A stretch of 64,000 nt of DNA. Origin: Bdellovibrionales bacterium (GTDB lineage: Bacteria > Bdellovibrionota > Bdellovibrionia > Bdellovibrionales > UBA1609). Below, piece by piece: positions 1 through 64,000 of the stretch. The position numbers and the translations under genes are program-made. The notes under the pieces were generated by a model. That model was not told where the DNA came from. It saw only the letters and a list, made by a program, of their open reading frames with translations, and searched no databases. The DNA lies in the NCBI GenBank assembly GCA_965199825.1, contig OZ241329.1, positions 2,336,001-2,400,000 on the forward strand. The letters are read 5' to 3'. The number at the start of each line of letters is the position of its first letter. Within the stretch, counting starts at the first letter, position 1.

Positions 1-100
1 TTTTACCAAAAATTTTCCAGCGCGCTCAACAGTTGCGGTCAGTGGACTTCCAAAAGGTGTGAATGTGGAAATTGAGGTCATTGCATTTCAAACCGCTTGA
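1..100 (+). CDS. ridA: RidA/YjgF family enamine/imine deaminase, 3' end only
   Basis: Frame from nt 2 reads FTKNFPARSTVAVSGLPKGVNVEIEVIAFQTA*, the PARS..V..LP....VEIE..A C-terminal RidA motif; not in ORF track. Confidence 0.9.
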   Translation, partial: FTKNFPARSTVAVSGLPKGVNVEIEVIAFQTA

Positions 101-648
101 TTGCAGCCCTAATTGTTTTTGTGGCATTCCTCATCACCGGAACGGTGATGTCGCTAAAAACTATTCGTGTCTTAAGAAATCAAAAACCCACCAGTTGGAC
201 AGCCGACCATAAAGCCGATTGCGGAGTGGTGTTGACCGGTGGTCGCGGTCGCATCCGCGAAGGGCTAGATCTTTTGTATCAGGGTCAGATTCGAAAGCTG
301 ATTATTTCGGGAGTGCATCCGGGTGCAACTCTCTTAAGTGTATTTTCGGTGTGGCCCTATTATGCGAGCTTGCGTGAAGACGACGTCGTGTTAGAAAAGC
401 GCTCGCAAACCACTTATGGAAACGCCCAACAGAGTCTGGTTCTTATCGAGGCTTTAAAATGTAAGGATTTGGTTTTAGTGACGTCGGCTCTTCATATGCC
501 AAGGGCGTTTCGTACATTTCGAAAAATATATCCGCAAGAGATCGCGATTTCCCAAAGATCCATCGTGAGTGGTCGCTTACAACCCACTTTTTTTGAAGCA
601 AGTATTGAGACCTTAAAACTTTATTTTTATTCTCTGTGGGTGTTTTGA
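97..648 (+). CDS. YdcF/ElyC-like (DUF218) family protein
   Basis: VVLTGG..RI, LIISG, E.RSQTTYGNA, LVTSALHMPRA motifs; N-terminal TM. Confidence 0.85.
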   Translation: MIAALIVFVAFLITGTVMSLKTIRVLRNQKPTSWTADHKADCGVVLTGGRGRIREGLDLLYQGQIRKLIISGVHPGATLLSVFSVWPYYASLREDDVVLEKRSQTTYGNAQQSLVLIEALKCKDLVLVTSALHMPRAFRTFRKIYPQEIAISQRSIVSGRLQPTFFEASIETLKLYFYSLWVF

Positions 649-1931
649 TGTTGGCTTTTTATTTTTGGCGCCGCTATTTATTTTCAGGTCGTGCGGGCAG
701 CTTGATTCGGTTAATCTCTTGGATCTCACTGCTTGGAGTGACCGTCGGAGTGATGAGTTTAATTGTTGTGGTCTCGGTAATGTCGGGATTTCATGCGGTG
801 ATTCGCGGAAGACTGCTAGGACTTGAGCCTCACCTTACAATCACGCTTCCACCAAAATCGAGCGCAGCAACGTTAGATGACTTTTCCAATAAAATAAAAG
901 CCGAAAAGATCAGCGAGTTTGTGGTTGTGGATTCTCAAGACTTAATTGTTCGCACCTTGGACGGCACATTTTCGGGCGGGGTTGCAAGGGGGTATCTCAC
1001 CGAAGAGCTTGATGCCTTTTTAAAACGGACAGATCAGCTCAACCGCGAAAATGCGGCTCGTGAAGAAAACGCCAAAAGCCGAATTCGAAAACAAGAAGAC
1101 ATTATTCCATCCTTTATTCCGCAAGCGGTGAAATTAAAAGAGCGCGAAGTGGTGTTAGGCTCGGACCTTGCGCGCTCTCTTGGGGTGCTCGAGGGTGATC
1201 AGGTGTTACTTATCCCTCCTGAGGGACTGTTGATCGCAAAGGGTGAAGTTCCACTTTACGAACGAGTGACGGTAGTGTCGCGCATATCCACCCGTGTGAC
1301 CGATCTTGATTCTAAACTTGTTTTATTTGATAACTCAAAAACTTTGACCCGAATGAAGCTCTCCCCCTCGCGCGAAAAGTTGATTGAGGTCCGGCTTGAC
1401 GATCCCAATCAATCCGAAAATCTCAAGCTTAAACTCACAAAGTTAATGCCCAATGCGGCAATACAAACTTGGCAAGACCGCAACCAGGCGCTGTTTTTTG
1501 CTCTTAAGATGGAAAAATTGGTGATGACCATTTTTTTAAGTCTAAGTGGCCTGATCACTTCCTTTTCTATTGTCTCGGTGCTCTCACTCTTGGTCTCGCA
1601 AAAACGCAAAGAAATTGGTTTGATGCTTGCAATGGGTTTATCGCCGCGGCGAATTCAGCGCATTTATGTGGGTATCGGTTTTTTTCTTTCGTTCAATGGG
1701 ATTGCGCTTGGCTTGCTGCTGGGATTACTTCTGTGTGAACTGATTGATCGCTATCCCATCCCACTGTTGCCCGATATTTATTACGACTCAACTATTCCGG
1801 TTTTGGTGACCAAGGATTTGGTCTTTTTGGTAAGCGGCCTCTCTTTTGTTGTCGCTTTGATGAGTGCCTTTTTGCCAGCTCGAGGTTTGTCAAAATTAAC
1901 CGCGAGTGAAACTTTTCGAATCCCGAGATAA
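636..1931 (+). CDS. Lipoprotein-releasing ABC transporter permease LolC/E family
   Basis: ISLLGVTVGVMSLIVVVSVMSGF, W...N..LF.AL..EK, K.KEIG.M.AMG, LPDIYY motifs. Confidence 0.9.
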   Translation: MGVLMLAFYFWRRYLFSGRAGSLIRLISWISLLGVTVGVMSLIVVVSVMSGFHAVIRGRLLGLEPHLTITLPPKSSAATLDDFSNKIKAEKISEFVVVDSQDLIVRTLDGTFSGGVARGYLTEELDAFLKRTDQLNRENAAREENAKSRIRKQEDIIPSFIPQAVKLKEREVVLGSDLARSLGVLEGDQVLLIPPEGLLIAKGEVPLYERVTVVSRISTRVTDLDSKLVLFDNSKTLTRMKLSPSREKLIEVRLDDPNQSENLKLKLTKLMPNAAIQTWQDRNQALFFALKMEKLVMTIFLSLSGLITSFSIVSVLSLLVSQKRKEIGLMLAMGLSPRRIQRIYVGIGFFLSFNGIALGLLLGLLLCELIDRYPIPLLPDIYYDSTIPVLVTKDLVFLVSGLSFVVALMSAFLPARGLSKLTASETFRIPR

Positions 1932-1981
1932 ACAAATAAATCTTTCTTTTTAAACACTTCGGTCTTATCAATCGTCTTTAT

Positions 1982-2719
1982 ATGATCAAAATCATCGCTG
2001 CGGCGTGTTCGGCTTTATTTCCACTAAAAATTCATTTTCTTGAATCCTGGCGCTCCCTTCATGTTGAGACTCAAGCCAAATCCATCAGTTACAAAATTTC
2101 TGACGGCATTATTTTGGCTCCAAGAGGAGTGGATACAAACAAATTTAATTTGCTTCAGAGTCAGTTGTTGAGGCATAACAAGTGTTTGGCCAATCAATCG
2201 CCTGAATTTCGCCAATTTGTTTTAGAAAGTATAGAAAGTATTGAGGGCGTTCGGGGTGCAATGTGTTGGGTCGACGGTGAGTCCTCAAGAATCAATATCG
2301 AGACCTCGAGTCGACCGCTGATTTCACCCCTTCAGATGGGCAATATGCCGTTTGTGTTTCGCTGGAATGATCTTCATCAGCAAAAACAAAAAATGACCGC
2401 AGCAATCGAAGCGATGTTGTTTCAGAATTCGCATACGATCAATAAGACTCATTTTATCCAAGCCCACTTTGACCAACTTGTTTTGGAATATCCAAGAGTG
2501 GGAACACTGATCGAAGACTTTATTCAGCTGAGCCAGCATCTTGAAGCCCACTCCTACAATCATTTGCAACTGAGAGTCTTACTTGAACAAACCGATCTCA
2601 GTTGGGGTCAAATTCTGCTCGATCCCCATGCAAATAAACTCGAACTGATGAGAGCACTCTTAAGTTCGCTCAATCAAATTTCTATGCGCCTCAGCGCCTT
2701 AGGCGCTTTAACAAATTAA
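1982..2719 (+). CDS. Hypothetical protein
   Basis: 245-aa ORF filling the gap between lolC/E and convergent dapD; no recognised family. Confidence 0.6.
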   Translation: MIKIIAAACSALFPLKIHFLESWRSLHVETQAKSISYKISDGIILAPRGVDTNKFNLLQSQLLRHNKCLANQSPEFRQFVLESIESIEGVRGAMCWVDGESSRINIETSSRPLISPLQMGNMPFVFRWNDLHQQKQKMTAAIEAMLFQNSHTINKTHFIQAHFDQLVLEYPRVGTLIEDFIQLSQHLEAHSYNHLQLRVLLEQTDLSWGQILLDPHANKLELMRALLSSLNQISMRLSALGALTN

Positions 2720-3519
2720 ACCGAAACTTCAAAGTCTCTCAAAGCATTATTGAGGGAGGTTTTCATATCGGTTTGCTTTGAGCGCTCACCAATGATTAAA
2801 GCGCAGGGAACACCGTAATCACCGGCTTTAAACTTTTTGATCGTGGTGCCCGGGATCACGACCGCGCGTGAAGGAATTCGTCCTTTTGAGATCACCGGCG
2901 TCTCGCCACGAACATCAATAATTTTTGTGCTCGCAGTCAGAGTCACACCGGCACCCAACACCGATTCGTTTTCGACAATCACGCCTTCGACAACAATCGA
3001 TCTTGATCCTATAAACACATCATCGCCGATGATAACCGGACTGGCTTGAAGAGGTTCAAGCACGCCGCCAATTCCCACACCTCCAGAGAGATGCACACGT
3101 TGACCAATTTGGGCGCAAGATCCAACAGTGGCCCAAGTGTCCACCATTGTGCCAGCCCCAACATAAGCTCCGATATTGATGTAGGAGGGCATAAGGATTG
3201 CCCCTTTTTCGATGAATGATCCTTTGCGAGCGAGGGCTTGAGGTACAACTCGCACCCCTTCAGTGCCTCGCCATTTTTTAAGTGGAATTTTATCAAAGTA
3301 GGTGAAGTCGCCGCTTTCGATCACTTTCATTTCAGAAATACGAAAATAAAGGAGGATCGCTTTTTTTACCGCTTCGTTCACCTTTAGAGTCTTAGGTTCA
3401 ATCACCCGTAAGTCGCCGCAATCAAGCTCTTCGATCGCGGCCAAGATTTCTTTATGAGCCTCTGATGTTTTTAAAAATTCCGAATCGATAAAAGCCTTTT
3501 CGATAATTTGAGAATTCAT
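2716..3519 (-). CDS. dapD: 2,3,4,5-tetrahydropyridine-2,6-dicarboxylate N-succinyltransferase
   Basis: KKAILLYF, DKIPLK, RVVP.A.AR.G, MPSYINIGAYV..GTMVDTWATVGSCAQIG..VHLSGGVGIGGVLEPLQA. Confidence 0.97.
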   Translation of the reverse strand: MNSQIIEKAFIDSEFLKTSEAHKEILAAIEELDCGDLRVIEPKTLKVNEAVKKAILLYFRISEMKVIESGDFTYFDKIPLKKWRGTEGVRVVPQALARKGSFIEKGAILMPSYINIGAYVGAGTMVDTWATVGSCAQIGQRVHLSGGVGIGGVLEPLQASPVIIGDDVFIGSRSIVVEGVIVENESVLGAGVTLTASTKIIDVRGETPVISKGRIPSRAVVIPGTTIKKFKAGDYGVPCALIIGERSKQTDMKTSLNNALRDFEVSV

Positions 3520-3522
3520 AAT

Positions 3523-4176
3523 TTACCTTTCAAGAGATTTAAGAATCTCGATGACTGCTGGAGTATGGAGTTTTAAAATTTGATCAATCGCGAGGCCTCG
3601 TTCAATTTCATAAGTCAGCGTGGGCATCGCACGTTCAAGACCTGCATAAGTGCCAAGACATCCTGGTGTAGGGTATCCAATCGAATCGACAATAGGATAA
3701 CCGGTTAAACGATGAGCAATGTCAGCTTGAACTAAACAATCCCCATTTGTATTGAGGCAAGGTTTATAAGAATGCAAATTCAAAATAAACTTTTGCGGTG
3801 ACCGATCTAAAAACCGTACCAATGATTGATTTTCGATTTCAGAATTTTTAAATGGACCCGGAGGATACCGGGGGTTTTTAATTTCGGCCGACCAATCCTT
3901 GGTGGCAAGGTTGCGATTGAGATCAACTCCATTCGCATTGGTGCGGGTTTTGTTCAAAACCCCATCGAGATTAAATTCTGGGATGATGATTAAATGAAGT
4001 CGAAAACCAAAGTTGGAATCAAAAACTTGAAGAAGATGTTTAGCTAGAGCCACACCCTCGATTTCGTCACCATGAGTTCCGCCAAGAATCAAGACCGCAG
4101 GGCTGGTTTTTTGGCCAAATTCAAAACTCAAGATGGGAAGGCCTAAAGTTGTTTTACCGAATATAGAACTTTGCAT
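3523..4176 (-). CDS. M14-family zinc carboxypeptidase (MpaA-like / AstE-AspA-like); probable start ATG at 4176 rather than 4278
   Basis: GGTHGDE, N.DG....TR.NANGVDLNRN, NLHSY, GYPTPG.LG.Y, T.E motifs; the longer start overlaps lysC. Confidence 0.85.
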   Translation of the reverse strand: MQSSIFGKTTLGLPILSFEFGQKTSPAVLILGGTHGDEIEGVALAKHLLQVFDSNFGFRLHLIIIPEFNLDGVLNKTRTNANGVDLNRNLATKDWSAEIKNPRYPPGPFKNSEIENQSLVRFLDRSPQKFILNLHSYKPCLNTNGDCLVQADIAHRLTGYPIVDSIGYPTPGCLGTYAGLERAMPTLTYEIERGLAIDQILKLHTPAVIEILKSLER

Positions 4177-4206
4177 GAAATCATCTGCCTGATAAGGTTT
4201 GGTCGC

Positions 4207-5430
4207 ATGAAAACTCAAGCTCAGTTGATGGTCAAGAAGTTCGGTGGAACTTCTGTTGGATCCATCGAACGTATTCAAAATGTTGTCGATCGTGTGATAA
4301 AAGATTCTGAAAGCTCAGGGCTTCACCCCGTGGTGGTGGCCTCGGCCATGGCTGGCGAAACCAATCGGTTGGTGCAGTTTGCTCGCGATCTCGATCCTTA
4401 TTACCGAGGTCCCGCTTACGATATGTTGCTTGCCTCAGGGGAGCAGGTGGCGATTTCACTTTTAAGTATCGCCTTTGAAAAGCGTGGCAAAAAAGCGATG
4501 CCACTGTTAGCGCATCAGTTAGGGATTTATACCGACTCGATCCATTCCAAAGCCCGGATCACAAATATCGACACCCAAAAATTGTTAAAGGTCATTAACG
4601 AGGACACGATTCCGGTGATCGCCGGTTTTCAAGGCGTGAACGAAGAAAAGTTGATCACGACCTTGGGCCGCGGGGGATCCGACACCACCGCCGTCGCAAT
4701 TGCCGCCGCATTAAAAGCCCAAGCTTGCGAGATTTATACCGACGTGCCCGCGGTCTTTTCGGCCGATCCACGACTCGTGCCGAAAGCGCGCGAGTTAAAT
4801 AAAATTAGTTTTGAAGAGATGATGGAGATGGCATCCTTAGGATCAAAGGTGCTGCACTTAAGATCGGTAGAACTTGCGGTAAAGTACAAAGTCAAAATTC
4901 ATTTGCGTTCAACATTCGAAGACCGAGAAGGAACGTGGATCGTTCCAGAGGAAGAAGCCATGGAAAATGCAGTCGTTTCTGCTGTGACTCACGAAGCCAA
5001 CACCACCGTTTTTAAAATGCATCCAGTGCCCTATGGATCCGCGTTTTTGAGCGATCTTTTTTCGGTCTTGGCCGAAAAAAATATTATTGTCGATATCATC
5101 ACTCAATCTCAAAGTGATCAGGGTCAGCGCCTTGCATTTTCGGTGGGCGAAGAGGATGTGCATCAAACCGAAAAGCTGCTCAAATCATTTTTGCCCGCAG
5201 ATGTGAAAGTCGAAATGATTTCAGACATGTCAAAAGTTTCGGTCGTGGGAGTGGGAATGAAAAATCATCCTGGAGTGGCTGCTGACTTTTTCAAAGTTCT
5301 TAAAAAATTAGACGTGCCGGTTCATCTTGTTACAACTTCTGAAATCAAGATCAGTGCGGTGATCGAAAAAAAATATCTGAGCGACGTCGCCCAAGGCCTT
5401 CATTCTGGTTTTCATCTGGATCGCACCTAA
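4207..5430 (+). CDS. lysC: Aspartate kinase (probable start ATG 4207)
   Basis: KKFGGTSVG, VVASAMAGETN, TTLGRGGSDTTA, YTDVP.V.SADPR, C-terminal ACT domains TTSEIKIS. Confidence 0.97.
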   Translation: MKTQAQLMVKKFGGTSVGSIERIQNVVDRVIKDSESSGLHPVVVASAMAGETNRLVQFARDLDPYYRGPAYDMLLASGEQVAISLLSIAFEKRGKKAMPLLAHQLGIYTDSIHSKARITNIDTQKLLKVINEDTIPVIAGFQGVNEEKLITTLGRGGSDTTAVAIAAALKAQACEIYTDVPAVFSADPRLVPKARELNKISFEEMMEMASLGSKVLHLRSVELAVKYKVKIHLRSTFEDREGTWIVPEEEAMENAVVSAVTHEANTTVFKMHPVPYGSAFLSDLFSVLAEKNIIVDIITQSQSDQGQRLAFSVGEEDVHQTEKLLKSFLPADVKVEMISDMSKVSVVGVGMKNHPGVAADFFKVLKKLDVPVHLVTTSEIKISAVIEKKYLSDVAQGLHSGFHLDRT

Positions 5431-6615
5431 GTGGCGTATCTAAAAAAAGATGATCAATGGGTCTGTGCAGGACGTGATGGCAAAACCACACCACTCATCG
5501 ACGTGGTTCAAAATAAAAAAACTCCATTTTATCTTTATGACCTCGACGATATTTCTTATCGGGTGGGATTATTTAAAAGTTCTCTCCAACTCCATTATGC
5601 AATGAAGGCCAATTGCCATCCAAAAGTATTAGACCGCATTCAGTCTTTGGGATTGGGTGTGGATGTGGTGAGCGGAGGCGAGCTTGAACTTGCTTTGAAA
5701 CATAATTTTTCTCCTGCCTATATTGTTTTTTCTGGTGTTGGCAAAACGGTCGAAGAGATCGAATTCGCACTCAAGACTCAAATTTTACAAATCAATGTGG
5801 AGAGTTTGGCTGAGCTCAAGCGCATTGCCCAAATCGCACAACGGATCAATGTGAAGGCGCAGATTGCACTCAGATTGAATCCTGATGTGGAGGCAAAAAC
5901 TCACCCGTATATTCAAACTGGATTTCGTGAAAATAAATTTGGAATTGATGAATCGAGTATGACCGAGGTGATCGAATTTATTCGTCACCACAAAAAAAAT
6001 CTAAAATTGATGGGACTGACTCTTCATATCGGATCTCAGATTCTTGATTTAAGCTCATTTCGAGATGCATTTTTAAAAACCAAAAAAATATTTTTGGATC
6101 TTCGATCTGAATTTGATCTCAGCACCTTTGATATTGGTGGAGGTCTTGGAATCCTCTATGGAAAAGAAGGGCAAAGCGATGAAAAAGGAATTTCTGATTA
6201 TCTTGAAATTGTGAATGCCTGTCTCAGTGACTTAAAAGGTGTACGAATCTTATCCGAGCCCGGTCGAATCTTGGTGGCACGTTGTGGACTGTTGGTGTGT
6301 CAGGTGGAATACATCAAGCAGACTCCATATAAGCAATTTGCCATCGTCAATACGGGCATGCACCATCTGCTGAGGCCAGCACTTTATCAGGCCGAGCATC
6401 GTATCGAAAAATTAATTTCTAAAAATCTTCCCCCACAAACTTATGATGTAGTGGGACCCATTTGTGAGTCTGCAGACAGTATCGCCAAAGCTTTAAAGAT
6501 CGAAACTCTGTCAGAAAATGATTTTGTTTTGATCTTTGATGCTGGAGCCTATGGAGAGGTGATGGCCTCAAATTACAACCTGAAAGGCCCAGTGCAAAGC
6601 ATGGTGATTGAATGA
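5431..6615 (+). CDS. lysA: Diaminopimelate decarboxylase
   Basis: YAMKAN (PLP Lys), DVVSGGEL, FSGVGK, HIGSQ, EPGR, VGPICES.D, GAYG.VMASNYN. Confidence 0.96.
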   Translation: MAYLKKDDQWVCAGRDGKTTPLIDVVQNKKTPFYLYDLDDISYRVGLFKSSLQLHYAMKANCHPKVLDRIQSLGLGVDVVSGGELELALKHNFSPAYIVFSGVGKTVEEIEFALKTQILQINVESLAELKRIAQIAQRINVKAQIALRLNPDVEAKTHPYIQTGFRENKFGIDESSMTEVIEFIRHHKKNLKLMGLTLHIGSQILDLSSFRDAFLKTKKIFLDLRSEFDLSTFDIGGGLGILYGKEGQSDEKGISDYLEIVNACLSDLKGVRILSEPGRILVARCGLLVCQVEYIKQTPYKQFAIVNTGMHHLLRPALYQAEHRIEKLISKNLPPQTYDVVGPICESADSIAKALKIETLSENDFVLIFDAGAYGEVMASNYNLKGPVQSMVIE

Positions 6616-7964
6616 TGCTGATCAATCCTGCAACCGAAGACGTGATCGAAGAACTTGATTTTTTTTCGGATCAACAAGTGGAAACAATTCTTGATCGATC
6701 AACAAAGGGTTTCTCGAATTGGAAAAAGCTGAGCCATCGAGAACGCGGCGATTATTTTATCGAAGTCGCAAAATGTTTACGCAAATCAAAAGATGTTTTT
6801 GCCAATCAAATCACCACCGAGATGGGTAAAATCTTACCCGAATCTTTAGCCGAAATCGAAAAGTGTGCGGCTGCGTGTGAGTATTATGCTCGCAACAATT
6901 TAATGACCGATGTCGAAATTCAATCGAATTTTAAACAGAGCTTTGTGACCTACCAACCTCTTGGGCCTATACTTGGAATTTTGCCTTGGAATTTTCCATT
7001 CTGGCAATTTTTTAGATTTGCGATCCCCACCATGATGGCGGGCAACTCGGTAATTTTGAAAAGTGCGGCAAACACGATGGGGTGTGGGAATACGATTGCC
7101 AAAATTTTTAAAGATCTCCAATTTCCAGCCTCTGCTTTTGAGCTTCTTAATGTGGATGTTCCGATCCTTGCTCGAGTGATTGCCGATAAAAGAGTGCGGG
7201 GAGTGAGTCTTACCGGATCAACCCGAGCGGGCCGTGCGGTGGGCAAAGCGGCAGGTGAAGCCATCAAGCCTTGTGTTCTTGAACTTGGGGGAAGCGATGC
7301 TTACGTGGTGTTGGATGATGCCGATCTTGAGATGGCCGCACAAAAGATGATTCAAGGTCGATTTTTAAATTGTGGGCAGAGTTGTATTTCGGCCAAACGC
7401 TTTATTGTTACCCAGAAAAATTCGAGCGATCTCATTTCTATTTTGAAACATAAGATTTCAGGTTTAAAAGCGGGTTCGCCCCTCGGAAATAATGATATGG
7501 GCCCTATGGCAAGAAAAGATCTCCGCGATCAATTGAACACCCAGGTTGAACAGGCCAAAAAAGAAGGGCTTGAGGTTTTGGTGGGCGGAAAAATAAAACA
7601 ACAAAAGGGTTATTTTTTTGAACCCACTTTATTGTCTGGCACGGATCCAAACTCGATCGTATTTCAACAAGAATTGTTTGGCCCGGTGGCCTCCGTCACC
7701 ACTGCAAAAGATGAACAAGAGGCCTTAGCTTTCGCAAATCAATCTGATTTTGGTTTAGGTTCTGCGGTATTTTCTCGAGACATCGAGCGGGCAAAAAACC
7801 TAGCTCGAACACATTTTGAAGCCGGAATGTGTTTTGTGAATGATTTTGTTCGCTCAGAAATTCAACTTCCTTTTGGAGGTATAAAAGAATCTGGTATTGG
7901 ACGGGAACTCAGTCGCGATGGCCTCCATTCTTTTGTAAATATAAAAACTATATGTGTTTCTTAA
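6612..7964 (+). CDS. NAD(P)-dependent succinate-semialdehyde dehydrogenase (Sad/GabD-like aldehyde dehydrogenase)
   Basis: PWNFPFWQ, LTGSTRAG, LELGGSD, NCGQSCISAKR, ELFGP, PFGGIKESG.GREL. Confidence 0.9.
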   Translation: MMLINPATEDVIEELDFFSDQQVETILDRSTKGFSNWKKLSHRERGDYFIEVAKCLRKSKDVFANQITTEMGKILPESLAEIEKCAAACEYYARNNLMTDVEIQSNFKQSFVTYQPLGPILGILPWNFPFWQFFRFAIPTMMAGNSVILKSAANTMGCGNTIAKIFKDLQFPASAFELLNVDVPILARVIADKRVRGVSLTGSTRAGRAVGKAAGEAIKPCVLELGGSDAYVVLDDADLEMAAQKMIQGRFLNCGQSCISAKRFIVTQKNSSDLISILKHKISGLKAGSPLGNNDMGPMARKDLRDQLNTQVEQAKKEGLEVLVGGKIKQQKGYFFEPTLLSGTDPNSIVFQQELFGPVASVTTAKDEQEALAFANQSDFGLGSAVFSRDIERAKNLARTHFEAGMCFVNDFVRSEIQLPFGGIKESGIGRELSRDGLHSFVNIKTICVS

Positions 7965-8884
7965 TCTTAATTTGTTCAGTTTCACTTTTTGCCCAAACCA
8001 ATAACCAAACTTTAAAGGTTGAGGACCTTTTGCCGCCTTCCACCGAGGATGTGGTTGATGAAGTCTTGACCAATAAAAGACTTCGGGCCGAAACAGGCTC
8101 GCTTTCAAAATTTTCAATCAAGACATCTTTAGGTTACAGTGCGGGATCGATCGAAAAACCGCTTGATCCATTAAGACCCAACCTCACCGGCTCGAATGGA
8201 AATATGATGACGCTCCAGAGTGTCGCAGGAAGTGTGGGACTCAAATATCGCGCAAGCGCAATGGATTCGTTATTCGTAAATACCGGCCTTCGTATGCTCA
8301 CACCGTTTCAATCGCGCTATCAAACCTCTGATCCAAAACTCCAACAGGTTTTTGATCAAAATCATCAAAAAACAGATTTGTTTGATCCAAGTCTCAGTTA
8401 CACCCACATCTTTAAAATCTATGACGCCCAAAATACATTTTCGTTTGGCCAAACTTGGGTGACCAATTCTGTAGACCGAAGTTTTGGATATTTGACCTCT
8501 TCCAGTCTTTCGCACTCGATCGCTTATGAGCTAAGCCGTTCTACCTTTGGTCTTTCAACCGCGTTGAGCTTATCATTTTTTGACCAATCCAATATTGTGA
8601 TCAATCCGTATCAAACTCTTTATGACTTGGGATTTTTTCCATTTTATGAATTTGCATTCAGTGATCGGTACCAGTTGCGCACACTCTTAGGCTTTACTTT
8701 TGAGCATCCACGTTTCGGAGCTGCCACCTTTACACTTGTTCAAAGACGGGTGTATCAATCCTTGGGTCTGGGCATCTCGGTCACCAGAAATATTTATTTT
8801 TATCCCAACATTCAATTTTTGCCCGAGGATTTGCGTAGCGATAAAACAAATGTGGCGCTTCAAACAACATTTAGTCTCTTTTAA
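7952..8884 (+). CDS. Putative outer-membrane beta-barrel protein
   Basis: Signal peptide, alternating amphipathic strands, C-terminal Phe. Confidence 0.6.
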   Translation: MCFLILICSVSLFAQTNNQTLKVEDLLPPSTEDVVDEVLTNKRLRAETGSLSKFSIKTSLGYSAGSIEKPLDPLRPNLTGSNGNMMTLQSVAGSVGLKYRASAMDSLFVNTGLRMLTPFQSRYQTSDPKLQQVFDQNHQKTDLFDPSLSYTHIFKIYDAQNTFSFGQTWVTNSVDRSFGYLTSSSLSHSIAYELSRSTFGLSTALSLSFFDQSNIVINPYQTLYDLGFFPFYEFAFSDRYQLRTLLGFTFEHPRFGAATFTLVQRRVYQSLGLGISVTRNIYFYPNIQFLPEDLRSDKTNVALQTTFSLF

Positions 8885-8917
8885 AAATCAAAGTCAGCAG
8901 TCGCTTGTGAATCTTAA

Positions 8918-9613
8918 TCATAAAAGCAAAATACGATAGGTACCCAAATTTTTTAGCTTAAACCTTACGGGCAGAGGATGTTGAAGAGTGGTCGACAAAA
9001 TTTTCGATTTGAAATCGGATTTGGACCATGCCCCTTTTGATTTTCCTTCTCTACTCGTCAATTTCACAATAGCGAACATGGGACGATCGTCTTTTGTAAC
9101 TGTCATTGCATTTTTGATGTGGCCAACGTCTAAATAAAATTGATCAAAGTTTTCTCTAATAGAAGCGATATCAACGATAGGTCCCACCTGCACAACAGCA
9201 GAAATATCAAAAAGGGATGGCTTCACAAAAACGAAGTACCCCGATATGTGAGTTTTGAGTACGGTTGTGCTGCTTTTAGCCAACCATTCAGGATTCAATA
9301 GGTAATTTTTAAATTGATTGAACGTGACGGATTCGAATTTAAAATCACCACCATAAGTTTTTATTAATTCGTTGAATCGTTCAAGCGACATTAAATATCC
9401 TTGGGGACTTGATTTTGGCCCTCGAATTTCAAAAATAATTTCACGATCTTCGATTGCGGAAAAAATTCTTTTTGTGTTGTTCAAAAACTGAAGAATCGAT
9501 GCGGCTTTAAGAGTACCAGGCTGAGCCCTGGTAAGTAGTGTTCGACACCCCATCAAAGGATCAGGTTCAAATTCTGCAAAAGCAAAAAGTCCGATAAACA
9601 AAAATAGAAGCAT
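8918..9613 (-). CDS. Putative secreted protein with four tandem Phd/YefM-like repeats
   Basis: Short signal peptide ending AFA; internal repeats resemble the Phd beta-alpha-beta-beta-alpha pattern (see findings). Confidence 0.6.
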   Translation of the reverse strand: MLLFLFIGLFAFAEFEPDPLMGCRTLLTRAQPGTLKAASILQFLNNTKRIFSAIEDREIIFEIRGPKSSPQGYLMSLERFNELIKTYGGDFKFESVTFNQFKNYLLNPEWLAKSSTTVLKTHISGYFVFVKPSLFDISAVVQVGPIVDIASIRENFDQFYLDVGHIKNAMTVTKDDRPMFAIVKLTSREGKSKGAWSKSDFKSKILSTTLQHPLPVRFKLKNLGTYRILLL

Positions 9614-9671
9614 ATGAACTTATGCCACAGAATTAAAAAATAGAAATAGAGATTTTTTTGAAGTTGTGCAT

Positions 9672-10346
9672 CTAAAGAAGTGGCTGAATATCAACCACAG
9701 TGCGCGAATCGATTTGTAACAACAAAGATTGTTTGAGCTTTAGGTATTTATAAATCAGTTCAGGTAATCTGACTTTTAATGCGTCGGTGTAAGAATATTT
9801 CCCAGCCACAGAATCCCCCTGGCTTTGATTGAGAGTCAATACCGCCGCATCCCGACCCTCGATTTGCAATATTAAGTAGATTTTTTCTGTTTGAATCCGA
9901 TTGGCCAAAACTAAAAAATGCTTCAGCAATTGAGTTAAACTGATTCGAGCAAAAGAAGACTGAATATCTTCGGGCAACAGGTAATCTGGATGCACAACTG
10001 CAAAAAGAAAGGTTTGGCCATTTTTTACGATCACCACCTTTGTTGGATCCCGAACAATCGGAATCGTTTCACCAATCTTAAATCCGCTTAAAGGTACGGT
10101 TTGAATCTGTGTGAATGGTTTCTGTAAGGCTTGAAAACGAGTAAAGGGCAATACAAAGGCAAATTCTCTACTTTCATGGATCAACTGATAAACTGTCTGA
10201 TCACCTGGAAGTCGTGCGCTCACCGCAACTGCATTTTTTTCGAAGTCTTCCATGCGGACTCGCATGCGGCGGGGAGTGTGCAGAGTCAATTCGATTTCAC
10301 ATTGGGCAAATGCCGCCTGACTGAGCAAAAATAAAATTATTATCAT
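9672..10346 (-). CDS. Putative secreted protein with four tandem Phd/YefM-like repeats (divergent paralog of 8918-9613)
   Basis: Signal peptide ending AFA, same length and repeat layout as its neighbour. Confidence 0.55.
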   Translation of the reverse strand: MIIILFLLSQAAFAQCEIELTLHTPRRMRVRMEDFEKNAVAVSARLPGDQTVYQLIHESREFAFVLPFTRFQALQKPFTQIQTVPLSGFKIGETIPIVRDPTKVVIVKNGQTFLFAVVHPDYLLPEDIQSSFARISLTQLLKHFLVLANRIQTEKIYLILQIEGRDAAVLTLNQSQGDSVAGKYSYTDALKVRLPELIYKYLKLKQSLLLQIDSRTVVDIQPLL

Positions 10347-10357
10347 GAGTGCGCCCT

Positions 10358-11161
10358 CTAGATATCAACGAGTTGTGGACCTGTGAAAGCATCAGTCTTT
10401 AATATAGAGCGCGCAAAACCTTCAAGCTGCAAAGAGAGATCTGTGGTCAAAATTTGGATTTCGCGATGTTTGTTTGCGGGAAAAATAAGCAATTTTTTAA
10501 AGGCTTGTAAAAGATCTTGAGCAACCGCTTCGCCAGATTGAACCAAAAAAACTTTCTCTCCCAAAACTTTTTTGAACTGATCTTTGAGCAAGGGATAATG
10601 AGTGCAGCCCAATATCAATGTGTCCATGCCAAAGCTTTTTAAAGGTTCAAGATAGCGAACTATAATCTGATCCGTAATCACATCATCGATCCAGTTTTGC
10701 TCAACCAGTGGAACAAGAAGAGGACAATCGACCTGGCGCACGAGAACATGTGGTGACAATTCAATTAGTTTTTGGGGATAGGCTCCTTTTCGAACAGTGG
10801 CTTGAGTGGCTACGATTCCAATTTTATTATTTTTTGTGTTTTGAATTGCGGCTCGTGACCCAGGCTCGATCACATTAAAAACAGGAACACCTTCGATAAA
10901 ATGGTCTTGCATGATCACAGAAGAAGCAGAGTTACAGGCAACCACCACCGCTTTGACATTTTGTTTTTTTAAAAATTTGATATTCTGTAAAACATATTTT
11001 GAAATCGTTGAACTCGACTTGTCGCCATAGGGGAGGCGAGCGGTATCGCCGAGATAAATAAAACTTTCCTCAGGGAACTGGGTCAAAAGATGAGCCAAGA
11101 CGGTAAGTCCACCGACACCAGAATCAAAAACCGCAATAGAGCGATTGTCGATTGAACTCAC
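10358..11161 (-). CDS. murI: Glutamate racemase (GTG start)
   Basis: FDSGVGGLTV, GDTARLPYG.K, VACNSAS, LGCTHYP. Confidence 0.97.
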   Translation of the reverse strand: MSSIDNRSIAVFDSGVGGLTVLAHLLTQFPEESFIYLGDTARLPYGDKSSSTISKYVLQNIKFLKKQNVKAVVVACNSASSVIMQDHFIEGVPVFNVIEPGSRAAIQNTKNNKIGIVATQATVRKGAYPQKLIELSPHVLVRQVDCPLLVPLVEQNWIDDVITDQIIVRYLEPLKSFGMDTLILGCTHYPLLKDQFKKVLGEKVFLVQSGEAVAQDLLQAFKKLLIFPANKHREIQILTTDLSLQLEGFARSILKTDAFTGPQLVDI

Positions 11162-11836
11162 TTAGACTTTAGATTTTTGTTTAAAAAGAGCAAAGCTCGT
11201 CCCTTGCAAATAAATTTCGCAAGCTAATCTCAAAGCTACCGCCACAAAAGTGATCATAATTCCTGGTTCAAATACCGATTTTCGTAACCAATCGGACGCA
11301 AACTCGAGCCCAAAACCAGAAATCATAATCAACGCGAGATAGCGTTTTACACCGTAAGAAATAATTCCGGACTCTTCGAGGGCATCCACTTGGCCCGCCT
11401 GATAGCGAGGATCAAAGAGCACCACATAATTCACAAAACTCAATTTTACCATTTGAAATAGACCAGGGAGAATCAACGCCAAAGACCACATCAAGATTCG
11501 CGAAAGCGATCTTAAACCTTCAATCGTAAGTGGACGAAGGTAGCCAACCAAAGATTTGGGTTGAGTGCTTGGCGAACCAATTTGTTTGTTCAGTGTGAAT
11601 GAAACAACAATGGTCACAACCATGCCCACAATCAGTTCGACACAAACCGCAACTAAAAGACTCAAAACCATGGTCATTGTGCCTTGAATTTCGCGGTCGG
11701 AAGTCACCGCATCGGTCATGACGGTCATTGATCCCGAAATCAAAATCAAAGCGGCCCAGACCCAAATGGGTTTGAATAAAAGAATCGAAAGATTTGCGGC
11801 CGAAATTTTAAGTGAATTAAAAAACAATTTAAGCAT
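11162..11836 (-). CDS. Hypothetical integral membrane protein
   Basis: Several hydrophobic helices; W....ILPG.....LSF..YVV.....Y..G.VDAL..S pattern. Confidence 0.7.
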   Translation of the reverse strand: MLKLFFNSLKISAANLSILLFKPIWVWAALILISGSMTVMTDAVTSDREIQGTMTMVLSLLVAVCVELIVGMVVTIVVSFTLNKQIGSPSTQPKSLVGYLRPLTIEGLRSLSRILMWSLALILPGLFQMVKLSFVNYVVLFDPRYQAGQVDALEESGIISYGVKRYLALIMISGFGLEFASDWLRKSVFEPGIMITFVAVALRLACEIYLQGTSFALFKQKSKV

Positions 11837-11902
11837 AATGATGAAGATTGACAGATTGTGGAGTTGAAGTCACTCTCTGATGCCTCTTCACATCCTTGAT
11901 TT

Positions 11903-11994
11903 GCCCCGGTGGCGGAATTGGTAGACGCACAGGACTTAAAATCCTGAGCTTCGGTTAAACGGGCGTGCCGGTTCGATTCCGGCCCGGGGCACCA
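11903..11994 (+). tRNA. tRNA-Leu (anticodon TAA), CCA encoded
   Basis: Acceptor GCCCCGG/CCGGGGC-A-CCA, D-loop GGAATTGGTAGAC, anticodon arm CAGGA-CTTAAAA-TCCTG, long variable arm, GGTTCGATTCC T-arm. Confidence 0.97.
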
Positions 11995-12122
11995 CTGACT
12001 ATTTTAAACAAATTAAGTTTATTTTTCTCAACTTGAGTTTGAGTCTGCGGCAAAAGGTGTCGAACCTTTGGTCATCTTTCATAAAAATCTTTTTAAAAAG
12101 CGTTTGTTTTGATCTGAGACCC

Positions 12123-12150
12123 TCAACTTTCGTCGGAAGAGTCCCGAAAA
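12123..12150 (+). promoter_or_regulatory. Putative sigma28 (FliA)-type promoter
   Basis: TCAACTTT-N12-CCCGAAAA upstream of 12167; same geometry as 30753-30780. Confidence 0.5.
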
Positions 12151-12166
12151 GTCACATAGAGGGTTT

Positions 12167-14962
12167 ATGTCTATGAAGATCGATGTGAAAATTAAAGCGG
12201 CTCGTTTTGTTTTAGCCACCACACTGGGCTTTTACATGCTCACTATCTATAACTCGTGTTCTAAAGTGAGCTTTGCACCCAGCGGTGTAAGCGCACTTAC
12301 GGCCCAGGGCGGAGTTGCAGCGGTTTTGATAAACAACGGAGCACCTTACACCAATCAAGTGGGTGTGACCCTCACTCTGAATAGTCCCGGTGCCTCAGAA
12401 ATGTATGTGACCAATGATCCAAGTTGCAAAACTGGTGGAAACTGGCAGCCCTACATCGTGAGCCTTCCTTGGACTTTACCTGACAGCAACAAACAAAATA
12501 GTGTGTTTGCACAATTTCGCAATATGAGTTCTTTATCACCATGCTCACAAGCCTCGATTGTTCATGACAATATCGCACCCCTTGGGACCTTTAACAATTT
12601 CGCCGATTATACAAACCAAAATCATTTAGAAGTGCCAATTGCTGCACAAGATTCTGGATCGGGAATTGCCTCAGTAGTATGTACCGAAGTGAATACTGGC
12701 TTTACTCAAGATTGCCAAAATGGTTTTGCGATTCAAAATTTGAGCGAAGGCCCATATCACCTTTCGGTTTTGGCTCGCGACCACGCAGGCAATGTATCGA
12801 TTCCCCAAGAGCAATCTTGGACAGTTGATATAACCGCTCCTGTGGTGACTATAGTCACTGGCCCATCGCTCATTACCAATCAAACTCAAGCCGTATTTGT
12901 GATTAATGCTTCAGACAATTTTTCGCCAGCCCAAAATATTAAACTTTCTTGTAAGGTCGATGGCGGATCATTTCAACCTTGTACGACAACTCCGTCTTTT
13001 GCAGTATCCCAAGGCCCACACACATTATCGGTGATTGCGACTGATCTTGCCCAAAACACCTCAACACCAATTGTTTATAAATGGTCGGTGGACATCACCG
13101 TACTTAACGTGACTCTGACAAAAGTTCCGAGCCCAGTGAGTGGAGATTTAAAACAAGTATTTGGATTTCAAGGCTCTCCTCAAGTTGTAACTTTCTTGTG
13201 TCAGTTAGATTCAGGCGCACAAAGTGTGTGCGTCTCACCGCTCAACTATGGCCGATTGCCTGACGGTCCACATACGTTTAAAGTGACGGGTCAAAATCAA
13301 GCCGGCGACCAATCGCAACCCACCACTTACAGTTGGATTGTTGATACCACTCCGCCTGTTGTTTCGATTTCTTCTCAGCCTCCAGCAAGCACAAATAATC
13401 CAAATGGAACCGTGATTTTTAATGTGACCGACCAAAATCCATCGGGCTCGGCAATTTGCGTAGTCGATCAACAAGCGGCGCAAAATTGTGTGAATTCAAT
13501 TGTTCTTCAGACACTTCCTGAAGGACCTCACCAGGTCACAATCACAACCGTAGATCAAGGCGGAAACAGTTCTACACCTGTCACTGCACAGTGGACGATT
13601 GATCTGACTCCACCTGTCGTCACCATCGTCTCTGGCCCTGATAAAATCACTCAATCACAAAGCGCACCGTTCATATTGAATGCAACGGATGCGAACGGCG
13701 GAAAAGTTTCTCAAATTCAATGTAAGCTCGATTCTCAAGCCACATTTTCGAGTTGTACTTTGACTCCACAATTTTCAAATCTTTCGAATGGCAATCACAC
13801 CTTTTCGGTAAAGGGTGTGGATCAAGCGGGCAATATCTCAGCACAGGTCGATTACCCTTGGACCGTGAGTACCAATGGTCCAAGCATTACTTTTCAACAA
13901 CAGCCTCAAGATCCGAGTTCAGTTTCATCGCCAGCAGTTGTGCAGTACTCGGTGAGCGATACGGTATTTCCTGGAAGTGCATTAACAATCACATGCGGAT
14001 TTAATGGCCAAGTTACAAGCTGTGCAGATCAGGCGACTCTCAGTCACGACCAAACTTTAGGAACTCAAACCTTTACGGTAAATGCGAAAAATCCTGCGGG
14101 CCTGACCTCAACACAAACCATCACTTGGACTGCGAAAAGCATTTTGCAATTTCCATCTCTCTCAAATCTTGCGGCAATTGCATTTGAAGATAATTTTCCA
14201 AGCGTCGGTGATGCCGATTACAATGATTTTTTGACCAACTTTAAAATCACTGAAGCAATCAATACTCAAAACCAGATTACCCAAATCACCATCGATTTTT
14301 ATCCTCGAGCGGTCGGCGCAGGCTTCGATCATTCATTAATCTTGGTGCTTGATGGTGTTAAAGATTCGCCATCCAATATCACCAAACAAACCACACCGCT
14401 GTTCAATGGTGATGCCTCTATCGTGCTAATGAAATACGATGGATCAGGAAATCTGAAATCCAAACAGAATTATTCAAAAGGGCAAGATGTTGTGGTTTTT
14501 CAAAGTACCCATGATGCGTTTGGAGATTCGGGACAAGTGAATACCAATCCCGGCGCACCCTACATTGCCCCTTTGTCATTGGCGCGAGTCCAAATCACAC
14601 TTCACAATCCAGAACAAAATGCGGTTGCAAGCAACAGTATTGACACAAGTAAATTTCGAGTCATTTTACATGTGAGTAATACCAATAAAGATATCGATAT
14701 CATCGACGTCGATCCTTCAAACTTTGACAGTAATGGATATCCTTTTGGATTTATTATTCCTTCGGATTGGCAGTGGCCGGTTGAAGGTAAAGCAATCGAC
14801 AACAGCTATCCAAATTTTGCGGCTTACAGAAAATTCTTAGTCGATAAAAATTCAGATCCAACTGTGACGGCTCCGCCGAGCGTGTTGAATTGGTTCTTGT
14901 CGCCGGTGCCGAATGATCCTTCGTTGTATCCGCGGGTGCAAGCTCCCACGAAACTCCCCTAA
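12167..14962 (+). CDS. Large surface protein: tandem Ig-like repeats plus C-terminal LruC (DUF4842) domain
   Basis: Repeated W.VD.T.P.V.I units with paired Cys and L..G.HT..V.A.D.AGN; C-terminal AFEDNFP..GD.DYNDF and G.PFG.IIP.DWQWP.EG..I...YP.F; YNSC signal. Confidence 0.8.
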   Translation: MSMKIDVKIKAARFVLATTLGFYMLTIYNSCSKVSFAPSGVSALTAQGGVAAVLINNGAPYTNQVGVTLTLNSPGASEMYVTNDPSCKTGGNWQPYIVSLPWTLPDSNKQNSVFAQFRNMSSLSPCSQASIVHDNIAPLGTFNNFADYTNQNHLEVPIAAQDSGSGIASVVCTEVNTGFTQDCQNGFAIQNLSEGPYHLSVLARDHAGNVSIPQEQSWTVDITAPVVTIVTGPSLITNQTQAVFVINASDNFSPAQNIKLSCKVDGGSFQPCTTTPSFAVSQGPHTLSVIATDLAQNTSTPIVYKWSVDITVLNVTLTKVPSPVSGDLKQVFGFQGSPQVVTFLCQLDSGAQSVCVSPLNYGRLPDGPHTFKVTGQNQAGDQSQPTTYSWIVDTTPPVVSISSQPPASTNNPNGTVIFNVTDQNPSGSAICVVDQQAAQNCVNSIVLQTLPEGPHQVTITTVDQGGNSSTPVTAQWTIDLTPPVVTIVSGPDKITQSQSAPFILNATDANGGKVSQIQCKLDSQATFSSCTLTPQFSNLSNGNHTFSVKGVDQAGNISAQVDYPWTVSTNGPSITFQQQPQDPSSVSSPAVVQYSVSDTVFPGSALTITCGFNGQVTSCADQATLSHDQTLGTQTFTVNAKNPAGLTSTQTITWTAKSILQFPSLSNLAAIAFEDNFPSVGDADYNDFLTNFKITEAINTQNQITQITIDFYPRAVGAGFDHSLILVLDGVKDSPSNITKQTTPLFNGDASIVLMKYDGSGNLKSKQNYSKGQDVVVFQSTHDAFGDSGQVNTNPGAPYIAPLSLARVQITLHNPEQNAVASNSIDTSKFRVILHVSNTNKDIDIIDVDPSNFDSNGYPFGFIIPSDWQWPVEGKAIDNSYPNFAAYRKFLVDKNSDPTVTAPPSVLNWFLSPVPNDPSLYPRVQAPTKLP

Positions 14963-15997
14963 AGCTGGCCCCTTTAATTGTTTGTGGCTAAGGGTTTGCT
15001 CTACTAATTTGTAATGAATCAGAGAACAGATCCAGTTTGCGAATGTGAAAAACAATCCGGTAAAGACCGGATGCGCATTCGCAAAGCCGGATTTTTCTTT
15101 CGCCGATCTGATCACAAAAAGATTCAGCGCTACTGTTGTTTGACATGCCAAAAGACCTTTTCAACTGCCACTCGCGAAGTTTGCTATCGTCAAAATAAAC
15201 GACACCTTAATATTCCAATTTTTCATAAATTGTGCGGAGGATTTTCTAAACGAAGAACTGCGCTTGTCTTAAGGATCAATCGAAAAACCGTGATCCGGAA
15301 ATTTCGATTTCTCGCGAATCTTTCTTTTGATTTTTTAGATCAACAAATTCAAGAGCAATACGTCGCTGAGGTGCAGTTTGATGATATGGAAACTTTTGAA
15401 CATACTAAGTGTAAACCAATTTCGATTACTCTCGCTGTTGATAAAAAAACCAGACGTATTCTTGGAGCGGAGTGTAGTCAGATGGCTGCTAAAGGCTTAT
15501 TAGCCAAAAAAGCTCGGATCAAGTACGGTTATCGGAAAGATGAAAGGTCGAGTGGTCGCGAAAGGCTTTTCATAAAAATCAAAAACTTGGTTCGAAAAGA
15601 CTGCGTCTTTCACTCCGATCAAAACCCTCATTACGCTCCGGATATTAGAAAGCATTTTAAGTATCACGAACATAAAACTTTTAAGGGCAAAAGGGGCTGC
15701 GTTGTAGGCAAGGTGAACTGAAAAGTGGTGGGTATGATCCGCTCTTTACCCTCAATCACACGTCCGCGATGATTCGTGATAATTTAAAGAGAATGTCGCG
15801 AAAAACCTGGTGTACCACAAAGAAAATCGAAGAGTTAAATAACCATCTCGCGATTTACACGGTTTATCACAACGAATTTTTAATAAAACCTACGAAACCA
15901 CATGATGTATTTTCTGATTTAGTTGGTCTTCAAGAATAATTCTTCATAGTCCTAAATATGGGGCTGCTCAAAAAAACAATTAAAGGGGCCAGCTTTA
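14960..15997. mobile_element. Insertion sequence (IS1/IS1595-related), about 1.04 kb
   Basis: Perfect 24-bp terminal inverted repeats TAAAGCTGGCCCCTTTAATTGTTT (14960-14983) and its reverse complement (15974-15997) flanking a transposase. Confidence 0.9.
15014..15939 (+). pseudogene. IS1-like transposase with a frameshift near 15709
   Basis: Zn ribbon C.C...QRYCCLTCQKTF, FDDMETF, HSD..PHY; stops at 15721 but the -1 frame continues QGELKSGGYDPLFTLNHTSAMIRDNLKRMSRKTWCTTKK...LQE* to TAA 15937-15939. Confidence 0.85.
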
Positions 15998-15999
15998 AT

Positions 16000-16028
16000 T
16001 TGATAACGGGGAATTCTTTATTTAACCT
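16000..16028 (+). promoter_or_regulatory. Sigma70-type promoter for a leaderless CLC mRNA
   Basis: TTGATA-17-TAACCT, 6 nt before ATG 16035; no SD. Confidence 0.6.
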
Positions 16029-16034
16029 TTTCTA

Positions 16035-17234
16035 ATGCAAGTCTTAAAATGGATTTTGATCAGTGCAATCGTCGGCGTCATCGCCGGTGTGGCGTCAACG
16101 TTGTTTCATTTTGCACTCCTACATGTAACCGATTATCGACGAGCCCATCTCGAAATGATTTATTTTTTGCCTCTCGCCGGTTTTGCTATCGGCTGGTGTT
16201 ATCAGTTGGTCGGGCAGACCACTCATCGAGGGCAGGGACTTATCCTTGATGAGATTCATAATACAAAAAAGATTTTGCCTCTGCGAATGGCGCCGCTCGT
16301 TTTTGTGAGCACCTTGGTGACCCATCTTTTTGGGGGATCGGCCGGGCGCGAGGGCACAGCGGTTCAGATCAGTGCCAGTCTTGCGGATCAGCTGTCACAT
16401 CTTTTTCCGCTAACACCTGGAGAACGACGCAGGCTTTTGATGTGCGCAATGGGTGCCGGGTTTGCTGCGGCCTTAGGGACACCATTGGCGGGAGCAATTT
16501 TTGGGATGGAAGTGATTGCGGTGGGTCGCTTTCGACTCAACGCTTGGATGGAGTGCTTGACCGCGGCAGGAATTGCGTATGGTCTTGCGGTTTTTTTAAA
16601 TGCACCGCACTCGGTTTTTCCAACCGTCAACATGCCGCTGGATGATCTGTTGGCACTCGGAATTATGGTGCCGGCGGGACTGGTTGCAGGACTTACCGCG
16701 CGACTCTTTATTGAGGTGACACATGGAATTCAACACGCTTTTGAGTGGATCAAATATAAACCCTTAAGGCCGTTTCTTGCGGGCTGTGTACTTTCATTGG
16801 CTATATTTTCGTTTCAACTTTTTGATTACGCGGGACTTGGGCTTTATGTGATTCAGGATGCGTTTCATAATAATTTTTCGCTCCAAGTTCCGTTGATCAA
16901 AGGATTAATGAGTGCCCTCACAGTAGGTTCGGGCTTCAAAGGTGGAGAATTTATTCCGCTGGCTTACATTGGGAGCACATTAGGAAGTGCCCTCAGTGCT
17001 TATCTTCCAGTGAGCACCGAATTTTTGGCAGCGATTGGATTTGCCAGTGTATTTGCCGGGGCATCGAATACACCACTGGCTTGTACATTTATGGCAATGG
17101 AACTTTTTGGTTTTCAGATTGGACCCTATGCGGTGATAGCCTGCTACATGAGCTTTCTTTGTTCGGGTCGTCGCGGAATTTATGAGAGTCAAAAAGGGAT
17201 TTTGGATAAGCCTGGATTTATGAATCGATTGTAA
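16035..17234 (+). CDS. CLC-family channel/antiporter, fluoride-exporter (CLC-F)-like
   Basis: GGSAGREGTAVQ (GREGT), GQGLIL, GFKGGEFIP, FAGASNTPLAC..MAMELFG. Confidence 0.85.
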   Translation: MQVLKWILISAIVGVIAGVASTLFHFALLHVTDYRRAHLEMIYFLPLAGFAIGWCYQLVGQTTHRGQGLILDEIHNTKKILPLRMAPLVFVSTLVTHLFGGSAGREGTAVQISASLADQLSHLFPLTPGERRRLLMCAMGAGFAAALGTPLAGAIFGMEVIAVGRFRLNAWMECLTAAGIAYGLAVFLNAPHSVFPTVNMPLDDLLALGIMVPAGLVAGLTARLFIEVTHGIQHAFEWIKYKPLRPFLAGCVLSLAIFSFQLFDYAGLGLYVIQDAFHNNFSLQVPLIKGLMSALTVGSGFKGGEFIPLAYIGSTLGSALSAYLPVSTEFLAAIGFASVFAGASNTPLACTFMAMELFGFQIGPYAVIACYMSFLCSGRRGIYESQKGILDKPGFMNRL

Positions 17235-17722
17235 ACATCTCTTAAAGATTTGGGAGCAAGTTTTAAATTTTTAAAAAAATCAGATTTGGCATTTGGTCCT
17301 AAATTATCGCTCACAAATTTGTAACAGCTGAATTCGATCTTATTTTTTTGGCAAAGGTGAGCGATGGTATAGGCCTCCATATCATAAACATCGGCATCCT
17401 CGTTTTCGATCTGGATGGTTTTACCACTTGAACATGATCCTGTTTTATAGCCTAACTCCTTGCCGTTAAGAAAAATTGGCGGATATTGAGAGTCTTGGTC
17501 AATAAATTGAGTGCAGTGAATGATTTCTCCAACTGTATAGCGAGAGCTGCCAGCAGTACCAAGATTTAAAATGTTGAGAGAACCTTGATCAATCAGACGT
17601 TTCACCGCTTCTGCGGCAGCGTGAGGTCCAAGGCCTGTGTAAACAACCGGGATATGTGAGAAATAACCTTTGGCCTCAAGCGGAGAGGCCATGACCACTA
17701 CTAGATTATTCAAAACCAGCAT
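17189..17722 (-). CDS. Nucleoside phosphorylase / MTA-SAH nucleosidase-like protein
   Basis: A.PLEA, YTGLG, LNLGTAGS, DMEAY.IA..C, KFVSDN. Confidence 0.8.
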   Translation of the reverse strand: MLVLNNLVVVMASPLEAKGYFSHIPVVYTGLGPHAAAEAVKRLIDQGSLNILNLGTAGSSRYTVGEIIHCTQFIDQDSQYPPIFLNGKELGYKTGSCSSGKTIQIENEDADVYDMEAYTIAHLCQKNKIEFSCYKFVSDNLGPNAKSDFFKNLKLAPKSLRDVYNRFINPGLSKIPF

Positions 17723-18836
17723 GATTTATAAAAAAACCAGACAGAGGAGTTTGCTTTTTTAATAGTTTTCTAAACACAAAATTGGGTTTGAGGTCCAAGA
17801 CCAAAACCGAGCTCTCGGGTGAAAATAATTTTTGGGGAACCAAAATCTGAACTTTTAAAATGTCGGTTTTAGGATCGTAAGATTCAAAGGCCAGATCCAC
17901 CGTGTCTTTTTTTAAAATATTCTTTTTAAAAGCATCAAGGGTTGCCTCGTCAGAAACAAAAACATTTTTTGTTTGCATCGGTGGCCAATCTTTTATTTTT
18001 TGTAGCTTTGAATCGCTTCTTAACGTTCGCGCAAAACTCTCAAGATCTATAAAATCTAAAATCTCGGCGGCTTGACCGGTTCTAAGATCAAGGGTTGTCC
18101 AGTTCACTTGTCCGACAGGATCTTGACCTTGCGAAGCCTCTTCATAAACTTCTGTTTTGTAAGAAAAAAGATTTCCTACAAAAGACAGAGGACGAATGGC
18201 GATAGACTTAAAAGTCTCTTCGTCGGCTCTGGGCTTAACCGGATTTTTTAGCTCGTCGGCTTCGTCATACAGCACATGATCGGTACGGGCGCGACCGTAT
18301 TCGATATATAAAGTAAAAAGGTCGTTTTTGAAAACATGGCGGGCCACTTGGGCGCGCAGAAGTTTGTAAAAATCTCTAACATGATCGATGCGGTAATCTT
18401 TATTTTCAAAATGGACGCGGTAAACTCCATTGCGATATTCAATTTTTGGATAGTGGTGGGTTTTGGCAGCTCGAATCGCTTCGGCAGCGGTAAACACCTC
18501 GAGCTTTTCGTATTTGAGTTTGTCTTTTCTGAGGGCGATAGAATGCTCAAGTTCATTCAGATCATTGGTCGTAAAAAAGCCATTTTTATTTTTATTCAAA
18601 AATGTTTTGGCAAGTTCGATTTGTTTTTCGGCGATGTCGATTTTATTTTGTTTCAGAGCAACTTCAGCCTCAAACATGGGCTCAACCATCGGATCTTTTT
18701 GCTTTACCAGGTCTGGAACTTTTTCGAGCAAAAAAAGTGCCTCTTGAGTTTTTCCAGATTGGATTAAACTTTGAACCGAAAAGAAAGTGGCGTCAGTCGA
18801 CCAGCATAAGAGTGAGAACAACAAAATTTTAAACAT
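17706..18836 (-). CDS. Hypothetical secreted protein (N-terminal TPR-like helices)
   Basis: 376-aa ORF with signal peptide. Confidence 0.65.
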   Translation of the reverse strand: MFKILLFSLLCWSTDATFFSVQSLIQSGKTQEALFLLEKVPDLVKQKDPMVEPMFEAEVALKQNKIDIAEKQIELAKTFLNKNKNGFFTTNDLNELEHSIALRKDKLKYEKLEVFTAAEAIRAAKTHHYPKIEYRNGVYRVHFENKDYRIDHVRDFYKLLRAQVARHVFKNDLFTLYIEYGRARTDHVLYDEADELKNPVKPRADEETFKSIAIRPLSFVGNLFSYKTEVYEEASQGQDPVGQVNWTTLDLRTGQAAEILDFIDLESFARTLRSDSKLQKIKDWPPMQTKNVFVSDEATLDAFKKNILKKDTVDLAFESYDPKTDILKVQILVPQKLFSPESSVLVLDLKPNFVFRKLLKKQTPLSGFFINHAGFE

Positions 18837-18857
18837 AGGCTGATTAGAACCGGAGCT

Positions 18858-20111
18858 TTAATCAAAGTTCAAGTCTGGTTGTTTCAGTATTCCGTGCAGC
18901 TGCTCTCGGGTCATGGTGTGTTGATTTCCACTTTTTAAATCCTTGACCTGATAAAGAGATTTTTTAAGTTCATCATCCCCAAAGATCACCGCGAAATGAG
19001 CTTCGGCACGATTTGCCTTTTTGAGGCGCTTTTGCAAATTGCCAGAAAAACTCAAATCAATATCAAGCCCCTCACTCCGAAGGCTGTGAGAGAGTTCGGT
19101 GGCATGCCGGATCGCCTCATCACCTAAAGGAATCAGACTAATAATTTTTGTTTTTGGTTTGCTCTCATTGAGAAGAAGACTCAATCGCTCCATTCCAGAA
19201 GCCCAACCAACACCAGGAGTGGCCGGGCCACCCATTGTCGCGATCAAATGATCATATCGGCCGCCAGCCAATACCGCATCCTGTGACCCGATATGACTCG
19301 TACGGTATTCGAAAACTGAATGAGTATAATAATCAAGGCCGCGAACTAAGTTCGGGTTCAATATAAAATCGATTTTGAGATCTTTTAAATGGGATTGCAC
19401 ATTTTCAAAAAAAGTTTTTGCCAGGGGAGTCAGACACTCGCTCAATTGGGGTGCCCCTTCACAAATTTTTTGGTCTTCGGGACTTTTAGAATCTAAAATT
19501 CTTAAAGGATTTGATTTTAATCTTTGCTGACTTTCTTTGGATAAATGCTTTTCTTGAGGCTCAAGATAAGCCAATAATTTTTCCCGATGGAGCGTGCGAC
19601 TTTCTTTATCACCAATCGAATTGAGGTGAAGTTCACATTTGTCCAACACACCAAGCTCTTTTAAAAGAATATGCCCAAAAGAAATCGCTTCGACATCGGC
19701 CAGAAATTGATCAACACCGAGAATTTCGATTCCAACCTGATGAAATTGGCGCAGCCGACCTTTTTGGGGTCTTTCGTAGCGAAACATCGGGCCCATATAA
19801 ATCAGCTTCAAAGGAAGCTCTTGGCTTAAGCCTTCCGAAATAAAACTGCGAGCCACACCGGCAGTGCCTTCGGGACGAAGTGTGAGGCTCTCGCCACCGC
19901 GGTCGGTAAATGTGTACATTTCTTTCGAAACAATGTCTGAGGTGTCGCCCAAGGTTCTTGAAAATACCTCGGTGAATTCAAAGATCGGAGTTTGAAATTC
20001 TTGAAATTGAAATCGCCGCGCCACTTCAAGAGCGGTGTTTTGAATCAATCGGAATCGATAAGCGTCTTCGCCAAATAAATCTTTTGTACCACGAACAGGT
20101 TGCATTGCCAT
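18858..20111 (-). CDS. hisS: Histidine--tRNA ligase
   Basis: RGTKD, KEMYTF.DRGGESLTLRPEGTA, FRYERPQKGR.RQFHQ, LVRGLDYY, GGRYD. Confidence 0.98.
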   Translation of the reverse strand: MAMQPVRGTKDLFGEDAYRFRLIQNTALEVARRFQFQEFQTPIFEFTEVFSRTLGDTSDIVSKEMYTFTDRGGESLTLRPEGTAGVARSFISEGLSQELPLKLIYMGPMFRYERPQKGRLRQFHQVGIEILGVDQFLADVEAISFGHILLKELGVLDKCELHLNSIGDKESRTLHREKLLAYLEPQEKHLSKESQQRLKSNPLRILDSKSPEDQKICEGAPQLSECLTPLAKTFFENVQSHLKDLKIDFILNPNLVRGLDYYTHSVFEYRTSHIGSQDAVLAGGRYDHLIATMGGPATPGVGWASGMERLSLLLNESKPKTKIISLIPLGDEAIRHATELSHSLRSEGLDIDLSFSGNLQKRLKKANRAEAHFAVIFGDDELKKSLYQVKDLKSGNQHTMTREQLHGILKQPDLNFD

Positions 20112-20120
20112 CGCCTCGAA

Positions 20121-21137
20121 CTAGCACTGTTTGGCACAGAGTTCACCTAGGATTTTGGCAAAAGAATCGATGTCCTTGAATGAGGTATCAAAACTGGTGA
20201 CCAGGCGAGAAACTTGATTGTCCCAAAGATAAAAGAAATGTTGTTTTCTTAAAGGCTTAATCAAAACCTTTGGCAGTTGAACAAAAATCATATTGCTCTC
20301 AACCGGATAAATGATTGGACCATAGTCGGCCACTTTTGATTTTAAAAGATCAGTCATTTGGCAACTCGAGCGCGCAATATCAAGCCACAGGTTTTTTTCA
20401 AAAAAGCTCAAAAACTGAGTTGCCATAAACCGAGTCTTGGTTGGCAGATTGAGCAGTTGTTTTCGCCAGTAAAAACTACGTACAGATTTTTGTTGATCAA
20501 AAAACACCACCGCCTCTGAATGAAGTAAACCATTTTTGGTTCCACCAAATGAAACCACATCCACACCAATGTCGGATGTTAAATTTTTAAGAGTGCAGTT
20601 CAGTCTATAACAGGCATGGATGAGCCGGGCGCCGTCGAGATGCACAAAAAGATGATGAGATTTCGCAAAGTCGATCAAACTTTTAAGCTCCTCGATGGAG
20701 TAAAGGGTTCCGAGTTCGGTTGGCTGAGTAAGGGACAACAGGCCGGGTGGTGAAAAGTGCTGATCTTTTTTTCGTGTTAAAAAAGGTTTTAAACTCTCAA
20801 TGCTGATTTTTCCGTCTTGTGACTGGACCGGATAAAGTTTGATCCCCGATTTTTCGGGAGCTCCGCATTCATCCAAAAAAAGGTGCGAGCCTTCGCTCAC
20901 TAATGCCGCCTGAAAATCCTCTAAATAAATTTTAAGACTTAAAACATTTGCGGCAGTGCCGTTAAAAACAAAACACACTTGAGCTGTTTCGCCGAAGTGA
21001 GTTTTAAAAACACAATCACTGAGCTTAGTTAAATCATCTTGTCCGTAGCCCTGAGCATGACCCTGATTAGCAGCAATAATGGCTGCTAAAATCTTTGGAT
21101 GAATTCCTGCTTGATTGTCAGAAGCAAAGCTGTGCAT
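20121..21137 (-). CDS. ltaE: Low-specificity L-threonine aldolase
   Basis: FASDN, GYG.D, FNGTAAN, DECGAPE, TQPTELGT.Y, HLDGAR, SFGGTKNG. Confidence 0.88.
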   Translation of the reverse strand: MHSFASDNQAGIHPKILAAIIAANQGHAQGYGQDDLTKLSDCVFKTHFGETAQVCFVFNGTAANVLSLKIYLEDFQAALVSEGSHLFLDECGAPEKSGIKLYPVQSQDGKISIESLKPFLTRKKDQHFSPPGLLSLTQPTELGTLYSIEELKSLIDFAKSHHLFVHLDGARLIHACYRLNCTLKNLTSDIGVDVVSFGGTKNGLLHSEAVVFFDQQKSVRSFYWRKQLLNLPTKTRFMATQFLSFFEKNLWLDIARSSCQMTDLLKSKVADYGPIIYPVESNMIFVQLPKVLIKPLRKQHFFYLWDNQVSRLVTSFDTSFKDIDSFAKILGELCAKQC

Positions 21138-21656
21138 TTAATTCTTATTTACTCGTTGAAGGATCAGTTGAGCGATTACCGAGTGATCTTTTTTGGTTAG
21201 GCTGGTCGATTTATAAATAAATAACGCCTTTGTTTCGATGCGGCGATAGAGCACCTCAAAAAGCCTTAAGATCTCTAGAGGATCAATTCCGATCGGTTCA
21301 AAAATATTAAGGTTAAGATAAATTGCTGCCGATTTTTTTTTGACTAAGGTGTCAGCAAGGTGCGACATCACAAATTCGCAAACGGTTTTACCACTCATGA
21401 GCCATTCAAAAAAGCCAAAGCTCATTTTTAAATTTTGATCTTCGGACTTATTTAAAAAATGAAAGCCGGTCTGATTCGAACTCATTTGCGAATCAAATCG
21501 CAGCGCCAGCTCGGTATTTATTTGATGATGAAGCGAGCCGGCAATAAGATTGCTTTCAGGATTAAAAGTGTCACTCCATTCGTGGGGTGAAGAAATTTGT
21601 TTTAATTCTTCAAGGACCGCCGAATTAAAATCAAGGATCGAAAATTTTGACTTCAT
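21138..21656 (-). CDS. Hypothetical protein
   Basis: 172-aa ORF abutting ltaE. Confidence 0.6.
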   Translation of the reverse strand: MKSKFSILDFNSAVLEELKQISSPHEWSDTFNPESNLIAGSLHHQINTELALRFDSQMSSNQTGFHFLNKSEDQNLKMSFGFFEWLMSGKTVCEFVMSHLADTLVKKKSAAIYLNLNIFEPIGIDPLEILRLFEVLYRRIETKALFIYKSTSLTKKDHSVIAQLILQRVNKN

Positions 21657-22148
21657 ATGGGCTGGACATTACGGGATATTGCATCGCATTCTCAAGGAAT
21701 GGCTCATCTTCGATATACCCAAATTCTTGATTGCGAGGCCCAAAAGGCTTTCGATTTTTTAAATAATCCACAGTCGGTGGGATATATGCTCACACCGCTC
21801 ATTACGGTTAAAACCGCATCGGTCGAGCACCAATTCCATCCCGATAAAGAATACGAATTCCTGATGACACGATTTGGAATTACCCAATTGGTGAAAGTCT
21901 ATATTGAAGATGTGCTCCCCGGAAGGCGAATGACTTTTCGTCAAACCTTGGGAATTTTTAAAAGTTATCGGCAGACCACGATTTGTGAACCGATTGACGA
22001 TCATCGAGTGCAGCTCAGCGAAGAAATCGATTTTGAGATGCACTTTGGAGTTTTTGGTGCGGTGTTCTCAACCATTTTTGTGAAGCGAGATTTAAAATTG
22101 CTTTTAAAGCATCGCTTCACCCAAATTGAACGGCGACTAAAAAAATAG
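21657..22148 (+). CDS. SRPBCC family protein (start may be ATG 21699)
   Basis: F.F...P.....LTP, F.....G.FK.Y, L.EEIDF....G.FG.......VKRDL......R pattern. Confidence 0.75.
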   Translation: MGWTLRDIASHSQGMAHLRYTQILDCEAQKAFDFLNNPQSVGYMLTPLITVKTASVEHQFHPDKEYEFLMTRFGITQLVKVYIEDVLPGRRMTFRQTLGIFKSYRQTTICEPIDDHRVQLSEEIDFEMHFGVFGAVFSTIFVKRDLKLLLKHRFTQIERRLKK

Positions 22149-22155
22149 AAATTTT

Positions 22156-22734
22156 TTAAGCAAAGTTCTCATTAGCAAAATTCCAGTTCACCACATTCCA
22201 AAAACTTTCGAGATATTTTGGTCGAGCATTACGGTAATCAATGTAATAGGCATGCTCCCACACATCACAAGTCATCAAAGGTTTTACGCCTTGTTTGGTG
22301 AGTGGAGTTTCGGCATTGGATGTGGTTTGAATTTCTACTTTTCCATCTGCATTTTGAACAAGCCAGGCCCAGCCCGAACCAAATTGGGCTACGGCTGCAG
22401 CCGAAAATTTTTCTTTAAACGCATCAAAACTTCCAAAGCTTTGATCGATCGCAGTGGCCAATCTGCCTTTACCCAGAGAAGTCGATTTTGGCGAGAGCGA
22501 GTTCCAATAAAAAGTATGATTCCAAACTTGTGCCGCATTATTAAAAGTTGGCCCCGAACTGGATTTAATTATCTCTTCTAAAGATTTGTTTTTTTGATCC
22601 GTCGATTCGATCAACTGATTGAGTTTATCAACGTAAGCCTTGTGATGCTTTCCGTAGTGAAAATCAAGGGTTTCGGCAGAAATATGAGGTTGAAGCGCAT
22701 CTCTACTAAAGGGCAGTGGGGGAAGAGTGATCAT
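22156..22734 (-). CDS. sodB: Fe superoxide dismutase
   Basis: HYGKHH.AYV, FNNAAQVWNH.FYW, FGSGWAWL, DVWEHAYY. Confidence 0.95.
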   Translation of the reverse strand: MITLPPLPFSRDALQPHISAETLDFHYGKHHKAYVDKLNQLIESTDQKNKSLEEIIKSSSGPTFNNAAQVWNHTFYWNSLSPKSTSLGKGRLATAIDQSFGSFDAFKEKFSAAAVAQFGSGWAWLVQNADGKVEIQTTSNAETPLTKQGVKPLMTCDVWEHAYYIDYRNARPKYLESFWNVVNWNFANENFA

Positions 22735-22779
22735 AAGAACCTCCGTTAAAAATTGAATATCGTCAACTTTGCACAGATC

Positions 22780-23556
22780 TTATATGAGGGCGAGTTCTTT
22801 TAAAAAATTCTGTAGCGCCACCATCTCATCGAGTCCTAAATCTCCGATGCCCCCCACCAATAGGGATTTCAGTGCGTCTTTTTTAGAGAGCAGTTGAGCC
22901 CCAGTGAGATCCTCAAAGCGAGCCGCAACTTGTGCAATAATTGATGATTTATTTTTAAGATCAAGTTTTAGAATCTTAACCACGGTTTCGTCAAAAAAGG
23001 GTTGAGAAGGCACATTGTGATTTTGGATCAAGCACCCCACCAAAAGACTTGGACTTAAAAGTGCTTCTGAATTTTTTAATCCTTTTGCGATTCCAAAAGC
23101 CAAGAGGGCGATGTGAAGATTTTTGCTCAATTTAGAATTTTTAAGTTCAAGAATTGAAACTAAGTTTTGGTTGGATAAAGTAAAATAGTTTTTAAGCTCT
23201 TCAGCGCCCAAGATCAATGTGGAATATAAATCTTCCGAATTTGGCGACATCAAAAACTCTTCGATCAGTTTGCAAAAGGCATCATGCACATCCTGTGGCT
23301 TTAGTTCAGGATCTGTCCAAACGGGCATAAATATTTTTTGTAGGTTTTTAAGATAAATGTTGTAATCATCAATACTCACAAATAAGGATTGTGAAGATTT
23401 TTTTTTGAATTTTTCGACGGTTTGGGTTTCGAGCACGTCTCCTTTGCGGCGATAAAGAACAAAGCGTGAACCCACACTGACGTAACAATTGTAAGGAAGC
23501 GCTTCTCCCGCTGAGAGCGAAAGACTTTTGATCGGTTTTAAAACACGGTCATTCAT
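22780..23556 (-). CDS. Degenerate HD-GYP-like protein
   Basis: N-terminal Y.....RFVLY...GD region; LLVGCLIQN where LLHDIG is expected; IAQVAARFEDL where AD.FD.L is expected. Confidence 0.5.
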   Translation of the reverse strand: MNDRVLKPIKSLSLSAGEALPYNCYVSVGSRFVLYRRKGDVLETQTVEKFKKKSSQSLFVSIDDYNIYLKNLQKIFMPVWTDPELKPQDVHDAFCKLIEEFLMSPNSEDLYSTLILGAEELKNYFTLSNQNLVSILELKNSKLSKNLHIALLAFGIAKGLKNSEALLSPSLLVGCLIQNHNVPSQPFFDETVVKILKLDLKNKSSIIAQVAARFEDLTGAQLLSKKDALKSLLVGGIGDLGLDEMVALQNFLKELALI

Positions 23557-24575
23557 TTTTCTGATTCAAGCATCGACAAAGTCCAGTGGGCAATCTCTTT
23601 CAAATGGGGATATTTGTCGGCGGCTCGTCTCACAGCTGGAATCATTTCATACAAATAATGATTGGCACTCAGAATCAAAGCGGTTCTTCGTAATCGTTTT
23701 GCTCCAGCCCTAAGGAGGGGCGTCGAGCGCAGTCGTTCTTCGATTTCTCGATTCGAACTGTTCAACAAAAACTCAATATCTGAAATAAGATCCTCGCGGC
23801 TCGAATGTTTTTGTCGCTCCAATTTAATCTCGGACCCAAATGCTTTTTCGTTCCAAGGGCAAACCGTTTGACAAAGATCGCATCCAAAAAGCCAATCTTT
23901 CATCAATGGGCGAAGTCCAATATCAGGATCATTTTGGGCTTCAATATTGAGGTAAGACAAACACCGCCGTGCATCTAATTTTCTGGGCTCAATCAACGCC
24001 TGAGTGGGGCAAATATCAATACACCGCGTACAAGTTCCACAGCGATCGGGCATCAGCACTGAGGCTTGATCAAGATGCAGACTTGTTAAGATTTCGCCTA
24101 TAAAAAACAAGCTGCCTTTTTGGGGATGAATCAAACAGGTGTTTTTGCCCACAAATCCAAGTCCTGCCCGATACCCTAGGTCTCGCTCCAAAATCGGTTG
24201 CGAATCGGTGGCCGAAAAAAAGAAGTCTTGCGGAAATTCTGACTCGAGTTTTTTTTGAAGAGCATTTAATTTTTCGAGAAAAAAATAATGATAATCCTTG
24301 CCGCGGGCGTAGAGCGCGACCTTGCCCCTAAAAGTCGGCAGCGGTTCGGGGTGAGGAAAATAGTTTTGGGCAATCACGATTGCGGATTGAGCTCTGGGCC
24401 AAAGTTGTTGCGGGCTTTTTTTGATCTCAAGGTGATTTTTGAGATATTCCATACTGCCGTTGAGATTCTCGCCCACCCACGTCTGGTAAAACTCAAAACT
24501 CAGCGGTTTTTTGAGTTCGGCAAATCCAAAATGCGAAAATCCGAAATCTTTGATCAGTGTTTCGGTCTGTGACAT
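23553..24575 (-). CDS. queG: Epoxyqueuosine reductase (probable start ATG 24575)
   Basis: YARG.DYH, D..P.LER....RAGLGF.GKN, CG.C.RC.D.CPT.A, C.SY..IE, FGCD.CQ.VCPWN. Confidence 0.95.
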   Translation of the reverse strand: MSQTETLIKDFGFSHFGFAELKKPLSFEFYQTWVGENLNGSMEYLKNHLEIKKSPQQLWPRAQSAIVIAQNYFPHPEPLPTFRGKVALYARGKDYHYFFLEKLNALQKKLESEFPQDFFFSATDSQPILERDLGYRAGLGFVGKNTCLIHPQKGSLFFIGEILTSLHLDQASVLMPDRCGTCTRCIDICPTQALIEPRKLDARRCLSYLNIEAQNDPDIGLRPLMKDWLFGCDLCQTVCPWNEKAFGSEIKLERQKHSSREDLISDIEFLLNSSNREIEERLRSTPLLRAGAKRLRRTALILSANHYLYEMIPAVRRAADKYPHLKEIAHWTLSMLESEK

Positions 24576-24606
24576 AATACTTTTTTGCACAACCTTAAGG
24601 GATATA

Positions 24607-25815
24607 ATGAGCGAACAGCCATTGGTCAAAGAGCTAAAAAAATCTTCTCTCTATGGCGATGCCGAGGCCGTTGCGACAAAGCTGATTGAAAGCGGTTTTA
24701 AAGCCCTTCTTGCGGGAGGGGCGGTTCGAGATGCGCTGCTCGGTCGACCGATTAAAGATATGGATCTTGCGACCTCCGCATTGCCTCATGAAGTCGAGGC
24801 CCTTTTTCCAGATTCGATCGCGATCGGAAAAGCTTTTGGTGTGATTGGGGTTAAAATAAATTCTGAAATTTTTGAGGTGGCAACCTTTCGGCAAGACGGC
24901 GATTATCAAGATGGACGAAGGCCCCAATCGATCGAATTCTCATCCATCATCGAAGATTCAAAACGCCGCGATTTTACCATCAATGCGCTGTACTTTGATT
25001 TTGAAACAAAAAAAGTTGTCGATCTTCAAAATGGGCAAGCCGATCTTAAAAACAAAATGATTCGCACAGTGGGGGATCCCAAAAAGCGGTTTAATGAAGA
25101 TCATCTGCGCATCTTAAGAGCTTTGAGATTTCAAAGTGTGCTTGGATTTGAAATCGAGCCCCAAACTTTACGCGCAATTTATGAGCAGTCGTCGCTCCTG
25201 GAAAATATCGCTCGTGAGCGCATCACGGTGGAGTTTGAAAAATTGCTGATGGGTCAAAATTTTTTATTGGCTCTCAAAGTCTCTAAAGATTCTGGCGTGT
25301 TTGAAACTCTCACCCAATTTACACTGACCGAAAAAACGATTCACCGGTTGGCAATGAGTTCAGAAGATTTAATTTCTCGCTTAAGTGTTCTTTTGTTCGA
25401 TCAAGATCCAAAACTTTTCTTTAAACGGTTTCGTTTTTCAAACCAGATCGCTTCGAGTGTTATGCGGGTTTTGTCACTCTCACAAACACTACAAAAAGAT
25501 CGATTAGGTCAAAAACTCAAGGCGCTCGGAGATCCATGGGGTCTCCATGCACTCAGCCTTTTACAATCGGTGAGGTGGAGCGAGAATCAACACAGTGATG
25601 ATTTAGATCGACTTGTCAAAACGCTCGTTCAATGGGGAGGCAGTTTGCCCAAACCTCTATTGAGATCTGAGGACCTGATCAAACTTGAAATGAAGACGGA
25701 TCAGAATTTTGGAAAAATTTTGAACACTTGTTTTATCGCCCAACTCGAAGGCCAAATAAAAACCCAACAGGAGGCGATTAACTTTGCGGTCGAGTGGGAT
25801 CCGAAATCTTCTTAG
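24607..25815 (+). CDS. cca: CCA tRNA nucleotidyltransferase (probable start ATG 24607)
   Basis: GGAVRD.LLG....D.D.AT, EVATFR.D, RRDFTINA, F.ED.LR.LRA.RF, ERI..E. Confidence 0.92.
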   Translation: MSEQPLVKELKKSSLYGDAEAVATKLIESGFKALLAGGAVRDALLGRPIKDMDLATSALPHEVEALFPDSIAIGKAFGVIGVKINSEIFEVATFRQDGDYQDGRRPQSIEFSSIIEDSKRRDFTINALYFDFETKKVVDLQNGQADLKNKMIRTVGDPKKRFNEDHLRILRALRFQSVLGFEIEPQTLRAIYEQSSLLENIARERITVEFEKLLMGQNFLLALKVSKDSGVFETLTQFTLTEKTIHRLAMSSEDLISRLSVLLFDQDPKLFFKRFRFSNQIASSVMRVLSLSQTLQKDRLGQKLKALGDPWGLHALSLLQSVRWSENQHSDDLDRLVKTLVQWGGSLPKPLLRSEDLIKLEMKTDQNFGKILNTCFIAQLEGQIKTQQEAINFAVEWDPKSS

Positions 25816-25996
25816 CGCGCTCTTTGGCCTTCATGCCGGTATGGTTTTTCCAATTGTATTCGGGATCAAGTTGATAGCGATTTTGCCAAGCATCCCATTT
25901 TTCTTTTGGCAATTTGTGGCGCACACTCCCATCCTCAGCAAAAATATCGGGCTCTTTACCAAATAAAAATCCTATGATCCGCTTTGAAATTCCCAC
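25778..25996 (-). CDS. Small hypothetical protein (probable GTG start 25996)
   Basis: MGISKRIIGFLFGKEPDIF.EDG.V.H.LPKEKWDAWQNR...PEYNWKNH; fills the gap between cca and the methyltransferase. Confidence 0.55.
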   Translation of the reverse strand: MGISKRIIGFLFGKEPDIFAEDGSVRHKLPKEKWDAWQNRYQLDPEYNWKNHTGMKAKERAKKISDPTRPQS

Positions 25997-26052
25997 CTGT
26001 TGTCCTTTCGAAAAGAACAGTCTACAACGAACCTCCCATAGGAGAGCAAGGC

Positions 26053-26739
26053 ATGTCGCGCGAGACCGCATTTTCGGCTCAAAGTTTTGAGAGTCTCAAT
26101 AACTATATTCTAAAAACCTTTAAGCCCGAAACTGAGGCGCTCAAAGGGGCTCGCGAGCACTCGGATCAGATGGGTTTGCCGCCAATTCAGGTTTCGGCGC
26201 TCGATGGCCGGCTGTTGCAATTTTTCGTTCTCCTTTTGAAACCAGAATGTGTGGTTGAAATTGGAACTCTCGGTGGCTATTCGGCTTTGTGTATGGCCCA
26301 AGCCCTTCAGCATGGAGCACGCCTTTATACTTTCGAAAAAAATCCTAACCACATTAAAACCTCTCAACACAATTTTAAAAATTCGGAATTTGCTGCGCAA
26401 ATCACATTGATTGAAGGAGATGCGTTACATAATTTAAACCTGCAAAAGTTGACCCCACAAATTGTGTTTATAGATGCCGAAAAATCAAAATACCTCGACT
26501 ACTATGAATGGGCGGTTCAAAATCTTTCGCCCGGAGGATTAATTATTGCGGATAACACTCTCGCGTTTAACTCGGTTCATCTTCCGCTTGATCCAACTCA
26601 TCCCCGAGCCAAATCGATTGCGGCTCTAAAAGCCTACAATGAGCAAGCGGGGAGTGATAAAAGAGTGTTTTCGATTCTTATACCCACTGCCGAAGGGATG
26701 ACCCTTTCGATCAAGAAAGATTGTGATGACGCTCATTGA
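26053..26739 (+). CDS. SAM-dependent O-methyltransferase (probable start ATG 26053, SD GGAGAG)
   Basis: I.V....G.LL, VEIGTLGGYS, FIDAEK..Y..Y, GGLIIADN. Confidence 0.9.
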   Translation: MSRETAFSAQSFESLNNYILKTFKPETEALKGAREHSDQMGLPPIQVSALDGRLLQFFVLLLKPECVVEIGTLGGYSALCMAQALQHGARLYTFEKNPNHIKTSQHNFKNSEFAAQITLIEGDALHNLNLQKLTPQIVFIDAEKSKYLDYYEWAVQNLSPGGLIIADNTLAFNSVHLPLDPTHPRAKSIAALKAYNEQAGSDKRVFSILIPTAEGMTLSIKKDCDDAH

Positions 26740-27145
26740 ACGCGAAAAAATTTTGATCGACGAATTTCAAGCCCTAAAGACTTGGGAAGAGCGTTATAAA
26801 AAGATTATCGAATGGGGCAAAAATTTAGATCCTTTGCCCGAAGAATTTCGGATTGAAGATCTCAAGGTTCGAGGCTGTCAAAGTCAGGTGTGGCTCAAGG
26901 CCTCAAAAGACCAAAACCAAGAAATCGAATTTAAAGCCGATAGTGATGCTTTAATTGTGAAGGGACTTATCGCCATGCTGATTAAAATTTTTACGAAAAG
27001 TACCGCCCAAGAAATTTTAGAATTTCAGCCTTCATTTTTTAATCAACTTGAACTCAAAGAGCACTTGTCGCCCTCACGCTCAAATGGACTGGTCAGCATT
27101 TATAAACAAATTAAATACTATGCAGCAGCTTTTAGCGCGATCTAA
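26723..27145 (+). CDS. sufE: Cysteine desulfuration protein SufE
   Basis: WEERY..II..G, VRGCQSQVWL, ADSDA.IVKGL, LSPSR.NGL. Confidence 0.95.
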   Translation: MMTLIEREKILIDEFQALKTWEERYKKIIEWGKNLDPLPEEFRIEDLKVRGCQSQVWLKASKDQNQEIEFKADSDALIVKGLIAMLIKIFTKSTAQEILEFQPSFFNQLELKEHLSPSRSNGLVSIYKQIKYYAAAFSAI

Positions 27146-27846
27146 ATCAGCGTGGCAAAAACTTTGTGAGTGTCTTCGTTATCTTCAAGGGCCTCTAAGA
27201 GTTCAACCACTTCGGCGCGCTGAGCTTCAGAAATTTCGCTGATATTCTTTGGTCGATAGGACAGCTCAGCCGCATTGACTTCAAATCCATGACCCGAAAG
27301 ATAACTTCGCACCTGATCAAGATCTTCGGGTGCGGCAAAAAAATCAAATTGTCCGTCTTCAATTTGACTCACGTCTTGGGCCCCGGCCTCGATCGCAACT
27401 TCTTCGGGATCGGCCACGTCCGATTTTTTGGCACTCACCAAACTCACTCGTTCAAACATCCAATTGACCGCACCTGATTCACCAAGTGCGCCGCCGTGAG
27501 ATTTAAATATCGAGCGAATTTCGGAAGCTGTGCGATTTCGATTGTTGGTCTGACACTCAACCACCACGCCCACACCATGGGGTCCGAACCCTTCGTAGGT
27601 GAGCTCCTCAATCATGTCGCCCTCATCCAATTGACCAGAGCCTTTTTTGATTGAGCGCTCGATCGTATCCTTTGGACAAGAAACTTCTTTTGCAGCCGCA
27701 ATTGCCATTTTGAGTCGTGCATTGGATTCGGGATCAGCTCCACCGAGTCGTGCAGCGACCGCAATCTCGCGCGCCACCTTTGTGAAGAGAGCCCCTTTTT
27801 TTGCCGCCATCGCGGCCTTGATCGGATTTTTCCAGCCTTTTCCCAT
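27142..27846 (-). CDS. yebC: YebC/PmpR family protein (probable start ATG 27846)
   Basis: GGADP..N.RL, PKD.IER.IKKG, YEG.GP.GV...VE..T.NRNRT, G.V.W.F. Confidence 0.93.
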   Translation of the reverse strand: MGKGWKNPIKAAMAAKKGALFTKVAREIAVAARLGGADPESNARLKMAIAAAKEVSCPKDTIERSIKKGSGQLDEGDMIEELTYEGFGPHGVGVVVECQTNNRNRTASEIRSIFKSHGGALGESGAVNWMFERVSLVSAKKSDVADPEEVAIEAGAQDVSQIEDGQFDFFAAPEDLDQVRSYLSGHGFEVNAAELSYRPKNISEISEAQRAEVVELLEALEDNEDTHKVFATLI

Positions 27847-27884
27847 TCGAAGAAGGGTGCCGAAAAATTTTAAAAAAAGCAAGT

Positions 27885-28622
27885 TTAGAAGGTTTCAGAA
27901 TTTTTTAAAAATCTCCAGTGACCTTCGGGAAGATCACGCAAAAACACTTTGCCAATACGCACTCGCAAAAGCGATTGCACATCGAGATCAACAAGATCCA
28001 ACATACGTCGAATTTGACGTTTGCGCCCTTCGCGCAAAATAAATTTGAGCCGGCCATTTTCTAACACATCGACTTTGGCGGGCAGCAGAGGTTGACCATC
28101 TAATTTTAATCCAAATCGAAGATCTTTGAGTTTGGTTTCGGTTAATGTTCCAGAGATTTTGACCCAATATTCTTTTTCCATGCGGCTCTCGGGTCCAATG
28201 ATTTTTTTAACCAAAGCTCCATCTTGCGACAAAACCAAAAGTCCGCGTGAGTCGATATCAAGGCGTCCCGCTGGAGCAAGGCCAAAGCGGTCAGCGATTT
28301 GAAATTGGCGTTGATCCACCACCACCTGATTTCGTGCCGAAATCAGATCCAAGGCGGAACGATAATCTTTTTCGGGTTGAGAAGAAACAATGCCCACAGG
28401 TTTATTAAAGAGGATGGTCACCTTCGAATCGAGCTCGTGTTGTCCTTCAGCGAATAACTCAATCTTACTTAACGGATGAATCTTTGTACCTAAAACCGAG
28501 ATCACCTCGCCGTTGACCATCACCTGACCCCGCGCAATGAGGCTGTCGGCTTCACGTCTCGAACACAGACCGCGATCGGCCATTACTTTGGACAAACGAA
28601 CATGGGATTCACTCATAAGCAT
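27885..28622 (-). CDS. rRNA pseudouridine synthase (RsuA/RluB/E/F family) with S4 domain
   Basis: RLSK.MA..G.CSRREAD, NKP.G, GRLD.DS.GLL, EKEY, EGRKRQIRRM. Confidence 0.92.
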   Translation of the reverse strand: MLMSESHVRLSKVMADRGLCSRREADSLIARGQVMVNGEVISVLGTKIHPLSKIELFAEGQHELDSKVTILFNKPVGIVSSQPEKDYRSALDLISARNQVVVDQRQFQIADRFGLAPAGRLDIDSRGLLVLSQDGALVKKIIGPESRMEKEYWVKISGTLTETKLKDLRFGLKLDGQPLLPAKVDVLENGRLKFILREGRKRQIRRMLDLVDLDVQSLLRVRIGKVFLRDLPEGHWRFLKNSETF

Positions 28623-28980
28623 AAAATCTATTCTTTTTGGTTTCTTGAATTGAGAGGTCGATCAAGTTTTGGTCTTCATACAATCGCACGCGCTTGAATT
28701 TTGGAAAGGGCAGTTCCTCGCCAAGTTTTGTAAATAAATAAACGCTGAGATTTTGGGTTGTGCAGTCTTGGTTTTTAAAATCTTGAATTTTTTGATCGAG
28801 ATGGCGATGGTGCAAGGGGGCAATAAACTTTTTTAATGCCACATCAATGACCGAAAGATCAATGATCATTCCCGAATGCGGATCGATTTGACCTTCAAAC
28901 GAAGAATCAAAAGTATAGCTATGACCACCCTGATTGTGCGCACAATTAAAATGCTGGCGCCGAGAAAGTTGAACTTTCAT
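28609..28980 (-). CDS. QueD/PTPS-like protein (shortened active-site loop)
   Basis: F..AH, GHSY, G.ID..SGMIIDL, LHHR.L, RVRLYE. Confidence 0.7.
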   Translation of the reverse strand: MKVQLSRRQHFNCAHNQGGHSYTFDSSFEGQIDPHSGMIIDLSVIDVALKKFIAPLHHRHLDQKIQDFKNQDCTTQNLSVYLFTKLGEELPFPKFKRVRLYEDQNLIDLSIQETKKNRFYAYE

Positions 28981-29013
28981 AAGCGCTCGTCATAGCCGAA
29001 TTTAAAGGATTGA

Positions 29014-29220
29014 TTAAGCGATCTTTTTTGTCTTGCGTAAAAACGACTGATATTTTTTATCAAAATCGCGTGGGCGCTCGCCCTTTTTGCTCACAAGACC
29101 TTCTTTGAACCAAGCAAAGTGTTCACCACAAAAACCTGCTCGCTCACCTGCTTTTGCACAACTGTCCACTGGACATTTTACTGCAAGCTCAGACAATCCA
29201 CCTTTTTTATCATTAGCCAT
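29014..29220 (-). CDS. Small putative zinc-finger protein (C-x4-C-x9-C-x2-H)
   Basis: SD AAGGAGGG before ATG 29220; CPVDSC...GFCGEHF.WFKEGL. Confidence 0.65.
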   Translation of the reverse strand: MANDKKGGLSELAVKCPVDSCAKAGERAGFCGEHFAWFKEGLVSKKGERPRDFDKKYQSFLRKTKKIA

Positions 29221-29263
29221 AAAGCCCTCCTTGGTTCCTTTTCGGAAGGTGGAGGGCAAAAAC

Positions 29264-30742
29264 TTACCTCGACCGAAGGTCAGTCAAATCGAGTTGGTTG
29301 AGTTCGTTGATGGTGAAGCCGGTAAAATTTGGCCGGGCCAAATAAGAAAAAGAGACCACTCCCATTGGAATTAGGGCATAGTCCTCAAGCAAAAGCTGAA
29401 AGGCATTGGTGCAACGCTGCCTTTTTCCAAACACAGTCTTGGGCTGCGATTGGACCAAGGAATCATAAGGTTGGTTTTCAAAATGGATCAAATTCTCAGG
29501 ATTCTCTTTTTGAAACACTTCGAGGCCTGCAAGGCAGGTGGGTCGATCAAGAGCCACACCGCGACGAAAAATTTCGGCCTTTCCTGATTTGATGGTTTGG
29601 GTGACCACAACTTGTTCTTGAGCCACCAGCGAAATATCAAGATTGAGATTTTTTTTCCATTGATCTTGCACCCATTCAAAAACGATTTGATGACTCTCAC
29701 CACCCATCTTGGAAAAATAAATGGTCCATTTTTGTTTCAATAATTTTGGATCCACCTGCTTTAATGCTTTTTTAGCTTCAACAAGATTAAATTTATAACA
29801 AGGGTAGGTTGCAAAATAATTTGATGAGAGCGAAGGACATCCAGGTTGTCCTTGAGTGTGCATCAGCTCGCGGGCTTGATCGTAATCAAGTGCAAGACTT
29901 AAAGCTTTTCGTAAATAAAAATGATTTTTAAGTTGGGGTCCAAATCCAATGTAATCAAATCGGGCAGTGGGTTGTTCAAAAAAATCTTTGCGGTTTTTTA
30001 ATACCGAAATATCTTGCAGGCTCACACGTCTTAAAAAATTAATTTTCCCGCTCTCGTAAAGTCTGAGAGCGGTTTGATCATCATCGATAAAAAAAATATC
30101 AACTTTAGGAGGTGTTGTTTTTCTAGGATAATACTTATTTGGAATCAGCCGAATTTTTTTTCCTTTTTCCCAGGTTTCAATTTTGTAGGGCCCACTCACA
30201 ATCAGTTCCGATACTTGATCGCGACCCAAAACCTTGGTTGAAAAAGTGGGTGAAAGGGCCGGGTGAGTCAGCTTAAACAAAAAATCAGGATCCGGCTGAT
30301 CAAATTCAAACACCAAAGTTTTTTGATCTTTGGCAACGACTCCTAAATCCTCTTTTGGTTTTGTGCCGTTGAGAATGGCCCTAGAATTCTTAAGGTGAAG
30401 CAAAAGATCTCTCGTTTGGCTTTTGATTTGAGGATCAAAGAGGCGACGAAACGTGGTGACATAATTTTCGGCGGTGATTTTTTGTCCATTGGACCATTTG
30501 CGTTTGGGGTCAAGATCGCAATAAAGTTTTTGATTTTTCATCACGCAATCTTTTGCACCTTCTGGAATCAAGGTGTTGTTGGAATATCGATACAGACCAC
30601 GAAAGATATTTGAAAAGAGATAAGAACCTGCCGGCCCACCGACGGTGGCCGAATCAAGGCTATAAGGTTCTCCAAAAAGATGAAACGAGAACACGTTTTC
30701 CTGAGCAAAACATCTCATAATAAGACACAAAATTAAGACCAA
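29264..30742 (-). CDS. Oligopeptide ABC transporter substrate-binding protein (OppA-like)
   Basis: EP.SLD, KWSNG..ITA..Y....RRL.DP, LGV.A.D.KTL, SGPYKI..W..G..I.L.PN.YY. Confidence 0.88.
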   Translation of the reverse strand: MVLILCLIMRCFAQENVFSFHLFGEPYSLDSATVGGPAGSYLFSNIFRGLYRYSNNTLIPEGAKDCVMKNQKLYCDLDPKRKWSNGQKITAENYVTTFRRLFDPQIKSQTRDLLLHLKNSRAILNGTKPKEDLGVVAKDQKTLVFEFDQPDPDFLFKLTHPALSPTFSTKVLGRDQVSELIVSGPYKIETWEKGKKIRLIPNKYYPRKTTPPKVDIFFIDDDQTALRLYESGKINFLRRVSLQDISVLKNRKDFFEQPTARFDYIGFGPQLKNHFYLRKALSLALDYDQARELMHTQGQPGCPSLSSNYFATYPCYKFNLVEAKKALKQVDPKLLKQKWTIYFSKMGGESHQIVFEWVQDQWKKNLNLDISLVAQEQVVVTQTIKSGKAEIFRRGVALDRPTCLAGLEVFQKENPENLIHFENQPYDSLVQSQPKTVFGKRQRCTNAFQLLLEDYALIPMGVVSFSYLARPNFTGFTINELNQLDLTDLRSR

Positions 30743-30752
30743 GACTCGAACC

Positions 30753-30780
30753 TCAACTTTTGGACCAAATACGACGATAA
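30753..30780 (+). promoter_or_regulatory. Putative sigma28 (FliA)-type promoter
   Basis: TCAACTTT-N12-GACGATAA upstream of 30800. Confidence 0.55.
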
Positions 30781-30799
30781 GAAATGAGACGGAGTAATC

Positions 30800-31432
30800 G
30801 TGTTTGTAAATCGTCAGTTAATTTATTTATTCGGTGCGATCTTCTTGATCACAATTCCGTTTACCAATTGCGACACGTCCAATTCGGGTAATGGTCTTTT
30901 TAATACTCTCACCTCAGTCTGTCAGCCGGATTCCTCAGGTTACAATCCCTGCGTTCTTCAAGATCCAAGCACCATTCAGCTTCAGGTCAATTCTGGCAGT
31001 TTAATTCAATTGCCTTATACAACAACCACTGCTGGCGGCTTTACCTTTGATGTTGGTGGAGATTGCAATGAGGGCGGATATATTGCCACACCAGGGTCTG
31101 CCACTGATCAATCTTATAATGAAATTCATTATTCTTTTTTAACACCACAGGGAGGCGTTATTTCGCAATCTGATGGTGCGAGCGTTAACACGGGTTGCAG
31201 CGGCGTGGACACAAATGGATGGCTTTCCGGAGGACCAGGAAATCACAAAAGTGCCTGCATCAATGGTCGCTTTACAGTTCAAGTTTTTAGCTGCGTTCAG
31301 ATGTTCACAGGATACGATTACTCACTTATGATATCTTTAACTGTACACGGACCGGATGGCACACTGATTACTGACACCAACAGCGTTGCCTCTACCCGAA
31401 CAGTTACCGTGCGCGCGGCGAGTCTCCAATAA
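30800..31432 (+). CDS. Hypothetical exported Cys-rich protein (FTNC signal motif)
   Basis: SD GGAG, GTG start, signal ending IPFTNC, GG.CNEGG and C.NGRF.V motifs. Confidence 0.7.
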   Translation: MFVNRQLIYLFGAIFLITIPFTNCDTSNSGNGLFNTLTSVCQPDSSGYNPCVLQDPSTIQLQVNSGSLIQLPYTTTTAGGFTFDVGGDCNEGGYIATPGSATDQSYNEIHYSFLTPQGGVISQSDGASVNTGCSGVDTNGWLSGGPGNHKSACINGRFTVQVFSCVQMFTGYDYSLMISLTVHGPDGTLITDTNSVASTRTVTVRAASLQ

Positions 31433-32036
31433 ATTCAATTTTCAAATGATTGAGCGGATAATTTCTTAAAGCCGAAGCTTTATCTTCGGCCGGCAAAGCG
31501 CTATTTTCAAAATTCAAAAATGGTGTTTTCATTTTAGAATGTTGATTTATCAATGACGGGCCTTGAGTGGTCATGAATTCTAAAAAATGCTCGGCTGAAG
31601 CTTGCTCCAAAGAATTTTTCTTTATCATCAAAAAAACAATATGCAGCTTTTGTTGGGTTGATGGATCACGGATCGACCAAGCAAGAGGGAGGGCCTTAGT
31701 TACTTGGGGAAAGCGAAAATTGACATCGACCAACTCGTTCACATCTAAATTTATAAACAAATCAGAATCTAGGTCCAATGGGTGATCGGTGAGTAACAGA
31801 TCAAAGTCCTTGGCCAACAATTGATTGAGCTCATCTTTGGTAGCATAAGGTTTGACCAAAAGCCGAATACCGCTAATTTTTTTAAATTGCCTCAAGGTTT
31901 CGGGAAAGCATTCGTCTGTCTTACAAATCAGGGTGAGCTTGGGCTTGAGCATTTTAGAAAAAAGCTCGCGGGAACCAAAAAGGATGCCGAGACAAAACGA
32001 AAACATCACTACACAAGTCCAGTATCCCCAACGCAT
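31404..32036 (-). CDS. Shortened PotD-like substrate-binding-fold protein
   Basis: FPETL..FK...GI......Y.T..EL...L....DLL and I.KNS.....A..FLEF motifs; N-terminal TM. Confidence 0.5.
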   Translation of the reverse strand: MRWGYWTCVVMFSFCLGILFGSRELFSKMLKPKLTLICKTDECFPETLRQFKKISGIRLLVKPYATKDELNQLLAKDFDLLLTDHPLDLDSDLFINLDVNELVDVNFRFPQVTKALPLAWSIRDPSTQQKLHIVFLMIKKNSLEQASAEHFLEFMTTQGPSLINQHSKMKTPFLNFENSALPAEDKASALRNYPLNHLKIEFIGDSPRAR

Positions 32037-32160
32037 CTTTTCATCATGCCATAAGCCTGACTTTTAAAGAGTATTGAATTATTTCGTATGTGCTTTTTCA
32101 TGACTTTCGACTATATTAAAAATCCTAGGCTATTTAAGGCCAAGAAAGGAGGTGGTGCTA

Positions 32161-32208
32161 ATGGTAGATTATGAACGCATACCAATGGCGGAGGTGAATG
32201 CCATTTAA
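32161..32208 (+). CDS. 15-aa small peptide MVDYERIPMAEVNAI
   Basis: SD AGAAAGGAGGTG at 32143-32154, ATG 32161, TAA 32206-32208, own terminator. Confidence 0.55.
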   Translation: MVDYERIPMAEVNAI

Positions 32209-32266
32209 CCTCCATTGTTGGAGAAAGTGATTCATTCACTTTCGCCAGAGGTTATGACCGTTTCCC

Positions 32267-32298
32267 GGCCAGGCTTGAAAAAGCCTGGCCTTTTTTTT
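32267..32298 (+). terminator. Rho-independent terminator
   Basis: GGCCAGGCTT-GAAA-AAGCCTGGCC followed by T8. Confidence 0.92.
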
Positions 32299-34657
32299 AC
32301 ATTAAATCTTTTGTCTGAACTCTTAAAGTTTGGCGTACAAAAAACAACAGCGGTAAACTAAATAAAATTAAATTAAGCAACGGCAAAAATTCATAAAGCT
32401 GAAATTCAAAATTCCAAGGTGTTAAAAAAATCTTTTTAAGAACCAAATACGACATCCACCGCGCCGACATATTGGCAAAAAGATAGCTCAACAAAAATAA
32501 AAATAAAAATTCAGTCAAAAGATAAAGGCGACGTTGATTTTGCGAGGCCCCAAAAGTTTCTAAAAGAGCCATTTCGGTTCTTCGCAATGAAAATGAAAAA
32601 GATAAAATCATTGTGATTAGAATCGAGAGAAAAACTGCGACTCCAATTAAAAAATAAATTAACGGCTTTTTAATCTGTCGAAGCAAATCGCTCAAGCGCT
32701 CAAGAATTTTTGCAATATCGATCACCGAAACCGCAGGATGCTTTTTTAACAATTGAGATTGAAATTGTTCCTTGCTCTGGCTGCCACGAGCTGTCCCAAT
32801 CATCGAAAAAGGAAACCTTTCAAGTGTCCCTTTAGGAAACTGAATAAAAAAATTGGGTTGAAACTGATTCCATTCGATCGATCGAATTTGCGAAACCAAA
32901 GCCTTTACTTCTTCACCCTGAAGCTCAAATTGTAATAGATCATTCAATTTAATATTGTTGCGTTTTGCAAACTCCAATTCGAGCGAGACCTGACCCTGTT
33001 TTATTTCGTTTGATCCTTCAAAAACAGATTCGGATCTTTTAAGCTTTGAGGATTCGGTCATGCGTAAAGGAAAACGTTTAAGCTGATCACTTTCCACCGG
33101 TTTATCATTTATTTTTTCGAGGCGCCCCAGGAATAACCGAGATGGATTTTCGAACTGACCACCGAGAGAGGTAACATCGGAAATGAGTTGATCCAGATCC
33201 TCTGGCTGAATGTTTGAGACAAAAAACTGAGGGGTCACCTCTGATTGGGGAGCAAGCTCTTTTTCGACCGCGCGACCAAAATGAAGAAGTAAAAGTTGAA
33301 CAAATAAAGCTGTGAAAAAAGTTTGGAACAAAAGGATATGACCACTTCTTGGCTTACTCAAGTTTCTGAGCGAGAGAAGAACAATTTTTTGTACTTGGAC
33401 CAAACCTAAACTAGTTTTTAAAAGCTTTGGAATGATCAAACATGAAAACAAAAGGGTGAGGCATTCAAAGCCAATAAAAAAGAGCAAATACATTTTATTT
33501 TCAAACCAAAACAGAGCGAGCCCAAATGAAAATAATAATCCGAGAGCCAAACTCATCAAGATTGGGGGTTGATCTTCTTGCTTTAAAAGCTGAAAAACCG
33601 AACGCGACTTCATCTCGATGAGATGTGCAGCCCAGATCCCAAGACATAAAATTAAACCCAGGATTTGCAACTTTAAGATAATCCCAAATTCAAAGTTCAG
33701 TGGCGTCAATACTGAAGTCATGATGAGTAAGACTGTCCCCATAAGCAAACTCAGTTGGACCGCTAAAAGAGCAAGGGTAAAAAGATAGCCTGCACGAGCG
33801 ATGCGCTTGACTCCGTAGCAGGTGAGAAGGCCTAAGAGCGCGCTTCGATTTTGTAGCAAAGTGTGAAGCGAATAAAAACTGACGATAAAACAAAGAACAC
33901 TTAAAAACATCACGGCCAAATCAACGATTTGAAGGGCGAAATTGAGTCCCTTTTCGATGGTCTTGACCGCATCTTGCTTTGTGCGAACAAAATATCCCCG
34001 TTTTTCAATTTCATTTTTTGTTTCTTGAGAGATCAGCGGACACAGATCATAGCGGCGGTAGTACACCAGACTCCCGGGCGCAATCAGGCCGGTTTTGATC
34101 AAGAGATCTTGCGAAAGAAAAAGAGGTTCAGCCGGTGAAAACCGAAACTGCTGAGAGCTTAAGTTTCGGTTGAGAGGTTGGTCCACTTTGACTTTTAAAT
34201 TCCCGACTTGAAGGATTTCGTCATGCTTGAGATCTAAATTTTTCCACAAATCAAGACTGACATTTAAATCCTTTTCAAAATGGCTTTTACCAATCAGTGG
34301 ATAATTTTTTGAAACTCCTTTGATTTCGGCAAGAGCAGACAGCTCTCCATGGGTCACATTGCTCACGAGTTCGATTACTAAAGCATGAGCCGTTGATTTT
34401 AAGATCTCTGTTAGCCATCCCTCATCCTGCGGCGACATCGGGCGTGTTGAGGTGATCTCCACATCGCCGCCTAAAATACTTTGGGCTTCGGACTCAATAG
34501 TGTGAACAAATGTGCTCTTCAGCATAAGGCTTAGGCCCAACAAAAATAATGCGGGCCCAAGACTTAAGATCACCATGTTGAGTCGTAAATAAGAATGAGA
34601 TAAATCTTTGAATATAAATTTAAAGTATTGAGCTATCGACAAGTGCGCCTTTTTCAA
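32297..34657 (-). CDS. YbbP-like ABC transporter permease (FtsX-type, duplicated)
   Basis: LGGD..I, KGV...YPL.G, P.FF..NIQP, R.I.W..FQPNFF, R..E.ALL.T.GA; downstream of ybbA-like gene. Confidence 0.8.
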   Translation of the reverse strand: MKKAHLSIAQYFKFIFKDLSHSYLRLNMVILSLGPALFLLGLSLMLKSTFVHTIESEAQSILGGDVEITSTRPMSPQDEGWLTEILKSTAHALVIELVSNVTHGELSALAEIKGVSKNYPLIGKSHFEKDLNVSLDLWKNLDLKHDEILQVGNLKVKVDQPLNRNLSSQQFRFSPAEPLFLSQDLLIKTGLIAPGSLVYYRRYDLCPLISQETKNEIEKRGYFVRTKQDAVKTIEKGLNFALQIVDLAVMFLSVLCFIVSFYSLHTLLQNRSALLGLLTCYGVKRIARAGYLFTLALLAVQLSLLMGTVLLIMTSVLTPLNFEFGIILKLQILGLILCLGIWAAHLIEMKSRSVFQLLKQEDQPPILMSLALGLLFSFGLALFWFENKMYLLFFIGFECLTLLFSCLIIPKLLKTSLGLVQVQKIVLLSLRNLSKPRSGHILLFQTFFTALFVQLLLLHFGRAVEKELAPQSEVTPQFFVSNIQPEDLDQLISDVTSLGGQFENPSRLFLGRLEKINDKPVESDQLKRFPLRMTESSKLKRSESVFEGSNEIKQGQVSLELEFAKRNNIKLNDLLQFELQGEEVKALVSQIRSIEWNQFQPNFFIQFPKGTLERFPFSMIGTARGSQSKEQFQSQLLKKHPAVSVIDIAKILERLSDLLRQIKKPLIYFLIGVAVFLSILITMILSFSFSLRRTEMALLETFGASQNQRRLYLLTEFLFLFLLSYLFANMSARWMSYLVLKKIFLTPWNFEFQLYEFLPLLNLILFSLPLLFFVRQTLRVQTKDLM

Positions 34658-35297
34658 ACCTCAAATGACGATGACAAAATTGTATCATTTTTGGATCATG
34701 AGTGACCAATAACAAAGCCATCTTGAGCGGAGTCAAAATTGTGGTGAGCAACTTCAGAACATCGAGCGCGGTTTTTTGATCAAGACTTCCCGTGGGTTCA
34801 TCGGCCAATAAAATTTTTGGTTTTAAAATTAGGGCTCTTGCGATCGCAACTCTCTGACATTCGCCCCGAGACATTTGATGGGGGTAGTGATCCCTTCGCT
34901 TTTGAATATCAAGATCGTTAAGAAGTTCATTAGCAAAAGTCTGGTCTGAAATCCCTTTGAGCTGCAGTGGAAACAGAATGTTTTCGATAGCGGTCAAAAA
35001 AGGCAACAGATGAAATTGTTGAAAGATCATTCCAACAGTTTGGGACCGAAAGAGACTTAAATGATCCCCTTTAAGTTGGTTTAAATTTTTTTGAGATATT
35101 TTTACCTCACCGTGATCGGGCGAATCAAGTCCGTATAAAATCGAAAGCAGTGTGGACTTACCACAACCCGAGGGCCCCATGAGACTGACGAATTCAGCTT
35201 GTTGAACTTTAAGGTTGAGTGAATCAAGAATCTTTAATCCTGTAGGATGATCTTGAGACACATAGCTTTTTGAAATATTCGATGCTTCTAAAATCAT
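34620..35297 (-). CDS. ABC transporter ATP-binding protein (YbbA/LolD-like)
   Basis: GPSGCGKST, MSRGECQRVAIARAL, LADEPTGSLD, VTHD. Confidence 0.92.
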   Translation of the reverse strand: MILEASNISKSYVSQDHPTGLKILDSLNLKVQQAEFVSLMGPSGCGKSTLLSILYGLDSPDHGEVKISQKNLNQLKGDHLSLFRSQTVGMIFQQFHLLPFLTAIENILFPLQLKGISDQTFANELLNDLDIQKRRDHYPHQMSRGECQRVAIARALILKPKILLADEPTGSLDQKTALDVLKLLTTILTPLKMALLLVTHDPKMIQFCHRHLRFEKGALVDSSIL

Positions 35298-35890
35298 AAA
35301 AGTTTTTTTAAAGCCGGATAAAGATTTTTATAAATCACGTTGTGCCCTTGGGCATTGGGATGAAACCCGTCGGCTTGGTTTAACTCTTGATGTCCTGCAA
35401 CACCTTCGAGCAAAAAAGGAAAAAATGGGATCTGAAATTTTTTGGCGATGCGAGGATAAAGATCTTGAAAATCTTTGGCGTATTTTGGACCAAGATTGGG
35501 AAAGATTCGCATTCCAACAAGCAGCACTTTGACTTTATTTTGCTTTAATAGCTCGATGGTTTTTGTAATGTTCGATTCGATGATTTGAACCGCAGTGCCC
35601 TGGCGAGCATCGTTGCCTCCAATAGTTAAAACCACAAGATCAGGTTTATTTTGTTTGAGATAAAACTGAGCCCGAGAAAAAACCGATGAACTTAAGGCGC
35701 CACTTTCGGCCCCATTAACAATTTTAAATTCAGGCTTTTCGGTTTTTAGTTTTTGTTGAATTAAAAAAACAAAACTCTCGTCACGCGACACACCATAGCC
35801 TGCGGTCAATGAGTCGCCCAAAAACAAAATTTCTGAGGCAAACGAAGGCGTTACAATTAATAGAGCAAGAAGAGTGAGAGGTTTAAGCAT
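35294..35890 (-). CDS. tesA: SGNH arylesterase/thioesterase TesA (probable start ATG 35890)
   Basis: GDSLTAGYG, GGND, PFLLEGVAG, NQADGFHPN..G. Confidence 0.9.
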   Translation of the reverse strand: MLKPLTLLALLIVTPSFASEILFLGDSLTAGYGVSRDESFVFLIQQKLKTEKPEFKIVNGAESGALSSSVFSRAQFYLKQNKPDLVVLTIGGNDARQGTAVQIIESNITKTIELLKQNKVKVLLVGMRIFPNLGPKYAKDFQDLYPRIAKKFQIPFFPFLLEGVAGHQELNQADGFHPNAQGHNVIYKNLYPALKKLL

Positions 35891-35980
35891 AGAGTAAAAT
35901 TGATCACGATAAACTAGACCTTTCAAGCTTCATCAAAAAATGACTTGTCCAAGTGGTTTTGATTCTTCTACCATTTTGGT

Positions 35981-36043
35981 GTGGGGGGGCGATGTTTGGA
36001 AGGACACCTATCAGAGGCACGGAAGCTTCACATCGCCTTTTTT
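35981..36043 (+). ncRNA. Candidate small RNA with ANGGA motifs (Csr/Rsm sponge-like)
   Basis: Promoter TTGTCC-18-TACCAT (35945-35974); closing stem GGCGATGT/ACATCGCC then T6; hairpin GAGGC-ACGGAA-GCTTC; second AAGGA. Confidence 0.5.
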
Positions 36044-36149
36044 CTTGGTAAAAGCCCTTTTTTGCTCACACCCTGATTAACTCTTCAACAGATCAATATA
36101 AGCTCAGCCACCACCGCGTGGCGCTTGGCTTGCTCTTTTATAAATCAGT

Positions 36150-37694
36150 ATGAAAAGAGTCTCTTTACTTATTTTATTTATCCTAGGTTGCCAACAAAAG
36201 ACCGCTGTGGAATCGGGCAACTCCACCTTTGTGACCAAGGGCTTACCCTCTGTGGTTCAACCACTTGAAGAAAAAGAAGCTGCCACTCTGACTCCAACTT
36301 TCGTGAGCGAAGTAGCAAAGCCCCCAATTCAACCTTCCGCTCAACCTCATGTGACCAAAGAGCCAACAATTTTGGGCCTTACCAATCCAATGATTCTTCC
36401 TCCGCTCGGAAAACAAATTGAAGTGTTTGTCACATTCCAAACCACGGAATCTTCGGTAAGGCTGCACCTCCGTGGTGAGGTCAGCCCCTATCGCAATGGA
36501 CTGTTTGTTGGGGTGCTTTCGGATCCCTCTGAAATTAAAAGTCACCGGGTCAAAGCCATCGCCATCTGTCCAAATTCTATTTGCGATCATGTGATTGTGA
36601 ATCTGCATTACCTTGTGAATAACGAAATCAAAAACTTTCAGACCGAATGGTTTAAAAAAATTGAACCAGTCGAAATGACCGCGCCACCCGAACAGTCACC
36701 TCCAAATATAAATATCGCGGTGAGACCTGAAGAAGATGTGAACGAAGGTTCATTTTCTGAGCCCCCAAAAGGCTCCGTCGAAGAACAGGCCGAGCAGGGC
36801 GGTGGATATGTCTCGCTCGATCCCGAAAAGCTTGAGGGTTTTAAAACCGATTTGTTGCCTTTTACAGCACCTGTTCCAGCCACAATTCCGCACATTGAAA
36901 TTGCCAAAAAACATGAGCCTCCGGTCATCAATCTAAGGCCCGAAGTTGCAAAACCGTTAGATCCGATTCCAATTCCACCCCCGTTTGTTGAACCCCAAAA
37001 AGTGATTCAATCTTTGATTGAGGTCGCAACCAATCTGGTTGAAGGCGGGGAGGCCAGAAATTTTTATTTCAAAGCTGGCCAGATTATGGATGACAGTGTT
37101 TTGCCTGAGTCCGGAGTGGGCTTTGTTAAAACCACTCTTGAGCGCGATCGAAGGTATGGTTCAGGGTTGCTGGTTCAATTGATCATCGATTCGGCCAAAG
37201 CCTTTCGCACAGAGACCACCTATTCAGATAATGAATTATGGATTAGTGATATCTCGCAAAAAGGTGGCGGCGATATGCACCGCAGGGACTCGAGCAATCG
37301 TTTGATTAAGAATGATGCCCACCAAAATGGTTTAGATGTGGATATCGCTTATCTCAACCAAAATCCAAACTTTAATTTCCAGGTTGTGAATAATCAGGTG
37401 CTTCCCAATTTTGATTTTAAAAGGAATTTTGAATTTATGCGGCTGCTTGTAAAAACCAAAATGGTTGGATCTATTTTTGTCGATCCGCGTATCAAAAAGG
37501 GATTTTGTGGCTGGTTCAAACGAGAAATCCAAAATCCAACCGAGCTTGATCATGAAGTTCTAGAGCGAATGTATCATGTCGAGGGGCATACCAATCACTT
37601 TCATGTTCGGCTCAAATGCTCGCCAAATTATATCTTATGTGTGCCGCAAGGATTGAATGGCGATGGTCTTTTAAATAAAACCCCATGTAACTGA
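36150..37694 (+). CDS. Lipoprotein with C-terminal MepA-like (penicillin-insensitive) murein endopeptidase domain
   Basis: ILGC lipobox, Pro-rich linker, R.YG, ISDISQKGGG, HQNGLDVDI, GH.NHFHVRL.C. Confidence 0.85.
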   Translation: MKRVSLLILFILGCQQKTAVESGNSTFVTKGLPSVVQPLEEKEAATLTPTFVSEVAKPPIQPSAQPHVTKEPTILGLTNPMILPPLGKQIEVFVTFQTTESSVRLHLRGEVSPYRNGLFVGVLSDPSEIKSHRVKAIAICPNSICDHVIVNLHYLVNNEIKNFQTEWFKKIEPVEMTAPPEQSPPNINIAVRPEEDVNEGSFSEPPKGSVEEQAEQGGGYVSLDPEKLEGFKTDLLPFTAPVPATIPHIEIAKKHEPPVINLRPEVAKPLDPIPIPPPFVEPQKVIQSLIEVATNLVEGGEARNFYFKAGQIMDDSVLPESGVGFVKTTLERDRRYGSGLLVQLIIDSAKAFRTETTYSDNELWISDISQKGGGDMHRRDSSNRLIKNDAHQNGLDVDIAYLNQNPNFNFQVVNNQVLPNFDFKRNFEFMRLLVKTKMVGSIFVDPRIKKGFCGWFKREIQNPTELDHEVLERMYHVEGHTNHFHVRLKCSPNYILCVPQGLNGDGLLNKTPCN

Positions 37695-37718
37695 AACATA
37701 ATATAACTTATAAACAAA
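37691..37718 (-). other. dif site (XerC/XerD chromosome dimer resolution)
   Basis: Minus strand TTTGTTTATAA-GTTATA-TTATGTTTCAG versus E. coli dif GGTGCGCATAA-TGTATA-TTATGTTAAAT. Confidence 0.75.
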
Positions 37719-37766
37719 ACGAAACTGGACTTTTGTTTGTCTCTCTTCCTCTCTTAAAATTTAAAA

Positions 37767-38264
37767 ATGATTTTATCCCTCATACATTTACCTTCAGACC
37801 GCAAAGTTGAAGATGTCACAAAAGATGAGGCTAAAGCTCTGATCAAAATTCTAGGCACCGAACTTTTAAAGCAATGGTATATCGAGATCGATGCCAATAC
37901 TAAAATCCCCCTAACCCTTAAGTTTTTTGAAAACAGCATCGAAGAGCTTTCCGAAAAAACGGTTGAATTTGAGCTTGAATACACTCGTGTAGACCATCGT
38001 AAACAAAAAAGATTTGACCGGCAATTTCAGTTTTTGGCCTTAAGCCAAACCACGACCTTTGAAACCCAAACCGTAGATATCAGTAGTCGCGGCATTAAAC
38101 TACGTGAGCCGATACCCAGAGAGTTTCCTGAATACTTTGATGCCACCGTGGTCTTTGGGCTGGGGCAAAGTATTGACCTCAAAGTTCGATTAATCACACC
38201 TAAAAAGCTCCAGATTCTTGAGATCGACAATCCAGCGATCCTCAACCAATGGCTCTTAAAATGA
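37767..38264 (+). CDS. PilZ-domain protein
   Basis: RKQKR (RxxxR) and DISSRG (DxSxxG) c-di-GMP motifs. Confidence 0.75.
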   Translation: MILSLIHLPSDRKVEDVTKDEAKALIKILGTELLKQWYIEIDANTKIPLTLKFFENSIEELSEKTVEFELEYTRVDHRKQKRFDRQFQFLALSQTTTFETQTVDISSRGIKLREPIPREFPEYFDATVVFGLGQSIDLKVRLITPKKLQILEIDNPAILNQWLLK

Positions 38265-38319
38265 GACACTTTTTGGCTTCTTCTTTTAATACGGGCATGA
38301 GCGATGGTAGACTTTAAGG

Positions 38320-39909
38320 ATGCGCATTGCTTTAGTACTCCCCTTGCTTCTCGTCGGTGTTTTGTTTGGCTACAATTCGTGTCAATCGGCGTTTCACGCC
38401 ATGGACATGTCATCCAGTGCAAGTTTGTGCGCAAAGCCGGTTCAGGCCAACCAGCGCTTTGCCCAAGCTAATCTCTCTCCCCTTCAAACAAAAAAAGTTT
38501 GGTTAAGTTCGCCAACTACAGCCAAGATGCGCGCTCAAAGTCAGGGGCTTACAGGTCTTACCGCTTTGATCGATGTGAGCTGTGTGCAAAATCGTAAAGT
38601 CAAAGCGCTTGCCGAAACGATTATTGGAACTTCGCAACTTCTAGGCTCCTTAGAACGCCAAGCCTTTCGTTTTTCGACACCGCTGAGCGAATCGGTTTTA
38701 ACCGCTCAAGCCAACGATGATGCCTGCATCATCGGAATCTCATTTGATCACGAGTACAAAAAAGCAAGTGTCAATTTGAATGACGCTGACTATAGTCAGC
38801 AGGCCCAACTCTTTTCGATGAATGCAGCTCAAGGCTATTCGCGTTTTTTTGATAGCACTTATGGAATATTGCCCGAAGGATCTGGCGCAAAAAACACCAT
38901 CGTCGCTGTGGTTGATTCAGGGGTTGATTATTCTCATCCCGATTTGAATTCAAACATTCTTCAGTTGAATCTTAGTGGAGGAAATGTGGGTTACGGCGTG
39001 GATGCCGCGACCATAGGATCAAATTTGGTAAACTATAATCCGATCGATGTTGATCCAGAAAGTCACGGCACTCATGTGTCGGGATTGGTCGCTGCAACAA
39101 CCGGAAATTCGATCGGAATTGTGGGTACTGCGCCGTCTCGCACACGTATTTTGGCAGTGCGGATATTTGATATCAACTCCTCAGGCGATACTGTTTCGAG
39201 TACAATCACCGCGGTCAATGGACTCGAGTTTGCGCGAGCAAACAATGCCGATGTGGTAAATTTAAGTATTGAGCAAAGCTATGCTGGGCCTTCAGCCACA
39301 AATCCTGATGCGGCCGGAGATGCCATTCTGCAAGATGAAATCCAAAAGCTGGTTTCTCAAGGAATAACTGTTGTGATGGCAATGGGAAATGCCACCGATA
39401 CGATTCCCGCGGGCGAAGTCGACGAAACGAGTTTAACCGTTGTGCCCGCCATTTATGCCAAGAATTCACCTGGAGTTATCGGTGTTGCAAGTGTGGACAC
39501 CAATTTAGTTAATGGTTTAACAATGCTGAGCTCATTTTCAAACTACGGTGTGAATTACGCAAAGATTGGATCTTATGGCGCCCAAAGCAGCCAAGGTTCG
39601 AACTTTGTGGGCGTGCTTTCAACCTTGCGTAATGGGACTTACGGAACTCTTGCCGGAACTTCAATGGCCACACCCGAGGTCTCGGCCGCGGTCTCTCTCG
39701 TTATTACTTTGATCCGAGATCGCACCGGCCACGCGCCGTCGCCCGCAGAGGTTGAACGCCTCCTGCTCCTCGGCAGTAAAAAGAACACGAATTTGGCAAG
39801 CGTGATCAAAGACGGAAATACATTGGATTTAGGTCTACTGTTTGATGCGGTCGCCAGAAATTATCCACAGACTGTTGATCCCGCTTATTTTGCAACACTC
39901 TGCCCATAA
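38320..39909 (+). CDS. Secreted S8 subtilisin-like serine protease
   Basis: VAVVDSGVD, HGTHVSG, GTSMATP triad motifs; YNSC signal. Confidence 0.95.
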   Translation: MRIALVLPLLLVGVLFGYNSCQSAFHAMDMSSSASLCAKPVQANQRFAQANLSPLQTKKVWLSSPTTAKMRAQSQGLTGLTALIDVSCVQNRKVKALAETIIGTSQLLGSLERQAFRFSTPLSESVLTAQANDDACIIGISFDHEYKKASVNLNDADYSQQAQLFSMNAAQGYSRFFDSTYGILPEGSGAKNTIVAVVDSGVDYSHPDLNSNILQLNLSGGNVGYGVDAATIGSNLVNYNPIDVDPESHGTHVSGLVAATTGNSIGIVGTAPSRTRILAVRIFDINSSGDTVSSTITAVNGLEFARANNADVVNLSIEQSYAGPSATNPDAAGDAILQDEIQKLVSQGITVVMAMGNATDTIPAGEVDETSLTVVPAIYAKNSPGVIGVASVDTNLVNGLTMLSSFSNYGVNYAKIGSYGAQSSQGSNFVGVLSTLRNGTYGTLAGTSMATPEVSAAVSLVITLIRDRTGHAPSPAEVERLLLLGSKKNTNLASVIKDGNTLDLGLLFDAVARNYPQTVDPAYFATLCP

Positions 39910-40299
39910 CTCAGAGGGCAGATATTTTCGACATCCAACTTTTAAACCAATGTAATTTGTAAACTCATTTTGAATCTGCTGAGCGATCTGAAGTCCAAAG
40001 ACCTCTAAAGTTATTCTGTTTTAACTGGTTCTTTCTTTACTCTTCAAAATCTGATCAAGTGTCGGGGCATTAACAAGCTCACCCAAAAATAAACCTCGGC
40101 TAAAAAATTAAAACCTGAGCCAAATTTAGAAAATCCCAAATCACCAAAAAAATACTGGTATTTTTTTGGTTGGTCCAGTCGGGCCTTTTATATATGAGGC
40201 CAGAGCTAAAATGAGCCCCGTGAGAGTGATAATAGATGCTTCATTCGTTAGCATGTTTATTGACTGCGCTTCAATGTTGATAAAAACTGGGAGGACTTT

Positions 40300-41130
40300 A
40301 TGCACATGATTTTTTTTCTCCTTTTTTCGGCCTTGAGCATTGCTGCAGATTTGCAGTCGATGTGCGCAGATCAAATGGCCTCGCTCAAAGGCTTAAAGCC
40401 CGACGGCGACTACAAAAAATTATGTGCCCAAGCCAAAACGGTTGATCCTTGCCAGTCTGAAAACGGCAGTCCGATTTATTTCTTTGATTATATTTCTCAA
40501 GAAAAAAACGCCAAACGCATTTTGGCTCTGTCGTTAATCCATGGAGATGAAGAGCAAAGTGGAACGGTCACTCGTGCATGGATCTCACGGCTGGCCAACA
40601 TTAGCCCGCGCAATTCGTGGCGGGTGATTCCAATCGCAAATCCCGATGGATTTAAAAAGAAAACCCGCACCAATTCTAACAAAGTAGATATCAATCGTAA
40701 TTTTCCAACAGATGATTGGGAAAAAACCGCGCTTTCAATTTGGCGGACCAAACTTCACTCAGACCCACGCCGATTTCCTGGGCCCACCTCGGCAAGCGAA
40801 AAAGAAACCAAATGTTTGATGCATCAGTTTGAGGATTTTAAACCTGACTTTATTATCTCGGTTCATACCCCATTGGGACTGCTTGATTTTGACGGCCCCA
40901 AAGTCGGCTCACCTGATTTTAATCCGTTACCCTGGATCTCGCTTGGAAACTATCCTGGATCGATTGGGCGTTACATGTGGCGTGATAAAAAAATTCCTGT
41001 TTTAACAATCGAGCTTAAAGGAAATACCGGCGTTCAACGCCTTGAGCATTTTGATATGCTCCAAGATATTGCAGGCACGGTAGCCATTCAGGCCCATCGT
41101 TTACTTGAATCAGGCCGCAAAAAAGATTAA
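40300..41130 (+). CDS. Exported M14 zinc carboxypeptidase (MpaA-like)
   Basis: Signal peptide; IHGDE, NPDG....TR.N...VDINRNFP, SVHTP, YPGS.G.Y, LTIEL. Confidence 0.85.
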   Translation: MHMIFFLLFSALSIAADLQSMCADQMASLKGLKPDGDYKKLCAQAKTVDPCQSENGSPIYFFDYISQEKNAKRILALSLIHGDEEQSGTVTRAWISRLANISPRNSWRVIPIANPDGFKKKTRTNSNKVDINRNFPTDDWEKTALSIWRTKLHSDPRRFPGPTSASEKETKCLMHQFEDFKPDFIISVHTPLGLLDFDGPKVGSPDFNPLPWISLGNYPGSIGRYMWRDKKIPVLTIELKGNTGVQRLEHFDMLQDIAGTVAIQAHRLLESGRKKD

Positions 41131-41141
41131 ATTTTATTTGT

Positions 41142-41534
41142 TTAGTTAAGGTCCCATACCTGAAAGCCGCGATTTAGGGCTTCGGGCAGGTCTTGTTTTA
41201 AAATTAAATAGCGGTTGGCGATTCCGGTTGAAAAATTACATGTGCTGGATCTTGGGAACTCGTCCGATTTTTTTTCGCTAGCAAAAACCCGAATGCCGTT
41301 AAGCTCTTTTTGCATCGTTAAGACTGTGACGCCATCATAGGTGCCGCAAAAAACTGAACCGTCATATTTGTAGATCCAAACTTTGTCTTGATCTAAATCT
41401 TGGGGTTTATCTTGAAAGGCTTCTTCTGGCGAAATCACACGCTCATTAGAGAAATCCTGATTTTGTCTCCGGCACTCATTACTTCCGCAGGAAATAAAAA
41501 AACATAAAAATGGAATTACAATTTTTCGTGCCAT
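41142..41534 (-). CDS. Hypothetical lipoprotein
   Basis: FISC lipobox; YKYDGS..C and C...TG.AN.Y.I pattern. Confidence 0.7.
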   Translation of the reverse strand: MARKIVIPFLCFFISCGSNECRRQNQDFSNERVISPEEAFQDKPQDLDQDKVWIYKYDGSVFCGTYDGVTVLTMQKELNGIRVFASEKKSDEFPRSSTCNFSTGIANRYLILKQDLPEALNRGFQVWDLN

Positions 41535-42670
41535 GAGAATTCTCGCCGTGTTGGAACTTTTGCCAATCGAAGCGCAAACAAGTTGGCTTCTGACGACATA
41601 AAATACACTTCATTTCGAGATTCATCCACAGCAAGCGACGAATTGACACCGCGACCTGGCGCAAAGTCAGTAACAAGATCCCCGTTGGCTAGATTAAGGG
41701 CTTTAAGATCTCCACTAAACTCACCAACCAAAAGCATATTTTTAAATAGCACCGGCCGAGTCGCAATATGTGCGGTGGGCTTACTCCACACCACAACTCC
41801 GGTGAGTTTTTCCACCGCCAAAACTTTTGAAGCTGATGTGGTGTAGTACAATCGCTTTCCTTCAATCACCGGAGTAGTAAAACCTCCATCATCGTGGCTC
41901 CAAATCACATGCCCGTTATGAGCGTCTAAAGAATAAAGCCCGCCATCATAGCTCGTCACATATAAATGATCGTCATCGATCACCACGCCGGCATCGACAT
42001 CGCGAAATCTCTTATTAATATTAATTGCGGTTTCCCACTCCAGCTGACCGTTTGAGCGATTGAGTGCGACCACATAACCATCACTAAACCCGAGGTAAAC
42101 AAATTTATCGGTCACGGTAGGCTTAGAGCCTCCACGAATCGAAAGTGCTGAGGTGTCTCTGCGGTTGTAGAGCCAAATTTGCTGACCCGATTCGGCATCC
42201 AGTGCAAAGGCCACATTGTTGCCCGCCAAAAAATAGATCACACCCTCATGGTACGTGGGCTCACTTAATCCCTCCGAATGAATTTCAAATTTCCATTTGA
42301 GTGATCCATCATCAGCATCAAGAGCATAAAAATAACCATCGTTTGCACCAAAATAAATCACACGATGAGCAAGCTGGGCCCCGCCTTCAACCCCGCCCTT
42401 TAAAGCTCGGCTCCAAATGACGTCGCCATTCACACGGGAAAGGCATTGAATGCCGTCGATCCCATTTCCTTGATACACGTATTTTTCGGTTAAGAGCGGA
42501 GTCATCCGGTGCAGACGACGCGAACCCACAAAAGGTTTAATAAGAGTACTTCGGACCCAGCGCTTTTCGAACAGGGGCTTTTCGCGCTCGGCTGAAGTTT
42601 GAAGAAGTGCACATCCGTTAAGAATGCTCAGACACAAAACATAAAATAGAGGTATTTTCACCCTCTTCAA
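41516..42670 (-). CDS. bamB: PQQ-like beta-propeller lipoprotein, BamB-like
   Basis: LNGC lipobox; repeated ALD...G...W blades; directly downstream of yfgM-like gene. Confidence 0.8.
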   Translation of the reverse strand: MKRVKIPLFYVLCLSILNGCALLQTSAEREKPLFEKRWVRSTLIKPFVGSRRLHRMTPLLTEKYVYQGNGIDGIQCLSRVNGDVIWSRALKGGVEGGAQLAHRVIYFGANDGYFYALDADDGSLKWKFEIHSEGLSEPTYHEGVIYFLAGNNVAFALDAESGQQIWLYNRRDTSALSIRGGSKPTVTDKFVYLGFSDGYVVALNRSNGQLEWETAININKRFRDVDAGVVIDDDHLYVTSYDGGLYSLDAHNGHVIWSHDDGGFTTPVIEGKRLYYTTSASKVLAVEKLTGVVVWSKPTAHIATRPVLFKNMLLVGEFSGDLKALNLANGDLVTDFAPGRGVNSSLAVDESRNEVYFMSSEANLFALRLAKVPTRREFSWHEKL

Positions 42671-43341
42671 GTGCCCTGAAGTTGGATCAAACGCAAATAA
42701 TTTTTGGCTTGGGCTGCAGCTTCGCTCTCGGCAAACTCAGTTGCAATCCGTGAGTAATAGGATTTGGCTTGATCCATCTGCCCCTGTTTTTGGGCACAAA
42801 GTCCCATGCGCAAAAGAATCTCACTCATCATAAACTGGGCTTCAGAAGTTGAAAGCAAACTTTGATAATGGGCTAGGGCTGCCGCAAAATTATTTTGGGC
42901 CGCGAGTAAATTTGCAATCTGCATCTGAGCCAAAATTACAAGAAGATCGCCAGATCGTTTTTTTTCCACCGCTTGCTCGAGAACATTTTGGGCTTCTGCC
43001 AATTTGTTTTCGCTCATCAGATAATCGGCCAAGCTCATCGCCGTACCCAACGCCGCTTTGGTCGTCTTATTTTTTATGATAACCGCTTTTAAATCCTCAA
43101 CCACAGGTTTGATTTCTTTATCGAAATCGGGCTTTTTATCATGCTGATCGCGCAGCTTATTCAGGCGATCTTCCACCGCAAATATCGCCTCGCGCGCTTT
43201 GATTTCCTGAGAATTGTCATACCAGTTGTAGGTAAAGTATCCGATACCTCCCACAAAACCGGCAATTAAAACTCCGGCGATCCACAGTTGATATTTTAAA
43301 ATTTCGGCGACAAAGCGTGAGGCAAAATCATTTTCTTCCAT
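42667..43341 (-). CDS. YfgM-like membrane-anchored TPR protein
   Basis: N-terminal TM then TPRs; yfgM-bamB synteny. Confidence 0.75.
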   Translation of the reverse strand: MEENDFASRFVAEILKYQLWIAGVLIAGFVGGIGYFTYNWYDNSQEIKAREAIFAVEDRLNKLRDQHDKKPDFDKEIKPVVEDLKAVIIKNKTTKAALGTAMSLADYLMSENKLAEAQNVLEQAVEKKRSGDLLVILAQMQIANLLAAQNNFAAALAHYQSLLSTSEAQFMMSEILLRMGLCAQKQGQMDQAKSYYSRIATEFAESEAAAQAKNYLRLIQLQGT

Positions 43342-43372
43342 TAAAAAACCTTAAAAGTGGTGGTTCACAAAG

Positions 43373-44491
43373 TCAACGTGAGCGATTGCGCATTTCTTTA
43401 AGAGTAGAAAAGGGTCGAGATGTTCGGCCTTGATAATGTTGGCGAAGAGATCCAATTTTGCTCAATCTTTTCTCTGCCAAGCGGTCGGCAGCGAGCTGGG
43501 TGCTAATGTTATCTTGTTTAGATATTCTAAATACATTTAAAAGATTATCAAAAACTTGGGCCGTTTTCTCGAATGCTCTGTCGGCCGAGTAACCTTCAAG
43601 TTCAACAAACACATTCATCAATCCACCCGCATTAATCACATAATCAGGCGCATAGAGAATTCCGATCTCACGCAGGTGATCGGCATGTCGAAATTCGGCG
43701 AGCTGATTATTGGCTCCACCCGCAACAACTTTACATTTCAATTGGGGCAAAGTTTTATCATTAATCACCGAGCCCATTGCACAGGGAGCAAAAATATCGC
43801 ATTCGGTTTTGATGATCGATTCGTGATCGGTCACTTGAACATTATATTTTTGCGAGATGTACGAGGCCTTTTCAGAATCAATATCGGCAACAATCAATTC
43901 CGCCCCTGCTTTGTGCAGATCATCCACTAAGTGCGAACCCACACTCCCCAATCCTTGCACCGCAATTCGCAAACCATGAAGATCGCTTGCGCCCAGTTTT
44001 TCAAGAGCTGCGGCCTTGATGCCCATCATCACTCCCCTAGCGGTATACGGTGAAGGATCACCTGATCCGCCAAAATTAGATGGAATTCCTGTGACAAAGG
44101 GGGTTTCCATAAAAATATATTCCATGTCACGCACTGTGGTGCCCACATCTTCGGCGGTGATATATTTGCCGCCCAAAGAATTAATAAAGGCACCAAACCC
44201 GCGAAAGAGGGCTTCCGATTTGTGTTTTTTTGGATCGCCCAAGATCACCGCTTTACCGCCACCAAGGTTGAGCCCTGCGGTTGCCGCTTTGTAGGTCATC
44301 CCTTTTGAAAGTCTTAAGACATCAACCAGTGCGTCTTGCTCATTGGCATAAGGCCACATCCGAAGTCCACCGAGTGCCGGTCCAAGTGTGGTGTTGTGGA
44401 TTGCGATGATCGCTTTAAGACCAATGTCTTTATTGTGACAATAAATAACTTCTTCGTGTCCGCCATGATTTTCGATCAATTCAAATGTCAT
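43373..44491 (-). CDS. ldh: Leucine dehydrogenase (Glu/Leu/Phe/Val family; probable start ATG 44491)
   Basis: IAIHNTTLGPALGG, LSKGMTYK, GGGKAVI, YITAEDVG, GGANNQL, YAPDYVINAGG. Confidence 0.93.
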   Translation of the reverse strand: MTFELIENHGGHEEVIYCHNKDIGLKAIIAIHNTTLGPALGGLRMWPYANEQDALVDVLRLSKGMTYKAATAGLNLGGGKAVILGDPKKHKSEALFRGFGAFINSLGGKYITAEDVGTTVRDMEYIFMETPFVTGIPSNFGGSGDPSPYTARGVMMGIKAAALEKLGASDLHGLRIAVQGLGSVGSHLVDDLHKAGAELIVADIDSEKASYISQKYNVQVTDHESIIKTECDIFAPCAMGSVINDKTLPQLKCKVVAGGANNQLAEFRHADHLREIGILYAPDYVINAGGLMNVFVELEGYSADRAFEKTAQVFDNLLNVFRISKQDNISTQLAADRLAEKRLSKIGSLRQHYQGRTSRPFSTLKEMRNRSR

Positions 44492-44537
44492 AGTTTTTCT
44501 CCAAAAGGCCAACGTAGACCAGGTGAGGTTCGCGACT

Positions 44538-45026
44538 TCAAGATTTAAATTTTAATGCGAAACACAAAATCAACAAAACGGTGTAAAGCGCAAATGCTAT
44601 TTTCCCGCGCTGGACCGATTTCTTGAGATGCTTCAATTCAGTTTCGAATTGATCACGCTGGATTTTGAAGTCTTCATTTAAATGAGTTTTTACCGGATTG
44701 GCCACGCTCATATTGTGATGTGGGTCAAAGACCGGGTACTTGTCGATCACGATCAAATACCACTGAAGCGCCTTATATATATGGGGTGGAATTTTAGACT
44801 CATCCTTCATCCAGCGCGTCCATGCCGAGGGATCAATCAACAAAATCTGACACATTTTTCTGCGACTGATTGAGAGTCGTTCGCGAACCGAATCCAGTGT
44901 GCCCATTTCCTTTCGTAAGACCCGAGCTTCAGCTTCATATTTTAATCTCAGCGAAGTTTTGAGCCGATTTTGGTTTGAATCTGCTTGTGAAGACTCGTCT
45001 TTGGTCGGAATGAAATCCATTTCCAT
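44538..45026 (-). CDS. HTH (XRE-like) protein with coiled coil and C-terminal membrane anchor
   Basis: LDSVRERLSISRRKMCQILLIDPSAWTRW HTH-like segment; C-terminal IAFALYTVLLILCFAL. Confidence 0.7.
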   Translation of the reverse strand: MEMDFIPTKDESSQADSNQNRLKTSLRLKYEAEARVLRKEMGTLDSVRERLSISRRKMCQILLIDPSAWTRWMKDESKIPPHIYKALQWYLIVIDKYPVFDPHHNMSVANPVKTHLNEDFKIQRDQFETELKHLKKSVQRGKIAFALYTVLLILCFALKFKS

Positions 45027-45037
45027 TCGTTATCCTC

Positions 45038-45092
45038 GTTGTGAAACACAATGTTGATGTTGTGATTCACTTTAAATCAAGTTGTGTAATAC
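45038..45092 (+). repeat. Three phased direct repeats GTTGTGWWWYAC
   Basis: GTTGTGAAACAC (45038), GTTGTGATTCAC (45059), GTTGTGTAATAC (45081); spacing 21 and 22 bp. Confidence 0.65.
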
Positions 45093-45183
45093 CATTGTTC
45101 ACATATTCGATTTTAAATTACAAATTTTTATATTTTTATGAAGTTTGACCCCTATGTGGACCTTGCCTAGTTTCGAAATCGAG

Positions 45184-45207
45184 TGTAACTTATATACATA
45201 AGTTACA
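45184..45207. repeat. Perfect inverted repeat, candidate recombinase or regulator site
   Basis: TGTAACTTAT-ATAC-ATAAGTTACA. Confidence 0.8.
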
Positions 45208-45347
45208 TAGCTAAGTATCTGAAATCACATAGGTTTAGGAAGGGTGCTTGTGATCTTTTAATATTGGTTACAGCTCTTGGGGGTCCAAACGCGATGTATA
45301 ACAACAAATTCTATTTAGTTAAAAATCACTCGTGAGGTTGATGCAAC

Positions 45348-45875
45348 ATGGCTAGAATTCAGCGCTACGCTTTAAATAAAAATAAGTATCTGCTCGAAAC
45401 CGAGCGCGAACGGCTCGAATATCTTCTCAAATCTCGGCTCATTTCTGATGCACGAAACTGCTCGCTTTTGCTCACGGGTCTTCATACAGGTGCCCGCGCA
45501 CTCGAAATTTTAAATCTGAAATGGGACGACTTAAATCTCAATGACGAAACTGTTTTTATCCGCGGAATTAAAAATTCCAATGATCGAGAAATTCCTTTAC
45601 CCCGTTGGTTTTTTCGCGATTTACAAAAGATAGAACGTCACAATGAAATGATCTTTCCGATCTCTTACAATCGGCTGCGACAGATCTGGCATCTTTATCG
45701 GCCGGTTCATAAAAAGTTTCATTGCCTCCGCCACACCTTTGCCATTCGCCTTTATCAAAAAACAAAAGACATTCGACTTGTTCAAGTGGCGCTGGGTCAC
45801 CGCAGTATTACCAACACCATGATCTATGCGGACTATATTTATTCGCGCGAGGAATTAAGAAAACTAATTCTTTAA
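45348..45875 (+). CDS. Small tyrosine recombinase (catalytic domain only, 175 aa)
   Basis: TGAR..E (R), GIKNS (K), HCLRH, LGH, T.IY; no N-terminal core-binding domain. Confidence 0.92.
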   Translation: MARIQRYALNKNKYLLETERERLEYLLKSRLISDARNCSLLLTGLHTGARALEILNLKWDDLNLNDETVFIRGIKNSNDREIPLPRWFFRDLQKIERHNEMIFPISYNRLRQIWHLYRPVHKKFHCLRHTFAIRLYQKTKDIRLVQVALGHRSITNTMIYADYIYSREELRKLIL

Positions 45876-45902
45876 AAACTTTTTCATCATGCTAGACTTT
45901 TT

Positions 45903-46613
45903 TTGGATCAACGAGGGGGACTACATTTGTTGCGCATTTTTTTAAAGCTGAGCATCTTGGGTTTTATCTTTAGCTCTTCGGCCTTTTCGGCCACACCTCA
46001 GATATTTTATGATTTACCAAAAGTGGCTGCGGTCCAAAACCGATCTTACTATCTCAATCACGAGTTTGCTCTGCAGCTTGGAACTCTTCCATCAGATGCC
46101 TTTAATAAGGGATATTTGCTAGGCGGAGTTTATACCTATTATTTTAGTGAATATCTCGGCTGGGAAGTGGCAAACGCCAATTATTCGGTCAATGCCGAAA
46201 CCAGCCTGAAGCGAGATCTGGTGGATAACTTTGGAGCTCAAGTTCAGAGCCAAGGATTTGGTGGAGTTCTTGATTACATCACTTACTTTGTAACAACAAA
46301 TTTAGTTTATACTCCTTTTTATACCAAGAGCTTGCTGTTTAATCGCAGTGTGATCCATGGGGAGCTTAGCTTTATTGCGGGTGCCGGTGCGGCCAATTTT
46401 AAAAATACCGGAATTAAACCCTTGGTCTCGCTGGGTGTAGGACTAAGATTTTTTACCTCCCCTTCGCACTCGATCAAACTTGATTTAAGAAACAATGTTT
46501 ACTTTGAAAGCTCGCTCGGTGCGGTCAATGCACTTTCAATCACCGCGGGCTATGCGTGGCAGTTAGGAAAACCACCTTTAAAACCACTCCAGATTGAAGG
46601 TGAAAATGAGTAG
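45903..46613 (+). CDS. GltA/GltB/GltH-like outer-membrane beta-barrel
   Basis: AVQNR.Y, LP.DAF.KG, Y.PFY.K..LFN..VIH, G.G.RFF. Confidence 0.75.
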   Translation: MDQRGGLHLLRIFLKLSILGFIFSSSAFSATPQIFYDLPKVAAVQNRSYYLNHEFALQLGTLPSDAFNKGYLLGGVYTYYFSEYLGWEVANANYSVNAETSLKRDLVDNFGAQVQSQGFGGVLDYITYFVTTNLVYTPFYTKSLLFNRSVIHGELSFIAGAGAANFKNTGIKPLVSLGVGLRFFTSPSHSIKLDLRNNVYFESSLGAVNALSITAGYAWQLGKPPLKPLQIEGENE

Positions 46614-48108
46614 CCTCTTTTTTTTATTTATGAGCCTTTTGAGTGCTGAGCCACAAAGTGGAAAAACCACCGATATTGCCTTTATTCGTGATCGACCAAA
46701 ACCCTTTACTTATCGTCCGGTTAATAACCGCTATTGGGAGCGCGTTCAAACTCACCTCAAAGAAAACAATCCTCTTTTTATTTTGCAAGAAGCGCACGAG
46801 CAACAAAAGACCTATGGATTTACCTCGACTGAGAGCCAAGAATCTCATTTGGCTGAAGCGATTGGTCTTAAAAAACTCTCTTTTTCTTATGCCTCATTTG
46901 TTATTCTCCTCAATCTCGCCCAAACAAAAATGGGAACCAATATTGGCGAGGCCGCACTTTTTGAACTTGAAGATTTAGCCCTTCATTATTCAATAGATGA
47001 ATCTCAACTCGAGTCTTTTTTAAATCAGAATGAATTTGCCGACGCCCATCACGATATTGTGAGTTTTATTAACTATTATAAAGGACTTCATAATCTTCGT
47101 TACGGTTATAAAAAATGGGCCGAACCAAGTCTGTCAGGAATTAATCCAGCATCGCCGTGGTCACTTCAACTCAACTACTGGACCGCCATGGGTGAGGTGG
47201 CCCGCGGCCGTATGGACAAAGCCTTTGAGATGCTTAGAACTTTAAATACCTCAGCCAATATTCCACAAAATCTGCAGAATATGGTTAAGCTTCAACTTGC
47301 ACGAATCTATTTTGAAAAAGGACTTTTCCAAGAAGCCGAAAGTTTTTATCAAGATGTTGGCGATATGGGCTTGCGTGAGCATGGCCGAATCCTTTTAGAA
47401 CGAGCATGGACGGCATATTATCTCAAAAATTTTTCGCAAGCCCTAGGGTGGCTCACCGCTTTAAAAAGTTCGACCTTTGATTCTTCCTTAACTCCTGAGC
47501 GCTACATTCTCGAAATGGTGATCTTAAGAGATCTGTGTCACTTTCCTGGAGTCGAAATTGTGGCTAAAGCTTTTGAAAAAAAATTTCGTCATACCTTAAG
47601 TGTGATTCGTAAGCGTGGAAGTCTGCGCGAAGAGCGAACATTATTTTCGATGGCCACATTGAACCGGGACCTCCAACCTCAAGCCAATCTGGTCGATCAA
47701 CTTCGTAAAGAGCGTGATCGATTTCAGCGCGCCGGAATGCAAAAGTTTTTGTTCTTTGATGACGCTTTAGATGAATACAAAAAGCGCGATAAAATTTTAA
47801 CCGCCAATCTTGAGCCACGACTCGAAAATTTCGCACGCAAATCGGCAGAGTCGGTTTTGGATTCCGAAGAGCAAATTCAATTTTTGCAGTATCAAAGTAA
47901 ACTTGATGCTTTGAGAATTATTAAAGCGGATGAAGACCGGGCTTATCGTGCCGAAAAAGTGAGCCATGTGGCATTTCAAAAACTCTACTGGCCGGTCGAA
48001 AAAGAATTTTGGCTTGAAGAGCAAAATGATTATCGCGTTTTGATATCGAGCCGCTGCGGTACTAATGCAACTCCTGAAGATCTTAAACTCGAAAGAAAGT
48101 TTCGCTAA
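46594..48108 (+). CDS. GltC-like TPR protein
   Basis: LAR.YFE, LLERAW..Y, PE.YIL......LC, YWP...EFW.EE...YRV.I.S.C. Confidence 0.7.
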   Translation: MKVKMSSLFFLFMSLLSAEPQSGKTTDIAFIRDRPKPFTYRPVNNRYWERVQTHLKENNPLFILQEAHEQQKTYGFTSTESQESHLAEAIGLKKLSFSYASFVILLNLAQTKMGTNIGEAALFELEDLALHYSIDESQLESFLNQNEFADAHHDIVSFINYYKGLHNLRYGYKKWAEPSLSGINPASPWSLQLNYWTAMGEVARGRMDKAFEMLRTLNTSANIPQNLQNMVKLQLARIYFEKGLFQEAESFYQDVGDMGLREHGRILLERAWTAYYLKNFSQALGWLTALKSSTFDSSLTPERYILEMVILRDLCHFPGVEIVAKAFEKKFRHTLSVIRKRGSLREERTLFSMATLNRDLQPQANLVDQLRKERDRFQRAGMQKFLFFDDALDEYKKRDKILTANLEPRLENFARKSAESVLDSEEQIQFLQYQSKLDALRIIKADEDRAYRAEKVSHVAFQKLYWPVEKEFWLEEQNDYRVLISSRCGTNATPEDLKLERKFR

Positions 48109-51100
48109 TGATTGCGATCTTATTGTATATCGGCGTTGCCTTTGGGGGCGTGACCCAACAGATGACTCTTGAGCAGATGCGCCGGGATCTTGCAAGAGTC
48201 GATAAAAGTTCGGAAGAAACAAAGGCAAAAATTAAAACGGTGCGTGATGCCCGTTTTTTGCCAGATCTTTATTTTGCCCTTGCCGAATTTTATGTCGAAA
48301 AGGCGCGGTATATGTATTCGATCAAGGTGGCCGAAAATCCTAAAACACCGCTCGATGAAATGGATTTTACCGGCGAGCGCCGCCCAAAACTTCAGGCAAT
48401 TGAAACTTATGATACATTGATTGATAAATTTCCTAAACTTCCTGAGCGCGATAAAGCCATATTTTATAAAGCTCACGAGCTGCGCGAACTCGGCAGGCTT
48501 GATGACATGGTCAAGGTCTACTCGCAGCTCACAAAAGAATATCCTGAAAGCGAGTATTGGGCCGAATCCCAAGTGATTATCGGTGACTATTTTTTTGATG
48601 AAAAAAAAGATCCTGCTTTTGCTAAAGATATTTACCAAAAGATTTTAAAACTTCCACCAGGTCCGTTTACCACGCTTGCCCATTATAAAATCGGTTGGTG
48701 CGATATCAATAGCACCGACTTTAAAAACGCCTTGCTCGAGTTCGAAAAAGTTTTGAATGAAAATAAAGATGCCGACCTTACAAAGCTGCCAGAAATTTTT
48801 AGAAAAACCGATGTGCGGCGCGATGCTCTGCTTGCCATGGTTTGGCCTTATTCGGAGTTGTCACAAAAAGATCTTAAAACAATGGGCAACGATGAGCGCA
48901 TGAATGCGCTGACCTATTTTTATTCTCTCTCACCTGATCCTGCGAGTTACGAAAAAGTTTTGTCGCGTCTCGGTCGGCGTCTTGCTCTTAAGCTTCGGAT
49001 GATCGAAACCACCCAAGTTTATTTTGAGCTCTTAAGAATCACCCAAGATATTGAAACTCGAATGGATGTGGTCGAGCGACTGTATGTTTCGATGAAGAAT
49101 TCGCAAAAACCCTGGCCGGTTCACGGGCTTGTTCAAGAAATTGCTAAAACTCTGCCCCAGATCAAAGCCTCATCGACTTTAAAAGAAGGGGTAAAGAAAA
49201 AAGCGATCAACGATTGGGAGATCTTTGCTCGTGACGTTGCCACTCGCTCACAAAAAAGAGCTAAGGAAACCCGCGAGCAGCTCGATTGGGATTGGACCAT
49301 TCGAGATTACAACGCCTATTTGTCGGCATTTCCTGAATCAAAATTTGCCTCGACCTTGAAATTGAATTTGGCTGAAAGTTATTTTGCAAATCATCAGCAA
49401 GTCAAAGCGGCTCGCACCTACGAAGAGATTGCGCGTGAGACAAAGGATAAAGAAAAACATAAAGAGTATTTGGACTCTGCAATTCAGTCGTATATCGCAG
49501 CCCTTCGGGATCAATCCCATTTGAGTCGGCTTGAATTGACCGAAGTCCGGTTTGGTTTGCGCGACGTAGGCCAAGACTTTATCAAGCTCAATCCCAACGA
49601 CAAAGCCGCACAAGATATTCAACTCAACATCGCACAGACTTACTATGATGAGCGCGATTTTGATAAAGCGGTTCAAGGATTTAAATTATTTTTAAAAAAT
49701 TACCCCCAAAGCCCCCAAGTCTCGGTGGCGGCAAATCTTATTCTTGATTCCTACAATCAACGCGAAGACTACAAAGGAATTGTGCGCGAAGGTCGTGAGC
49801 TTTTAAAAACTCCGGCGGTTAAAGATCCCGCACTCAAAACCCAAATTTCACAAATCGTTGAGCAAGCCGAAATGCGAGCGGTACAAAAAGCGGCAGGAGA
49901 ATTTGGCTCGGCCAATTACGCTGCGAATTTGATGAATTTAGCTAACAAATACAAAGGCTCATCGCTTGGAGATCAAGCACTTTATGAAGCCTTTGTTGCT
50001 CTGAGAGCCAAGAAAGATCCTAAGTTTTATGAGTCTGGGGAGCAGCTTTTACTTCAGCACTCGACTTCAAAATATGCCCAAGAAGTTGCAACCAGCATGG
50101 GCCAAATGGCGCTGACCACTGCCGATTTTAGACGAGCTGCACTTTATTTTGAGCTTTATTATGATCGCTACTCTTCAAAGCCCGAAGCCAAAGAATTCCT
50201 CACCAATGCGGCAAAAATTCGTGAGCTCTTGGGCGATTTTAAAGTGGCGGGGCGTGACAACGAAAAATTGAATCAAGGCGATGCGGTCGCAAAACAAGAT
50301 TTTTTAGCCCAAGACTGGACCGCACTTTTGAGATCCGCGGCCAAGGCTCAAGGTATTAATGTGCCCTATTATGAGGGGCTTGCACAATATCGTTTACGCG
50401 GTGTCGGACCGGCGAGACCATCGCTGGAGCAAGCGGCCAGCAACCAGTCCAAAGATTTTTCGGATCAAGAAAAAGCGGCCCATGCACTTTATCTTTTATC
50501 GATGGGTGCGATGACCTCATATAAACAAATTCAATTGAAGGCCGGAAACGAAAGTAAAATCGTTCAAGAAAAAGCGGGAGCCTTAAAAGATCTCGAATCG
50601 AATCTTAAAAAGGTGATCGCTTTTGGTAATGGTCGCTGGACTATCGCAGCACTCTATGGACTGGGCCAAGCCAATAAAGAATTTGCCCAGTTTATTCGGA
50701 GCGCTCCACTGCCCCAGGGGCTCAGTGCGGATCAACAAAAGCAGTTTCACCAGGCGCTAGAAAAACAAGCCCAGACCTATGATCAAAACACCAAAACTTA
50801 CTTTAATGATTGCGTGAACAATGCCGAAAAATTTGAGGTTTTTACCCGTTTTGCCCTGGGTTGTCAGAGTGGGGGGCAACTTGTAGTTGATGAGGCCAAG
50901 GAGGTTCAGACCGTGGCTCATGCTCAAGAAAAAGATCCTGCTGGTGTGACCGAAGTGAGAAAACAATTGTTTGATCAACCCCGAAATTTAAATTTGTTGA
51001 TTAAGCTTTCAGATATTTATTTAAAAAACCAAGACTATGCGATGACCGAACTGATTTTAAACCGGGCTCAAGATATTGAACCCGAAAATTCTCAAATTCC

Positions 51101-51329
51101 TGCGCGCATTGGTATAGTAAAATTATTTAAAAATGAATTGATGGATGCAAAAGTCTGGTTTGATAAAGCGTTGAGTAAAAACCCAAAAGAAAAATATGCA
51201 CTTTGGGGTCTAGCCGGACTCTATCACCAGTTTCATTTTAAAAAACGTTATGATCAAGTGGCTTCACAAGCTCGTGCTGTCGGACTTCCGTCGGGTCCGA
51301 TTCATCCGTTTGTTGATCACGCATTTTAG
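48108..51329 (+). CDS. GltD/AgmU-like large TPR protein
   Basis: 1073 aa of TPRs; IGDYFF, YK.GW...N, W.IAALY..G.....FA..I..AP.P.GL. Confidence 0.75.
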   Translation: MIAILLYIGVAFGGVTQQMTLEQMRRDLARVDKSSEETKAKIKTVRDARFLPDLYFALAEFYVEKARYMYSIKVAENPKTPLDEMDFTGERRPKLQAIETYDTLIDKFPKLPERDKAIFYKAHELRELGRLDDMVKVYSQLTKEYPESEYWAESQVIIGDYFFDEKKDPAFAKDIYQKILKLPPGPFTTLAHYKIGWCDINSTDFKNALLEFEKVLNENKDADLTKLPEIFRKTDVRRDALLAMVWPYSELSQKDLKTMGNDERMNALTYFYSLSPDPASYEKVLSRLGRRLALKLRMIETTQVYFELLRITQDIETRMDVVERLYVSMKNSQKPWPVHGLVQEIAKTLPQIKASSTLKEGVKKKAINDWEIFARDVATRSQKRAKETREQLDWDWTIRDYNAYLSAFPESKFASTLKLNLAESYFANHQQVKAARTYEEIARETKDKEKHKEYLDSAIQSYIAALRDQSHLSRLELTEVRFGLRDVGQDFIKLNPNDKAAQDIQLNIAQTYYDERDFDKAVQGFKLFLKNYPQSPQVSVAANLILDSYNQREDYKGIVREGRELLKTPAVKDPALKTQISQIVEQAEMRAVQKAAGEFGSANYAANLMNLANKYKGSSLGDQALYEAFVALRAKKDPKFYESGEQLLLQHSTSKYAQEVATSMGQMALTTADFRRAALYFELYYDRYSSKPEAKEFLTNAAKIRELLGDFKVAGRDNEKLNQGDAVAKQDFLAQDWTALLRSAAKAQGINVPYYEGLAQYRLRGVGPARPSLEQAASNQSKDFSDQEKAAHALYLLSMGAMTSYKQIQLKAGNESKIVQEKAGALKDLESNLKKVIAFGNGRWTIAALYGLGQANKEFAQFIRSAPLPQGLSADQQKQFHQALEKQAQTYDQNTKTYFNDCVNNAEKFEVFTRFALGCQSGGQLVVDEAKEVQTVAHAQEKDPAGVTEVRKQLFDQPRNLNLLIKLSDIYLKNQDYAMTELILNRAQDIEPENSQIPARIGIVKLFKNELMDAKVWFDKALSKNPKEKYALWGLAGLYHQFHFKKRYDQVASQARAVGLPSGPIHPFVDHAF

Positions 51330-51358
51330 AATATGAAATCAGCTGCCGATAGTTTGAG

Positions 51359-53233
51359 GTGGGCGCAATTAAACAAAGTAATCAGAGCCGAGTTTCATTA
51401 AAAATCACCGATGGCAACGGCGTCATCTTTGAGCGAATATTTTCGCAATTTCCAATTCATATTGGGCGCTCCACCAATTGTGAAGTTCCACTTCCGCAGT
51501 TCAACTGGATTTCTCGTCAGCACTTAAAAATCGATATGGAAGACGGACAGCTCTATTGCTACGAGCTCAGCGTGAACAATGGTTTAAAGGTGAACAACAC
51601 TTTACAAAAAAAAGTGCCTCTCACCGAAAATCTTGTATTAGAATTGCTCTCGATTCGTCTTTACATTCATTTTCCAAAAGCAAACGAAATGACCCAAAGC
51701 TCGCTCTCCGTCGTCAGCTCTGAAGATGCAACTGTGATTGAAGCATTCGTGCCCCAAAAGCATGAGCATCATGGTTTTTTAAGACCCACGATTTCGGGTG
51801 GACTTGAGGCCTTAAATCTTTCGGCCCCTTTCCCCTCGGTTGATCGCTTGGCCCGCAACCGTCGAGTGCTCGAAGCGTTTGTGACCTGGAAGGGTCAACT
51901 TGTTGATAGTAAACTGTGCCGCGCCGGCGGAAACTTGCGAGTCGGGCGCACCAGAGAATCTTTATATGTTCCAACTTTGTCGCGCACTTTTGAAATTGCC
52001 AGCTATGACGGAAATTTTGGCGAGTGTTTACTGCCTGAAAAAGCAAATGGATTTCTATATTCAACCAATGATAGAAAAACTGCTCTTCAAGATCTAATAA
52101 AGGGACAAGCCCTAAATAAAAAAGGTCGACAGTACGCCCTTCGTTTAATGCCTCTTGATGTGTGTCAGCTCAATATGGGCCATGACATCCAACTTTATCT
52201 TCGCTACGCCCCTGCTCCACGTCAGCTTTCAAAAAAGGGTTTAACCGAACCCGATGAGTTGCTCCAAAAAGCGGGATTATTTTCTGGATTATTTCATCTT
52301 TTGTTTTTGCTCTTGGTGGTCTTTATTGGACCCCAACAGCATGTATTAAAAGTTAAAAATTTGTCGCCCCGGATTGCAAAACTGATTGTGACAAAACCAA
52401 AACCTCCTGAGCCTCCACCACCTGAAGAAAAAAAACCTGAACCTCCAAAGGTTGCAGAACAAAAACCAAAGCCCGAGAAAGTTCCCAAAAAAGTTCAGCC
52501 CAAACCTAAACAAGTTGTGGTTAAGACAAGCCCTGATTTGAAAAAAATCAATAAGCTTCCGGTTCATGTGAAAGAACAAGCGGATGCGACGGCTCCTACA
52601 AAAATGCCAGAAAAAAATGTTGAAGCTCTCGGCGCACTCGCAGCACTTGGTGCACTGGGCGCACCGACTCCCACAGCAAAAGATCAAGCGGTGTCGATCA
52701 ACGTCAACGCCAATGCAGGCGGCGCAAGTTCACTTTCAACAACCGGTGTGATTGGTACTCTTAAATCCAAAGGCGGCAAACTTGAAGCTGGCGGATTAGC
52801 TGGAGTTAAAACTACAGGCAAAGGTTTTGGAACAGGAACAGGTTACGGAGTTCAAGGTCTACAAGGTCGCGCTGGTGCTCGAGGAGTTCAAGGCTCAGTG
52901 ATTGGTACACCATCACTCATGAAATTGAGCGGCAGTGAAGGTCTCACACAAAAAGAAGTGATGGACGTTGTTAAAAAATATGCCGGAAAAATTCAGCAAT
53001 GTTATGAGCGAGCTCTCTTAGCCGAGACCGGCCTTGCAGGACGAATTGAGTATCAATGGTCAATCACACCAAAAGGTGTCGTGACCGATGCGAGTGTGAA
53101 GCGCTCGGATATGAAAAATGCCGATCAACTCAACGAATGTGTTTTGACTGTGTTTAAAGGGATGAAGTTTCCTCCTGCTAAAAACGGTCAAGGAACAACA
53201 CCAAGCATTGGATTCCCATTCGGCCGCATGTAG
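51359..53233 (+). CDS. GltG (AgmX/PglI-like): FHA, TM, Pro/Lys linker, TonB-like C-terminal domain
   Basis: IGRS..C.......ISRQH FHA; GL....V..VV......I..CYERAL....LAG.I...W.I...G.V. Confidence 0.82.
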   Translation: MGAIKQSNQSRVSLKITDGNGVIFERIFSQFPIHIGRSTNCEVPLPQFNWISRQHLKIDMEDGQLYCYELSVNNGLKVNNTLQKKVPLTENLVLELLSIRLYIHFPKANEMTQSSLSVVSSEDATVIEAFVPQKHEHHGFLRPTISGGLEALNLSAPFPSVDRLARNRRVLEAFVTWKGQLVDSKLCRAGGNLRVGRTRESLYVPTLSRTFEIASYDGNFGECLLPEKANGFLYSTNDRKTALQDLIKGQALNKKGRQYALRLMPLDVCQLNMGHDIQLYLRYAPAPRQLSKKGLTEPDELLQKAGLFSGLFHLLFLLLVVFIGPQQHVLKVKNLSPRIAKLIVTKPKPPEPPPPEEKKPEPPKVAEQKPKPEKVPKKVQPKPKQVVVKTSPDLKKINKLPVHVKEQADATAPTKMPEKNVEALGALAALGALGAPTPTAKDQAVSINVNANAGGASSLSTTGVIGTLKSKGGKLEAGGLAGVKTTGKGFGTGTGYGVQGLQGRAGARGVQGSVIGTPSLMKLSGSEGLTQKEVMDVVKKYAGKIQQCYERALLAETGLAGRIEYQWSITPKGVVTDASVKRSDMKNADQLNECVLTVFKGMKFPPAKNGQGTTPSIGFPFGRM

Positions 53234-53317
53234 GCCGAGCCCCACTTAAGTCGAGTTCTTTTTTGTCAGCTACTCACAATCCCCTTTGCTTGCTTAAATA
53301 GTTTCGAGGGGTAACAC

Positions 53318-53968
53318 ATGCTTCATACATTGCTCGAACATTATCGCGAAGGTGGCTTTTTTATGCACGTAATCTTAGGCACATCGGCCTTAGGTTTTGT
53401 GATCGTCATCGAGCGCTTTATTATAATCAATCAAGCCTCTTCGGTAAGAAAAGAAGAGCTTCTCAATCACGTCAACTCCTACATTCTTCAAGGTCATCTT
53501 GATAAAGCAATCGCGGTCACTTCACAGGTTCGAAATCCTCTCACCAATATTGTTCGGGCCGGACTTCAGGCGGTAGCTAACAACGGCGGAACAGAAGAGG
53601 TCCAGACTGCGATGGATGCGGTCGCATTAAGAGAAATTCCGCGGATCGAGCGACGAGTGGGTTTACTCTCCATGCTATCAAACGTTGCAACTCTTGTGGG
53701 ATTACTCGGAACGGTGACCGGGATGATCGGCGCCTTTGCTACGGTTGCTAACGTGTCACCTTCAGAAAAAGCAACGTTATTGGCGAACGCAATTTCTGAA
53801 GCGATGAATTGTACGGCGTTTGGACTTGTTGTTGCGATTCCGCTGCTTGCTGCGTTTGGATGGTTAAATTCAAAAGCTCAAGATACGGTTGATGATATTC
53901 ATGAATCAGCAGTGGCCACATTGAATTTTATTTTGGTTAATCGCGATAAAATTTTAAAAGGAAGATAA
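53318..53968 (+). CDS. MotA/TolQ/ExbB proton channel (AglR-like)
   Basis: EGG.FM, ATLVGLLGTVTGMIGAF, ISEAMNCTAFGL.VAIP. Confidence 0.92.
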   Translation: MLHTLLEHYREGGFFMHVILGTSALGFVIVIERFIIINQASSVRKEELLNHVNSYILQGHLDKAIAVTSQVRNPLTNIVRAGLQAVANNGGTEEVQTAMDAVALREIPRIERRVGLLSMLSNVATLVGLLGTVTGMIGAFATVANVSPSEKATLLANAISEAMNCTAFGLVVAIPLLAAFGWLNSKAQDTVDDIHESAVATLNFILVNRDKILKGR

Positions 53969-54403
53969 ATGAGCGGCGGCGGCGGAGAGTATGAGTTAAA
54001 CCTTACGTCCTACATCGATTTGATGAGCACATTAATTGTGTTTTTATTAATGACCGCAGTCTGGAATCAAATCTCTGTTTTATCCTCTGATACCGGCGGT
54101 ACCACCGCCTCGGATACTCCCAGTCCCCCAAGTAACAAACCAAAAGTCTCTTTAAGTGTGACAATTTTAAAAGACCAAATGGAAATGACCGAAAATAGCA
54201 GCTCAGTCAAAATTCCACATCAAGGCGATGATCTCGACACTATGAGAATGGTCGGAATTTTAAACCAGTGGAAACAAAAATATCCCGAAAAAAATGATGT
54301 CACATTGAATACCGAAAACTCGGTTTCGTACAAAATGTTGATTCGGGCGTTTGATACATTGGTTGGAAATAATTTTCCTGATGTGGGAGTAAGCACTCAG
54401 TGA
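53969..54403 (+). CDS. ExbD/TolR family protein (AglQ/AglS-like)
   Basis: ELNLT.YIDLMS.LI.FLL.TAVW TM with conserved Asp. Confidence 0.88.
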   Translation: MSGGGGEYELNLTSYIDLMSTLIVFLLMTAVWNQISVLSSDTGGTTASDTPSPPSNKPKVSLSVTILKDQMEMTENSSSVKIPHQGDDLDTMRMVGILNQWKQKYPEKNDVTLNTENSVSYKMLIRAFDTLVGNNFPDVGVSTQ

Positions 54404-54951
54404 AATCCTCATCGATTATTCCTCCTGGTTATAATGTTCTGCCAAAATATGATCTGCCCCACCTAAGACATCGCTTGTATGGACACGGAAAAAAGCCTGC
54501 CGATTTTAATCTCAGCCTTACTGCGATGATTGATATGTTTTCAACGCTCGTCGTATTTTTACTTCTTAATTTTTCGGCAACGGGCGAGGCCTACTTTGTT
54601 TCGAAAAATGTGGTCATTCCTGAGGCTAGCAATGTTCGCCAACTTCAAAGTCTTCCACTGGTGTCGCTCACCAAAGAAGGTGTCTCGATTGATTCGATCG
54701 GTTTAGTTGGAACAAATCCTGGTGTGATGACCATGGACGATTGGGAAATGCCCGGACTTGTTGCGGCTCTACAAAAAATCAAAGCGTCGCAAGCGACCTT
54801 AAAACAGGCCGGTGTTGAGCCTAAGGCCGAAGTCAATATTCAGGCAGATCAGGGCGTTTCGGTTGTGCACATTAAACGTGTGATGAATGTTTTAATTTCA
54901 GAGGGATTCACCGGAATTAATTTTGCGGTTCGTGAGGTCAATGCCCACTAA
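54400..54951 (+). CDS. ExbD/TolR family protein (AglS/AglQ-like)
   Basis: LSLTAMIDMFS.LV.FLL.NFS..GE; IQAD.......IKRVM. Confidence 0.88.
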   Translation: MKSSSIIPPGYNVLPKYDLPHLRHRLYGHGKKPADFNLSLTAMIDMFSTLVVFLLLNFSATGEAYFVSKNVVIPEASNVRQLQSLPLVSLTKEGVSIDSIGLVGTNPGVMTMDDWEMPGLVAALQKIKASQATLKQAGVEPKAEVNIQADQGVSVVHIKRVMNVLISEGFTGINFAVREVNAH

Positions 54952-55178
54952 GGGGTTTCGTATTTCATTTGTGGTTCGGGTTTCGGCATACCTTCGATCA
55001 TCTCAGCCTTAAAATCGGTTCGATATTTCACATAGTTTTTTAAACGATTTTTATCGCGGGCAATCATCTTTAAACGGTCATCACCGTGCAGTTCCCCTTT
55101 GATATTCAAATCTTCAAGATCCATTTTATTTTGGCTAAAACTCGGAAGACCCAATAAAATCAGTATAAAAAAAGTCAT
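54948..55178 (-). CDS. GltF/CglF-like small exported protein
   Basis: Signal peptide then MDLEDLNIKGEL...VKYRTDF..EM, resembling the iDFed..I.G....L...R.dF pattern. Confidence 0.6.
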   Translation of the reverse strand: MTFFILILLGLPSFSQNKMDLEDLNIKGELHGDDRLKMIARDKNRLKNYVKYRTDFKAEMIEGMPKPEPQMKYETP

Positions 55179-55203
55179 ACAATCACGCTAACCAAAAAGT
55201 GGC

Positions 55204-55566
55204 CTACTGACAATAGCGTTTGGTGGTTTCTAGGAGTTCGTCGATGTTGATCGGCTTTACAAATGCTTCCGACGCCGAAGTGGTTATTTTTTTGCTGTGA
55301 ATGTTGTAGTCCGCACTCATAATGAATACCGGAATATTCGCCAGGCGTGGGTTTCTAATTTGCTCATCGCGAAATTCAAAACCGTTCATCACCGGCATCA
55401 TCAAATCGAGCAAAATAAAATTGGGCAGCACATCGAGTGAATTGAGTAAGCTCAAAGCTTCTTGGCCATTGTTGGCACACTCCACCTCGTGACCTTCGCT
55501 CATAAAGAGGTGTTTTAATATCAGTTGGATATCCATCGAATCTTCAACAATCATCACCTTGGTCAT
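55204..55566 (-). CDS. Single-domain response regulator
   Basis: VEDS, ILLDLMMPVMNG, MSA, KP. Confidence 0.9.
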   Translation of the reverse strand: MTKVMIVEDSMDIQLILKHLFMSEGHEVECANNGQEALSLLNSLDVLPNFILLDLMMPVMNGFEFRDEQIRNPRLANIPVFIMSADYNIHSKKITTSASEAFVKPINIDELLETTKRYCQ

Positions 55567-55628
55567 CTTTATTTTACTCCTTCGAAGGCACTATATAACG
55601 AAATCATCTTTAAAATTTGACAAAGTTT

Positions 55629-56324
55629 TTACGAAAGCTGGAATTTATAGCCTATTCCCGAAACAGTTTTAACTGCTGCCTCATAGGGATGAATTTTTTT
55701 TCTCAATGTGCAGATATGTTTATCGATAGATCGGTCCTCGATAAAAACCTGGGAACCCCAAATCGCCTGCAAGAGTTGGGTTCGTGACAAAACCAAATTG
55801 GGGTTTTGTGCAAGATGAAGCAATAATTTGAATTCGATGGGTGTGAGGCTGATGTGTTTTTCGCCCTCGTCGACTTTTAAATATGCCGCCATACTCTGCA
55901 CTTCAAGCCGGAGCGGCCCGCGCGAAATATTCTCGGATAGAAATCGGCGGCGCTGGGATCTTAAAACCTGACTCTCAACACGAAGCAAAAGCTCATCGGG
56001 ATCAAAAGGCTTGGTGACATAGTCGTCGGCGCCTAATGAAAATCCTAAATATTTATCTTCAATCGAATTTTTAGAAGTTAAAAATATAACCGGAGTTCCA
56101 GAACGCTCAAGGGTCTGATTAAACTCTTTATAAAGATCAAATCCCAAACCATCAGGAAGTAAGACATCGATCAATAAAAGTGAATATGAAGTATGCACCA
56201 GTTTCATTCGAGCTTCAGCCAACGTTCCAACAATCTCGATTTTAAATTTAAAACCAAGCGAGCTTTTTATTATCAAAGCTGAATCGGCTGAATCTTCGAC
56301 GACTAAGATTATTCCTAAATTCAT
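55629..56324 (-). CDS. OmpR/PhoB-family response regulator
   Basis: DVLLPDG.G, GADDYVTKPF, LTP.EFKLL, R.ID.HI..LRKK, TV.G.GY. Confidence 0.93.
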   Translation of the reverse strand: MNLGIILVVEDSADSALIIKSSLGFKFKIEIVGTLAEARMKLVHTSYSLLLIDVLLPDGLGFDLYKEFNQTLERSGTPVIFLTSKNSIEDKYLGFSLGADDYVTKPFDPDELLLRVESQVLRSQRRRFLSENISRGPLRLEVQSMAAYLKVDEGEKHISLTPIEFKLLLHLAQNPNLVLSRTQLLQAIWGSQVFIEDRSIDKHICTLRKKIHPYEAAVKTVSGIGYKFQLS

Positions 56325-56436
56325 ACTCGTTATTTTAGATCAACTCTTGCGAAATACAATGGCTGAGCCCGAACACAAGCTTTGGCAGCGTCACAATCGA
56401 TTTAAAATTTAATTTAAAATATAATGGTGAACTTAT

Positions 56437-57318
56437 TTACAGTTTAAGCCCAAGTGAAATTAGCAGTTCAGCGTTTATAATAAATGGCTTAGCGTTGGCC
56501 ATCGCGCCCAATCGAAATTCAGGTGCTAAGACAAACTGACCGTAATCGATATCGATACCAGTTGCCACCTGAACTAAATAATAATCTTTTAATGCCTCGC
56601 TGATCACTTGATATGTCGGAGTTCCATCTTGAACGGTTGCGGTCATCGATGTGGCATGATCGAGTTCGGCGCTGAAGCCAAACCAAAAAGCGGCTTCTGT
56701 TGACGGATAGTATTTAAGAAGTGCCCCCACCCCTAAGAAATTTTCCGAAACCATGGCCTGCGGAATGGTGGTCGGATTGACCCCATTTACAAAAGTGGCT
56801 GTCCCTTTGAGTTTTATGTTACGAAACGAAAGAAGGGGTCGAACCACCCATCGCGGATTGAGCGGAATTTCGAGATAAAGTTCAAATAGCGGAGCAAAAC
56901 TTTCGAGCGAGGCCACATCATAAGTGTTTGTTGTGGTATTGAATGTGGCTTGAAAAGATTTGGATCCTTGGTGGTTATAATTTCCGCCAGCAGAAATCCC
57001 AAAAGATCGCTCGCGTTTGACTTCAACGACCTCTTCGTTGGTCACATCATCGCGATCGCGGGTATAAGAAAATTTTAAGTTTTTAGCCACAATATAGCCA
57101 GGAACTCTTTTACCTTTAAACATCACCAATACTTTTTTGAAGCCGCCATAAGGATTGGGCGAGACCACCACCACATCGCCATGAGCGAGCTCTGAAATCA
57201 CCTTTGCGGATGCCGAGGGTTTTTCATAAACGGTTAAAGGCTCTTCAATATAAAGATCCAAAATGGCAAAACAGGGCGAAACAAATAAAGCGGTGACGGC
57301 CAATAATAATTTGCGCAA
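56437..57318 (-). CDS. Hypothetical exported protein: SH3-like N-domain plus probable beta-barrel
   Basis: Signal peptide; VY.KPS..AKVI..L..GD.V and GY.; amphipathic strands to the C-terminus. Confidence 0.6.
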   Translation of the reverse strand: MRKLLLAVTALFVSPCFAILDLYIEEPLTVYEKPSASAKVISELAHGDVVVVSPNPYGGFKKVLVMFKGKRVPGYIVAKNLKFSYTRDRDDVTNEEVVEVKRERSFGISAGGNYNHQGSKSFQATFNTTTNTYDVASLESFAPLFELYLEIPLNPRWVVRPLLSFRNIKLKGTATFVNGVNPTTIPQAMVSENFLGVGALLKYYPSTEAAFWFGFSAELDHATSMTATVQDGTPTYQVISEALKDYYLVQVATGIDIDYGQFVLAPEFRLGAMANAKPFIINAELLISLGLKL

Positions 57319-57432
57319 AGTTTAGATCTCCTCGTGAACAATAGTATGCGTAGAGAGAATCAAATCACGACAACCCCCTGAAAGCCATTTTAGAGTGCTT
57401 GACCTTTTGACACACTCAGACTAGATGCGGAC

Positions 57433-58014
57433 ATGGCAAAACTTCGAATTCAACCTCTCCAAATTTCTTTAAATGAAATTCCAAACCAAGGGAAAACTTA
57501 TCAATACACTCGCGAGTCTGCCGAGCTTGATAAAGCTTTTTCTGATTTGATTTTGCCACAGCAAAATTATTCGGTGGAAATCACGATCAAACCCATGGGA
57601 AATGTTTTCGAAATGCGTGGGAGTTTAAAAACCCAAATGCAAATTCCTTGTGCATTGTGTGGGATCGATCTTCCTCATCAAGTGGACGAAAACCTCCAAG
57701 AGATCTTGGTGATCGAGGAAAATTTGCCGCGGGCGGGCCACGAAGCCAAGGTCAACCATGTGCATGAACTTCATGAGGGACCTTCGGCACAAATGCTTGA
57801 GACCGAGATCTTTGATGTGGCCGAGTATCTTCATGAAATGCTTGCGCTCACAGTGCCAATTCGAAAGACTCGCGGCACCGAGTGTGAATCAGGATTTTGT
57901 TTAGAGCTTGAAGAATACGTTAAAAATGGATTGCTCACTCTTGATACCAAATCAAAAGGGACTGCGACCCATAATCCGTTTGGTGTCCTTCAGGGTTTAA
58001 AATTAAAAAGTTGA
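57433..58014 (+). CDS. yceD: YceD (DUF177) family protein
   Basis: CALC motif, E...L..P....C...C, NPF..L..LK; upstream of rpmF. Confidence 0.85.
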   Translation: MAKLRIQPLQISLNEIPNQGKTYQYTRESAELDKAFSDLILPQQNYSVEITIKPMGNVFEMRGSLKTQMQIPCALCGIDLPHQVDENLQEILVIEENLPRAGHEAKVNHVHELHEGPSAQMLETEIFDVAEYLHEMLALTVPIRKTRGTECESGFCLELEEYVKNGLLTLDTKSKGTATHNPFGVLQGLKLKS

Positions 58015-58086
58015 TTTTTAGATGATTTCGGGCAAATTTTAGCCAAATCAAAGAACACGTTCATCTCCAACGCTTAAGGATATCAT

Positions 58087-58266
58087 ATGCCTACCCCAAA
58101 GAAGAAGACGTCGCGATCTAAACGAGATATGCGCCGCTCTCATGATTCGATCTCAGCACCAAACGTTGTGTCATGTAACAACTGTAATGCGCTGACTCGT
58201 CCGCACCGTGTTTGTCCCACTTGCGGCTATTATAGAGGTAAAGAAATCGTCCAACCGCGCGCTTAA
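58087..58266 (+). CDS. rpmF: 50S ribosomal protein L32 (Zn-binding form)
   Basis: MPTPKKKTSRSKRDMRRSHDSISAPNVVSCNNCNALTRPHRVCPTCGYYRGKEIVQPRA*; missing from ORF track. Confidence 0.97.
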   Translation: MPTPKKKTSRSKRDMRRSHDSISAPNVVSCNNCNALTRPHRVCPTCGYYRGKEIVQPRA

Positions 58267-58292
58267 ATCATTTCATCGAAGCAGGTACAGCA

Positions 58293-59294
58293 GTGCGCAC
58301 ACAGGGTATCTTTCGGAGTAAAATCGCCGGAATCGGGTCCTATCTCCCCGAAAAAAGATTAACAAATTTTGACCTCGAAAAGCTTGTGGATACTAATAAC
58401 GAGTGGATCGTCAATCGCACGGGGATCCATTCGCGCCATATTGCGAGTGGTGATCAAGCCACAAGCGATTTGAGTTTGATTGCGGCTCAGCGGGCTATGG
58501 CCAAAGCCAATGTCGCCGCTCAAGATCTGGAAATGATCTTGGTGGCGACAGTTTCGCCCGACCACATTATGCCCAATACCGCGTGCATTCTTCAGGCAAA
58601 ACTGGGTGCTGGCAACTGCATGGCTGTCGATATTTCTGCGGCCTGTTCTGGTTTTGTTTATGGATTGTCGATTGCTGATCTGTATGTCACCACCGGAAAA
58701 TACAAAACGGTTTTGGTGATCGGTGCTGAAGTTTTGCATCCTTATGTGAATTACAAAGACCGCGAAACTTGTATTTTGTTTGGTGATGGTGCGGGGGCAG
58801 CGATTATTACTCGATCCAATGAGGGCGAACCCTCTGAATTGATTTCCTCTCATTGTCATGCCGACGGACAAATTTCTGATTTATTTATGCTACCTGCGGG
58901 TGGATCAAAAATTCCATTTTCCCAACATGTTTTAGATAACGACCTGCAATTTGTGAAGATGAAGGGTCGCGAAATTTTTAAAAATGCGGTTCGCACGATG
59001 TCGCTCAGTTGTGAAGAAGCTTTAAGGGCGAACAACATGACTGGAGCCGATGTGGATTGGCTCATTCCGCACCAAGCCAACGCACGTATTGTTGAAGCTG
59101 TGGCCAAACATTTTGGCATTCCGATGACCAAAGTGATTTTAGAAATTGCTGATATGGGGAACACTTCGGCTGCAACAATTCCTGCAGCCTTTGATATTGC
59201 GATTCAAGACGGGCGCATCAAGCGCGGAGATACCATACTGCTCACCGCTTTCGGCGCTGGAATCACCAGCGGAAGCTTTTTGTTGAGGTATTAA
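58293..59294 (+). CDS. fabH: 3-oxoacyl-ACP synthase III
   Basis: AACSGF, LFGDGAGA, PHQAN.RI, GNTSAA. Confidence 0.96.
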   Translation: MRTQGIFRSKIAGIGSYLPEKRLTNFDLEKLVDTNNEWIVNRTGIHSRHIASGDQATSDLSLIAAQRAMAKANVAAQDLEMILVATVSPDHIMPNTACILQAKLGAGNCMAVDISAACSGFVYGLSIADLYVTTGKYKTVLVIGAEVLHPYVNYKDRETCILFGDGAGAAIITRSNEGEPSELISSHCHADGQISDLFMLPAGGSKIPFSQHVLDNDLQFVKMKGREIFKNAVRTMSLSCEEALRANNMTGADVDWLIPHQANARIVEAVAKHFGIPMTKVILEIADMGNTSAATIPAAFDIAIQDGRIKRGDTILLTAFGAGITSGSFLLRY

Positions 59295-59299
59295 TTAAA

Positions 59300-60247
59300 A
59301 TGGCTGTGGCGATGTTTCCCGGTCAAGGCTCGCAATCTGTGGGTATGGGTAAAGACCTTTACGACAATTTTAGTTTGAGCCAACGTGCGTTTGAAGAAGC
59401 CTCAGATACTCTATCGATAAACTTTAAAAAATTATTATTTGATGGCCCGGAAGATCAACTTCAGCTGACCGAAAATGCTCAGCCCGCCCTTCTTTTGACC
59501 TCGTTTGCTGCTTTTGCAATTATCGAAGACGAATATGGATTTATGCCTGAGAGTTCAAGTGGACATTCGGTTGGAGAATTTGCCGCATTTGTGGCGGCAA
59601 AAGTGATTTCGTTTTCTTATGCTTTAAAAGCCGTGAGGCTTCGGGGTGAAGCAATGCAATCAGCAGTACCGCTCGGCAAGGGCGGGATGCTTGCGGTGAT
59701 GGGCCTTGAGGCCCAAAAAGTTCATGAGCTTTGTGAATATGTGGTCAAGCAAAGTGGGCATGCCCCGCTTGAAGTTGCAAATTACAACACTCCCCAACAG
59801 ACGGTGATCTCAGGAAATATTTTAGCTATTGAGTGGATTTTAAATAACGATCTTAAAGAATTTTTAAAAACACAAAAACCAAAATTTATTCGACTTAAAG
59901 TTTCGGCACCCTTTCATTGTTCAATGATGAAACCTGCCGAAAAAAAATTAAGCCATTTTTTTTCAAATGACACGTTTGAAACTCCTCGGTTTCCGATTGT
60001 TCAAAACGTCACAGCCTGTGCCTCTGAAAATACGGAGGACTTAAAAAATAATCTGATCCACCAAGTCTCCTCACCGGTAAGATGGGTCGAGTGTGTCGAA
60101 CAACTCAAAACCACAAGTTCGATCGGGTTTGAATTTGGATCGGGCCGCGTGCTTCAAGGTTTGATCAAAAAGATTTCTCCTGATTTTAAGGTGATCTCGA
60201 TTGGCACAACCGATGACGTGAGGAATTTTAAAAATTATGAGCTTTAA
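59300..60247 (+). CDS. fabD: Malonyl CoA-ACP transacylase
   Basis: FPGQGSQ, GHSVGE, VSAPFH. Confidence 0.96.
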   Translation: MAVAMFPGQGSQSVGMGKDLYDNFSLSQRAFEEASDTLSINFKKLLFDGPEDQLQLTENAQPALLLTSFAAFAIIEDEYGFMPESSSGHSVGEFAAFVAAKVISFSYALKAVRLRGEAMQSAVPLGKGGMLAVMGLEAQKVHELCEYVVKQSGHAPLEVANYNTPQQTVISGNILAIEWILNNDLKEFLKTQKPKFIRLKVSAPFHCSMMKPAEKKLSHFFSNDTFETPRFPIVQNVTACASENTEDLKNNLIHQVSSPVRWVECVEQLKTTSSIGFEFGSGRVLQGLIKKISPDFKVISIGTTDDVRNFKNYEL

Positions 60248-60974
60248 AGGGAAAAATATTTTTGTTACCGGCGGATCGCGCGGAATCGGTCGTGGCTTGG
60301 TGAAAGGTTTGGCAGAGCTTGGGGCTCGTGTTGGATTTTCTTATAGTTCTCAGGTGGAGCAAGCCAATGAAGTTTTGGAGTCTCTTCCGGGTGAAGATCA
60401 TTTTTGTTTACAGATGAATATTGCAGATAGTGAATCTGTTCAAAAAGGCTTTAGTCAAATTTTTGAAAAATTCGGCAGCTTGAATGGGCTTGTGAATAAT
60501 GCCGGTATGACCCGCGATCAACTTCTTTTGCGAATGAAGGAAGAGGATTTCGACCAAGTGATCACTACGAATCTCCGCGGTACATTTTTGTGTTGCAAAC
60601 ATGCGGTTAAAAATATGATTCGGTCGCGCAAAGGATCTATCGTCAATATCACAAGTGTGATTGGCTCGATGGGCAACCCGGGGCAGAGTAATTATGCAGC
60701 GAGTAAAGCGGGCGTTGAAGGCTTCTCGCGGGCTTTGGCTCTCGAAATTGGGTCACGTCAAGTGCGAGTCAACTGTGTCGCACCAGGATTTATCGTGACC
60801 GAAATGACAGAGAGCCTTGATGATCAGCAAAAAAACAGTATCTTAACAAAAGTCCCGTTGAATCGAATCGGCAAAGCCGAAGATGTTTTGGGTGCGGTGG
60901 CGTTTTTGTTGTCGGATGACGCTGACTACATCACCGGCCAAACACTTCATGTTAACGGCGGCCTTTACTTATAA
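60237..60974 (+). CDS. fabG: 3-oxoacyl-ACP reductase
   Basis: TGGSRGIG, NNAG.TRD, YAASK, GQTLHVNGG. Confidence 0.96.
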   Translation: MSFKGKNIFVTGGSRGIGRGLVKGLAELGARVGFSYSSQVEQANEVLESLPGEDHFCLQMNIADSESVQKGFSQIFEKFGSLNGLVNNAGMTRDQLLLRMKEEDFDQVITTNLRGTFLCCKHAVKNMIRSRKGSIVNITSVIGSMGNPGQSNYAASKAGVEGFSRALALEIGSRQVRVNCVAPGFIVTEMTESLDDQQKNSILTKVPLNRIGKAEDVLGAVAFLLSDDADYITGQTLHVNGGLYL

Positions 60975-60997
60975 ACTTTTAAACAAGAGGAGAAATC

Positions 60998-61234
60998 ATG
61001 TCCGTGCAACCTAGAGTAAAAAAAATTATTGAAGAACAACTCGGTGTCGAACCCGATCGCGTAAAACCCGAGGCTTCGTTTATTGACGACTTAGGTGCGG
61101 ACAGTCTCGACATTGTTGAGCTTGTGATGGCAATGGAAGAAGAATTCGATATCGAAATTCCAGACGAAGAAGCCGAAAAATTAAAAACAGTTCAGGATGT
61201 AATGAAGTATCTTGAGAGCAAAGGGAAAGCTTAA
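60998..61234 (+). CDS. acpP: Acyl carrier protein
   Basis: [19 protein letters not shown]. Confidence 0.98.
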
Positions 61235-61242
61235 AATCCTTT

Positions 61243-62502
61243 ATGGGAGTCTACACCCGTAAGGCCATAGAAAATCGGCGCGTGGTGGTGACAGGCATGG
61301 GATGTCTCTCACCTCTCGGTCATAATGTGACCGACACGTGGAATGGATTGATCAATGGGCGATCAGGAATAGATCGCATCACCCTTTTTGATACCAAGGA
61401 TTTTGATACCCAATTTGCTGGTGAAGTTAAAAATTTTAATCCCGATTTGTATGTGGCCAAAAAAGAGCAAAAAAAAATGGATCGTTTTGTCCAGTTTGCA
61501 TTGGCCTCTGCAAAAATGGCGATCGAAGATTCAGGATTTGATCAACTGCCCGCTCATCGCACCGGAGTGATCGTTGGTGTAGGAATTGGCGGATTGCCGC
61601 TGATCGAAAAAAATCGCGACATCTTGAGCGAGAGAGGTCCTTCAAGAATTTCGCCTTTTTTTATTCCTGCGGTGATTACCAATTTAGCCTCTGGCCAAAT
61701 CAGTATTGAACATAAAATTAAAGGCCCCAATTTTTCGGTGACCAGTGCGTGCGCCACAGGAGCACATTCGATTGGCGAAGCGGCTCATTATATTCGTCGC
61801 GGCCAAATGGATGTGATGATTGCCGGTGGTTCTGAAGCGACCATTTGTCCTTTGGCGGTTGCCGGATTCAATTCCATGAAGGCACTTTCGACCAGAAACG
61901 AATCGCCCGCTCAAGCTTCAAGACCTTGGGATCGTGACCGCGATGGATTTGTTTTGAGTGAAGGTTCGGCCACTTTGGTTTTAGAAGACTATGAACATGC
62001 GGCCAGGCGCGGAGCACGCATTTATGCCGAGCTTACGGGCTACGGCGTTTCGAGCGATGCCTTTCACATGACTGGTCCCTCTGCGGATGGTGAAGGTGCA
62101 GCTCTTGCAATGGCGATGGCGCTTCAAGAGGCTTCACTTTCCAAGGAAGAGATTGGCTATATCAACGCCCACGGCACCAGTACTCCTTTAGGCGATGAAA
62201 TTGAGACCGCAGCGATAAAAAGAGTATTTGGAGCGCATTCAAAAAAACTACTGGTGAGTTCGACAAAGAGCATGACAGGGCACACCTTGGGAGCTGCCGG
62301 AGCGCTTGAAAGTGTATTTTGTATTCAGGCTTTATTAAATGGATTGGTTCCCCCGACCATTAACCTCGAAAATCCAAGCAGTGATTGTGATTTGGATTAT
62401 GTTCCGTTAAAAGCTCGAGAGACGAAGCTTAAATCTGTTTTGAATAACAGTTTTGGTTTTGGCGGAACGAACTCATGCCTTATATTTTCTAAACTGGATT
62501 AA
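61243..62502 (+). CDS. fabF: 3-oxoacyl-ACP synthase II
   Basis: SACATG, NAHGTST, KSMTGH.LGAAG, NSFGFGG. Confidence 0.97.
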   Translation: MGVYTRKAIENRRVVVTGMGCLSPLGHNVTDTWNGLINGRSGIDRITLFDTKDFDTQFAGEVKNFNPDLYVAKKEQKKMDRFVQFALASAKMAIEDSGFDQLPAHRTGVIVGVGIGGLPLIEKNRDILSERGPSRISPFFIPAVITNLASGQISIEHKIKGPNFSVTSACATGAHSIGEAAHYIRRGQMDVMIAGGSEATICPLAVAGFNSMKALSTRNESPAQASRPWDRDRDGFVLSEGSATLVLEDYEHAARRGARIYAELTGYGVSSDAFHMTGPSADGEGAALAMAMALQEASLSKEEIGYINAHGTSTPLGDEIETAAIKRVFGAHSKKLLVSSTKSMTGHTLGAAGALESVFCIQALLNGLVPPTINLENPSSDCDLDYVPLKARETKLKSVLNNSFGFGGTNSCLIFSKLD

Positions 62503-62505
62503 TTT

Positions 62506-62940
62506 ATGGTCTATATGGCGGCCGATCACGCGGGTTTTGAACTCAAACAAAACTTGGTTCAAAGCCTATCATTTGAGATAAAAGATCTTGGGACCTCAAG
62601 TCCCGCTTCAGTCGATTACCCCGATTACGCAGATCGAATGGCCAAGGCGATAAAGTCGGATTTAGAAAGTAAAGGCGTTTTGATTTGTGGTTCGGGACAA
62701 GGAATGGCCATACGAGCAAATCGCTTTCCATTTATTAGAGCGGCTTTGTGTTTTGATGAACAACAAGCCTCTTTAAGCCGCGAGCACAATGATGCAAATG
62801 TTTTATGTTTAGCTGCGCGACTCATCACGTTCGAGCAGGCTAAAAAAATTATCGATGCGTTTTTGAATACTGAATTTGCACACGGGCGGCACGAAGCACG
62901 AGTAAACAAATTAAATTTTCCCATTAAAGGCGAATCATGA
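62506..62940 (+). CDS. rpiB: Ribose-5-phosphate isomerase B
   Basis: ADHAG, DYPD, CGSGQG, HNDANVL, GRH..R. Confidence 0.95.
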
Positions 62941-64000
62941 CAGAAACACACGACCCCGAACTTTTTGGATTTTTACAAAAAGAAACTCAGCGCCAAGAGT
63001 ACGGCCTAGAAATGATCGCTTCAGAAAACTATGCCTCAAAGGCTGTGATGGCTGCCCAAGGCACAATTCTCACAAACAAATACGCCGAGGGTTATCCGGG
63101 CAAGCGCTATTATGGCGGTTGCGAATTTGTGGATCAAATCGAAACGCTTGCAATTGAGAGATTAAAAAAATTGTTCAATGTTGGCTTTGCCAATGTGCAG
63201 CCGCATTCGGGCTCGGGCGCAAATATGGCAATTTATCTCGCTTTTTTAAAGGCGGGCGAAAAAGTTTTGGGAATGGACCTCTCCCACGGCGGCCACTTGA
63301 CCCATGGATCACCAGTTAATTTTAGCGGCATTCTTTATGAAGCATCTGCCTATGGAATTGATCCCGAGACTGAGCGTCTCGACTATGATCAAATCCGAGA
63401 GATTGCAAAAAAAAATCAACCCAAAATGATCATTGCCGGCTACAGCGCTTATCCACGCACCCTCGACTTTGAAGCTTTCAGTAGCATTGCCAAAGAAGTG
63501 AATGCTTTATTACTTGTTGATATGGCCCATTTTGCGGGGCTTGTGGCTGGTGGTGTTCACCCCTCGCCTGTTGGATTTGCAGATGTGATTACAACGACCA
63601 CACACAAAACCTTGCGGGGTCCACGTGGTGGAGCGATCATGACGTCGTCTGAAGCCATGGCCAAAAAGATAAATTCAAAAATTTTTCCAGGCATTCAAGG
63701 TGGACCTCTTGAGCATGTGATTGCGGCGAAGGCTGTGGCTTTTCGCGAAGCCCTTGATCCAAAATTTAAAATCTATGCCCAACAAATTGTTAACAACGCA
63801 AAAAGCCTGGCCGAAACTTTGATGAGCGAGGGTTTAAAGCTGGTGTCCAACGGCACCGACAACCATTTGGTTTTGATCGACTTAAGCGATCTCGAAATTA
63901 CGGGTAAAGACCTAGAGGATGCTCTGGAGCACGCAGGAATCACGGTAAACAAAAATACTGTACCCAAAGAAAAACGCTCGCCCTTTGTTACCAGCGGCGT
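62937..64000 (+). CDS. glyA: Serine hydroxymethyltransferase, truncated by window end
   Basis: ATG 62937; [50 protein letters not shown]; missing from ORF track. Confidence 0.97.

Follow-up and report, generated by a model that had tools for sequence, protein, structure and literature searches.

The window, the whole stretch of 64,000 nucleotides of Bdellovibrionales DNA that was analysed, contains two open reading frames on the minus strand, P0001 (ORF 8918-9613, 231 aa) and P0002 (ORF 9672-10346, 224 aa), which lie downstream of murI in the transcription order murI, P0002, P0001. A preliminary description of this DNA had claimed two tandem frames of 231 and 224 aa, and both are present with these coordinates and lengths. 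The features of the locus, with the evidence for each in brackets, are the following.

7952-8884, plus strand: convergent gene, product likely an outer-membrane beta-barrel (reading of the sequence; no family match).
8918-9613, minus strand: P0001, signal-like peptide, Cys tag and four Phd/YefM-like units (profile, alignment, model).
8921-9040, minus strand: P0001 unit 4, residues 192-231, the weakest-supported of P0001 (positional profile 92%).
9044-9187, minus strand: P0001 unit 3, residues 143-190, full helix 1, stops after beta3 (profile 95%, model, tiling).
9200-9340, minus strand: P0001 unit 2, residues 92-138, helix 1 shortened (block pLDDT 67-85, tiling; profile weak, 4%).
9353-9514, minus strand: P0001 unit 1, residues 34-87, beta-alpha-beta-beta-alpha, superposes on Phd/YefM (model, tiling).
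9533-9547, minus strand: P0001 C-x3-L tag after the signal, C23, the sole Cys (sequence).
9575-9613, minus strand: P0001 predicted Sec signal peptide, residues 1-13, ends AFA, no K/R (sequence; own heuristic).
9672-10346, minus strand: P0002, layout as P0001 (profile, alignment, codon use).
9675-9809, minus strand: P0002 unit 4, residues 180-224 (tiling, weak, -7.3).
9813-9956, minus strand: P0002 unit 3, residues 131-178 (tiling score 10.2).
9972-10109, minus strand: P0002 unit 2, residues 80-125, helix 1 mostly deleted (alignment, tiling).
10119-10271, minus strand: P0002 unit 1, residues 26-76 (tiling).
10287-10301, minus strand: P0002 C-x3-L tag, C16, the sole Cys (sequence).
10305-10346, minus strand: P0002 predicted Sec signal peptide, residues 1-14, ends AFA (sequence; own heuristic).
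10358-11161, minus strand: murI, glutamate racemase, upstream flank (family match).

The in-frame codon use of both frames is gene-like (0.039 for P0001 and 0.098 for P0002, against -0.14 to -0.37 in the remaining five frames), with the P0001 score falling below the 5th percentile (0.048) for genes of similar size. The genome measures 2.84 Mb and is 100% complete. Its release factor 3 shares 53-72% identity with records labelled Bdellovibrionota (64% or more in 18 of these rows) and no more than 54% with other records among the best 80 loci, which places the genome in the Bdellovibrionales. One sequencing run, which may be the source of the sequence, spans the P0001/P0002 stretch without differences, and a second sample of the same study carries identical letters in the listed pieces of this region; no RNA data were listed as carrying the stretch. 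The start of P0002 lies 11 bp past the murI stop and is preceded by a ribosome-binding-like site (AGAGGG), and the two genes are probably co-transcribed, with murI itself outside the module. P0001, which lacks a clear ribosome-binding site, might be leaderless. Beyond murI, the plus strand of the window encodes a protein of 931 aa that has Ig-like repeats and, at its C-terminus, a DUF4842 domain (12167-14962) and a 235-aa ORF without significant Pfam match (15014-15721), presumably related to an IS transposase judging by its motifs.

The barrel-like family, which is present in 55 of the 108 family genomes, has just two paralogs in this genome (window 7952-8884 and L037:4204-5157), each within about 0.5 kb of a gene for a Phd-repeat protein. 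No tandem Phd protein was found beside a barrel-like gene in the loci of 29 relatives. In 20 of the 29 murI loci of relatives, murI has within 1.5 kb a gene of the block that lies to the left here (aldehyde dehydrogenase, lysA or the gene at 3523), so that the barrel gene and the P0001/P0002 pair resemble an insertion specific to this lineage. Most of these relatives (L246-L274) also have a gene of about 350 aa ahead of murI that is missing at that place here; it is similar to C1:2416425, a CBS-bearing protein that we take to be IMPDH-like.

Phd/YefM domains are small cytoplasmic homodimers encoded beside a toxin. Tandem HMMs (x2 and x4) were built from 30 classical Phd/YefM proteins, with no member of the present family in training, and run against 8537 ORFs; they placed P0001 at rank 3 (E 0.006-0.007) and P0002 at rank 7 (E 0.06-0.1), with 14.1 and 11.3 bits against a best of 8.0 bits in the reversed database. 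With a single-unit HMM, P0001 ranked 8th and P0002 23rd among the same 8537. Tiling of the whole profile recovered three of four units in P0001 and all four in P0002, at the positions that the preliminary description had given, although only 3 of the 7 tiled units scored above the best of 15 shuffles. Unit 4 of P0001 was recovered by neither tiling nor the structure model.

Four further Phd-repeat proteins with the same layout, P0003 to P0006, are encoded elsewhere in the genome. P0003 (C1:1520386, 317 aa, six units) emerged from a genome scan with PF02604 below its cut-off, and P0004 (C1:1586486, 227 aa), P0005 (C1:39395, 222 aa) and P0006 (C1:2142002, 731 aa) from the single-unit HMM, for which 30 classical Phd sequences from the phylum were used. 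The number of units is 4, 4, 4, 4 and, in P0003, 6. The large P0006 (C1:2142002-2144197, minus strand; L038:3003-5198) combines a signal-like leader and C-x3-L tag with an N-terminal domain, a helical C-terminal part and several Phd-like units among other domains, the best at 205-258. Upstream of their starts, P0001 (window 9617-9625, minus strand) and P0006 have TGGCATAAG in common. Together the six proteins occupy six of the top seven places in the tandem HMM search, a ranking that is circular for P0003-P0006 and not for P0001 and P0002. A signal-like leader and an early Cys open all six, and neither feature was used in their selection. Two other candidates were judged chance matches: a 253-aa signal-like protein with an early Cys (C1:399055-399816, minus strand), whose D...IELK motif recalls, in our view, PD-(D/E)XK nucleases, and L001, presumably a SurA/PpiC-like protein from its motifs.

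In an unguided alignment of five mature proteins the units fall roughly in register, and the Cys and one Pro are invariant. Profile-profile comparison of the quarters of the unguided family alignment with Phd gave 79, 4, 95 and 92%; taken protein by protein, the units gave 16% in P0001 and 70% in P0002. The eight units of the window aligned jointly reached 11.9 against Phd, a value exceeded by the best of 40 controls (13.6), and a unit-versus-unit test for internal repeats found no significant mutual likeness (E of at least 0.024). P0001 and P0002 have no match in Pfam, NCBIfam or PDB sequences and no similarity to each other by BLASTP. The curated PF02604 cut-off of 29.8 bits is reached by none of these proteins, with no match for P0001 and P0002 and 18.1 and 14.7 bits for paralogs; in a search of the complete set of 24,736 Pfam families, P0003 matched PF02604 best (E 0.0023) and P0004 matched PF02604 (E 0.026) and no other family.

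The single-sequence model of P0001 had a pLDDT of 36.8 and no Foldseek match. An AlphaFold model made with a five-member alignment that contained no Phd sequence reached a pLDDT of 62.9, with units 1-2 at 65-85 and modelled confidently together, unit 3 at 54-62 and unit 4 as a helix only. Foldseek returned nothing at E <= 0.001 for this model; the toxin-antitoxin chains 8yxv_G and 6l8e_L were matched with probabilities of 0.97 (rmsd 1.8, 53 columns) and 0.82. In a comparison with 48,161 chains, the top 11 rows were all antitoxin entries (Z 7.0-4.3, covering unit 1 only), such as 7bwf_B (Z 7.0, rmsd 3.2 over 61), 6jqy_A (Z 6.0, 1.9 over 44) and 2odk_A (Z 5.7, 1.4 over 51). These rows comprise Phd, YefM, prevent-host-death, VapB46 and mycobacterial RelB/RelJ antitoxins, the last of which we take to be of Phd/YefM type; the next unrelated row stands at Z 3.9. 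Because Z values under 8 may come from an arrangement that is simply common, the structural weight for P0001 lies in one family filling the top of the list and in the agreeing sequence tests. In the ESM Atlas, P0001 gave a RegA-like lead of 0.78, below threshold, and P0002 nothing. The comparison of structure models proposed in the preliminary description therefore supported a Phd/YefM fold for unit 1 of P0001, whereas the accompanying repeat check gave no significant likeness between units. The N-terminal fold of Phd/YefM is thus indicated for P0001 unit 1 by model and profile and for the remaining units by profile. The tandem Phd/YefM-like architecture first proposed for the two proteins is supported by their ranks in the tandem HMM search, by the profiles and by the unit 1 model, and it is highly probable that P0001 and P0002 consist of Phd-derived tandem domains.

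Relatives beyond this genome were sought at several scales. Against 5.8 billion sequences, P0001 and P0002 singly returned self-matches only, and the five-member alignment A1 returned three of its own five members; against 1.84 billion representatives, A1 found its own five members and two unrelated helical-repeat proteins. Among 100 relatives, P0001 had one match, in a frame that is interrupted by a stop and lacks a matching gene, and P0002 none; A1 was found in none of 300 genomes of the class and P0006 in none of 300 genomes of the order. Among 66 rows of weak PF02604 matches in relatives, 20 places were examined, namely all 16 whose open frame spans at least 200 aa and 4 shorter ones, and none encodes a tandem protein; no Phd-repeat relative occurred among 398 ORFs in 58 loci with murI and barrel genes. 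A1 has no conserved stretch usable for contig scans. Members held out of the family profile ranked 2419, 967, 80, 103 and 15 against the profile of the rest, and members thus fail to recover each other, so these blanks reflect low power and do not imply absence. For the same reason, a single origin of the six proteins may be considered with reserve; a quick tree of 22 units and 30 Phd domains was unresolved, with long branches. The spread in Bdellovibrionota that the preliminary description wished to see examined therefore amounts to six proteins in this genome and no relative found in others by searches of low power; so far, the tandem Phd architecture with a predicted export signal is found in one genome. 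A single depth-3 contig of a related strain, in which residue-altering changes make up 4 of the 5 listed in P0001 unit 3 against 1 of 4 in murI, hints at fast evolution of that unit and is too thin to count on.

Both proteins begin with signal-like leaders (P0001 MLLFLFIGLFAFA, P0002 MIIILFLLSQAAFA). A leader was called by our own heuristic (hydrophobic core and A-x-A site), and a tag was defined as a Cys within 12 mature residues with L/I/F/M at +4. P0001, P0002, P0005 and P0006 pass for leader and tag; P0004 has leader and Cys without the +4 residue, and the motif of P0003, missed by the leader heuristic, was seen by eye. The P0001 signal cannot be much longer than predicted, because its open frame (233 aa) extends only two codons upstream. 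The short signal ending AFA and the early Cys noticed at the outset were accordingly confirmed as signal-like leaders by this heuristic, followed by C23 in P0001 and C16 in P0002 as the sole Cys of each. By the same heuristic 550 of 2485 genes (about 22%) encode signal-like proteins. A Cys lies within the first 12 mature residues in 154 of the 550, compared with 8.6% of windows elsewhere, and after removal of lipobox-like cases L/I/F/M occupies the position four residues past the Cys in 54 of 110, compared with 288 of 1361 for other Cys. The genome thereby holds 54 signal-like proteins with C-x3-[LIFM] just past the predicted cleavage site, many with this as their sole Cys and most without a Pfam family.

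A Pfam scan covered 40 of the 50 tagged proteins outside the Phd-repeat family, excluding four Cys-rich or atypical and the six shortest. No match was obtained for 29 of the 40; the 11 matches, two of them envelope-type, were DnaJ, GNAT, MaoC/thioesterase, AIM24, two OmpR-type winged helices, EEP, M14 peptidase, Omp85 and two weak ones. Six of the 11 matched domains are presumably cytoplasm-acting, and such domains in the tagged class would fit delivery into another cell. The DnaJ (C1:592580, L075), AIM24 (C1:1085678, L092), MaoC/thioesterase (C1:2742502, L087) and GNAT (C1:1916839, L079) folds found among the tagged proteins normally act in the cytoplasm. Two adjacent genes (L094/L095, C1:1217176-1218801, minus strand) each combine leader, Cys tag and an OmpR-type winged helix (PF00486, E 2e-9 and 3e-15), and their products are candidate exported DNA-binding proteins. 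Judging from leader and tag, export of P0001 and P0002 is predicted with good confidence. Signal-peptide DNases of Bdellovibrio are secreted into the bdelloplast, according to excerpts of PMC7925074. No description of the Cys tag was found in the literature on Bdellovibrio effectors, mostly open-access and judged from listings.

The signal-like leader and the length of 224-231 aa argue against a small cytoplasmic antitoxin. Across our alignment of the family, helix 1 tends to be short in units 1-2, where the helix after it is kept; units 3-4 have a full helix 1 and end after beta3. The toxin-binding tail is absent from every unit, the linkers between units being short and the last unit ending at beta3. 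The claim that no toxin lies next to the pair was borne out, since the neighbours are murI and the barrel-like gene; the genome as a whole has no PF02604 match above the cut-off and no ParE, Fic or PIN domain (PF05016, PF02661, PF01850) at E <= 0.01. P0001 and P0002 resemble the DNA-binding half of Phd/YefM and are not members of the group as antitoxins, lacking the tail and a toxin and scoring below the cut-off.

In Staphylococcus aureus YefM, as described in excerpts of PMC7544224, the N-domain dimer forms a six-stranded sheet and Arg10 reads bases; on DNA, four N-domains make up two DNA-binding units in adjacent major grooves, with a toxin-bridged avidity of about 47-fold. A K/R in the helix-1 column inferred to be equivalent to Arg10 is present in 29 of 30 Phd domains against 9 of 22 units of the family, and is kept in three of four units of P0001 and one of four in P0002. 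The predicted pI of the mature proteins is 9.6 for P0001 and 9.2 for P0002 (8.6-9.6 across the four-unit members; 6.8 for P0003 and 7.8 for P0006). From these counts and pI values, DNA binding is plausible for P0001 and doubtful for P0002, and recognition of a classical operator is unlikely.

The best explanation of these observations, offered tentatively and with a little less than even confidence, is that P0001 and P0002 are Sec-exported chains of four Phd/YefM-like domains, folded as two pseudo-dimers, whose target would be prey DNA and which would need no toxin as a bridge. Pairing within the chain is probable, given the even unit numbers and the confident joint modelling of units 1-2. The units would pair 1+2 and 3+4 to give two single-chain pseudo-dimers, and the proteins, once cleaved, would exit the presumed predator together with other Cys-tagged cargo. 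Joined in one chain, the two heads could supply the avidity that natural YefM gets only when a toxin bridges two dimers, and by occupying prey DNA free of toxin they might damp prey transcription, with low-specificity binding likelier than recognition of a single operator. A four-unit chain would have the stoichiometry of YefM on DNA (four N-domains, two units; excerpts of PMC7544224) built in, and the tagged class holds other cytoplasm-type cargo, including the two OmpR-type winged-helix proteins. Against a DNA-binding role stand the shortened helix 1 in several of the units 1-2, the restriction of the structural match to P0001 unit 1 at Z below 8, and the lack of basic character in P0003 and P0006. 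A more specific form, in which exported toxin-independent 'super-repressors' clamp toxin-antitoxin or stress operons of the prey by copying the four-domain YefM-DNA complex, so that a defence regulator would have become a transcriptional weapon, is unlikely.

An alternative, less probable and still worth serious attention, is that the Phd fold serves as a small stable repeat scaffold for an extracytoplasmic protein or ligand, or for a non-DNA target in the prey, DNA binding having been lost. The loss of the helix-1 K/R from 13 of the 22 units, the deleted or short helix 1 in several of them, the low identity of members to P0001 (12-16%), the proportion of residue-altering changes in the low-depth contig of the related strain and the position of both barrel paralogs next to family genes would all suit such a scaffold; the basic four-unit members, a layout equal to the stoichiometry of DNA-bound YefM (excerpts of PMC7544224) and the other DNA-binding folds in the tag class would not. 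Sabotage of prey toxin-antitoxin systems by contact appears improbable: unpaired units would join prey Phd/YefM as tail-less heterodimers and free the toxin, or act as decoys. Phd N-domains are indeed a dimerisation module (excerpts of PMC4803016 and PMC7544224), and the poorly formed unit 4 in the P0001 model possibly leaves unit 3 open for a partner. However, with an even number of units each domain would have a partner in its own chain, units 1-2 were modelled confidently together, the units are distant from classical Phd in sequence (long branches), and the missing toxin-binding tails make protein contact a less likely way to interfere with toxin-antitoxin complexes.

There is also only a slender chance that P0001 and P0002 fail to be exported, or remain with the producing cell, as regulators that are either cytoplasmic or tethered to the membrane by an uncleaved N-terminus. 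The cytoplasm is the usual place of DNA-binding domains, and the leaders, called by our own heuristic, have 13-14 residues and no K/R; however, equally short K/R-free leaders occur in 128 of the 550 signal-like proteins of the genome, the hydrophobic core is too short for a membrane span, and the Cys follows the leader closely in all six proteins, as in a large class of exported type. The last alternative, tandem CBS-domain (Bateman) nucleotide-binding proteins, has the same beta-alpha-beta-beta-alpha order, likewise paired domains and the majority of E-value-ranked Foldseek rows (best E 0.0076) in its favour, but was rejected as barely credible on poor superposition (rmsd 11-19 A and probability <= 0.38 in the Foldseek rows; best CBS row Z 3.0), on tandem CBS profiles (29 domains; the six proteins rank 203-2445 or are absent, the five true CBS proteins of the genome come first, and the profile match is <= 0.7%) and on a PF00571 scan without a match on the six proteins at E <= 10.

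To return to the preferred reading of exported chains acting on prey DNA, no published example was found of Phd domains used in this way, repeated within one chain, tail-less and preceded by a predicted export signal, as they are in six proteins of this genome; the literature covered, mostly open-access and judged from listings, contained no tandem, exported or orphan pseudo-dimer Phd/YefM protein. To our knowledge, toxin-antitoxin-derived effectors derive from toxins, and none from antitoxins. If the reading is true, P0001 and P0002 would be natural single-chain forms of the avidity switch that underlies conditional cooperativity. One published speculation has Bdellovibrio possibly repressing a stress regulon of its prey through a mechanism described as unknown (excerpts of PMC2859166), and proteins that reached prey DNA would offer a handle on that idea.

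Among known systems, the closest in fold is Phd/YefM itself (PF02604; PDB 7bwf, 6l8e, 3hs2, 2a6q, 2odk, 6jqy), with which the units share the beta1-alpha1-beta2-beta3(-alpha2) dimerisation and DNA-binding domain, and the four domains of each P0001 or P0002 chain equal in number the four DNA-bound YefM N-domains in 6L8E. Unlike Phd/YefM, the present proteins carry four to six or more copies per chain and a predicted export signal with a Cys tag, are without a C-terminal toxin-binding tail or a toxin gene, fall below the Pfam cut-off and have often lost the basic residue of helix 1. CBS/Bateman pairs (PF00571) are alike in the order of secondary structure and in their tandem pairs, and differ by the lack of a sequence signal and by poor superposition. 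Signal-peptide DNases of Bdellovibrio, Bd0934 and Bd3507, are directed against prey DNA and released into the bdelloplast (excerpts of PMC7925074); they are hydrolases, whereas P0001 and P0002 have no recognisable catalytic domain, and the likeness carries no claim of homology. By analogy, Bartonella offers the closest precedent, having recruited toxins of toxin-antitoxin modules as effectors; there VbhT and the Beps (excerpts of PMC5675462) also join a toxin-antitoxin part to an export signal to form an effector for another cell. In Bartonella, however, that part is a FIC toxin sent through a type IV system by a C-terminal BID signal, whereas in P0001 and P0002 an antitoxin domain is multiplied behind a leader of Sec type.

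Follow-up and report, generated by a model that had tools for sequence, protein, structure and literature searches.

One of the questions that the terminus region of Bdellovibrionales chromosomes raises is what a genome that codes for full-length XerC-like and XerD-like proteins (300 aa each) and carries an ordinary dif site does with a further, smaller tyrosine recombinase encoded nearby. The locus considered here lies in a window of 64,000 nucleotides (the whole stretch of DNA that was analysed) and comprises a recombinase ORF placed head-to-head with an ORF for a putative DNA-binding protein across a spacer of 321 bp (Table 1). As read from the sequence, the module is a three-part unit consisting of a mini-recombinase, one 28-bp site, and a predicted membrane-anchored DNA-binding protein. 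The literature searched, as far as its text was accessible, contains no description of such a unit, and a Hi-C preprint does not mention it in its accessible part.

Table 1. Features of the module and the neighbouring dif site (positions are those of the window)
Feature	Position	Strand	Remarks
Predicted 162-aa protein with XRE-like HTH, coiled coil, and membrane anchor at the C-terminus	44538..45026	-	Bd2026 orthologue; first gene before ldh-yfgM-bamB
Box 1, 13-bp near-palindrome of TTGT-N5-ACAA type, likely HTH operator	45039..45051	.	First of three boxes
Box 2, same TTGT-N5-ACAA type	45060..45072	.	21 bp from box 1
Box 3, same TTGT-N5-ACAA type	45082..45094	.	Spacing to box 2, 22 bp; to crossover site, 100 bp
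28-bp 11-6-11 crossover site	45182..45209	+	Left arm 45182-45192, asymmetric core hexamer 45193-45198, right arm 45199-45209
IHF-like element	45212..45224	-	Abuts right arm; 7/9 consensus positions here
Catalytic-domain-only tyrosine recombinase, 175 aa	45348..45875	+	Bd2025 orthologue by gene order and length; putative recognition helix 107-117, putative specificity residue N108
XerCD dif site, ordinary	37691-37718	-	7.5 kb from module; linked, outside the module itself

A first-pass annotation of this DNA had listed the two ORFs, the spacer, the flanking genes, and a dif-like site some 7.5 kb away, and all of these are found where it placed them, the flanks being core genes (ldh-yfgM-bamB) and Glt-like genes. 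It had also described the setting as free of phage or attachment-site context, which holds for this genome but not for a relative in which the site serves as the att site of a provirus (locus L198, below). No tRNA gene lies closer to the module than 11.9 k in the 64-kb window scanned, Rfam gave no matches in 44400-46000, and the cumulative GC skew has its maximum at about 25.9 k of the window. A Glt/Agl-like gliding cluster lies directly 3' of the recombinase (45903-54951) and is also found within 10 kb downstream in loci L034, L036, L058, L063, and L235. Just 5' of the recombinase start, at 45330-45344, is a motif of the form TCGCGAG-N4-6-WTGC that recurs in 27 of 154 loci and here overlaps the ribosome-binding region.

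The minimal recombinase and its distribution

Pfam recognises PF00589 alone in the recombinase (residues 33-162), the catalytic residues R50, K75, H125, R128, H151, and Y160 are unchanged in 154 of 154 loci, and in the AF2 model (pLDDT 88) the protein consists of a catalytic domain and nothing else, matching those of XerA, XerH, P2, and HP1. The annotated claim of a full catalytic set without an N-terminal core-binding domain is thus upheld by both the domain search and the model. An RKHRH pentad and a tyrosine within a catalytic fold place the protein in the tyrosine recombinase superfamily, while the core-binding domain expected of simple tyrosine recombinases (CB plus CAT; PMC8138268, in the text available) is absent. 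That classification, published in 2021, has every tyrosine recombinase carry a core-binding domain in the sections we could consult (PMC8138268), and a large family without one stands outside it. The family comprises 255 clusters at E 1e-30; among the best 150 relatives, 133 have 200 aa or fewer, and of the 17 longer ones, all scanned, 14 have no second domain above cut-off. The C-terminal helix used in subunit exchange is conserved, and the protein scores 50 with the XerS model (cut-off 267) and 36-39 with the FimB/FimE family models (cut-offs 221-222). In one genome (L258/L259) the recombinase is split over two frames (residues 5-97 and 100-175), the result of a frameshift or an assembly error.

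Across 301 genomes of the phylum, strong matches were confined to the class to which the window belongs, with two weak ones outside it, and the named relatives are Bdellovibrionales except for two listed simply as Proteobacteria. Of 332 genomes within the class, 216 carry the recombinase and 224 the HTH gene; both are present in 215, neither in 107, the HTH gene only in nine, and the recombinase only in one, according to a hand comparison of two listings in which the discordant genomes are drafts with at least 40 contigs. Whole genera have neither gene (for example g179, 0/10; g186, 0/14; g187, 0/4). In four lacking genomes with intact synteny, ldh is followed by yceD or by yceD-fabH-fabD, and HTH gene, boxes, site, and recombinase are all missing; two further lacking genomes have a different neighbourhood, and the genes are likewise absent. 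The host recombinase is syntenic and almost always single, which is not the pattern of a prophage or island integrase, a pattern seen only for the viral relative in L198.

The dif site was matched in 54 of 60 genomes searched, and genomes without the unit still have it. Module and dif share a contig in 39 of the 41 genomes in which both positions were obtained (second, weaker dif matches having been dropped), and in these 39, of which 25 belong to one genus, the distance between them has a median of 12.4 kb, is below 30 kb in 36, and reaches 113 kb at most. The first-pass annotation had proposed a domesticated, conserved, and terminus-linked unit, and had named the gene pair, the spacer motifs, and the distance to dif as the features whose conservation would bear on it; the counts given here for the pair and for dif, and those given below for the site, agree with that proposal. 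The unit is, however, set in an old synteny, with the conserved order bamB-yfgM-ldh-(argS)-HTH/recombinase ... fabH-fabD-fabG, so that the terminus linkage may in part simply be inherited with it; on the other hand, among 41 wide loci the HTH gene is near in all 41 and ldh in 29.

The crossover site, residue 108, and viral relatives

The site was surveyed in 154 of the 216 recombinase-positive genomes, using a matrix trained on 46 sites, and was found in 147 of the 154 loci (93 of the 100 outside the training set). Four of the remaining seven loci are at a contig edge, two have the HTH gene with an intact site 10 and 84 kb off, and one is interrupted by a provirus. Perfect palindromes with 10-bp arms are common by themselves (118 in contig C1), and the site is taken as real because it is conserved. 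The palindrome that the first-pass annotation had marked at 45184-45207 is genuine but was drawn too narrowly, the site having the 11-6-11 organisation given in Table 1. It is single in this genome (score 44.6, with no other match of 12 or more), and a search of five other genomes for a second good copy found none. The core hexamer is TATACA here and TAGTTA in 106 of the 147 loci, and its outer bases are self-complementary (T-A-N-N-T-A) in most of the 147 sites. In 13 sites (for example L065, L073, and L149) the core carries the common hexamer in exact reverse complement, as though it had been turned round on the spot. Arm positions 4-7 differ between lineages while staying complementary.

That the recombinase acts at this adjacent palindrome, as had been suggested, is now most likely, in view of the covariation of its residue 108 with the arms, a directional test of that covariation, and the junction of the L198 provirus. 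Among the top five covariation links in 144 distinct protein-site pairs, the strongest four join recombinase residue 108 to site positions 25, 4, 5, and 24. The summed score of this residue is 0.87 (sd 0.12), the next being 0.38, and its links are symmetric at positions 4-6 and 23-25, with none in the flank. The HTH protein had been put forward as the source of the site specificity, but its best column reaches 0.48 against 0.84 for residue 108; as residue 108 predicts the arm sequence, it would be the recombinase, not the HTH protein, that reads the site. The code that relates residue 108 to positions 4-6 runs P, ATA; D, AAA; H with R111, YAC; Q, TAA; and N with R111, RTR. In the AF2 model, residue 108 starts the helix 107-117, which, read by eye, would correspond to helix J of XerD, with Y107/N108 in the place of the R220/Q221 pair. 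XerD Q221 is reported to touch dif position 24 (PMC2731167, available excerpt).

The link between residue and arms also appears when relatedness is taken into account. In 71 independent pairs drawn from all branches, both arms had changed in 16 of the 23 pairs that differ at residue 108 and in four of the 48 that do not; with stratification by distance the expectation was 11.5 (p 0.004), and residue 108 ranked second of 173 columns. A looser test that counted any change gave p 0.048 and rank five of 173 columns, and treekit tests on supported branches, with 1-5 pairs, pointed in the same direction and were not significant. In a leave-relatives-out directional prediction, which drew on distant loci only, residue 108 scored 17:1 (p 7e-5), the best of 141 columns, the other columns pooled giving 1143:1043. 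New loci agree with the code in three cases of D (AAA) and one of E (ACA), as does virus L352, which has Q; in phage L251, which has P at 108, one arm fits, and phage L310, with D, breaks the code. We infer that the enzyme reads its arms through residue 108, and this natural table of variants and matching sites could yield a very small re-targetable recombinase.

Two other readings of the site sequence were set aside. The right flank as a third recombinase arm shows no covariation with residue 108. An RNA or ssDNA hairpin behind the arm covariation would have had to contend with a mild bias (24 G-T against 10 A-C in 36 distinct sites), several poorly paired sites, and no Rfam match, and is not needed because a code read by one protein accounts for the covariation. 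Scored against the IHF consensus, the IHF-like element has at least seven of nine positions at this register in 126 of 147 loci, compared with 3% of shuffles, a count that leans high because the flank was included in the site-search matrix.

One locus records a recombination event at the site. In L198, a metagenome-assembled contig, an element of 9,381 bp lies between the HTH gene and the recombinase, with a full site at its left end (536) and, at its right end (9917), a foreign left arm followed by hexamer, right arm, and flank. The identity of the ends starts exactly at the hexamer, an indirect indication that strand exchange very probably takes place at this core. The element codes for a packaging-type ATPase, a lytic transglycosylase, and a 374-aa capsid-like protein whose Atlas model matches the PRD1 P3 and PM2 P2 capsids, and on this basis it is taken as a double-jelly-roll provirus; no replication protein was recognised among its genes. 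It also brings its own recombinase (215 aa, 45% identical to that of the host and sharing the rare helix YHRLHQ), so that the junctions do not prove the host enzyme active. Another virus of the type (L352, L353) carries the same kind of one-armed half-site 5' of its mini-recombinase. With a length of about 9 kb and a mini tyrosine recombinase of their own, these double-jelly-roll viruses (L198:536-9944, L352, L353) apparently infect Bdellovibrionales. In the text available, the double-jelly-roll IMEX viruses of Vibrio are described as carrying a 17-bp one-armed mimic of dif and regenerating the full dif (PMC12715192). The L198 insertion is of the IMEX style and follows the same logic, with the difference that the viruses at the unit's site carry their own mini-recombinase, and the unit offers a second chromosomal site parasitised in this fashion.

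Relatives of the enzyme are found well beyond this provirus. Among the matches listed, 27 of 61 viral loci encode a relative of nearly full length, and extra prophage copies exist besides, and within the DNA fetched two such viral loci have a clear site and one a doubtful one. Host and viral mini-recombinases form one supported clade apart from XerC and XerD, in which host rows fall among viral ones, the base being unresolved and long branches flagged. The recombinase belongs to a large viral mini-recombinase family and was probably acquired from a virus. IMG/VR yielded no match to the site pattern and no close relatives of the L198 capsid protein, and the annotated phages and plasmids searched for recombinase relatives contained just distant integrases. 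Phage sites were noted at L251:4595-4622, about 4.7 kb 5' of the recombinase in L310, and about 270 bp 5' of it in L292, some with the 11-6-11 form and an IHF-like flank. In L275 the mini-recombinase accompanies a full-length 348-aa integrase and so has another job there.

The predicted HTH partner and its boxes

The architecture that the first-pass annotation had assigned to the partner, HTH, coiled coil, and C-terminal TM, recurs in the predicted fold, an N-terminal bundle of four short helices followed by one long helix with a hydrophobic tail at its end. Domain searches returned weak XRE/lambda-repressor-like matches, so that the label HTH is a prediction, and the fold search gave nothing at E 0.001. 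Of 146 orthologues, 130 contain a hydrophobic segment, in 125 cases no more than 10 aa from the end; several of the 16 others are truncated or do without it. The gene is divergent from the recombinase in 146 of 146 loci and heads an operon, HTH-argS-ldh-yfgM-bamB, that includes essential genes. The partner resembles RocS in architecture only, RocS too being a protein of about 163 aa with an HTH at the N-terminus, a coiled coil, and a membrane anchor at the C-terminus. RocS, in the part of PMC11500499 available, combines a winged HTH with an amphipathic helix, whereas the protein of the unit has an XRE-like HTH, a hydrophobic tail, and three local boxes, and domain and fold searches of the partner found no RocS homology (winged HTH, DUF536). 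In phage loci L253, L272, and L274 the mini-recombinase adjoins a small XRE-type HTH gene without a membrane tail, possibly an ancestral pairing.

At least one TTGT-N5-ACAA box stands left of the site in 141 of 146 loci, compared with seven matches on the other side, and the boxes, spaced by 21-22 bp, are located at the start of the HTH gene. Where genes have been inserted at the locus, boxes and site remain together. The box-to-site distance, set in 127 loci, is 109-112 bp in 81, and 45 of the 46 others lie within 2.5 bp of whole 10.7-bp turns against an expectation of 47%, the period having been fitted on the same data and related loci not being independent, with shifted classes present in several families. 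As 36 non-modal loci are shifted by an odd number of helical turns, a mis-assigned box cannot explain the phasing. Such whole-turn phasing would also fit a promoter loop.

RacA and MatP are further analogies to the partner, but the many sites over ter that characterise the MatP/matS type are absent here: a matS-like spread of the boxes was rejected on 27 matches as against 42 in the reversed genome, and on one to four scattered exact matches per genome in five genomes. Tethering to the membrane by the predicted HTH-TM protein could therefore act only locally, through the three boxes. Single box-like matches at about 56347, 58744, and 59775 of the window, within 15 kb of the module, are not above genome background, and a tandem box-like pair 21 bp apart 5' of a MarR-like gene (L280; C1:1356607 in the same genome) is probably that gene's operator.

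Candidate functions of the unit

The reading to which we lean, by a small degree, is that the unit is a second dif-like system that recombines sister copies of its site and so separates joined chromosomes. Each chromosome has one site, so that the sister copy would be its natural partner and the outcome resolution or unlinking. Two recombinase monomers would, very probably, bind the two arms, with residue 108 reading positions 4-5 and 24-25, as the covariation suggests, and strands would with similarly high probability be exchanged across the 6-bp core, as the provirus junction indirectly indicates. The chances are about even that IHF, bound to one flank, and the HTH protein, bound to the three phased boxes of the opposite flank, form a bent, membrane-attached complex that replaces the grip of the missing core-binding domain and gates the reaction. 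It is somewhat probable that the partner is the sister site and that the product is multimer resolution or unlinking in the polyploid filament, in parallel to XerCD. The purpose would then be the unlinking of chromosomes in filamentous growth, a role in multi-fission segregation, and the unit bears on the question of how, in Bdellovibrio, several chromosome copies made within a single undivided filament come apart. A bolder version, tentative and as a whole rather unlikely, would make of the domesticated viral recombinase a membrane-tethered, septum-independent resolvosome in which HTH-TM protein and IHF form a phased complex, multimeric or catenated chromosomes are unlinked in the growing filament before a septum activates XerCD, and the arm specificity is reprogrammed by one residue, with viruses tracking the code to integrate there.

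Known systems offer partial parallels. XerS/difSL and XerH/difH likewise consist of one tyrosine recombinase and, linked to its gene, a two-armed site near ter whose core has 6 bp; they too are chromosomal and passed on vertically (PMC2731167, available text). Their enzymes have about 356 aa, however, whereas that of the unit has 175 aa and no core-binding domain, and they replace XerC, XerD, and dif, with which the unit coexists. The unit differs further in its phased boxes, its IHF-like flank, and the HTH-TM gene inherited together with it. XerCD/dif shares the 28-bp 11-6-11 site and the dependence of position 24-25 on the residue that corresponds to XerD Q221, but the two arms of the unit follow one protein, and core and arm sequence differ from those of the genome's own dif. 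As in cer/psi and other accessory-site resolvosomes, the core site is accompanied by 100-150 bp of accessory sequences for other proteins; the unit differs in being chromosomal, in having its own recombinase, and in its predicted membrane-anchored accessory protein. The unit resembles XerS/XerH in how it works and dif in being parasitised, and belongs to neither family nor to FimB/FimE.

Several observations speak against a second resolver. With XerC, XerD, and dif all present, one is not obviously needed, and the unit has been lost in whole genera. Its genes in strain HD100, by gene order and length, are Bd2025 and Bd2026, annotated merely as integrase and hypothetical. Published RPKM values for attack and growth phase are 54/80 for Bd2025 and 42/156 for Bd2026 (PMC3627812, tables available), the HTH transcript being growth-phase specific. 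In the accessible 109J Tn-seq data (PMC6561027), in which W below 0.1 denotes a defect, rows matched by gene order give W 1.2-1.8 for the recombinase gene and 1.8-2.5 for the HTH gene, so that transposon mutants of both are without a predation defect, as are two other, Xer-like recombinase entries. The proteome tables searched (PMC12546842, as available) contain neither Bd2025 nor Bd2026, and a chromosome review names just XerCD, dif, and FtsK for Bdellovibrio in its available text (PMC11318664). The polarity of the KOPS motif was too sparse to place a switch between dif and the 28-bp site. The two genes and the one 28-bp site are targets in a tractable strain.

The missing predation defect would also suit a platform for handling viruses, in which enzyme and site excise, trap, or exclude integrating viruses or take up DNA rather than serve segregation. 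The provirus in one site, the half-site of the second virus, the common clade of host and viral enzymes, and the extra genes that in 20 of 147 loci separate the site from the recombinase (against three loci on the HTH side) fit this idea, which we nevertheless judge unlikely: a provirus was seen in one of 154 loci only, no second site scoring 10 occurs in any other locus, IMG/VR lacks the site pattern, and both terminus linkage and membrane anchor are left unexplained. Viruses parasitise dif in the same way, yet dif is no defence, on the available text of PMC12715192. A regulatory complex, with the recombinase as a phased transcription factor of the operon and the HTH protein as its auto-repressor, would account for boxes that sit at the HTH start and are kept with the site upon gene insertion, for their whole-turn phasing, and for the growth-phase transcript of a gene heading an operon with essential genes. 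The six invariant catalytic residues, the 11-6-11 geometry with its asymmetric core, the crossover junction at the hexamer, and the persistence of the downstream genes where the unit is lost make it distinctly unlikely, although autoregulation and recombination may both reside in the same unit.

The second-resolver reading has also to be set against activities without exchange between sister duplexes. Isolated catalytic domains have nicking activity, and a site-specific swivel that nicks and religates like a type IB topoisomerase, or a covalent membrane hold, would suit an enzyme without a core-binding domain, with a single site and a predicted membrane-anchored neighbour; the conserved subunit-exchange helix and a provirus junction that requires full strand exchange at this core render it quite improbable. 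The self-complementary outer bases of the hexamer and the 13 flipped cores might suggest a hairpin-forming, protelomerase-like enzyme that opens the chromosome transiently at ter. Protelomerases, however, carry extra domains that the recombinase is without, the site is intact within single-contig genomes, a virus integrates through it, and a symmetric dimer explains the same base conservation, so that this idea is very improbable. Scarcely credible is the phase switch of FimB/FimE type that the first-pass annotation had entertained. FimB/FimE are likewise short tyrosine recombinases, similar in size and domain content, and their systems use IHF, but the unit has no invertible segment or pair of inverted sites and stays far under the model cut-offs; there is one site per genome, and the orientation of the divergent genes is fixed. 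A 25-nt inverted repeat (21/25; 44551-44575 and 45052-45076) flanks the HTH gene here, the only such pair in 300 kb, and is kept in two of 142 loci.
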